A stretch of 45,761 nt of DNA, taken from the NCBI RefSeq assembly GCF_001194135.2, contig NC_068999.1, positions 25,871,810-25,917,570 of the forward strand, in the 5' to 3' direction. This DNA is from Octopus bimaculoides. Its lineage: Eukaryota. Position numbers and translations under genes: made by a program. The notes under the pieces were generated by a model. It saw nothing but the letters and a program-made list of their open reading frames with translations. It was not told where the DNA came from and ran no database searches. Below are positions 1 to 45,761 of the stretch, one piece after another (position 1 is the first letter of the stretch; every line of letters begins with the position of its first letter).

Positions 1-45
<45 letters not shown>
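1..45. repeat. (TA)n microsatellite
   Basis: Near-perfect TA dinucleotide run. Similar runs occur at about 988-1010, 1896-1940, 2062-2091, 5407-5445, 17781-17823, 23700-23810 and 28388-28471. Confidence 0.98.
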
Positions 46-49
<4 letters not shown>

Positions 50-730
50 AGAAAGAATCATGATGTCGTAGGAGAAAAATGTGTTCACCTGGATGATAGT
101 TCACTTGCACTAAATGTGGCTGCAAAGAGAGAGGTTGGGAGACACCACTATGAAAGGTTGTTCAATAAAGAAAATGAATGGGAGAAAGAGAGTCAGCCAA
201 ATGTCGACCCAACAGAGGGACCAGCTATCCGAGTTGACAGTACCATGGTAGATAAAGCAATTAAGAGTATGAACAATTTAAGAGTATGAACAACTTCTGC
301 CACATTCCAGGGAGAAAAACTAGAAGTAGTTGATAGCTTCCGCTATCTAGGTGACCAAGTCAGTAGCGGGGGTGGGTGTGCTTAAAGTCTAACTGCTAGA
401 ATAAGAGTAGCCTGGGCAAAGTTCAGAGAGCTCTTACTTCTGCTGGTGTCAAAGGGCCTCTTGCTCAGAGTAAAAGGCAGACTGTGTGACGCATGTGTAC
501 GAACAGCCATGCTACATGGCAGTGAAACATGGACCGTGACTGCTGAGGACATGCGTAAGCTCGCAAAAAATGAAGCTAGTATGCTCCGATGGATGTGTAA
601 TGTCAGTGTGCATACTCGGCAGAGTGTTAGTACCTTGAGAGAAAAGTTGGACTTAAGAAGCATCAGTTGTGGTGTGCAAGAGAGACGATTGTGCTGGTAT
701 GGTCATTTGGCGGGAATGGGTGAGGATAGC
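46..730 (+). mobile_element. RTE-clade LINE relic (endonuclease-RT linker fused to RT C-terminus; RT core deleted)
   Basis: 44-289 encodes a linker-like peptide (HYERLFNKENEWEKE...VDKAIKSM). From ~296 it reads ATFQGEKLEVVDSFRYLGDQVSSGGGC*SLTARIRVAWAKFREL...LHGSETW...RRLCWYGH, matching RTE RT C-terminal motifs (YLG, RIxxAWxKF, L(Y/H)GSETW, WYGH). It is nearly identical to the minus copy at 26.2-26.66 kb. Confidence 0.9.
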
Positions 731-1010
731 CGTTTTTTGGTTATGAAATAAGCTACACAAAACGTGTTTTTGAATTACATGTATTTACTTTATATACATA
801 TATGAGTTGAAAATTTTCTTTTAACATTTCACTTAATGTCTATGTTCCATGCTGGCATGGGTTGGAGTGTTATTAATGTAGAAATTTGGTATTTCAGCTA
901 CTAGCAGTTGAGACCTGCGTAATCTAGACAGCATTTTAAAATTCCATTATTCTCTTTAATCCGGGCAATACCAGGTATTTCTGCTAGTATATATATATAT
1001 ATATATATAT

Positions 1011-1204
1011 NNNNNNNNNNNNNNNNNNNNNNNNNNNNNNNNNNNNNNNNNNNNNNNNNNNNNNNNNNNNNNNNNNNNNNNNNNNNNNNNNNNNNNNNNN
1101 NNNNNNNNNNNNNNNNNNNNNNNNNNNNNNNNNNNNNNNNNNNNNNNNNNNNNNNNNNNNNNNNNNNNNNNNNNNNNNNNNNNNNNNNNNNNNNNNNNNN
1201 NNNN
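1011..1204. other. Assembly gap (N run); other gaps at 1941-2061, 9960-9997, 10473-10482, 10914-11485, 25462-25812, 26717-27363
   Basis: Runs of n, several flanked by (TA)n or tandem repeats. Confidence 0.99.
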
Positions 1205-1247
1205 ATATATACACATACATATATATGTATTCATACATATACATATT

Positions 1248-1330
1248 GCAAGATCGTAGGTTTGATTCCCAGACCGGGCATTGTGTTGTGTTCTTGAGCA
1301 AAGCACTTCATTTCACATTGCTTTGCAATC
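1248..1330 (+). mobile_element. SINE head fragment (tRNA-like B-box plus central domain)
   Basis: gtaggtttgattccc resembles a B-box and is followed by gtgttgtgttcttgagcaaagcacttcatttcacattgct, a typical SINE central-domain motif. Confidence 0.55.
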
Positions 1331-1631
1331 ATTTCAACATCTGACACATGGTACCTGTTGCACCTGTACACTTACATTTTATTGTTGTTTTTGTGTCCAT
1401 TTTTCTGAGCTTGCATAAGTTGGATAGATACGTTATTTGAGGCATTGTTGCATGCCCTTCTTGATACTAATCTGTAACTGTTTTCATGTAAGAGACCTTT
1501 GTAGGAAGTTCTCATAACATTAGAAGACTCTGTGTGTGTAGTTCAAATTTACAGAAAACAAAAGACGAAGACAGGTGATGGAGCAACAAGCAGGTGTGTA
1601 AGTTTGACGAATTATCTTCTTTCAGATTCTG

Positions 1632-1725
1632 CCTACTAAATCCATTCACAAGGTATTGGTTGGCTCAGTGTTATTGAAGATACTTCCCCAAGGTGCTGCG
1701 TAGTGGAACTGAACTTCACCATACA
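1632..1725 (-). mobile_element. SINE family B fragment
   Basis: Reverse complement aligns to the 2832 and 28.5 kb copies (caccttgggaagtatcttc...ccttgtgaatggatttagtag). Confidence 0.7.
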
Positions 1726-2061
1726 AGCCATACCTGCATTCATATCTTACTGTATTGACCAGACTATCAGATGTGATATACACCACTCATCACAATGCAC
1801 TTCCTCACATTGTTCTACTTTCTGGACGCTGTTGCTCTCCTGGCTTGGTAGACAGGCCAATCGTCTGTCACAACATTACCAATTTACATTTGAGTGTATA
1901 TATATATATACATACATATATATATATATATACATACATANNNNNNNNNNNNNNNNNNNNNNNNNNNNNNNNNNNNNNNNNNNNNNNNNNNNNNNNNNNN
2001 NNNNNNNNNNNNNNNNNNNNNNNNNNNNNNNNNNNNNNNNNNNNNNNNNNNNNNNNNNNNN

Positions 2062-2094
<33 letters not shown>

Positions 2095-2831
2095 TATGAT
2101 GACTTGAAAAGCTTTATTTGACAGAGATTATCTACTGCATATGTATTTTGCAGAATGCTTTCATGAGGTATTTTTGCTCAACCTTATTGTTGATATTCAT
2201 TGTCAGTATGGATGGAATATAAAAACTAATTAATTGATGAAAGGTATGGACAATTTTCAAAGTCATTAGATCTCATTAGGAAAGCATATTCACTTCAGTT
2301 GATGAGGCTTTAAAATGTTTCGTATAGATAAAAGTGTAAGTGAAGCTAGTGATACTGAATAAGAATATCAACTGTGAAGGTGAGGGAAAAAATAATTCAT
2401 GGAAGTTCAGTATTCTAAATACACACATCATCTTCATTTAATGTCCACTTTTCCATGCTTGTATGGGTCAAATAGAATTTGTTGAGGCGAATATTTCTCT
2501 CTCCAGATGTCCCTCCAGTCATCAACCTTTACCTGTTTCCTTTTTTGGTCAACCCAATACATAGTTACATATGTACATACATTTCTATACATAATGCTCC
2601 TCTGAGTTATTTTCTCTCAGCCATATTTTTGTTATTTGTAATCAGTGTTATTACTTTGTATTTCCTACCTCTTACATTTTTACATTTCTCACAGTTAGAC
2701 TTTCTAATATTGAAATCTATTTCAGTCCTTCTTCTTCACACTGAGCATAAAGTATATGCTGAGCCATCAAAAGCACATATATTCAAATTAAGCTATCTTC
2801 TATGGTAACAGCTTAATTTATACTTTATATA

Positions 2832-3265
2832 GCAGGTGTAACTGTGTGATTAAGAAGTTTACTTCCCAACCATATGGTTCTGGGTTCAGTCCTGGTGTAC
2901 AACACCTTGGGAACGTCTTCTACTACAACCCTGAGCCAACCAAGGCCTTGTGAGTGGATTTAGTATATGGAAACTGAAAGAAGCCCTTATATATATGTGA
3001 GTGTGTGAATGTATATATGTTTGTATCTCTGTCTTGATACCATATGATAGTTGTAAACGATTGTCAATGTCACATAGACAGTGTCATTCATTTCCAATAT
3101 TCTGCAAAAACATGTCTGGCCAAGGGAGAACTATTACGTTGCTTGGAAATAGGTATAGGGTTGGCAATAGGATGGGCACCTGGCCATAGAAAACTTGCCT
3201 CAATAAATTCTCTCTGACTGTGCTAGCATGGAAAAGAGGATATTGAAATGACAATGACGATAATG
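2832..3265 (+). mobile_element. SINE family B (tRNA-like head, TA/TG linker, RTE-like 3' tail)
   Basis: Head gcaggtgtaactgtgtgattaagaag...ggttcagtcc...caccttggg...gtgagtggattt...gaaactgaaagaagccc, then a TA/TG linker, then a tail ending gctagcatggaaaagaggatattgaaatgacaatgacgataatga that resembles the RTE 3' end. Confidence 0.75.
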
Positions 3266-3436
3266 ATATAAAAACAATGAATTTCTGCATAGTTTTCTTG
3301 AATCAAATTTCAATCACAAGGTAATGTTGATCATGAGACTCTTGCCAGAAGTGCCATACAGTGAGAATGAACCTGAAACCACATTGTTGTGAATCAAAAT
3401 TCTTAACCACACAATCATGTCTTTTAAGGATACATG

Positions 3437-3474
<38 letters not shown>

Positions 3475-3868
3475 TTCACATAGGTTCATAAGCACAGATA
3501 ATTATGAATTTATCATTAACTCATCCAACAATATGATTTTCTGCAAGTGACCCGACTTATATTTGGTTACACTGATTGTTTAATTTACATAAAGAAAAAA
3601 AAAAAAGATTATGTTAGGGAAAATTTATTAAATTAGTCAAATAAAGTGGGTTTGAAATTACTAGCCAGAATCCAGATGTTTACTGGAGAAGAATGTGTAA
3701 TATCAATTATAATTTAAATTGTATTTTGGTAGGGGAAAACAAAAAGAGGAAAACAAGATATCAACAAAAAATATATATGTGCCTTGTCACTTGAAGCAGC
3801 TCTGATATGGATAAATTGAAAGTATGTCATTTTAGATGGTTTAAAATTGTAAATACTTTTTTCGTTTG

Positions 3869-3878
3869 TTTATTTATT
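3869..3878 (-). promoter_or_regulatory. Candidate polyadenylation signal (two overlapping AATAAA) of the AIF1-like gene
   Basis: Plus-strand tttatttatt reads AATAAATAAA on the minus strand, ~130 nt after the TGA at 4007. Confidence 0.4.
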
Positions 3879-4006
3879 GATTGTTCCTTGTTTTTTTAAA
3901 AAAATAGAATTTATCAGCAAATGAGCTGGATATCTAATCCATAACGAGACTATAACACTTTTTAAAATGGTGCTTCCCAAACCAGAGCTGCTGACAGTCT
4001 TTCATA

Positions 4007-4091
4007 TCATGGAAGATTGCTTAGATCTCGCTTGGGTGGTGGTCCTTTTGGTTGTTCCTTTGGTTTGTTTTTTTCTTCAAACATCAGTATC
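4007..4091 (-). CDS. AIF1: Terminal coding exon of an allograft inflammatory factor 1 (AIF1/Iba1)-like protein
   Basis: Strong acceptor (tttctttctttctctttttttttag), then 1 nt + ILMFEEKNKPKEQPKGPPPKRDLSNLP*. This matches the C-termini I recall for human AIF1 ([27 protein letters not shown]) and AIF1L (GPPPERDIASLP). The 85-nt coding length after a phase-2 intron also matches my recollection of the human last exon. Confidence 0.88.
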
Positions 4092-5377
4092 CTAAAAAAA
4101 AAGAGAAAGAAAGAAAATAGTTATGGTTTATAACTCATGAATGCAAAAGTTATTTGTTTGAATGTGTCTGGTATTCTGTACATAATGTTTTGTGTCATTG
4201 ATACTATCATTCAGTTGTGACAGTTGATGTTTAGAAGCATTTGTTAGATCTGCTTAAATGGTTTTTCTGTGTGCAGAAAAGATTATCAACAAAAAAATAA
4301 TTTTAACATAAGACAGACAAATAAGAAGTATCTCATTAAAGACTTCCCTGTTTAGTTGGTTACTTAGCATTTTGTATTTCAAACTCTATGTGAGTTTGTC
4401 AGTACATATTCAGTTCATGTGATTTGTCACTGATCTAAGTGAGTAATGTTTTAGGAAAGTGATGAGTATTTTGAAGAAATATCTCTTTAAGTAGTATCCA
4501 CACTACCTGTCTTTCCCCATAGCCACCAAACAGAGAAAAACTACAAGACCAACCTTATGAAAGGAAATTAGAGGGACAATATTTGCAAGGACCTATCTGA
4601 CAGCAGTTTACGTCCTATACAGAATTCCAAATTTGTTGCATTGGTACTTAAACAATGGCTGAGTGCATAAACAATACTTTCAAGTCATTTACAACAAAGT
4701 TAGTATTAAACTACAAGAATGATGTAGACATTTCCAATGTTTGTTTACTTTTTACAGATAGATACTTCATGGTCTATTTCTAACTGAGGATTTCAACCTA
4801 GTTTTCACCTCATCTTAGTTTCTGCTTATCTAAGTGTCAAGATTAAACCAGACCAGAAGCATTTTAATGAAACTATTAATTGAGAAACATATACTCGTCT
4901 ACATGGACAGAGTTGTACAGTCAACTGGTTTATCACAGATAATCTTTGCTCTAGTAAATACTTTATTCTCTGAGTTTGGAAAGCAACACTTGTTTCCTAG
5001 TACAATATCTGTACATATGTGCACTACCATCAAATATTCCAGTACAAGTCAGATGCTTTAATATGTTCAGTTTCTGTCGAAATAATGAAAACATTAAACT
5101 TGTTGAAATAAGAATGTACTCTCTAATCGATATGACTTGTGACATTTTCTCTGAATATAAACAATTAAATTTAAGGAGACTTATGGTGATATGTATCAGC
5201 AAGAATCATCTGTTGTAAAAGAAAAAGAAATGTGATATATTCAGATGCTGAAAATGTTCTCCCCACAGAGCAACCTAACTTACTTCCTAACTCTCATTTA
5301 TCTAGTTGAAATTCCACTGAAATTATTCAAATGATCTAAATTAATTACAAGTATGTAATTTCATAGGCAGACACTCT

Positions 5378-5405
5378 CGCTAGGACTGTTTAGAACGGTA
5401 AAAAT

Positions 5406-5446
<41 letters not shown>

Positions 5447-5998
5447 CAAGGGAGATAACTACAAAAAAAGCGGCTAACATCTCGGCAATCCTTCGATATA
5501 ACTCGACAAAACAAAAACAAACACTTGACTGTTTCCGTGACAACTCGACAATTCGCTTCAGATATCTTGGTGACCTCCATGACAGCTGCTGGAGGAGAAG
5601 AAAGCTAATGGGTTGTGTGTGCGTGCTTGTTCTTGTCTGTGTGTGCTTGTTCTTGTCTGTGTGTGTGTGTATGTGTTTGTTCTTGTCTGTGTGTCTATGT
5701 GTGTGAATGTAAACAGAACCAGCACACACAGAGACAAGCATAAGCATGCACACACAGAGATACACAGACAAGAACAATCACTCACACATGCACACACACA
5801 GAGAAGAACAAGCATGCACACATGCACATACACAGACAAGAACAAGTACGCACACACAGAGGTCACAGCAGCTGTCACGGAGGTCACGAAGATATCCGAA
5901 GTGAATTGTCGAGTTGTCACGGAAACAGCCGAGTGTTTGCTTTGGTTTTGTCGAGTTATATCGAAGGATTGCCAACATCTCTCTAAGTAGTTCACTAG
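5378..5998. mobile_element. Foldback-type non-autonomous element / long palindrome
   Basis: 108-bp inverted arms at 5484-5591 and 5866-5973 (8 mismatches by hand count), with a mirrored minisatellite core. The 9-mer agacactct flanks it at 5369-5377 and 5999-6007 (possible TSD). Confidence 0.75.
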
Positions 5999-6213
5999 AG
6001 ACACTCTTAATCTTCTCAACTGTATGGAAAAAGCTTTGCTGAGGAGATCCAACATGACCGAGTTCATTGTTTTCACCTATTAACTTTAGAAATCAGATCC
6101 TTTCCAATCTGCTTTTTTTTGTCCGATCAATTCTTCTAATTAGTTATCTTCATTGCTTATTGTTTTTAGATTTTAGAGGGTGTTTTTGTCTCCCCTAGAC
6201 ATTGTTCAAATTA

Positions 6214-6379
6214 CCATATTTTAACACGTATAAGGAACCTCCTTTTTTTTGTCAAAAATTAGGTTAAAAAAATATGGGAGTACCTTATAGATGGATAGTA
6301 TTATAATCCCTTACAAAACCTTTTTTCCAAATTTTAAGCCCCCAAATTTAGGGAGTTCCTTATACACGTTAAAATACGG
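6214..6379. mobile_element. Tc1/mariner (pogo/Tigger-type) MITE
   Basis: TA-ccatattttaacacgtataaggaac ... gttccttatacacgttaaaatacgg-TA: ~25-bp TIRs with a TA TSD. Confidence 0.85.
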
Positions 6380-6847
6380 TAATTACATTTCTGCTGAAAG
6401 CAAGTGTAAACCTAACACATTCTACTGTGTATTGTCCTAGATAATTATTTCTAGAGTGACATAAATGTGCTCATTTCTGACGACTACATTCAAGATGAAT
6501 GCCAAATTCTTAGCAAATGCTCTGGCCACAACCACCACCACCACCACTCAAGTGACCCAACTGCTCACACTCTGCTATTAGTTGAAGTAAAAATAATTTA
6601 AAACAGGAACAAATTAGTCTGATAGATTTGAATGGAATTTGTTGAGCAAACCAGATGATGTTGGCTATTTGTCTTTCCACAGCCTTCTGTCTTTGCAAAG
6701 AGTCTCAGATGTTTGCTAAAGTGAACTTTTAATCTTACTAACGAGAGCTTACACATCTTGCACCTAAAATTATCACTGAAAAAGAACTATGTCCCAATAA
6801 TCTGAAAAACAAGTTAACAGAGACCTTTAGATATCTTGATTAAGGAT

Positions 6848-7050
6848 GAAGCTTAGCAGCATTTCTTCCAGTTCTGCATTCCAATTCCATTGAGATCAGC
6901 TATGCCTTTTATCGTTTTGGGATCAATAAAATAAGTATTAGTCAAGTGCTAGGGTCAATGTAATTAACTTCCCCATCACCTCAAAAAGAAAAAATTGCTG
7001 GCCCTGTGCCAAGATTTGAAACCATTATTATTATTATTATTATTATTATT
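6848..7050 (+). mobile_element. SINE family A (5'-truncated) with (ATT)n tail
   Basis: gcttagcagcatttc...gccttttatcgttttgggatcaataaaataagt...ggccctgtgccaagatttgaaacc(att)n; aligns to the 7622 copy. Confidence 0.85.
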
Positions 7051-7596
7051 TAAGACATTGCACATCATCCAATATTGTGATGTTGATTGAAGATATTGTG
7101 TCTACCGCGGGTTTGTACTGTCTGTCAAGTCACAACAACCTCAGACAGACAGTACTTTATGCAATATGCATGCAGTTCTAAGTAATACCAATTTTTGCAA
7201 TACACCTAGATTGTAGGGTATTTCTAAAGTTTCCAGATGGTTCTTCAGATTGGGTAGTATTGAACCCAATGCTCTGATGACAACAGGGACAACCTTTATG
7301 TTTGACTCTTGTAGCTGCCACATCTTGGCAATCTCAATTCTCAAGTCACCATATTTATCAATCTTTTCTCTTTCTTTCATGATAATATGTTGATCCCCTT
7401 GCACTGACATGTTGATTATTAGGGACTCTCATTTGTCCCTCCTAAAGGTTACTATATCCAGCTTTTGATGCTCTAACATCTTGTCTGTCTGGAAGTCAAA
7501 GTCTCAGAGAATTTTTGCCTTCCCCTTTTCATTCATTACCTTCTCTGGTGTATGTTGGTACCAAGCATCCGGTACCTTGTATCCATATTTCCAGGA
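7051..7596 (-). mobile_element. R4/Dong-clade non-LTR retrotransposon 3' fragment (restriction-like endonuclease)
   Basis: With stops and one frameshift it reads KAKIL*DFDFQTDKMLEHQKLDIV...QGDQHIIMKEREKIDKYGDLRIEIAKMW...VVPVVIRALG...LQKLVLLRTACILHKVL*, matching R4/Dong RLE motifs (LWDF.QTD, RPDIV, KE.EK..KY, VVPVVIGALG). Confidence 0.88.
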
Positions 7597-7621
7597 TAAT
7601 AATAATAATAATATTATTATT

Positions 7622-7834
7622 AAGGCGGCAAGCTGGCAGAATCATTAGCCTGCCAGGCAAAATGCTTAGTGGTATTTCATCCAACCTTAGATTCTGAGTT
7701 CAAATTCCACCGGGGTTGACTTTGCCTTTCATCTTGTCAGGGTTGATAAAATAAGTACCAGTTGAGTACTGAGACTGATGTAATCAACTATTCTCCTCCC
7801 TGAAATTTCAGGCCTTGTGCCTATATTAGAAAGG

Positions 7835-7872
<38 letters not shown>
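7622..7872 (+). mobile_element. SINE family A, full length, (ATT)n tail
   Basis: tRNA-like head aaggcggcaagctggcagaa...gagttcaaattcc, central gactttgcctttcatc...gggttgataaaataagtaccag, and 3' ggccttgtgcctatattagaaagg(att)n. Confidence 0.9.
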
Positions 7873-7873
<1 letters not shown>

Positions 7874-8429
7874 TACTCATTGCAAGTATATGAAATAGCT
7901 AAACATTTCAGCCTACTTTCATCTCATCAGCGAGAATATTCTAAAATCAAGTGGATATAAACTGAAATGATCCTAACACTAATGAATCGCACATCAGGAA
8001 AGAGGTGTATGAAGATATGCATCAATCTGTGTGGTGTACAGTGAAGTCGTTATTTCTGTTGGTAGAATCACTTGATAAATGCTTTTAATTATCTGTCAAA
8101 TGGGCCATTCTAGTTAGTAACCATTTAATTCAAAATCCAATCTATGGGTATAAAATCATCAAAATTTTATTGTACCACGTAGCAAGGTCATGGCTAATCA
8201 AATAACAGAGCAAATGCAAAAAGTACAGAAATACAGAGGCAAAATTGACTTTCTACACATAAAAAAATTAAAAGATAAAAATTCTGAAGCATATCTTGAC
8301 AAGTTGCACAATCTGTGTAAACAAAATGCTCATACAAATAGTGAGGTTTGTTTCCAATTCATTGTAAACCTGTAGCTATGTGTAGGCTGATTGTTGTTCA
8401 ACAGACAAGAGCATTTTTATCTGGCTTGG

Positions 8430-8545
8430 AAACAGATAAGGGTTGACAACAGGAAGGGCATCTGATCATAGAAAAATCTGCTACAAGACACTCTTCCAGG
8501 TAAGCATGGAAAAATGGACATTAAAACAATGATGAGATGATGGTG
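8430..8545 (+). mobile_element. RTE-type 3' tail fragment (SINE or LINE end)
   Basis: gggttgacaacaggaagggcatctg...agcatggaaaaatggacattaaaacaatgatgag resembles the RTE 3' end at 25155-25330. Confidence 0.6.
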
Positions 8546-9291
8546 GTATATTGGCTTATCAATGTGTGTGTATGTATACATGTATGTATGAATGTAATGT
8601 GTGTGTGTGTGTGTGTTTATGTGTGTATAAATATCATTTTATGTCTGTTTTCCATGCTGGCATGGGTTGGGTGGTCATTACAATTACAGTTAGATTTATA
8701 GAGAACCATTATCTTCATAGGCAAATGGGTGGTCCATATCTTGTTCGAATATTTTATTTTTGGTTTTGTTTCAATGGTTGAATGTCCTTCCTATCACTGA
8801 CTGTTTTACAGAGTGTTTCAAGTACATCTTATCATGATACAACAGCACTAAAGAGACTCCTTGACCCAATACTTTCTCTACTTATTTGTCAACCACTCTA
8901 TAGAGTTTGCTGGATGCATTTTATCATGGCAACATCCCGAGAAGGGCAGATTTGTAGACTATAAGAGTAAAAAGTACTCACTACACACCTGATGTGTACA
9001 TGCACTCAAGAAAGCATTAAGAAATTAAATAGGGGAGAGAGCAATGACAGGAGAAAAACCAGGTTGGATGAGTGAAAGAGAAGAAGAATGTGATAGAAGA
9101 AATAGAGTGAATGGGATGAGAGAGGAAGAGAAGTTGTAGAATCATATGAGAAAGTGATGAAGACATGACTTAAAGAAGTGGCTATTGGGAAAATGAACAA
9201 TAAGGAGATGAAAGAATGTCAAAAATATGAATGTGGTTTAGCAAATATACACTTGATAGAATACACACACACACACACACAATATACTTAA

Positions 9292-9525
9292 AGGATTGTT
9301 GGTTATAGTCGATCAGAGAATGACCATTGGTTTGGCACCAATAAAGTTCCTAGCAGTATAGATGACTTATCAGACTTGTTGGCTAACCAAGACTTTTTCC
9401 TACCTTCAATTGTAGAGAGGTTATGTGCCTCTAGCCAACAAGTTTGATGAGTCACCTACACTGCTAAGAACTTTATAGGTGCAAAATCAATGGTCACTTT
9501 CTGACTAGCCATAACCAAAAACCCT
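9292..9525. mobile_element. Palindromic MITE, ~110-bp TIRs, TTAA-flanked (Kolobok-like AGG...CCT termini)
   Basis: ttaa|aggattgttggttatagtc...gacttgttggcta mirrored by tagccaacaagtttg...ataaccaaaaaccct|ttaa. Confidence 0.8.
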
Positions 9526-9809
9526 TTAAGTATTACCGCTCTACAGCTTTAGAGTGTGCTTCTTTTCAGATTTATGAACTACTAGCCAATATATATTCCA
9601 TGTTGGCAGAGCCTTAGGATTGCAAGGAGGCACCATATAAAACTCTGAGTTGTTTTCATTGCATGAAACTAGTAGTAGCTCATAAAAATATATATATTGT
9701 GTTCATTAAATAATATATCTATATACATTTTCAAAATGTAACCACATGTGAATCGTTGGTGATTTTTTTCCTTCATCTTCCTTTCCTCTTGGACTTTCCT
9801 CCGTCTCCT

Positions 9810-9844
9810 GTTTCTGACCAAAAGCTTTGCTTGAAATGTAAAAC
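9810..9844 (+). ncRNA. Degenerate minimal type I hammerhead ribozyme motif, probably in a PLE terminal-repeat relic (~9700-9959)
   Basis: GTTT-CTGACCA-A-AAGC-TTT-GCTT-GAAA-TG-TA-AAAC. Stem I GTTT/AAAC and stem II AAGC/GCTT both pair, GAAA is intact, and core G8 is mutated to C. Confidence 0.6.
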
Positions 9845-9997
9845 CACCTTTCTTTCCTTCCCTGAGCATCTGCTAATACTTTGCATGTACCACATCCTCG
9901 CATTGTTGTTTTTTTTTCTTGTGTTTGTTCTTCATTATTTTGGATTTACTATTTTATATNNNNNNNNNNNNNNNNNNNNNNNNNNNNNNNNNNNNNN

Positions 9998-11640
9998 ATA
10001 TATATATTATTTGTTTTTACATGATCGAACGCCAGCCTCATCACTGTTGTAAGTAGTTATTTCAACTTTATATTTTCTGACGCGACTCTCTCTCTTTCTC
10101 TATCACTTTTTCCCCCTCTCGTTTTTCCTCTGTTACTACTACGTATCTCTCTTTACCCCTCTCGTTCTTCCTTCTGTTACTACTATATCTCTCTCTTTCC
10201 CCCCTCGTACTTCCTTCTGCTACTACTGTATTCCTCTCTTTCTCTCGTTGCTCACCTATTTTTCTACTTCCTCCCTTTGTTTCTCCCTCTACCACTCTCT
10301 CTCTCTCCCTTACCCCTGCATGGTCACATGCTTCCGGTCACTAATCCTTTTCTTCCTTGGCTACCGCTGAGCAAACATGAGAACTTACTTTGTCCCCACT
10401 TTCAAGTTCATGCCTCACAGCGTTCATATACACATAATTTTTCATGTCTGGCCGCATAGCCTTTTCCATTTGNNNNNNNNNNTAGGTATGCACATACCTG
10501 TACATATATATGCATATACTCATTTATTATTTGTTTTTACATGACCGAACGCCAGCGTCATCATTGTTGTAAGTGGTTATTTCAACTTTATATTTTCTGA
10601 CGCGACTCTATCTCTTTCTCTATCACTTTTTCCCCCTCTCGTTCTTCCTCTGTTACTACTACGTATCTCTCTTTACCCCTCTCATTCTTCCTTGTTACTA
10701 CTATATCTCTCTCTTTCCCCCCTCGTACTTCCTTCTGCTACTACTATATTCCTCTCTTCCTCTCTATCTCTCGTTGCTCACCTATTCTTCTACTTCCTCC
10801 CTTTGTTTCTCCCTCTACCACTCTCTCTCTCTCTCTCTCCCTTACCCCTGCATGGTCACATGCTTCCGGTCACTAATCCTTTTCTTCCTTGGCTATCGCC
10901 AAGCAAACACGCGNNNNNNNNNNNNNNNNNNNNNNNNNNNNNNNNNNNNNNNNNNNNNNNNNNNNNNNNNNNNNNNNNNNNNNNNNNNNNNNNNNNNNNN
11001 NNNNNNNNNNNNNNNNNNNNNNNNNNNNNNNNNNNNNNNNNNNNNNNNNNNNNNNNNNNNNNNNNNNNNNNNNNNNNNNNNNNNNNNNNNNNNNNNNNNN
11101 NNNNNNNNNNNNNNNNNNNNNNNNNNNNNNNNNNNNNNNNNNNNNNNNNNNNNNNNNNNNNNNNNNNNNNNNNNNNNNNNNNNNNNNNNNNNNNNNNNNN
11201 NNNNNNNNNNNNNNNNNNNNNNNNNNNNNNNNNNNNNNNNNNNNNNNNNNNNNNNNNNNNNNNNNNNNNNNNNNNNNNNNNNNNNNNNNNNNNNNNNNNN
11301 NNNNNNNNNNNNNNNNNNNNNNNNNNNNNNNNNNNNNNNNNNNNNNNNNNNNNNNNNNNNNNNNNNNNNNNNNNNNNNNNNNNNNNNNNNNNNNNNNNNN
11401 NNNNNNNNNNNNNNNNNNNNNNNNNNNNNNNNNNNNNNNNNNNNNNNNNNNNNNNNNNNNNNNNNNNNNNNNNNNNNNNNNNNNNTGTGGCTTGTGTGTT
11501 TTCTGTACTCTGGTTATTATTATTTTCTTGTCTACGTTTTGTTTGCAATGTCCTGTACCCAGATATGCACCTATATATACAGGTAGACGTAGGTATGCAC
11601 ATACCTGTACGTATATATGCATATACTCATTTATTATTTG

Positions 11641-11650
<10 letters not shown>
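9998..11650. repeat. Tandem ~520-bp CT-rich repeat, 2-3 units broken by gaps
   Basis: 10007-10380 and 10525-10910 align closely (ttatttgtttttacatga...gaacgccagc...cttccggtcactaatcc). 10483-10538 recurs at 11590-11646. Confidence 0.85.
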
Positions 11651-11678
<28 letters not shown>

Positions 11679-11959
11679 ACAAGAAAACTTAATGAAACAT
11701 GAAATAGTTGGAGTAAAGAGATAAGTCTACTTGAACAATATATTACAGATTTAAACATTTGAAAGTACTCCCCATAAAACAAAACATATCTAAAGAAAAA
11801 CACCATATTTAGAAGTATGGATGAAACTTTATTTCTGGATGTCTAAGTGTGACACTTACTATCAGCAGGTTTTTACTAGCAACAGCTTGTTGTAAAGCAA
11901 ATTACTGTTATATACTTGAATAAACCAGAGCAGGTCAACAGCGGAAGACAACACATCAT

Positions 11960-12460
11960 ATTTAATGAAATCTCTAAATTTTTGTCTGTTTGCTAGGTCT
12001 TTGAGCTTCCATAATCTTCTTTTCCAGATTGGTTTATTTCTCTGAGTCTTTCTAGCTCTTATTCTGAAGTTACAAACCAGTAACTTTGGACAGCATCACC
12101 ATGGATTCCAGGGAGTGCATGGGAGCTATGGTTTTGGACCTAGAAATGAGGAGGGAACAAAACTGTTGGAGTTCTGTGATGCAAATGATCTCATGATCTG
12201 CAACACTAACTTCAAAAAACCAGCCAGCCACCTAATGACTTATCAGTCTAGTGATCACATAAACCAGATTGACTGCCTCCTCACCAGGCAACGAGATAGA
12301 TGGATGCTTGAAAATGCAAAGTCTTTCTCATGTGAAGAGTGTACAACCCAACGTAAGTTTCTAGTTAGTGACTTCAGAATTAGAGTTAGAAAGACTTGGA
12401 GAAATAAACTAATCTGGAAAAGAAGACTATGGAAGCTCAAAGACCCAGAAAATATCTATT
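11960..12460 (+). mobile_element. RTE LINE apurinic-endonuclease fragment preceded by an inverted partial copy
   Basis: ORF 12115-12477 (GYGFG.RNEEG..LLEFCDANDLMICNTNFKK...TY.S.....QID..L.R) is an APE domain. 11996-12085 is the reverse complement of ~12355-12445. Confidence 0.88.
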
Positions 12461-13214
12461 GCAAATATACAAATTAGGGATTTGTTTTAATTTAATCTAA
12501 TATTTTTATTTTGAAAATTAATATTAGGGGCAGACTATGAGCAAGATGGTTAGATAAAATCCATTGTCTCAGTTTGTAACATTTGGGAATGTAGCAGGAA
12601 GTTTCAATGACGGTTGCTTCTGATAGGCCCCTATGAAGGAAGTGCTGAGGACTCTACTTGTATGACCCTTTTCGAAACAGTAGCTAACAAAAATAAAAGG
12701 ATGGATGGGTGGACATGTATACATTTAACTTGTATTCATTCATCATGATTTTGAAGAAAGTAAAATTATATTTATTGTACTTAAGTAACGTTATGTAATA
12801 TAGGTTACAGTGGCTAAAATATATTTCCACCATTATGTCACAAACTGTTATGTGATTGGTAACAACCTCAGGTATAAATAAATACTTAGTTGCTTTGAAA
12901 ATAGAAGAAATATTATAATTCATTCTAAGATATTTTAAAATAAAAATAAATGTGAAATTGAACAGAATGAATGTTCCTAATTCTACTTCATGTTTGTTAA
13001 TGTTTATCTTTTCCCCACATTAGCATGGGTTAAGCAAATATATTAAAGCATTGTTTTATGTCCAGATGCACTTACTGTCACTAACCCTTATGTGCTTTCA
13101 AATAAGAAGTCTCTTATTCCATTTATCTTTGAATGTGTTGAGTCAGCAGATGATCTGTTGTCAAGAGAAAGAACACCAATAGAGAAGTGCAAATATAAAC
13201 ACACATACACATTT

Positions 13215-13300
13215 ACAACAGGCTTCTCTCAGTTTCCTATGAACAAATCCACTTTTGTTGGCCTATGGCTATAGCAGAAGACATTTACATCCTCCACAAC
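13215..13300 (-). mobile_element. SINE family B fragment
   Basis: acaggcttctctcagtttcc...aaatccac...ggctatagcagaagaca aligns to 28475-28560. Confidence 0.65.
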
Positions 13301-13350
13301 ACATCCTTGTTATGTAATTCATAACCACTCTTATACAAATCACCATATAT

Positions 13351-13385
<35 letters not shown>

Positions 13386-14619
13386 GATACTAGCATTAAC
13401 AGCCTTATACATACTGAATCTTCATGCAAAACCTTATGCTGCGTTTGTCAGTTTCTATAAAGGATATATTATGGGGTGAGTTGTAAGCTTCCATGTCCAA
13501 CTCATAATATGGATAGCCATATGGAAATTACTTGTCTGGTTTCTAACTCAAAATTTACCTGGTTTTGGTTGACCTGCTTCCCATAGTTCAACCAAATAAT
13601 TTGGCCCATAGAGATTTATCATCAGCCAGATATTTACTTTTTTCTATGACCCCTGTATAGTTTATCATTGTGCTGCATCATTAATTTTCTATTTTTCTAT
13701 GTACAGAATTCTATAGCATTTAGTTGGGCTTTCTTCTCATATCTTTGAAGTAATCGCAGAACAACCCAAGATGAGGTATTTTTCTACCCAGTCGAGGAAC
13801 AGAAACCACAATCTCGTGATGCATCCTTGACACACTACATACACAAAAAAATAGACCACTCAACACATTTCATGTGGTTTATTTGTAATAATAGTTTGAC
13901 TCACAATTACTTTTCTTGAAGTTTCACACATAGGTAAGTAAAAAGAAAAAAAAAACTATCTGATTGGGATTTATTTCAGATTTATTAAACTTCAAGTAAT
14001 GCAATTCTGTAAATGTGATTGTTGTTTCCAAATATCTTCATTGGCACTACTTGAGTAAAATTGGTGCCATTGTTTACAACCTCCAGAAAACAAATATGGT
14101 TTCAGCAGCTTCATCAGTTTCTCAGTTTCAAAATGAAATAAAGATATATTTCTTGAAAAACAGGTAAGGGTTGGTAACAGTCTTGGAAAAAATTACCAGC
14201 ATGGAAAAACAGATGTAAAAGCAAATGGTGATGATACATATACATATGTAAGAACATACACACATATATAAGCATCTGTCTGTGTGTGTATATATACACA
14301 GCATACACAGAGTTTCCTTTAAAGGAATAGAAAAAGCACCAACAAAATTTCAGCATGTCCTCCCTTAAAAAATGTAGGGTGTGATCTGAGTGAGATTTTA
14401 TTGTTGACTTTAATGAAACCAATTTTATCATAGCTTCAATGATATAAACAAATGCTACATTCACACAGGATAATCCTAGTCACAAAAATATTAGCAAACT
14501 TCTAAGCAAAGACTCACAACACCTCTAATGTTAAACCTTATAATAAATGTGTTATATATAGTTTGAAAGATGATTAATAAAAAGATAATTATTTACTTTT
14601 AAAAAAAAATAGGTTGAAG

Positions 14620-15789
14620 ATTTGTTGTACATTTTCTTTTCTGATTGTATAATTCCTTGTAGCATTTATATCCAATCATTATTAACATGTTTGCTTCTGA
14701 ACATCTCTATGTTTGAGGAACATTTTCAGAATAAAATGGCCAAATCTTTTGTTAAAATTTTTGGTGCCATTGCATCTCCATGTGGTTTTTATTGGATATT
14801 TCTTCACTATGCGATTCAAATTATTATACTACATTTTCTTCATTTATTTCATTAAATCCAATTTGATGTGCCAACCCAACAATCCCTTGAATCTGTACAA
14901 AAGTACAGACTCCTCAAAGCACAAGAAGTCTGCAATGAAACCTGGATAAATTTTACTCAAGACAAGATTTATTGTGTTTGTTTTAACTTTCTGCCTGTGT
15001 CAAATTTCCAGTAGCACTCATCATATAGTAACCACACCATGTTTGGTAGATTTAGCTTCTTGGAACTTGATAAATCTAGTTTCATGGAACTTGATCAATT
15101 GTTTAAAAGTGTTGCACCATAAAATGTAGGCTTTGAATATCACAATAAGCCACTGGTCCATAGGTTAAATCAAGTTGGTTGTGTTTAGAAGCAGAAAAAC
15201 TACTTGAACATTATCTGTTAGGTCATCCAGATTAGATTGATAACCAAGAGCATTGTCCATGAGAAGCAAGGCATTTTTTTTTTCAAGGTTCTTAACCTGA
15301 CACTATTCTTTGACAGTTGGGCAGAAACATGAAGCAAATCAATCCTGGAACAATGTTCTGGTGATGAAATTTAAAGTAGTTTTCATAGCCACTAGTGTCT
15401 TAGTGGTTTGAACTTAGATATCCTCAGATATTAACATCAAGTAGGTCAGTCAACCAGTGCTTGGAAGCCTTGAAAGCTGGTGCAGTGTTTTTCCTTTTTT
15501 TTTTTTTTTAGAAATGTAAGTTTGTCTTGGCATTTGTTTTCAAAACAAGCTAGACTCAATCAATGTTTAAAATTTGTTGTGGATGTATAACCCTTCGTTA
15601 ATAATATTTTTCAATAAGCCTGGGAATGCAATTGACAAGAGTGGACTCACCTATTGTCTGTATGATAAGCAATTCTGAGTGATTCTTGAAACAATTAAAC
15701 CAATCCTGACTTGTTACAAAGTTTTTACCTTCAACACTAGAATCCTGTTTTTACTTCAGGTCAAATGAAATTAAAAGTTTTCATTTGTA

Positions 15790-15859
<70 letters not shown>

Positions 15860-16050
15860 ATATTAATGCCTATTCTTCATTCACATGTTCAAAACTTTTC
15901 CATATTTTCTATGACACAAGATCCACTCCTTGTTAATATTGTACAAACTAAAGGCATCGCAAAAGCTTCAACTTTTTCAATATTACAGCAAATTGTTTAT
16001 ACAGTTGTAGGCCAAGAGATTTTCCAATACATTATATAGTTCACTGTCCA
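14620..16050 (-). mobile_element. Decayed Tigger/pogo-family transposase
   Basis: Frameshifted fragments in the expected order: NFVTSQDWFNCFKNH...GES (CENP-B-type HTH), QQILNID...WKQMPRQTYIS...APAFKASK, FQDWF...FCPTVKE, LLMDNALG...VVFLLLNTTNLI*PMDQWLI..FKAY (DDE_1), IVGLAHQIGFNEINEE..ESHSEE. The 5' boundary is uncertain. Confidence 0.85.
15793..15857. repeat. (GA)n microsatellite inside the Tigger relic
   Basis: Perfect GA run. Confidence 0.98.
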
Positions 16051-16438
16051 TCATTGACTCTTTGTAACATTTCTAATATAGTCAGTCATGTTAGATTTCT
16101 CCTGTTTTAACAAGGTGACAATGTATATTGCAACAGGGATGAATAGGTGAATCAAGGAATTGATGTTTCCAAAGCAAAACTGTAAGGAATACCTTTTACC
16201 ACCACTCAATTCAAAAGTAAAAATGTGGCTAGTTTTGAAGATGGCAGACTTCATATAGTTTGCCACTCAACTACTTTCTTTTAATATATGCACACCTGCT
16301 TGTCTCTTAAGTATCTGTCCTAATTTAATATAATTTTTTATTTAATACAATGTCCAGAAGAAAGGCAACTTGTTGAATGAAAACCTAAAAAGATACATCG
16401 TGTACTTAGCAAACAAAGAGTGTTGTGAGAATTTTGAG

Positions 16439-17004
16439 TGAATTAATAAATATTGGCTTCAAATCTTGGCACAAGGCCAATCAATTTGGGGGGAAGGGGT
16501 AAGTCGATTACATTGACCCCAGTATTCAACTGGTACTTATTTTATCAACTCCAAAAGGATAAAAGGCAAAGTTGACCTCAGCAGAATTTGAACTCTGAAC
16601 ATACAGATGAACGAAAAACTGTAAAGCATTTTGCCCAGCATGCTAACAATTCTGCCAGCTCACTGCTTTTTAAAATGATGCATAGCATAAGTCTCCCGTA
16701 GTGGAATTAGAACACAGAACATAAAGCTGCAAATTATTTTGCTCAACATACTAGCGGGTCTGCTAGCACACCACCCAAGTGAATTAATAAATATTGGTTT
16801 CAAATTTTGGCACGAGGCCAGCAAGTTCAAGAGAAGGAGTAACTCCACCTGGTACTTATTTTATTGATCCTGAAAGGAAGAAAGGCAAGTCGCATTTATC
16901 TCAGTGGCATTTATCTCAGAACATAAAGACAGACAAAATGTTATACATTTTGCTTGGCATGCTAACAATTCTGCCAGCTTACCACCTTTGAATTAATAAA
17001 TATT
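16439..17004 (-). mobile_element. Three tandem SINE family A units (full, head-only, internally deleted)
   Basis: Units at 16455-16668, ~16697-16777 and 16796-16988. The 16-mer tgaattaataaatatt occurs at 16439, 16780 and 16989. Confidence 0.85.
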
Positions 17005-17778
17005 AAAAATACTCTGATTTAGAATGTATTGATTTATGTCTATCAAATATATTTATTCCTTGTTTTCCTTGTTTATTTTATATTTTAAGTGTTATTGTAC
17101 ATAAAAGGAGTTACATCTCAATGGAATAAACAACAAAATTGTATCTTCAGTGACAAACATGAAATAAAAGATTTGAATGATTAGGATATCTTGCATTGTT
17201 AAATATTTACTTTAATGAAAGAGAGAAAGAAAAAGAAAATCTGACAGAAAATTATTAATACACACACTTTAAAAATTGCTATTTTACAGTTTTCAGTTAT
17301 ATTTCATTTTCATTAATGTTATAACAAACAAATTTGAAGTTAAATGAAAACTATTTTTAATTTGATGGAAGCAGAAGTTTAAAAAAAAAAAAATTTATGC
17401 CATATTTTTTTTTATACTAGATGAGCAAGACCATGAAGCAAATGACTATCCATGTGTAACTATTCAAACCAGTTAATGTACAGTCTCAGTACAGAGGGTA
17501 GAACTGTTCAACTCCAATGTCATGAATGTATACATGTATGTACATACGTATATATGTCTGTCTGCCATTATTTAATTTTACTTCAAGATTTCTTGCCAAT
17601 AGAGAAAGGACCAGTTTCTAACCTAGATCTTTATTGGATTTTCTACATCAGCAAGGTATTTTCATATGATGTATGTATATGAGCAAATTTGTATGTTTTG
17701 TTTTATGTATGTATTCTCATGCATGTAGTTGCATATCTAGACATGGTCTTATATACTTAAATGTATGGATGCACCCCC

Positions 17779-17828
<50 letters not shown>

Positions 17829-19990
17829 GTCTGGACAGCTCCATGGCTGGCTAGCTCCTCTCAAACTGTTAAACCCAAGCCAGCATAGAAAATGGATATT
17901 AAATGATGATGATGATGATATATATGTATGTATGTATAATTTTGTTGTTTATTTTGAGGTACAAACACTGTAGCTTCTATGAATTTTTCCCCCAAATGCG
18001 GACATGAATAGTTGAACATGAAAAGTGGTAAGATATTTAATGATAAACATAAAAGATATTTATTTAAAAGTTAAAGCAAATATTGATTAGGGAAAATTTG
18101 TTTGTAGAACATGAAATGTAAGGATTTTGTTCTGTGATGAATATAACCATTACAAAAACATACATAAATGAAACCATGTCAATAAATAACTAAAATAAAT
18201 TGAAGAGGAATGGAAACAAGAGAAGAATAAAAATGCAGATGAAGAGGGGGAAAAAAAGGAAGTTAGGGAAAAAGTGGAAGAGAGTTCTGTACTTTTATGC
18301 TTCACATTATCCCATTAACCAGGCAATTTCAGTTAAAAGGACAGTTGCAAGGAATCATAAAATTACAGGAAGGCAATAGAATTGATATTATTGATATCAT
18401 AATTTTTACATGCAAGAAATTGTTTTTTGCAAGAACAGTTAATATTGAACAAATAAATTATGATACCTTTGTTCTATAGGGAAGTGAAAATAAATTAAAG
18501 AATATTGTAGGTATATTGACCTTCACATTTAAGATTTTCCTAGGTCTGTTTCCACACTTTAAGATAGTGAGGATGGCTATATACTGAATTTTAGCTGAAA
18601 AAGCACTAATGTTGGATGCCTCAGCATACTAATGAGAGACAGTTTTAAACATAGTATCATCTGTGAATAATGAAGGGATATACTTATTTGTATTAGAAAC
18701 TAAATTATGAAGAATATTTTGTGGATCATTAAGAGTTCTTATTAACATAAATTGATGTCTCATTTTATTTCTGATTGGGTCTAAATCTATTAGTCTCTGC
18801 GTTTATGGTAATAATTTAATAATTATACTAAGGTTGCTGTATACTGCAGTCTGTAAGCATAAATAATTTTATCTTTCTTAAATTTATGGCCACTCTTGTT
18901 ACATATGACCAAAAGCCCATTGTCCCTATAAAGGCCACTTTTTAAGCTAGGCAATTCTTTACACATAGTCTAAGATATAAATTCTGATAATCATACACAA
19001 TTCAGCCACATCAAATGTACTCATGGGGGATATAAAAAAAAAAAAACTCAGCACCTTTTCTCTGAATCAAAATGGTGAACTGTCAAAAATAGTAGGCATT
19101 TTCTAGTGGCCCATAAACTTCTCTTCTGTCAATAACAATATTTTGTTGTTTCCTTCATAATGCTTTGATGAATTTCTCACTTACTTAAAAGTATTGCTTT
19201 GATTTAGTACATAAATATACTACAGATTGACAATAATTAAGATGATATATGAGCTGTAATATTTATGATTTTCTTTATTGACAGGAAAGAGGCTTCTGTC
19301 TAACACTGCCCCTTTCATACCTTTTTTATGCATTATGGGTTAACTATAGAGTAAGTTATACATACGAACAATATATAATACATGAATACTGTAAAACAAA
19401 ATAAGTTAAACCCAGTAAAAAAAGAACATCTTAACAGGAAGTAACTTAAAAAGCCTTTCATGCATGACACATCTAATTCATGCTTGTATATCAAAACTGT
19501 AGAACTTTTCCCAAGATCATGATTTAGAAACTGAGAGAATCTCCTAAATTTTAAATAATATCAAACAAATCTAATTTGCAAATCAATTCAGCCCAAAATA
19601 TTGGCGATTAAATTAATGACAACAGATGGACTGAATTAAGATAATAAATGAAATCACTACAAAAGTAATAAACGTATCATTGACAATGGACAAAATATAT
19701 AGCTGTAATAAAGAAAAAATTCAAGTTATAATATTTGCACATTAAAAAATATCTTATCAGGGCATTATCAGTAAAAATATGTGATGAAACAATGGAACTT
19801 AATTATCGAAAAAGTTGTATGTGTACAATGGAAAATGCAATTACAAAAGGCTTGGTGAAGTCACAAAGCCTCACACTATTTTGAATCCTCTGTCTTACTT
19901 GCTCTCCTCCCACTTTCACCCCTCGCTCTGTATCATTCTCCATTCACCATTATCAACACCATCACTTACTATTTGAGTTACTTCCCTTAA

Positions 19991-20166
19991 CCCTTTAGCA
20001 TTCTGATTATTCTGTCAAATGTAATGGTTATTTATTTACATTGCTTTGAATCATTCATGTATTATCTCATAGCTTTTATATTTCAGTGATCTGACTGTAT
20101 GTCTTTAGAATGACATTGTACGGTAGGTGTGAAAAGCCAGATATGGCTGGTTTAAATGCTAAAGGA
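19991..20166. mobile_element. piggyBac-type MITE
   Basis: TTAA|ccctttagcatt ... aatgctaaagga|TTAA: TTAA TSD with CCC-type termini. Confidence 0.85.
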
Positions 20167-20194
20167 TTAACATTACACATATTTTACTAACACT

Positions 20195-20300
20195 GGAGTC
20201 TGGTGCAGCCCCTCAGCTTACCAGTCCTGGTCAAACTGTCCAACCCATGCCAGTATGGACAACAGATGTTAAATGATGATGATGATGATGATGATGATGG
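20195..20300 (+). mobile_element. RTE LINE 3' terminus with (GAT)n tail
   Basis: ggagtctggtgcagcc...gtccaacccatgccagtatggacaacagatgttaaat(gat)n. A related end occurs at ~17825-17920. Confidence 0.8.
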
Positions 20301-20440
20301 ATATTAATATACTGATATCAGGTTCACATATTGGTTAATTCTTTCGGAAAAATGTATAGGTACAGTGGGATAAAAATCAATAATGTTAAACTGGTAAACT
20401 TACAGCTTTGCTTATCAGTAATGCTTCTAAATCATTCTAT

Positions 20441-20650
20441 ATCATCATCATTAGTTAACGTCCACCTTCCATGTTGGCATGGGTAGGATGATTTGACGGG
20501 ATCTAGCAAGGCAGGAGCCTGCACCAGACTTCCATGCCTGTTTTGGTAGGGTCTTTACAGCAGGATGCTTTTCCTAACACCAACCACCCCACAGAGTAGA
20601 CTGAATGTTTTTTACATGGCACAAGCACAGGCGAAACAAATGTCTTGCTG
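20441..20650 (-). mobile_element. RTE LINE 3' UTR/terminus
   Basis: (cat)n-tagttaacgtccaccttccatgttggcatggg...cctaacaccaaccac aligns to 25155-25330. Confidence 0.75.
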
Positions 20651-21084
20651 TAGAGGAGGTATATGGTTACCCAGTAAAAAAGAGAGAGAAAGAGAGTGAT
20701 CAGGAATGAGGACAGAGACAAGTGTGCTGCAGCCAGAGGGAAGAGCAGGAGAAGGAGAGAGTGGGAGGCAGCAAGAAAGCAGGAGAGAGATAGTGGTAAA
20801 GTGCTGGGCATAGCCACAAGGGATGGGGATCAGAATATAAAAAGGATGGTCGAGTAAAAGAAGAGAGAGAGAGAGAGAGAGTTGGTGGCAAGGGCCAGGG
20901 TATACCCTTGAGGTATGGAGGTAATAATATAAGTGGCAGGACATTGTCAAAGAAGTGTGAGTAGAGAGTAGGGGAGAGGAATGCAGTGAGTGGTGGAAAC
21001 CTGGATATATAGAGGGGGTGGGGGCTACCAGAGAGCAATATATATAATTATATAAAAAAAAATTTTAAGATGTATATACTTTAA

Positions 21085-21195
21085 ATTTTATGTACAATGA
21101 AATTTAGAATATGTTTACTAATTATTTCTAGCTCAGTTTTGGCTGGTTCATTCAGTTCATATTTAGGGTTAAATTCTCCATTTGAATTTACTGGA
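21085..21195 (-). mobile_element. Small Penelope-like RT N-terminal fragment
   Basis: FNPKYELNEPAKTELEIISKHILNFIVHKI resembles the PLE motif RLINPAKSELG.ISK.IL..I (from memory). Confidence 0.5.
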
Positions 21196-22284
21196 ATGAA
21201 CATATGCAGAAAAACTACATGTGTATATAGCATACATACATAAAGAGTAAACATATACTCATGTACTAAAAAGACCTGTACATCCATTACATGAGTGCAC
21301 GTCTATCTACACACACATCTACTTATATGTACATACTAACTCATATTTACAAAGTTCTGCAACAGTTTTGATTAAAACAAAAAAGCCATGACACTTTGTT
21401 AAGTGACCAGTTGAATTTAGTGAAGAACTTCATTAAATCTCAAACAAAAATAGACATACCAAACAACTACTTACCAAATAAATTACCAACACAACACCCA
21501 GTTAAAATACCCAAAAATCTTCAATTCACCTATCATAGGAACTGCACAGTAGTGGTAGAAACAGTAAAGAAAAGCAACTGCATGTTTATAAGGAAGTAGT
21601 TGAAGTATGGTGAGTTAGCCTTTGCCAATCAGCCAAATTAATTTGTGGCCTTTTGTCTGGTGTTGGGTGTCTAGGGTGTAGATGAATGATACTTGTATAC
21701 AGAAGTTTAGAGTAGGGTAGTATCGTCTGCACAAGAATGTGTGTGTAAGTGTGGTTAACAAACAACAGAAAGAACATTAATCCACAGACAAAAGAGTGTG
21801 GGAGACATAGTAAAACCTTGAGATATATGGGAATTGATTAAAGTGGATGTCAGAGAGAGTTTGTTAGTGAATACTACAATGAAACTGCACGGCAGAAAAG
21901 TTTTGAACCAAGAAATGAGGGATCAAAGGAATATGTAACTGAATATAGGAATCAAATGCATGTGATGTCCAAAGCAAGGCATACAATGGGATACACAGTA
22001 TGCATTGCAAGAATTTGTGAGCTTAATTATTAAGTACATTTTTAATTTTATAGTTAGAAGTATAGAAAAAGCAAAACTCATCATGATGACAAAAGAGACA
22101 AAATGAATATATAACATTAAAGCATAGTCAAAACATTTCTAATTACATAAATCTTAGGAAGACAATTAAATCAATCAAAATCATTTTTACCATCAATATT
22201 CTATCTACCATCCAAGGTGATACCTAGAAAATCGTCATCCCATTTTATTTTCCAGTGTCTGAATAATTAATATGCTGGACTCAT

Positions 22285-22493
22285 AAGGCAGTGAGCTGGC
22301 AGAATTGTTAGCACACAGGGCAACAAAATGCTTAGTGGCATTTCATCTGTCTACATATTCTGATTTCAAATTTTGCCAAGGTCAACTTTGCCTTTCATCC
22401 TTTCAGGGTCGATAAAATAAGTACCAGTAGAGCACTGGGGTCAATGTCAATACCTCCCATTAAATTGCTGGCCTTGTGCCAAAATTTGAAACC
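22285..22493 (+). mobile_element. SINE family A with 16-bp TSD
   Basis: Flanked by aatatgctggactcat (22269-22284) and aatatactggactcat (22494-22509), 1 mismatch. Confidence 0.92.
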
Positions 22494-23716
22494 AATATAC
22501 TGGACTCATGACTTATTGAAAAATAATTAAAACATGAGAAATGTCTTTACCATAAAACATATAGAAGAGTGAATAACTTACACACACTCATTGACATGTG
22601 ACTCAGCTAAAATAAGAAACATGTGATACTGGTTAACACACAATATGTTACATCTGTTACAGAAGTAAGCTAGTCTTTGCCTTGAGCCACTCAATCACAA
22701 ATAACAACTAACTGATACAATGATGGAAGAAAAATGATGATATCAAAGATAATTAAAATATGATCACAAACTGTTTCAAACTATACAACTACATTGTCTT
22801 GCACATGCCTATACACATGCTCTATCCTCTTTCATGTCATGGACATGCATGGATAAATAAGCACAAAATATCATTTTATCACCTGACCAGACATTCACAT
22901 ATGCACCAAAATATGTACGACAACAGACTCTATAGCCACAAATCATTATAGTAGACTACAGTATAGTATATTTGTTACTTAAAGTGCTTTGATGTACTGA
23001 CTGGATTTTTCAGCCTTAGATTACAAGCAAAGATATTTTCAGATAAGTTAAAATCAATATATCTTAGTAAAAAAACAATATTTTTAGCAGTTAAATTATC
23101 TATATTTCCATGCCTACTTTTCATCTATTATTTCTAATTTGGGATTTAACCTGCAATTTTAGAACTGCTTGTGTAAAAGTTTTATTTTTTCAATGATATT
23201 AATAATAATATTAGCTAAAGTTTCTCAGCTTAGATATAACTATTATAACTATTGCTTTAACTACTTCTAATCTTTGTAGAATCTTTAGACTTGCTCCATT
23301 TATTATAAATAATATCCTGATTGACAATAGCAAATCACTATTAATAAAAAAAAGAGCACTATTATTCATATTCACATTTCCAATAAATTAGACATGTATT
23401 CTAAGTGTTAATATCATCTTCTATATTTCATTCTACATTGGGTTTAAAATGGTATATTCTCCAATCATTCTCCCCTGTCTCTTTCTCTCACTCTGTGCGT
23501 GTGCGTGCATGAGGACAGAGAGGGAGAAAGAAAGAAAACCCAGTATAGAATGAAATATGGAAGATGTTATTAATACTTAGAATACATGCAACTCAGCAAC
23601 TATATTTTAGTGTTTCAGCTACAGAATACTCCCAAAGCATCAAAAACCTATGTTAAAAATACATTTTCAATATAATTCTTGCTAAAGGATAGGTATATGT
23701 ATATATATATATAAAC

Positions 23717-23770
<54 letters not shown>

Positions 23771-23816
23771 TATATGTATGTGTGCAGATATATATATATA
23801 TATATGTTATATATGT

Positions 23817-24630
23817 CATCATCATTTAACATCTGTTGTCCATAGTGGCATGGGTTGGATGCTTTGACCAGAGCTGGTAAGCTGAAGGGCTGCACCAGAC
23901 TCCAGTCTGATTTGGCATGGTTTCTACAGCTGGATGCCCCTCCTAATGCCAACCACTCCGAGAGTGTAATGGGTGCTTTTACATGCCACTGGCACAGATT
24001 CCAGTTGCTTGACACTAGTATCTGCCACAGCTATGATTTCACTTGGCTTGAGGGGTCTACTTCTCAAGCATGGCATATTGCCAAAGGTCCCTGTTATTTG
24101 TCATTTTCTCTGTGAGGCCCAATGCATGAAAGGTGCTTTTCATATGCCTCCAGCATGGGTGACAGTAACATGACACCGGCATCCGACATGACTACGATTT
24201 CACTTGGCTTGATGGGTTTTCTCAAGCACGGCATATAGCCAAAGGTCTGTCATTAGTCATTGCCTCCGTGAAGCACAACATTTGAAGATCATGCTTTACC
24301 ACCTTGTCCCATGTCTTCCTGGGTCTACCTCTTCTACAGGTTCCCTCCACAGTTAGAGATCAGCATTTCCTTACACAACTATCCTTGCCCATATGATCAC
24401 GTGACCATACCAGCACAGTCATTTCTCTTGCACACCACATCTGCTGCCTCTTATAACCAACTTTTCTCTCAAGACACTTACACTCTGTTGTATTTACACA
24501 CTGACATTGTACATCCAGTGAAGCATGCTAGCTTCATTTTTTCAAGCCTACACATGTCCTCAGCAGTCATGGCCCATGTTTCACTGCCATGTAGCATAGA
24601 TGTTTGCACACAAGCATCACATAGTCTGCC
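23817..24630 (-). mobile_element. RTE LINE 3' fragment (RT C-terminus, 3' UTR, (GAT)n tail)
   Basis: ORF 24478-24717 contains GRLCDACVQTSMLHGSETWAMTAEDM. The 3' end catcatcatttaacatctgttgtcc lies at 23817. Confidence 0.88.
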
Positions 24631-24639
24631 AATATGTGT

Positions 24640-24690
<51 letters not shown>

Positions 24691-25154
24691 TGTTTTTACA
24701 GCTGGATGGCCTTCCAAATGCCAACGACTTTACAGTGTGGACTGGATGCTTTTTATGTGGCATCAGCACTGGCAGGCTCACCAAGCAACTTGCAAGACAA
24801 GGAATTATGAAAGGGGTAGGAGCATTTGAAGAGAGGAATACATATCAGAGGATGAAAGGTTAGAGGGTGACAAAGAGACAGAAAGGCAGAAACAGGTGTC
24901 TTGCTATAGTAGACAGGGCATTGGACAAGCTGATCCAGTATCAGATGATGAAAGGTTTGAGTGTGAGAGAAATAGGGAGGCAAAAATAGGTGTGCTGTTG
25001 TAAAGGAGATACGTGGCTACCCAGAGTAGGAAACAGCAAAAGTATAAGAGAGAGCGGGAGAGAAATGGTGACATGCCAGAGTATACTCACAAGTAACAAG
25101 GATCAGAGCATAGATGTGATGGTAGAGTAAAGAAAAGAGAGGTATGAAGGTCTT

Positions 25155-26716
25155 ATCATCATCATCATCATCGTTTAACGTCCACTTTCCATTCTAGCAT
25201 GGGTTGGATGATTTGACTGAAGACTGGCGAACCGGATGGCTGCACCAGGCTCCAATCTGATCTGGCAGAGTTTCTACAGCTGGAAGCCCTTCCTAACACC
25301 AACCACTCCGAGAGTGTGGTGGGTGCTTTTACATGCCACTGGCATGAGGGCCAGTGAGGCAGTACTGGCAACGACCTCATTCGAATGATTTCTAACATGC
25401 CACCAGCACAAGTGCCAGTAAGGCGACGCTGGTAATGATCACGCTCAAATGGTGCTATTTANNNNNNNNNNNNNNNNNNNNNNNNNNNNNNNNNNNNNNN
25501 NNNNNNNNNNNNNNNNNNNNNNNNNNNNNNNNNNNNNNNNNNNNNNNNNNNNNNNNNNNNNNNNNNNNNNNNNNNNNNNNNNNNNNNNNNNNNNNNNNNN
25601 NNNNNNNNNNNNNNNNNNNNNNNNNNNNNNNNNNNNNNNNNNNNNNNNNNNNNNNNNNNNNNNNNNNNNNNNNNNNNNNNNNNNNNNNNNNNNNNNNNNN
25701 NNNNNNNNNNNNNNNNNNNNNNNNNNNNNNNNNNNNNNNNNNNNNNNNNNNNNNNNNNNNNNNNNNNNNNNNNNNNNNNNNNNNNNNNNNNNNNNNNNNN
25801 NNNNNNNNNNNNTTTCGATTTCAATTTCACTTGCCTCAACAGGTCTTCGCAAGCAGAGTTTAGTGTCCAGTTAAGGAGAGGTTGGCATGGGTGCCAGTCA
25901 TCGAATTTGGTTCGATTTCGATTTCAATTTCACTTGCCTCAACAGGTCTTCGCAAGCAGAGTTTAGTGTCCAATGAAGTAAAGATACGAATAAGTGAGCT
26001 GGCTACACCCCTGACAGAGGCCACGGATTATGGTCTCACTTGGCTTGCCGGGTCTTCTCACACACTGCATATTTCCAAAGGTCTCGGTCAAAAGTCATTG
26101 CCTTGGTGAGGCCTAATGTTCGAAGGTTGTTCTTCACCACCTCATCCCAGGTCTCCCTGGGTCTGCATCTTTCATAGGTTCCCTCAATCGCTAGGGTGTA
26201 GCACTTTTTCACACAGCTATCCTCATCCATTCTTGCCACATGGCCATACCTGCGCAATCGTCTCTCTGGCACACCGCAACTGATGCTTCTTAGGTCCAAC
26301 TTTTCTCTCAAGGTACTTACACTCTGTCGAGTATGCACACTGACATTCCACATCCATCGAAGCATACTGGCTTCGTTTCTTGCAAGCTTACGCATGTCCT
26401 CAGCAGTCACGGTCTATGTTTCACTGCCATGTAGCATGGCTGTTTGTACACATGCGTCATACAGTCTGCCTTTTACTCTGAGAGGCCTTTTGTCACCAGC
26501 AGAGGTAAGAGCTCTCTGAACTTTGCCCAGGCTACTCTTATTCTAGCAGCTAGACTTTAAGCACACCCTCCCACACTACTAACTTGGTCACCTAGGTAAC
26601 GGAAGCTATCAACTACTTCTAGTTTTTCTCCCTGGAATGTGGCAAAGGTTGTTTTCTGCACATTTTCAGTGTTTATTGCTCCTGAGCATCTGCCACATGC
26701 AAAAACTATCTTGCTA
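25155..26716 (-). mobile_element. RTE LINE 3' fragment, relatively well preserved, interrupted by gaps
   Basis: IVFACGRCSGAIN...EKLEVVDSFRYLGDQVS (Cys motif plus YLG), ORF 26036-26410 (RRLRRYGHVARMDE...RPRETWDEVV), then 3' UTR and (cat)n tail at 25155. Confidence 0.92.
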
Positions 26717-27367
26717 NNNNNNNNNNNNNNNNNNNNNNNNNNNNNNNNNNNNNNNNNNNNNNNNNNNNNNNNNNNNNNNNNNNNNNNNNNNNNNNNNNNN
26801 NNNNNNNNNNNNNNNNNNNNNNNNNNNNNNNNNNNNNNNNNNNNNNNNNNNNNNNNNNNNNNNNNNNNNNNNNNNNNNNNNNNNNNNNNNNNNNNNNNNN
26901 NNNNNNNNNNNNNNNNNNNNNNNNNNNNNNNNNNNNNNNNNNNNNNNNNNNNNNNNNNNNNNNNNNNNNNNNNNNNNNNNNNNNNNNNNNNNNNNNNNNN
27001 NNNNNNNNNNNNNNNNNNNNNNNNNNNNNNNNNNNNNNNNNNNNNNNNNNNNNNNNNNNNNNNNNNNNNNNNNNNNNNNNNNNNNNNNNNNNNNNNNNNN
27101 NNNNNNNNNNNNNNNNNNNNNNNNNNNNNNNNNNNNNNNNNNNNNNNNNNNNNNNNNNNNNNNNNNNNNNNNNNNNNNNNNNNNNNNNNNNNNNNNNNNN
27201 NNNNNNNNNNNNNNNNNNNNNNNNNNNNNNNNNNNNNNNNNNNNNNNNNNNNNNNNNNNNNNNNNNNNNNNNNNNNNNNNNNNNNNNNNNNNNNNNNNNN
27301 NNNNNNNNNNNNNNNNNNNNNNNNNNNNNNNNNNNNNNNNNNNNNNNNNNNNNNNNNNNNNNNGAAA

Positions 27368-27407
<40 letters not shown>

Positions 27408-27599
27408 TATAAAGATGCATTCCAGAAATTTTGAGGCTGTTTTTAGAAGAGGCAGTTATAGCTGTTCTACATTACTATAATTTTAGTATATCATTACAAT
27501 ACATGTAATAAGCTGACCTATCAATTTTTACTAGTCTAGATTGAAGGAGGCAGCTGTAACAGCACTTTGCTTATTACAGCTGACTAGTTTTCTAGTTTG

Positions 27600-28150
27600 C
27601 AGAATGCAGTCAGTATGTGAAGACAATTTGGAAGCTTACTATGCAATAAAGTTTTGTGTTAAAGTGAGCAAAAATGCTACAGCAACTCATGAAATGCCCC
27701 AGACAGCTAATGGATTAACTTGTATGCATCAAGCATTTGTTTTTTGCTGACACAAGAGGCCAAGCAAAACAAGTCCACTGAGAAGCTCATGGCGATCCCC
27801 CTTTTCAAAAGCAATTGCATTATCTACATTCACTGGGGTTCCCTCTGGCCAATAAAGAGTACTTTATGGAAGTTCTGAGGGAGTTCAGGAAGAGAATTTC
27901 ATTGCTAAAGACCAGAGCACATGCACCAGTCTGCAATTCCATCCAAATAATTGACCAAATACTTATAGAAATGGGCATCTTACTCTCTCTACAGTCCATA
28001 CCTTACTCACTGTGACTTCTGGTTGCTCCTTGAGCTGAGGTGGAAGATGAAGGGTTTCCTTTGGAGGGTTTCCATGGGGCTTTCACAGGGTCGCTGGAGC
28101 ACTACAAATGCATTGAAGTCAGGGGATCCTTTGTTGAAGAGGATTAGAGT
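27600..28150 (+). mobile_element. Decayed mariner (Mos1-like) transposase
   Basis: YAIKFCVKVSKNATATHEMPQTANG..CM..AFVFC*HKR (HTH), KSTEKLMAIPFF, NKEYFMEVLREFRKRI, APVCNS, PYS and CDFWLL are mariner motifs, with internal deletions. TIRs were not resolved. Confidence 0.85.
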
Positions 28151-28221
28151 TTTGTATGTCTTTGAAATTAATAAACATCTCTCCTGAAAAGATCTCAATT
28201 TGCATATGTATAGATGTATTC

Positions 28222-28635
<414 letters not shown>

Positions 28636-28689
28636 ATGTACATGAATGTATGTATGTATGTATATGTTGGTGTGTGTTGCTACTGCTTT

Positions 28690-28862
28690 GCCTCGACTTT
28701 GTTTCCAATCTTCTGCGAAAACATTTCTGGTCATGGGGTATATTACCTTACATGGTAACAGGTGAGGGTTGGTGAAGGAAGGGCATCTGGTTGAAGAAAA
28801 GCCATCTCAACAAATTCTATCCAACTCATGCAAGCATGGAAAAGTTAAATAATGATAATGAT
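28690..28862 (+). mobile_element. SINE 3' half with RTE-like tail
   Basis: Aligns to 3090-3260 (ttccaatcttctgcgaaaacatttctgg...ggaagggcatctgg...gcaagcatggaaaag). Confidence 0.65.
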
Positions 28863-29389
28863 TGTGTGTGTGTGTGTGTGTACACAAATACACAGATCAA
28901 TTTAATCAGTTCTGTCTTGTCCATTACCTACAAATTTGGCTGTGTTACTAGATAAAAAAGTTTTTGTATGTATGTATGTATGTATGTATGTATGTATGTA
29001 TGCATGCATGTATGTATGTGTGAAGGCACATGGCCTTCTTTTGCCCCTTTTTATTAACCCATATATATATGTATGTATGTTTGTATATATGTCTATATAT
29101 ATGTATGTTTGATTATATACATGAATGTACAAATGTTTGAAGCCACCTCCTTCTAGAATGAAAGAGCTAGTTTTTAACAAAGAAACAAAAACTCTGTCAT
29201 TGGAATTTGGATATCAATGATAATTGTTACATATCGAACATTAAGAATTTCTTGCATATTTTTACTGTTCTGCTTACAGAATGTATCTGTAAAGTTTGTG
29301 TTTGCCAGTCTCTTTCCTCACTTGAACATCCTAGCTTCTGCAGATTGAAGCTTAGACATTTACTAACATAACTGAAGTGCACCAATGAT

Positions 29390-30845
29390 TACAGATATGA
29401 ATATATATTTATAATCAGGGTAGAGGAGTTACAGGTTTCAAAGCAGTTGTCAATAGATATTCTTTTTCTTGTTTCAAATAACTCTACTAGGCCTATTATG
29501 TTTGCATGTGGTAGAAATTTTGATGAGAATATTCCATGAATATTCCTTGTGTTGCTATGTATTCTATAACAACGGTGTTGTTTCCATTTACCCCAGGGCA
29601 GTCTTTTCTGTGGTTGACTGTGTATTGTTTTAACATGATGTTTCGGAGGGAGCTGAAGGCTTGATGACATTTTTGGACAGCTGCTGATTACTTGTGTTAT
29701 CTGCTAATCAATACCTACTGTTGCATCTTGGAGAGGCTGCATTTCACGTTAATATTGTCACATTCTTCTAGTTTATGAGAAACATACCAATGCATAATTG
29801 AGGCAAGTAGCGCATTTCGCATCAAGATCATTGTTGAGATATGTAATCCCTGCATATCCAGGTTCATATAGGAGGTCCTCAGGAAGTGAATGTTTTTTAG
29901 AGTTCATTTATTTTTGCTGTTATTGTTTAGCAGATGATGTCTCAGTGATATCATATGGCACTTAAAAGCTGTCTGCACGATCTGAAGCCTTTTCCTCCCA
30001 CTTTTCTTCTGCGATAGAATCTGCTGATATTGTTGTTTCTGTGGAAATTTGCAGTCAGTGTCAGGTTTTTGTAGATTTTGATGTCTATGGAGAAGATTTC
30101 CTCTATAAATCAGTTGATTATTCCAAATGTTGGTATCAATACAGGTACTGTAAATGCATTGTGTGATATTGTATTGTTATAAGAGGAAAACTTTGACTGC
30201 AATATCTTTTTGCATCTGGCATGATATTCTTTGGTAACTCTATCCTTGTTTATAGTATAATATATTTTCATCAATACCTAGGTATTTGCAGCACTTGTTT
30301 TGTGAAACAGGGGGAAAAAGAGAAAGATACAGATCACTGATGTACATATTTAAGATTTAGGAAATAGTTTTACCCCATTCAGTAGTTAAATTTGAACATT
30401 TCTTTTGTCTAAATTCCATCCCTATATCAGCAGAAAATATTGTAATTAAATTCAGCTGTTTCTTAGTGTTGTAAGTATTTCAGATATAGACCTTTAGATT
30501 ACCCACAAAAACTTTTTGGCTAATACAAATATGCCTTGCTGTTGCTGAGCCTAGGACATGGCCTTTGGATCTTCATAGAGGAAATGCCAGTGGATTTAGG
30601 GCCAAAGTAAAACAGATGTGCCAACAGACTATCACCTTGAAATACTGAACATTAATAAAATCAGAGAAATCATTCCAATTTCAATGCAAGGTTTTATGGG
30701 CCTTTCAACAGCAGCAGCTAATGCAGCAAGTGCATTTGCCAGTGACTTCAGTTGCCATGAGCATGAACTAGCATCAGATGCCTTTCTATATTCAAACCAT
30801 ACTATCACAAGGTTCCTGCAGTGTTTTCTTACTTCAGATATTACA
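29390..30845 (-). mobile_element. Decayed R4/Dong-clade LINE (RT core, thumb, CCHC knuckle, RLE start)
   Basis: Fragments NLVIVWFEYRKASD, IFQGDSL..LF.LALNPL, FVGNLKVY (decayed FVDDLKLY), KYLGIDEN, RFYRRRKVGG.G, VISSCPKMSS and HNRP occur in the expected order. Confidence 0.85.
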
Positions 30846-30853
30846 GAAAAATA

Positions 30854-30900
<47 letters not shown>

Positions 30901-31674
30901 TATGGATGGATAGATAGATGGTTGTGTGTATGTATGAATGTATGGATGGATGGATGTGTGTGTGTGCATGTATGTGTGTATATATATATATATATGTGTG
31001 TATTTACATGCATGTATGTGCGTGCTTTTATATGTATGAGTGTTTGTATGTGTCCAAGCATTCATATGAATGTATGTACATCTACAGGTATGTATCTATG
31101 TATACAGGTATGTATTTTATTCTTTTATTCTTTTATCAGTTTCAGCTCAAAGCTGCAGCCATGCTGGGGCACTGCCATTATTTGATGAAATAAATCTAAT
31201 AAAAGCATGTCAGTTTAAAACATACATACATGTTATATTGGAGATGTGTTAAGCATGAACTGTATAACAAGATATAAGAAGTTGCTGATTGCCTGAAAGC
31301 TGACATGTAGAACAATGAAAATTTGAAATGAGAGAATTTACATTAATCTAAGAGAATTTGGAGTAGGTGGAGAGAAAGAAAAGACTAAAGAACAAAAAGA
31401 TTTGAGTTGCATTTTTCATAGGAGTTCTTGGTACTAAAAATATATAGCTAATCTAAATTGAATAATTTCCAAAAATTTTTGTTTTACAACAGAAATTACA
31501 ACCTAATTATTAATTAAATTTCATTTAATTTGGAGAGGTATTACTTATTTTAACAAGTCACATGGCCAGATCAAGATAAAATTAATTAAATCAATTTCAG
31601 TGACACATAAAGTTTAACAAAGTCAAGTAATTTCCATCATGAGTTATTCAGTAACATACCAAACTATACGAAAC

Positions 31675-31842
31675 AAAATAAAGTACCAGTCAAGTACTGG
31701 AGTTGATGGTATCAACTAACCCTCTCCTCTCAAACATTTTATCAACCTTTCAGGGTTGATAAAATAAGTACTAGTTAAGCACTGGGGGTGATGTAGTCAA
31801 TTAACCCCCAAAATTTCAGGCTTTGTGCCTATAGTAGAAAGG

Positions 31843-31904
<62 letters not shown>

Positions 31905-32435
31905 TATTATCATTATATAAGGCAGTGAGCTGGCAGAATCATTAGCATGCTGGGCAAAATGCTGAGCAGCTTTCCATCTGTCTTTACATTCTGAGATCAA
32001 ATTCCACTGAGGTTGATTTTGCCTTTCATGCTTTCAGGGTTGATAAAATAAGTACCAGCTGAGCACCGGGGTTGATGAAATCAACTCACCCACTACTTAA
32101 ATTGCTGGCCTTGTGCAAACATTTGCAAAAAATTTATTATTATTATTATTTTTGGTGGTGGTGGTGGTAGTAGTAGTAGTAGTAGTGTTTTTGTTGTTGT
32201 GAAAAGCTGGCAAGATCATAAGCACATCAGGACAAAAATGCTTAGTGGCATTTATTCCACATCTTTATGTTCTAAGTTCAAATACCACCAGAGTCAACTT
32301 TGCCTTCCATTCTTTCAGGGTTGATAAATTAAAAGTTTCAGTCAAAGACTGGGGTTGATGTTTTAACAACTAATTCCTTTTCCTCAATATTACAGGCCTT
32401 GTGCTAAAGTTCAAAATAGCTATTATTATTATCAT
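31675..32435 (+). mobile_element. Cluster of four tandem SINE family A units separated by (AAT)n/(GTA)n
   Basis: Fragments at ~31675-31735 and 31748-31900; fuller copies at 31919-32150 and ~32203-32435. Confidence 0.85.
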
Positions 32436-32720
32436 TGATGTTGTTATTGTTATTATTATATTTTATTGTTATTAGATAATTATTTTTAACAATAAAACTG
32501 TAAATATAATATCCTCAGAAAATAATCAATAAGTAAAATAAAGAATTCAAAATTATCTCTGCTATTTTCTTTAGCTTTATATCTTATTTCTTCCCACTTT
32601 CTCTTTCTGATACACATTAGATTTTTAGCATGAAACAAAAGAAAGACTACAGTATGCAAATAAACAAATGAACAAACAAATGAATGGAGATAATAAGCAC
32701 ATACACTAGAGAAATCTCAC

Positions 32721-32791
32721 CGTTTGATAACTACTTTTTTGGTATTAATTTCCTTAACTTCCCCTCCTTGACCTGTCTTCCAGAAATCTTC
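32721..32791 (-). CDS. Internal coding exon, probably N-terminal part of the AIF1-like protein
   Basis: Acceptor tctttttacttctcag and donor gtgaga bound 71 nt, open in phase 0, giving EDFWKTGQGGEVKEINTKKVVIK(R). This resembles my recollection of N-terminally extended invertebrate AIF1-like proteins (DFWKVGE.G...INPNKKV.KKW). Linkage to the 4007 exon is inferred. Confidence 0.65.
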
Positions 32792-33654
32792 CTGAGAAGT
32801 AAAAAGATTCTACAGAGAGCAATTGCTAGTAGAACCAGGCTGAAGTATGTTCACATTAGCATTATACATGTTGCAAGTATGAAAGTATGGCAGATTAAAT
32901 CATTTCGCTCCAAAACATTCTGAATTATTAACCAATAGAGCCATTTAATATGAAACCAATTGATTTTTTTTCAAAGAAACACAAAAGATAAATAATAAGA
33001 TTTTCAGGAATATTTTTTTAATAATGTATAAAATGTCACTAATTAGTTGCAGATTACATCATATATGATTCATAGACATATTGAAATTACCAACATAAAT
33101 ACAGATAAATGCTTAAATATATTTTGAAAATAGTACTTCATGACTGAAGAATGTATACTAAACTCTGAATTTAAATGTTTCATGTTTGAATTTTTCTTGA
33201 GGTTGATTTCATATTTTGTACAATTGCATCTACAGCAGTAAGTTTTAAATAAGTTAGATATAGGGGTAATGCTAGCCTAACTTCTGGCCAGAATTCCAAG
33301 AATGTGCTTCTTCTACAGCTTATAAGGTTAATGTCTCCAATAAAATCCACCAATATTTGCCAAGAGTTTTTAATGAAAGGATGTTTCTAGATCAACGGAT
33401 GTCACATAATAATTTTTTTTTTACCAGACATAAAACACATTTTGCAGGAGACATTATAGTTGATGGATAATGTTACAGACAGATATTTTATTCATCCCAG
33501 AGGATAGAACACAAAGTTGATATGAGTGAGATTTGAAATCAGAAGTACCAAATGAAATACAGCAATATCTCATATCTAACATTCAATCATCTTAAGTCTC
33601 TTCAGGACTCTTGATGATAATATTTTAACCACTATATACCTCATATGTCCTTAC

Positions 33655-34077
33655 CAGTGCTGGATTAACCATTAAGCAAAATAAGTACATGCTTGGGGAA
33701 TCAAAGGAAGTGGTGCACCACAGGAATGGTAAATGGTTTACAGCACAAGAAAAAAAAAAATCACTTGTTAAAATAATATTTGAAGTAGCTTATATGATTG
33801 GAAATATAATTATCAGATGTGTTATGTAAGATTAATTTTGAGGATCTGATCAAAGACTTTGCAATTAAAAAAAGGGAGGAGAAAACTTTTCAAATACAAA
33901 CAAAGTGGAAGTATACAAAAATAAACATTATTTTCCATCTTACTTTTTTGCTTCGTTTTGAAAAATAAAAATTTATTTTATGGTTTATTATTGTTTGTAT
34001 TTTGAATTACATAAATATAAAGGGGCACCAAAATCTTTTAAGTGCTTAGGGTCTTTATGGGTCTTAATCTAGCCTAG
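33655..34077. mobile_element. hAT-like non-autonomous element (degenerate TIRs)
   Basis: cagtgctggattaa ... ttaatctagcctag, with subterminal ggtgcacca/ggggcacca motifs. TSD not seen. Confidence 0.45.
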
Positions 34078-34129
34078 TTAAACCCCACTGGGCAGCAAAC
34101 AAATTTGAACAAAAATTAAATATAAGTCA

Positions 34130-34819
34130 CCGTATATATTCAACTATATGTCGCACTCTTTTTCTTTCAAATTTTTACCTAAAGTTGGGGGTGCAACTTA
34201 TAAGCACATCCTATAAAAAAGATCTTCTGATATTTTCTAGGTACAAGCCACATGTGAAGTTCCAACACTTGAAATAACTGAAAAAACCCAAATTGCTAAT
34301 TCCAAAAAGTACACGGAAGAAAATCTTTAGACGTTTCTTTACTTCTATTATTTGGTGAAAGTGATGATGTATTCTTCTGATTTTTGTCACAATGTTTCAT
34401 ACACTTCCTTACAATTTAAAACAGTTTATTGTATTTTTTCTTTCCAATCATAGCACGTATGACTGAAAAAGTGTCCTAGTAATGAAAGGCATAAATCAAA
34501 AAGTAAAGGGAAAGTATCGAGGTAATTAAGTCTCAATATGATAAACAAGTTAACTAGTGTTATCAAGGATAACATTTTACATTATAAACAATGGTTTCTA
34601 AAATGCATGGATTTAATAGGATAACAGTTGTTGTGAGTCTGAAAGCTCAGTTATTGAACCAAAACTATGTCTGTGTGATTCCTAATCGAACTTTGCACTC
34701 TAACATCAAAACGGTCGCTGCGACTTATAGTCAGGTCAATAATAAAATTCTCAATTTGAACCTTGTAAGTTGGGGGTACATCTTATAGACAAGGGTGCTT
34801 TATAGTTGAGTATATACAG
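34130..34819. mobile_element. pogo/Tigger-type non-autonomous DNA element
   Basis: ccgtatatattcaactata ... tatagttgagtatatacag-TA TIRs, with subterminal aagttgggggt at both ends. Confidence 0.75.
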
Positions 34820-34992
34820 TAAGTAGTTGAATAAAAAGGGAGACATTACTATATAGATATATTATAGCAAAAGACAATACAGGCTACTGTACACAACATC
34901 ATTAGTAACAGCTGTAGTTCTTAGAAGCCATAGCTATGGTTAAATATAAACAAGATAAGATTTACATGAAATAAAGGAATATCAATTTGTGC

Positions 34993-37360
34993 TGCAAAAT
35001 TCCTGATGTGAAATCTTGTGTTCAAACCGATATTGTTGTATTTCGGGATGGTCATTTTTTTTTTTTTGCCAAATAAACACACGCATTATATATTTTTTCT
35101 TCGCTCTTTATTACTGTTCTTATTTTATTATTTTAACTCATGTCCATTGTCCGGGAATCTTTTGTCACACATCTGTGACCTCTTCAGCGACACTTTTCAT
35201 TTTCGTGTGTGTTCTTGCTCCACTTACTCCATTCTGTTCCTCTAAGGTATGTATCCTTATGTGTGTATGCCTTTGTGTGTGTGTGTGAGTGTGCATGTGT
35301 CATAGTTTTTAACAGCAGTGTGGCCTTCCCCTCCGCAGCCCCATCTTCTCACCCCATTGTGTTGCTGCTGTCCTAAGACCTGAAAATATGGTACAGTTCC
35401 TGTATTCCTCTGTGTATGTGTGTTCGCCCACGGTGGTACCATCGTGGTAGTTGTTATTACCATCAATGTCACCACCACTGCTGCTGTCGTTGTTAATCAT
35501 GTTGTGACATTGTGTGGCCATCCATGAAATTTCTTGTGTTTGTGTGTATGTATGGATTCACTTGGTATGTTGTATGTATCCATGCCCTTTATATAGATTT
35601 ATTTATTTATTTTATCTATCTCTATATCTAATATCTATCCCAGGTATGTGACAAATACATCTATCTCTATTTCTCGTAAGTATCACAGGTAAGTGCATAT
35701 GTGTCTATTGTGTGTGTTATCCTGTATTAATTACGGCTTTTTTTTCCTCTCTTCTGTCTTTAGTCATGTGGTGTGGTGTGGTGGTGGGTGTTACTGTTCC
35801 ATTCATGTTTTCTATTGAGGCTCAGTCTGTCTACTGCTATTTGTGTAGCCTCTGTGATCTGTCTAAGTGTTGTGTCAGTTCTATGTGTCAATAATACCTT
35901 AACCTCTATGCTATTAATCAAGCCTCCATGTTCTGCCTGAGCAGGTTAGCAGAGCACTGACAAGCTTTTCCCTTCTTTGAGCTTTTGCCAATGTTCACCT
36001 ATACACTCTCCTATGCTCACCGATGTAGGTAGTTGTCATATTTCTGCACCGTCCCTCAGTACATCATAAGCTATACACAACATTCCTAACCTTACAATTA
36101 ACTCATGGGTTCATCCTCCATACAGGGGTCTTATCAAAGGGATAGGTATTGCAGATCAGGGATTTTAATGGGACACCAGGCCTCTCTACTACTTTAATTC
36201 ATAGATTAGCCTTACTTAATGTTTTTCTAAACAGGTATGCTAGTTCCCCACCAGGGGTAGAGTCGATGAACATGACACTCTTGTATTTTTTGTTGTCATG
36301 CCAAGTGTTGGCCTTAGTTATCTTATTACTGGTCCTTTCTGTGTTGTTCCAGGATTCACTCCTGAACAGCAAACAGATCCCCTTAGCATCACTCTCTATG
36401 ATGGCTTTGTACTTAGTCCTGGCACCTTTGTACACTCTAATCCTGTCCCTTTGGTTGTAGCCAGAGAACTGTATGCAGTGGATGAAGTATTGTACGTGTC
36501 TTTCCAATTCCATAAGGTTGCACATGCGAGACACATTCATTACTCTCACCAAGTCAGCTATAAGAATGTTGAACTTGGCGTTGTCCACAACTGCTGCGTT
36601 CTTGCGAACCAGGTACTTAGAGGCCATGGGTTTGGCATAATGAGAGTGAAGGATCTGGACCTTACCGTTCTTCGTTTCTAGCCAGAATTCAGTATCTAAA
36701 ATGGGTAATCTATAGTTAGGGTGCTTACTAGGATAGTCTATCATTATTTCTATACTATTAGCTATTTGCTGGATGCTCTCCATAGTGTTAACTTCTGTAG
36801 ATCATCAACATTGTCTTGTATGGGTGCTTTGGTTACTATGTTGATATCATCCATGTAGCAAGAGTACATGATTAGGTTTATGGAGTTCTCTGAAAATTTC
36901 TCTTTAAGCCTCCTATCCCACCATACCATAAATATGTTAGCCACATTGCCAGCGATACTGACATTGATAGCTGCACCTTCCTCTTGGGTGTATATCGTAT
37001 TAAACTTAAATATATGACCCTTGAGTATGGTCTTGGTCCTCGCACCCACTGCATGTGCGACCATCTTTTTAACCTGATCTTTATTTTTGGGGTCTGTATA
37101 GCTCTGGTCCACCCATTCTATCTCTCTTTAGGGGTTTTCTAGGCCATAGAAGTTATAGTGGGAGGGGGGATCTATTTTTTATTGATCTAGTGGGGCAGAA
37201 ACAACTAAGGTCATGTTTATGTGACAATGACTATTTAGATAAACAATAGACATGAGTTAAAATAATAAAATAAGAACAGTAATAAACAAGTGAAGAAAAA
37301 ATATATAGTGTGTGTATTTATTTTGCAAAAAAGAAAAAAATGACCATTCCGAAATACAAA
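34993..37360 (-). mobile_element. Penelope-like retroelement (RT + C-terminal GIY-YIG), 5'-truncated, with inverted terminal repeat
   Basis: RT motifs QEEGAAINVSIAGNVANIFMVWWD and YMDD (36762-37112); thumb/linker LPILD, YAKPM, MFIDSTPGGELA (36199-36783); GIY-YIG NVVYSL*C...TYIGE...GEH...EH (~35900-36198). 35036-35185 and 37208-37360 are inverted repeats. Confidence 0.9.
35145..35196 (-). ncRNA. Degenerate type I hammerhead ribozyme in the PLE terminal repeat
   Basis: GTGTCG-CTGAAGA-G-GTCACA-GATG-TGTGAC-AAAA-GAT-TC-CCGGACAA. Core CUGAnGA and a perfect 6-bp stem II are present, GAAA is mutated to AAAA at a CpG, and stem I is imperfect. Confidence 0.65.
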
Positions 37361-37883
37361 AAAAGGGATCTCTGTTATCAATAAATAATCTGTGGAAGCA
37401 CATAACACACACAATTCATCTGCATGCAGCCACTCTATAAACTTATTCAGACAGCTGTGTGAATTTTAGAAGACCTTTGTGAAATAATCTGCAGACTCAA
37501 TGAGGAACATGTCTTCACTCAACTGTAAAATTCCTGTTCTTAGATTCTTTGAAACGAGAAAGAAAATATTCAATGTAATGTAATGCAGGCAGTTCAGGAA
37601 CCTTATTCTTTGGATGCCAATGCTCTTTGAGGGGGCAACTTGATAAATAGATAGATAGATATATGTGGAGAGAGAGAGAGAGAGGGGGTGGGGAGAGATT
37701 ATCCAGAATGGCCCCTAAGTATTTTCCATTTCTTCTATTGTTCATGTACACATGTGAAAGGAAGTGAGATAGAGAGAAAGAGAGTAGTGTACAAACAAAA
37801 GAAAAGAGCATTTGATACGTTTTGTAGAGTTTACATTTATTTGCAATAAATCACTAACTCAGAAGCAGACATCTGAACAACCG

Positions 37884-38001
37884 GAATTTGGCAGAGGTAA
37901 AGAATACACACACCACCCGTTTTCGGCGTAACCCTAACCTTAAAACCTAACCCCTAACCCTAAACACCAGGTGTGCGTATTCTGTACCGTTATCCAGAAT
38001 T
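37884..38001. mobile_element. Small inverted-repeat element enclosing telomere-like (CCCTAA) repeats
   Basis: ggtaaagaatacacacacc / ggtgtgcgtattctgtacc inverted arms surround taaccctaaccttaaaacctaacccctaaccctaa (37929-37963). Confidence 0.65.
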
Positions 38002-38148
38002 TTTTTTATTTCACTTCTACAAAACTTTAAGTAGTGCAATTTTGTGTCAAAATATATACACACACATGCGCACGTGTGAACCAGAAGATCAAATTATTAC
38101 CATTGGTTTTACAATAATATTAGAGTATAATAATAATGATAATACTAC

Positions 38149-38196
<48 letters not shown>

Positions 38197-38769
38197 AACT
38201 AGCTGGATTCGTGAAAACTTCATGGAAAATATAAAAAATGTAAACATCTGTAAATTGTGTGCTGGTGCCATGAGAAATGTTTGTATATTGTGACACAATA
38301 ATATCCAATATTGGCTGAGGACCCAGTATACAGAATATGGTAATTAATTATATTGCAAGAAAATAAAAGTAACATCCAAGATTTGCTGTCTACTCTGAAA
38401 ATACTGATAAATATTTAAAAACACAAAACAAAAGCCACCTTCCTTTCAGTCACCACTCTCTGTCTCACTCCTTCTCTGTTCCTCCTCTCCCTCACTTTAT
38501 TTGCTCACTTCAAGTATACTTCCTCTACTTAATACCTTTTCTTTTTCTTTCTACCTCTCCCTTCAATTGTAGAAAAGTAACAGTGACATCCACAGGTATT
38601 GCTGAGAGAGAGAGAGAGTGTGTGAGAGAAAGAGACAGACAGACAGAATAACTGTCAGACAGACAGATACAACGATAGGCCACTGTTAGGACCGGATTAA
38701 TACCTGTAGTGACTCTGATGACTAAAAAGATTTTCCTGCCCCTATATAGGATCTTTTTTTGTTTTCTTC

Positions 38770-38945
38770 CAACTATTTAAAGGTTTATCTTGCTCCAGTC
38801 CACTCAGCTGGCCAAAATGAGTAGTACCTGTAATTCAAAGGGGCCAGCCTTGTCACATTCTGTGTGAGGCTGAATCTCCCTGAGAAATACATTAATGGTA
38901 TACATGTCTGTGGAGTGCTCAGCCACTTGCATGTTCATTTTATCC
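38770..38945 (+). mobile_element. SINE family C body fragment
   Basis: cttgctccagtccactcagctgg...gggccagccttgtcacattctgtgtg...ggagtgctcagccacttgc resembles an octopus SINE body that I recall. Not verified. Confidence 0.45.
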
Positions 38946-40531
38946 TGGTGTGGTAACGAAAAGTGAAAGTGACATTCAATATTTGCTGTAGTTATCTGTC
39001 TTTGATTTACTAATGTGTCTCTGTATCTACTTTTCTTTTGATGTATGTATCAATCTACTCTGAAAATACTGATAAGCATTTTTTTCTCTTCCTTTCAGTC
39101 ACCACTCACTCTCTCTCTATCACTCTTTCTCTTTCTATCCCACTCCCTCTCTGTCACTCCTCTCTCTTTCTCTCTCTCTCTGTACCTCTCCCTTCAACTT
39201 TTTTACCTCTTCCTTTGAAGTAAGTGTGACACACACCACAGGTATGTACAAAAACAAAAAAAAAATTACCGTATTTTCACTCACATCAATTCATACAACG
39301 GAAGAAATTCTCTCAGTTATGACATTGGTTGCTGTACCTTTGAAGCTTAAAACTTAGTGAAGCCACAGGCGTAAATTGTCCGACATACCTCTGAATATAC
39401 ATTTGTATCCCAGTACATGGGTCAAACAAACACAAGAATCACAATAAGAGACATTGAACACAACACAGATACATGACTAGAGGTGACTAGTAGCAGTAAA
39501 GACAAGTACTCAAAGCTGGGCTAATGAAAGGGGATGTGTGATCAGGAGAAAAATTTAAAAAAAAAAAAAAAAAAGGAAAATTAAAATAATGAAGATCAAT
39601 TGTAACAACTAAAAGAACAAAAAACCCTAGACTCCAGAGCATCACCAGGTAAAACTCTGGGCATGGCAAGTGAAATATCTTTATGCCCAGTATCAGAAAT
39701 CAATAAGCAAATGCTTTGTCCTCTAATAGTTAATAGACAACAAGAAAGGAGCATAAAAATGTCACAGAAAAAGAAGACTCAGCAGAAAACAACAAAAACA
39801 GGTGAAGTGGAACAATTTCTTCCAAATAACAATGAAATTCCTCTTCAGGAAAATATGAAAGAAATTTAAGATAATGAAGATGAACAAAGATTTACCAGTC
39901 TTGGAAAATCACACAAACAGCTACACATCTCTGGTGCCACAAACTTACCAAAAACGTTATAATGATACAAAAACAGTTAGATCCAAAATATAAACAACAT
40001 ACAAAAAATAGATTGTTAGAAAATTTAAGACTAATCATTATAATTAACTTAAAAGAGATTACCCTCTAGATGTTGTCAACACCAAATGTTACAAAAAATT
40101 GCTTAATGATGTATTCAATTACACTCAAACACAATTTGAGAAATGATTAAGTGAAGAGAGCCATGGGTCTCCTAACTGAACCTGACCAGTAATCTTTCAT
40201 ATTTCATTTCCTTTAATTATATCTCATTTTAATTACTTTGTTTTATTCAACTTCTTTATTTTTCTCTGTGTACATATGTGGGTGTATGTACATACATGTG
40301 TATCTGTGTGTGTATCTGTGTGTGTGTGTGTGTGTGTGCATACCTTTAAAATTCTTACTATATCCTTCCCTGTATTGTATAATGAATTTCACCCCTCTCT
40401 TTGCAATTATAAAGGTGTTTTTAAGGTTTCGCATTTTCATTCCTTCCTTAGTAACCCAAAGTGAAAGTTCATTATTTTTTGTATCTTTTCAAGCCTTTGT
40501 GGTTAATAAAGAAAAGATTATCATTATTATT

Positions 40532-40815
40532 AAGGTAGCAAGCTGGCAGAATTGTTAATGTGTTGGACAAAATGCTTAGTGGCACTTCTGGCTCTTTACA
40601 TTCTGAGTTCAGATCCTGACAAAGTCAACTTTGCCTTTCATCCATCTAAAGTTGATAAAATAAAATACTAGTCAAGTACTGGAATAAAAAATGAAATTGA
40701 CTAATCATTTCCTCCTAAAATTACTGGCCTTATACCAAAATTAGAATGAATCGTTATTATAAGCTGGCAGAGTTGTTACTACATCAAACAAAATGCTTAG
40801 CAGCATTTCTTCTGG
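40532..40815 (+). mobile_element. SINE family A plus an adjacent head fragment
   Basis: aaggtagcaagctggcagaa...gtcaactttgcctttcatcc...ggccttataccaaaattagaa, then a second agctggcagag...gcttagcagcatttc head at 40761. Confidence 0.85.
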
Positions 40816-41647
40816 TATTATTTTGTGAGTCTGCCAATTTTCAAAAATACATAAACAAAGAATCAATTTATAAACCAGAAACTAGTAAGAGGCCATAACA
40901 TAGTTTTATTAATATCTGAAACCATTTCACTCAGATCATGTGGTTAATGCTTTAGGAAAAAGCATGGATATTATATTTCCATTTCTTCTCGCTTATAAAT
41001 ACAGAAACTCTGTATTGTATTTTGTAAGCAACAATGTTGTTGATACAGGTTTCCAATGGGCCACATAGTGGCTCAATGTATTTCTGATATTGGGAGTGAT
41101 GAGAAGGTGACTATACAACCCAGACAAGCACTATTTGGGAACAAATACCAATAAGTACTTTTATTTGAAAGCATTGAGTTATTAGTCTTCCATCAATGTT
41201 TATGTCTACACTATCAAAGGATATATGCAGACACGCATATGTGCATGCACGCACACACACACACACATACATATATAGCAAGCTTCCACACAGTTCCACC
41301 ACCACCAAATTCCTCTCACACGGTATTGATCAATGTTACAGAAGACACTTGTCACAACAGGATCATACCAGAAACTGCAAAGTGAATTCCTCACCACACA
41401 ATGTTCATTTTGTCTCAAAAGAAATCAATATGTTACAAATGCCTCGTGTTATATTTATTGAATTGAATTTTATGTTTAAACCACTTAGAATCCCCAAAGC
41501 AAGAAGATTGATACTCAGGTGTTGCTAGAAAAATCTTAATCACCAAACATGTTTCTTGTGAAGCGAAAACAACATTTGCTTTAAAAATAGTTATGCTTTT
41601 ATGTGACTTCTGGAAAAACAAGGAATTACTGAGAAGCTAACCCTCAC

Positions 41648-41753
41648 CTTTGATATGTTGACATTGGCAATCATGAGTTCCCTCAATAAACATATCAAGT
41701 ATAAGATGAAAGACCAGATGGCAAGCTTAGGAATAATTCTTTTAGAAATTTTC
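41648..41753 (-). CDS. Probable start-codon exon of the AIF1-like gene (5' UTR + MIANVNISK; ATG at 41674)
   Basis: Acceptor ttcattttctttgcag and donor aag|gtgagg. ATG plus 9 codons ends in phase 0, compatible with the phase-0 exon at 32791 (MIANVNISK-EDFWK). Confidence 0.45.
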
Positions 41754-42270
41754 CTGCAAAGAAAATGAAGCCCATTATCTGTACCATTACTCTTTGGAGA
41801 CAATATCTCCATGCTGTATGGATATGTGCAAAAAGAATACCTTTAAAATTCATTATATAAAAACATATTGAATGTAATGAAAAAAAAAGGACTATAATAT
41901 AAACACACACACATAAAACCATGTACTAAATAATATTACGAAGTCAACACCCAACTGAGTATACACGAAGGTTTAGCCGTTTTCATTAAATGAGAAACAC
42001 TTTCGAATGATCGTTGACAAATAGAGAATAATATAAAAATTAAAATAAAAAACTTTCACAGGGATTGAGAGAGAATTAATATCAGCCCAAATAGTAAAAT
42101 TGGTTTAAAATGTTTTTGCTCATTGCTATATAATGCTATAGTTAACACTGAACGTCCACATACCTAATACAGTGAGCAAAATTTGTTTAATTAATCCATT
42201 TAGCCTTTGCGGAGTTTGATTAAGGGGAGGCAACTCAATTGATTAGAATTATTCCACTAAGGTGCTAAAC

Positions 42271-42638
42271 TTGATTTCAAATATTGGCACAAGACCAGCA
42301 ATTTCGAGGGAGGGATTTAGTCGATTACATCGATTCCAGTGTTCAAATGGTACTTATTTTATCGACTCTGAAAGAATGAAAGACAAAGTCGATCTCGTCA
42401 GGATTTTAACTCAAAACGTGATGACGCACAAAATATCGCTAAGCATTTTGCCTATCGTGCAAACAGTTCTGTCAGCTTGCCGCCTTAATGAATTGCTACT
42501 ATTAAACATGTGTAAATACCGCCATAATCTACTTTGCCTTTCATGCTTTCGAGATCGATAAAATAAGTACTGGGATCGATATAATCGGCTTAACCCCTTC
42601 CTCGAACTTACTGGCCTTGTTAAAAAAATTTGAAACCA
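42271..42638. mobile_element. Head-to-head pair of CpG-intact SINE family A copies
   Basis: Full minus copy at 42271-42487 and plus 3' half at ~42530-42638. Confidence 0.85.
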
Positions 42639-43592
42639 ACAAGTGTTGTATCCCTGGAAGTGAACTATTATAGGGGATACACTCCATTCTAGATTAAGTT
42701 AAGATGAAGCAGACTTAGACATTTGAAATTTTGAATCACTGTGTAAACTTATCTTTGGCAAGCATGATGTAGTCTTCAGTCATGTTTCAGTCTTATTAGA
42801 TGAACTCGGTAAACCATAGTCTTTTCTTTACTTATCAAACTAATAAGAGAATCAAAATTTGTGTATACTCATAAAGGTCAGTCTACAGCTGATAATTTCC
42901 TCTTCTCCATATGTAATTCCAATTTAAATTGAGATTTCGGAGTTACCTCCCCTATTACATTTAATTAATGAAACTGTTTCCCACTTTTCCTCACTTTTTT
43001 TCTTAACACCGAATTAATTACTATTTTTTTTTCAATCGGTAATTAATTACTTTTGTTTTTTCAATGCTCAGTTTTTTTTAAAAAAACTTGTAATTCTGAA
43101 GGTAAGGACTTATCCAGTTTTCTCATTTTGTTATTGGAAATATATTTATAAAAAAAAACTTTTTTACAACTTCAAGAATGCAATGTTGAATTTTAGATTC
43201 TCATTAAAAGAATTTAGATTTTTAATATCTCAGAACAGTAAAAGAATTAAAAATAAGTTTCCATAACTACTGTTGTATTAACACTTATGTTACTTAGTAT
43301 TTTGAATAATATTAAAAAAAAAAACGGATAATTATTAATAAATCATTGAATCATGGCAGAATAGTAACACAGCAAATTTCGTTGCAATACTACCACACAC
43401 GCACATGCCGATATAGGATAACTATGGGCAACTGTTTAGAAACCTCCAGCTTCTACACCCAAATTATAAATACGCATTTATACCAACAATAATTCGTGCA
43501 TTTAGTTTTGTGCAGTAATGTCCAAGTGACAATCTGGATAAGCTAAGGTTTTCAGAAAAAGAATACGAATTATTACGTTTATGTATTTGTTT

Positions 43593-43897
43593 TGCAACAT
43601 TCCTGTTGTGAAATCGTGTGTTGAAACATTATTATTATATTTGGGGATAGTCGTGTTTAATTTTTCCAATTAACCACACGCACTATATACTTGGTCTTCA
43701 CTTCAGCTTTAATATTCTTATTTTGGTGTTGTTTAATCAAGAGAATGGACGAAACAGAACAGGAGACACGTGGGATGGCGGGTTGTTGAAGAGGTCACAG
43801 GACGTGCGACGAAAGAATTAAATAAGAATAAGAATAAAGCTGTATAGTACGTGTGGTTAATTGGTAAAAAATATGACCATCATCAAATATAACAATA
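43593..43897. mobile_element. ORF-less inverted pair of the PLE terminal repeat, with hammerhead motif at 43780-43820 (+)
   Basis: 43593-43724 aligns to 34993-35133. 43741-43897 is the opposite orientation and contains TTGAAGA-G-GTCACA-GGACG-TGCGAC-GAAA. Confidence 0.7.
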
Positions 43898-45080
43898 GAA
43901 GTTAATTTGTACATTACAAATGCAATCTGGAAGTGGAACAGTAAAAATATGCAAGAGTTTTCTCAAGTTTAAGATGACATTGTTTTTATTTACATTCCAA
44001 CGATGAAGTTTTGTATCTTTGTTAGGAACTTGCTCCTTCCTCAGAGGAAGGATTTAAATAATTAAAAACAGAAGAGAACATACATATGTGTACGTGTGTA
44101 TATTAAATGCCTTCTCTATTATTCTTGAAAAGTTTTTACTCAGTTACTTATTTAATACTATTTACAAAATCATAACATTTTTATGAACTACACTAAAGCC
44201 TGGTGTAGATAGTGATAAAATTCTGTATTCAATGAAGCAACACTAAAATAGTCAATTTTTTAGAGTGGTATTTTATTGAGTAAAGAACAGACTTTCTGGA
44301 GTAAAAACATTGCAGTCCATTTCACGAACAGAAGTGAGACAAAAAAAAAAAAAAGTATAAATCATCTGATAGATCTTTTCGGTTTGGCTGCCAGCATTTC
44401 AAAAATTAAAGTTTACCGAAAATTTTAAAATTTGGCAAAATAATACATTTGCCCAAACTGAATTGCTGGAGTTATTTCATTTTCTTCCAGAAAAATGTTT
44501 TTAAAAAGTTAAAGAGGTTTAAAGTTTGATCATTTTCACCCAGTCAGGAAACAAGATTTGGAAGCTGTCATTCTGTCGTCAATATTTGTAAACAACACGT
44601 GTTCTGTCTCCGGTAATTTTCTTTGATGTAAATAAATCTTATTTAGCTGTTATTTTTAGCACACCTCACAACCACCTCAATGCTCAATGACAAAAAGAAA
44701 CAGACATTTAAGCATTAAATATACATTTAATGCAAATGCGATGGACAACACGTTACATGCGATAAACCCTTTACAATTTAAATTTACTTAAAAACAAACA
44801 TTTAAGCATTCAATATGCACAACACGCTACATGCAATAAACACATTACAATTTTTAACAGAAAAATTTGGAAGAATTAGATGAAAGTTCCTCTGTGATTT
44901 TCTTTCATGTAAATAAATGTTTAGGCATTCAATATTTATGTTAATTTTAAAATTTGCCAGCAAAACCTTATAAAATGACAATGTTCCAAAAGATGTACGT
45001 GTTTATATGTTATATATGAAATTAAGAGTGAACAAAATATGCTTAAAAAACGAACATTTAAGCATGCAATAAGCAACACA

Positions 45081-45470
45081 TTACAAAATATTTTTAGGTT
45101 GAAAACGTAAGTTAGAAATGCATTCAATTAATTTTTCAAACAAATCACAATTTTCATACCTCCTGCGCCACATAAATTTACAGAGATATGAATCTATCAT
45201 AGAACGGTGAGTGCCACAGCGTCGTTTATTACCTTGCTTCACAGAGGCCCACGTACTCTCCACTTTCGGGTTAACAGACCCAATGCTGTGGTTCACCGTT
45301 CTATGCCCAAAATTGTAGCCATCAATTTCAGGAATGTGAGAGTACGCCCTCCACAAACCGTTGAAAATTGTGGTTCCTGGAAGAATCGAGTAGCGTATGC
45401 ATTCTTCCAGTGTGTCACGATTCCGACATGGCAGTGCGCACAGAAAAACCTGTCTGGTCTCGCGACACAC
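45081..45470 (-). mobile_element. Merlin (IS1016/ISXO2-like DDE) transposase C-terminal relic
   Basis: ILPGTTIFNGLWRAY...HRTVNHS...VESTWASVK...G....IDSYLCKFMWRR matches the IS1595/ISXO2 family pattern PGT.I.SD.W.AY...H.TVNHS...IES.W...YL.EF.WR. Catalytic residues are decayed. Confidence 0.85.
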
Positions 45471-45521
45471 TCTTAGGTCAAACTAAAGTGTTTGACAGGA
45501 ACAAAAAAAAAAAAAAGTGCA

Positions 45522-45761
45522 ATAGGTGTATAACAACATGTAGTAAACGAATATGAAAAAAAAAATGCGCGATATTATTTTTTCCCCCACTTTTTTGTGA
45601 CGTGGTGGGTGAGGTACGGACTCAGATAATTCACACGATCCAGTAACTCAGGTCAAACACTGGAGTTTAAAAGTCAAGGTCTGAATTTTCCGAGTCCTAT
45701 CCCCCCGTTCGCCAGCGTGCATTGTTTTTTCATATTCGTTTACTACATGTTGTACACCTAT
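45522..45761. mobile_element. MITE with ~48-bp TIRs at the window edge
   Basis: ataggtgtataacaacatgtagtaaacgaatatgaaaaaaaaaatgcgc mirrored by gcgtgcattgttttttcatattcgtttactacatgttgtacacctat. Confidence 0.8.

Follow-up and report, generated by a model that had tools for sequence, protein, structure and literature searches.

A dead, 5'-truncated Penelope-like retrotransposon in Octopus bimaculoides with a short, inverted duplicate of its 3' end attached head-to-head

How does a retroelement come to carry, at its truncated 5' end, an inverted copy of its own 3' end, and why does only one of the two copies run on into a short tail? The question is raised by a locus in Octopus bimaculoides, within a 45,761-nt stretch of contig NC_068999.1 (positions 25,871,810 to 25,917,570, forward strand; RefSeq assembly GCF_001194135.2), which we call the window and whose own numbering is used here. 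The locus pairs a dead, 5'-truncated Penelope-like (PLE) retrotransposon with a brief, inverted duplicate of the element's 3' end. The two lie head-to-head between 34985 and 37364, with element 3' ends that point outward, one toward the flank on either side. The long copy occupies the minus strand from 34985 to about 37204 and holds the last roughly 500 codons of the open reading frame (ORF), a 600-nt 3' untranslated region (UTR), a probable hammerhead remnant, and a 46-nt tail. The short copy, on the plus strand at 37207-37364, holds only the last ~158 nt of the 3' region and has no tail. In our judgment, the whole is very probably one composite insertion of an endonuclease-bearing PLE, made of two 5'-truncated cDNA copies. 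A first-pass annotation of the same DNA had described a PLE with a hammerhead in its 3' repeat and an inverted, tail-less copy of that repeat at the truncated 5' end; this description holds, and a second composite at 43585-43897 strengthens it.

The element was recognized from a decayed minus-strand ORF that had been read as a reverse transcriptase (RT) with a GIY-YIG endonuclease (EN). We delimited this 5'-truncated ORF at 37203-35799 by tblastn with relatives, hmmsearch with a profile built from 11 relatives, Pfam, and an EN alignment. The profile matches three reading frames within this interval, with E values of 5.6e-87, 1.6e-35, and 2.1e-16, which bears out the earlier reading. The ORF runs from a CPTR motif through the RT motifs, thumb, and linker to the GIY-YIG endonuclease, and its damage amounts to at least four frameshifts and at least seven in-frame stops. 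The RT core, with GAAINVSIAGNVANIFMVWWD and YMDD (36857-36846), is covered by the profile matches with E values of 1.6e-35 and 5.6e-87. In the endonuclease, the equivalent of GIY is VVY (36081-36073), and YIGE is found at 36027-36016. Pfam returned only RVT_1 for the window copy, a weak match below the cut-off (E = 0.0025), and the RT and EN of the relatives went unrecognized in Pfam, NCBIfam, and PDB sequence searches, the last including phmmer. When the EN of the relatives is aligned, Y, C, Y-GET, H, H, and R never vary and E and N hardly do; the window copy, 33% identical in alignment with the relatives, retains Y, YIGET, H, R, Q, E, and N. A structure model (AF2) of the EN from a relative has the order beta-beta-alpha-alpha-beta-alpha with a pLDDT of 74.5. 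The I-TevI GIY-YIG catalytic domain takes the first three places among its PDB matches (probability of 0.98 to 0.99, target TM of 0.64 to 0.67), at Foldseek E values of only 0.03 to 0.14.

The closest relatives come from marine metagenomes and share 41 to 46% amino acid identity with the window copy. A linker of the form C-X(1-4)-C-xx-C lies between RT and EN in all 10 aligned relatives, as does a CCHH pattern inside GIY-YIG, and the EN is C-terminal. The combination of a CX2-5CxxC linker with CCHH is a Neptune/Nematis trait according to Arkhipova 2006, as summarized in PMC8557442. By its relatives' linker, the octopus element looks like a Neptune/Nematis-type PLE; in the decayed window copy the motif is unreadable and, unlike in Neptune and Nematis, the position of the Zn finger is taken by a gap of 9 to 11 residues (alignment dependent), plus stops.

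The profile match ends at 35799, and from there a 3' UTR extends along the minus strand to the hammerhead (35798-35193). Low-complexity sequence of the (TG)n type abounds in it, with microsatellite-like matches at 35250-35300. The 3' repeat (35031-35185, minus strand), equivalent to a pseudo-LTR (pLTR), is the part that recurs in the inverted arm, with 91% identity. In blastn, and also in a repeat search of the window, 35033-35150 matches 37362-37243 at 90.8% identity over 120 nt (E = 8e-41); the inverted repeat itself is far beyond chance. Alignments and nhmmer set the limits of the inverted arm at 37207-37364 (plus strand), including a decayed remnant of hammerhead helix II. That about 150 bp of the 3' repeat is inverted at the truncated 5' end was thus confirmed, with the limits corrected from 37208-37360. 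The arm is 5' truncated and tail-less and does not have the 5' half of the hammerhead. Its helix II remnant reads GGUCAUGUUUAUGUGAC at 37209-37225, where both substitutions relative to the main copy preserve pairing through G-U. An ATG lies at 37340-37342, and the arm ends in ...GAAAUACAA(AAAAA), where the A-run blurs the end by about 5 nt (37359-37364).

The head-to-head junction of the two 5'-truncated copies falls at 37204-37206, between coding homology up to 37203 (CFCPTR) and repeat homology from about 37207. MAFFT placed 37195-37206 against sequence lying upstream of the hammerhead; this pairing was rejected because 37195-37206 is coding (CFCPTR). The junction is non-palindromic, with coding sequence on one side and hammerhead helix II on the other, and this bears on how the inverted arm arose. 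Snap-back or self-priming, in which a single cDNA (or an antisense template) folds back and is copied, has been put forward in print for PLE structures of the head-to-head kind, by Arkhipova et al. 2013 (PMC3846280), who applied it to PLE inverted repeats whose junctions are palindromic. It predicts a palindromic junction here as well, whereas at 37204-37207 the CFCPTR coding sequence meets helix II, the two lying about 2 kb apart on the template, and the junction at 43.7 kb is likewise non-palindromic. The inverted arm also duplicates the 3' end, which would require synthesis to begin once more at the 3' start site. We consider snap-back very unlikely and keep to the reading of two cDNA copies joined at their truncated 5' ends.

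Past the 3' repeat, the long copy continues into a 46-nt 3'-terminal extension, the tail (34985-35030, minus strand). In RNA sense, it reads UCGGUUUGAACACAAGAUUUCACAUCAGGAAUUUUGCAGCACAAAU and folds into a hairpin with an AC-rich loop, with a z-score of -2.96; the hairpin is weaker in the second copy. The first-pass annotation had noticed an extension of about 40 nt at 34993-35035. The extension is real and one-sided, as it had claimed, and the homology with 43585-43629 moves the true end to 34985 and the limits to 34985-35030. The same homology identifies the tail as element sequence and not flank.

The homologous stretch belongs to a second composite of the same family (43585-43897), 313 bp long and without an ORF. 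Its left arm (43585-43737, minus strand), delimited by blastn, alignments, and nhmmer, is a 5'-truncated 3' repeat with a 45-nt tail at 43585-43629; it is 77% identical to 34985-35126 in blastn and has an nhmmer E value of 2.4e-26. The right arm (43738-43897, plus strand; alignments and nhmmer, E = 2.5e-33) is inverted and tail-less and ends at the same nucleotide as the inverted arm of the first composite. The tails of the two composites (46 nt and 45 nt) share homology, and neither inverted arm has one. The earlier suggestion that the tail marks alternative start points of reverse transcription gains from this, the second composite having a 45-nt tail on one arm while its other arm stops at the homologous nucleotide. 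A family rule that inverted means tail-less has these two composites as its basis. Two scans of metagenome DNA yielded no family copy from outside the window. The scan with the hammerhead core gave zero matches, and the scan with the conserved ATGACCAT...AAYAATA segment gave four AT-rich matches, which were rejected as chance, with no similarity beyond them.

The second composite also bears on a reading in which the repeat is the terminal inverted repeat (TIR) of a DNA transposon, the 313-bp unit is a MITE, and the PLE ORF merely lies between two ends. The unit at 43.6 kb would suit it, being short and ORF-less with inverted arms of about 70 to 100 nt. However, one end of each unit extends 45 to 46 nt past the inverted homology, so that the ends are asymmetric, unlike TIRs, and the two extensions are mutually homologous. 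The repeat in the first composite is contiguous and co-oriented with the 3' UTR of the ORF, the arms hold a strand-specific hammerhead and a conserved ATG, and no significant target site duplication (TSD) was found. A DNA transposon is therefore a reading to which we give almost no weight, and we continue with a PLE insertion.

Whether that insertion was one event or two can be asked of the flanks and of the arms. The TSD candidates are TATCAAT (34980/37376; p of about 0.2) and ATTTGT (43585/43905; p of about 0.36), neither significant against shuffles, which matched as well in 20% and 36% of the trials, respectively; the flanks thus leave a single insertion event unproven. Two independent events would mean that a short 5'-truncated family copy inserted later, by self-targeting, precisely beside the truncated 5' terminus of one already in place, and that the same was repeated at 43.7 kb. 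The insignificance of any TSD bracketing a single event would agree with this, and PLEs reportedly nick their own pLTRs and give rise to insertions that are nested or in tandem (PMC11167929; PMC3846280). Yet such a history requires that a later copy twice hit the exact end of an earlier one, each time in opposite orientation and leaving no flank between the two, and it is at odds with the variants that the arms of each pair have in common. Five alignment columns unite the arms within pairs, and none groups them otherwise; identity is 91% within the first pair, 77% within the second, and 70 to 76% between pairs. The common source of the paired arms, like the anatomy, the homology, and the shared end points, is demonstrated in the window. 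We regard two independent events as improbable and a single composite insertion as the better account.

The repeat carries a decayed type-I hammerhead motif, which had been placed at 35145-35196. Direct reading, a descriptor scan, and a fold locate it within that interval, at 35192-35148 on the minus strand; the GAAA box expected of it reads AAAA, and the motif was recognized by hand only. Read directly along the minus strand, it consists of the 5' strand of helix I (35192-35188), C3 (35187), an extra G (35180), helix II (35179-35164), the G12 position, now A (35163), A15.1 (35160), the putative cleavage-site C17 (35154), and the 3' strand of helix I (35153-35148). The core reads CUGAAGA-G-GUCACA-GAUG-UGUGAC-AAAA, with the change of G12 to A lying at a CpG and with C at 16.1. 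In the right arm of the second composite, the core (43786-43815) reads UUGAAGA-G-GUCACA-GGACG-UGCGAC-GAAA-G. Here GAAA is intact and C3 has become U; about 30 nt after the core are deleted, and the cleavage-site segment is absent. The core thus lies on the ORF strand in both composites with complementary defects, such that no invariant position is lost from both; the first copy alone defines helices I and III.

The motif shows the traits published for the minimal hammerheads of PLEs by Cervera & de la Pena 2014 (PMC4209133): type-I topology, an extra base separating A9 from 10.1, closure by a G10.1-C11.1 pair, a helix II that is long at 6 bp, a helix I that is short at 5 bp and bulged, and a helix III of 2 bp whose 2-nt AU loop is palindromic. 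Such a helix III and loop would imply action as a dimer. It differs from those ribozymes in the substitutions and the missing segment of the two copies, in the first composite's inverted arm having only the 3' half, and in the single copy that defines helices I and III.

The hammerhead motif alone is not beyond chance, and its weight comes from position, strand, and recurrence in the second copy. A relaxed descriptor is expected to match 0.53 times per randomized window, and an unrelated match at 42357-42401, in a SINE-like repeat, was judged to be chance. No Rfam hammerhead model matched, either at E values up to 10 on 4.5 kb and two 111-nt slices or at the gathering score on the whole window. 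The fold-energy z-scores of -0.04 and -0.72 carry no signal, and four contigs of relatives (L001 to L004) have no hammerhead by Rfam or descriptor. A string AUGAUGAGG...CGAAAC over the start codon in L004 was rejected as a hammerhead, having A at C3 and a helix II of only 2 bp. These results would fit a PLE whose hammerhead is a chance look-alike and whose family is ribozyme-less, like the Naiad PLEs, which are not known to have a ribozyme. Against this stand the presence of the same 30-nt core in both composites on the ORF strand, the survival of every invariant position in one copy or the other, the retained pairing in helix II of the inverted arm, and the extra base after A9 and long helix II, which are exactly the unusual traits of the PLE ribozymes. 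We hold a chance look-alike to be unlikely and read the motif as a probable hammerhead remnant. The core substitution in each copy is expected to abolish catalysis, so the ribozyme most likely belonged to an active family and is mutationally dead in the present copies.

A conserved ATG at 35055-35053 in the 3' repeat opens MTIPKYNN..., and it is retained in three of the four arms, with a frame that is open across the tail. These residues are putatively the first 8 codons of the element ORF (24 with the tail), and the long copy would then also hold the first codons of the next ORF unit. An AUG in the helix II loop (35172) was rejected as the ORF start; three stops precede MTIPKYNN in its frame, and the ATG at 35055 is the better candidate.

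The structural features of the locus, namely, the arrangement, the one-sided tail of about 45 nt, and the hammerhead, have all been described before for PLEs as a class. An inverted pLTR, a one-sided 31-bp tail, and a pLTR containing the first ORF codons were reported by Arkhipova et al. 2013 (PMC3846280), and Craig et al. 2021 (PMC8557442, Fig. 2 legend) drew a 5'-truncated copy in inverted orientation, the tail often being confined to one end. As in Pen2a_Av of Adineta vaga and the scheme of Craig et al., the octopus element has a single ORF of RT with C-terminal GIY-YIG, the 5' truncation that is frequent there, an adjacent inverted copy of the terminal repeat that completes the insert, a short tail on one inverted repeat only, and, probably, a hammerhead remnant in the repeat. 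The Pen2a pLTR likewise contains the first ORF codons, 12 amino acids or 22 with the tail (PMC3846280), compared with a putative 8 or 24 here. The tail is 45 to 46 nt long here versus 30 to 40 nt there, the present copy is dead, there is no clear TSD, and the 5' truncation of the ORF copy has left it with no direct pLTR upstream. The locus is correct as described but ordinary, and it adds a member to the known PLE scheme.

In vitro, the tail of the Anolis carolinensis PLE PAc, of the Poseidon clade, spans the interval that separates two internal RT start sites, and both DNA strands are cut and extended (Frangieh et al. 2024, PMC11167929). By analogy, double-primed integration as in PAc is the most likely origin of the octopus composites, the mechanism being transferred from that published biochemistry to an apparent Neptune/Nematis-type element. 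A dimeric RT-EN would nick both target strands, and each 3'-OH would prime reverse transcription on a template RNA. Initiation would take place at either of two internal sites about 45 nt apart, after ...ACAACAAUA and after ...CACAAAU, and both cDNAs would stop early and be joined in the middle. The distal start site would give the tailed end, and the proximal one would give the tail-less end.

What we infer for the octopus element, double-strand priming and two start sites, would match PAc in two ways: the tail would be the stretch between the start sites, and the cleavage and extension of both target strands would account for the outward 3' ends. In both elements, the hammerhead is just upstream of or over the ORF start, putative here, and the start sites are AC-rich and inside the first part of the ORF. 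They differ in that PAc, as a Penelope/Poseidon element, does not have the CX2-5CxxC linker that the relatives of the octopus element have. Its start sites lie 111 to 118 nt into the ORF, versus putatively 25 and 71 nt here, and its hammerhead overlaps the ATG, whereas ours precedes the putative ATG by about 90 nt at the cleavage site and 130 nt at C3.

Double priming invites comparison with the twin priming of L1, in which, as would be the case here, cDNA is primed from each target strand and the two products end up joined as an inversion. In L1 twin priming, the inverted segment is an internal part of the same RNA and the 3' end is not duplicated; in the octopus composites, by contrast, both arms start from the 3' initiation region of the element.

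A deterministic form of the proposed asymmetry, in which one half of the dimeric RT-EN always starts at the distal site, giving the tailed end, and the other always at the proximal site, giving the tail-less end, seems doubtful to us. If it were true, each double-primed insertion would carry exactly one tail, and the tail would record which subunit primed which target strand, so revealing in vivo, for a Neptune/Nematis-type element, how PLE integration is arranged in space and in what order it proceeds.

The locus illustrates the PLE insertion scheme cleanly in a natural genome: its 3' ends face outward, a single tail is present, and the repeat holds a probable hammerhead remnant. It would modestly extend the Poseidon in vitro result of two internal cDNA start sites to a lineage whose relatives have the Neptune/Nematis linker; its significance is small, and it opens no new question. 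Repeat annotators often misplace 3' ends of this kind. The locus may help to curate the true 3' end of the family, which is at 34985 and not at the end of the inverted homology.

Repeat finding and blastn showed that 35033-35150 recurs inverted at 37362-37243 (120 nt aligned at 90.8% identity; E = 8e-41), and extension with the family profile gave an inverted arm of 37207-37364. Between the arms lies a decayed minus-strand ORF, running from 37203 to 35799 in three reading frames, with matches at E = 5.6e-87, 1.6e-35, and 2.1e-16 in tblastn with relatives and with an HMM profile built from 11 of them. Its landmarks are a CPTR motif (37203-37165), GAAINVSIAGNVANIFMVWWD and YMDD (YMDD at 36857-36846), a thumb region, and a GIY-YIG-type domain (VVY at 36081-36073 and YIGE at 36027-36016, followed by EH...H...RQ..EA...LN), all on the minus strand. 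The ORF carries at least four frameshifts and at least seven in-frame stops, and Pfam returned RVT_1 alone, below threshold (E = 0.0025). Both elements of the first-pass annotation, a decayed RT and GIY-YIG ORF on this strand and a 3' repeat reappearing inverted at the truncated 5' end, are thus confirmed. The arrangement is that of textbook Penelope-like elements (PLEs) (PMC3846280, Fig. 2a text; PMC8557442), and the reading as a PLE with an inverted tail-less copy was right, but the phenomenon is already known, having been described repeatedly from 2005-2013 onward, with a biochemical explanation added in 2024. Annotations of cephalopod genomes routinely include PLE families, and Octopus vulgaris has 31, with an expansion at a JC distance of 0.2 (PMC13282606, PMC8967140). 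New here are a second composite, a corrected tail boundary, a likely Neptune/Nematis-type affinity, and a per-position account of what we treat as a dead hammerhead.

Among 5.8 billion proteins, the nearest are 41 to 46% identical and were found in metagenome assemblies of ENA and JGI, including one Tara Oceans marine sample. Sequence libraries gave no recognition of their C-terminal domain. When the EN regions of ten relatives are aligned with the window translation, the pattern is as expected, namely, C-X(1-4)-C-xx-C, NC(K/R)S(R).VVY...C, C..Y.GET.R...ER..EH, H....H, and RQ..EA...LN. The AlphaFold2 model of this region (pLDDT, 74.5) has a beta-beta-alpha-alpha-beta-alpha order, and its top three hits in the PDB each correspond to the catalytic GIY-YIG domain of I-TevI (probability, 0.98 to 0.99; target-normalised TM, 0.64 to 0.67), with modest Foldseek E values of 0.03 to 0.14. 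EN+ PLEs are defined at the protein level by an RT with a GIY-YIG domain C-terminal to it (PMC8557442). The CX2-5CxxC linker, a mark of Neptune and Nematis that is missing in Penelope/Poseidon (PMC8557442), is present in 10 of the 10 relatives aligned over the EN region, and at this position the window copy has a gap of 9 to 11 residues, depending on the alignment. The linker of the relatives suggests that the element is likely of Neptune/Nematis-type affinity. Downstream of a related PLE ORF on one ENA contig (L002), at 3100-3170 and 3395-3465, we noticed two ~300-bp tandem units, each with a tRNA-like sequence, GCGTTTAGCTCAATTGG...GGTTCGAGTCCCACC, which may be a SINE or retrozyme-like array beside the PLE.

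A second family member emerged when the region was compared with the window by blastn: 43585-43724 is 77% identical to 34985-35126, and 43897-43830 aligns to the same region in inverted orientation. Alignments and the profile resolve it into two 5'-truncated copies lying head-to-head at about 43737, without an ORF. In its left arm (minus strand), 45 nt (43585-43629) are homologous to 34985-35030, so the tail, the 3'-terminal extension beyond the inverted homology, belongs to the element and measures 45 to 46 nt. The right arm (plus strand) ends at 43897, the homologue of nucleotide 35031, which is also where the inverted arm of the first composite ends (37364), within an A-run ambiguity of ~5 nt. 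Each composite has one tailed and one tail-less end, and the tail-less ends of the two coincide. The tail had been placed on one end only, which holds, and its start had been put at 34993, which is corrected to 34985. Five alignment columns pair the arms by composite and none groups them otherwise; arm identity is 91% within the first pair and 77% within the second, against 70 to 76% between pairs. Each pair of arms thus has a common source, as one event predicts.

Each composite has an element 3' end on either outer side, and its middle junction joins two different 5' truncation points. A snap-back origin predicts a palindromic junction and is excluded, because at 37204-37206 coding sequence abuts hammerhead helix II. 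L1-type twin priming is excluded as well, since it would invert an internal segment without duplicating the 3' end. We propose instead that two cDNAs, each begun at the 3' initiation region of the element, would have been made from both nicked strands of the target and subsequently joined, giving the head-to-head composite. The protein of PAc, the Poseidon-clade PLE of Anolis carolinensis, cuts and extends both strands and starts at two adjacent internal sites, the genomic tail being the sequence between them (Frangieh et al., PMC11167929). The composite anatomy fits what this two-site, two-strand model predicts, and so does the earlier reading of the tail-less inverted repeat as a footprint of where reverse transcription starts; from it we infer the priming itself. 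Candidate target-site duplications, TATCAAT and ATTTGT, were no better than chance.

Three of the four arms keep an ATG (35055-35053, 37340, and 43873). It opens MTIPKYNN..., in a frame that stays open through the tail in the first composite, and is the putative start codon of the family. Counted from its A, the proximal end lies 25 nt on and the distal end 71 nt on, and similar AC-rich strings, ACAACAAUA and CACAAAU, precede both. Two published elements resemble this: the pLTR of Adineta vaga Pen2a contains the first 12 aa of its ORF, or 22 when the tail is included (PMC3846280), and in PAc the RT start sites lie 111 to 118 nt into the ORF (PMC11167929). The tail also contains a minus-strand hairpin with an AC-rich hexaloop (34996-35019 and 43596-43619). 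In the first composite it reads CAAGAUUUC-ACAUCA-GGAAUUUUG (z = -2.96); in the second (ACAACA loop) it is weaker, with 5 of the 9 pairs kept and compensatory changes absent. The hairpin is reminiscent of an AC-rich stem-loop at the RT start site of PAc, a likeness resting on two sequences.

A hammerhead core had also been claimed for the 3' repeat. On the ORF strand, the first composite has UGUCG-CUGAAGA-G-GUCACA-GAUG-UGUGAC-AAAA-G-AU-UC-C/C(G)GACA (35192-35148), and the second has GGUUG-UUGAAGA-G-GUCACA-GGACG-UGCGAC-GAAA-G... (43781-43815), followed by a deletion of ~30 nt. The inverted arm of the first is truncated inside the motif but retains GGUCAUGUUUAUGUGAC. For every invariant core position, at least one copy has the canonical base: G12 is A in the first composite, a CpG-to-CpA change where the second retains CG; C3 is U in the second; and at position 16.1 the inverted arm retains U where the first copy has C. 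Both substitutions in helix II of the inverted arm keep pairing through G-U. According to Cervera and de la Pena (PMC4209133), PLE hammerheads have an extra base between A9 and 10.1, a G10.1-C11.1 pair, a 6-bp helix II, a 5-bp helix I, and a 2-bp helix III whose AU loop is palindromic, and the motif shares every one of these features, helices I and III being seen in one copy only. Against the motif, Rfam models detected no hammerhead in the whole window or in region slices, MFE folding of the motif gave no signal, and a relaxed descriptor is expected to match 0.53 times per randomised window. We take it to be a real remnant, now dead, because of its position, strand, recurrence, and PLE-specific quirks, not motif statistics. 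The PLE traits are seen in two composites, and each copy is mutated. Another relaxed-descriptor match, at 42357-42401, is a 10-bp hairpin, GAUCGACUUUG...CAGAGUCGAU, within a SINE-like repeat (42250-42560, minus strand), with CUGACGA before it and AAAA after it. Because its closing pair is A-U and it lacks both GAAA and PLE context, it was judged to be chance. ARAGORN found no tRNA in the window. In the start-codon region of a full-length relative (L004, 230-275), AAUGAUGAGGAAUACCCGAAAC has a superficial likeness to the hammerhead core that overlies the ATG in PAc, and was rejected because it has A at C3 and a helix II of merely 2 bp.

Elsewhere in the window, an endonuclease-like fragment (12115-12477, plus strand) and an RT C-terminal-like fragment (26036-26410, minus strand) have, by eye, a LINE-type retrotransposon look; Pfam gave no match for either ORF. 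A 129-aa ORF (45081-45470, minus strand) matches PF12762, the ISXO2-like DDE transposase domain, below threshold (E = 5.8e-4; 20.3 bits, with a cutoff of 27). N runs marking assembly gaps, often beside microsatellites, lie at ~1000-1250, 1940-2060, 10900-11500, 25460-25830, and 26700-27380; the window is a gapped draft assembly, so repeats close to gaps may be collapsed. Adjoining a gap, a 43-bp tandem repeat forms two arrays ~400 bp apart (10101-10242 and 10621-10765) of 3.3 and 3.4 copies with 80 to 83% matches.
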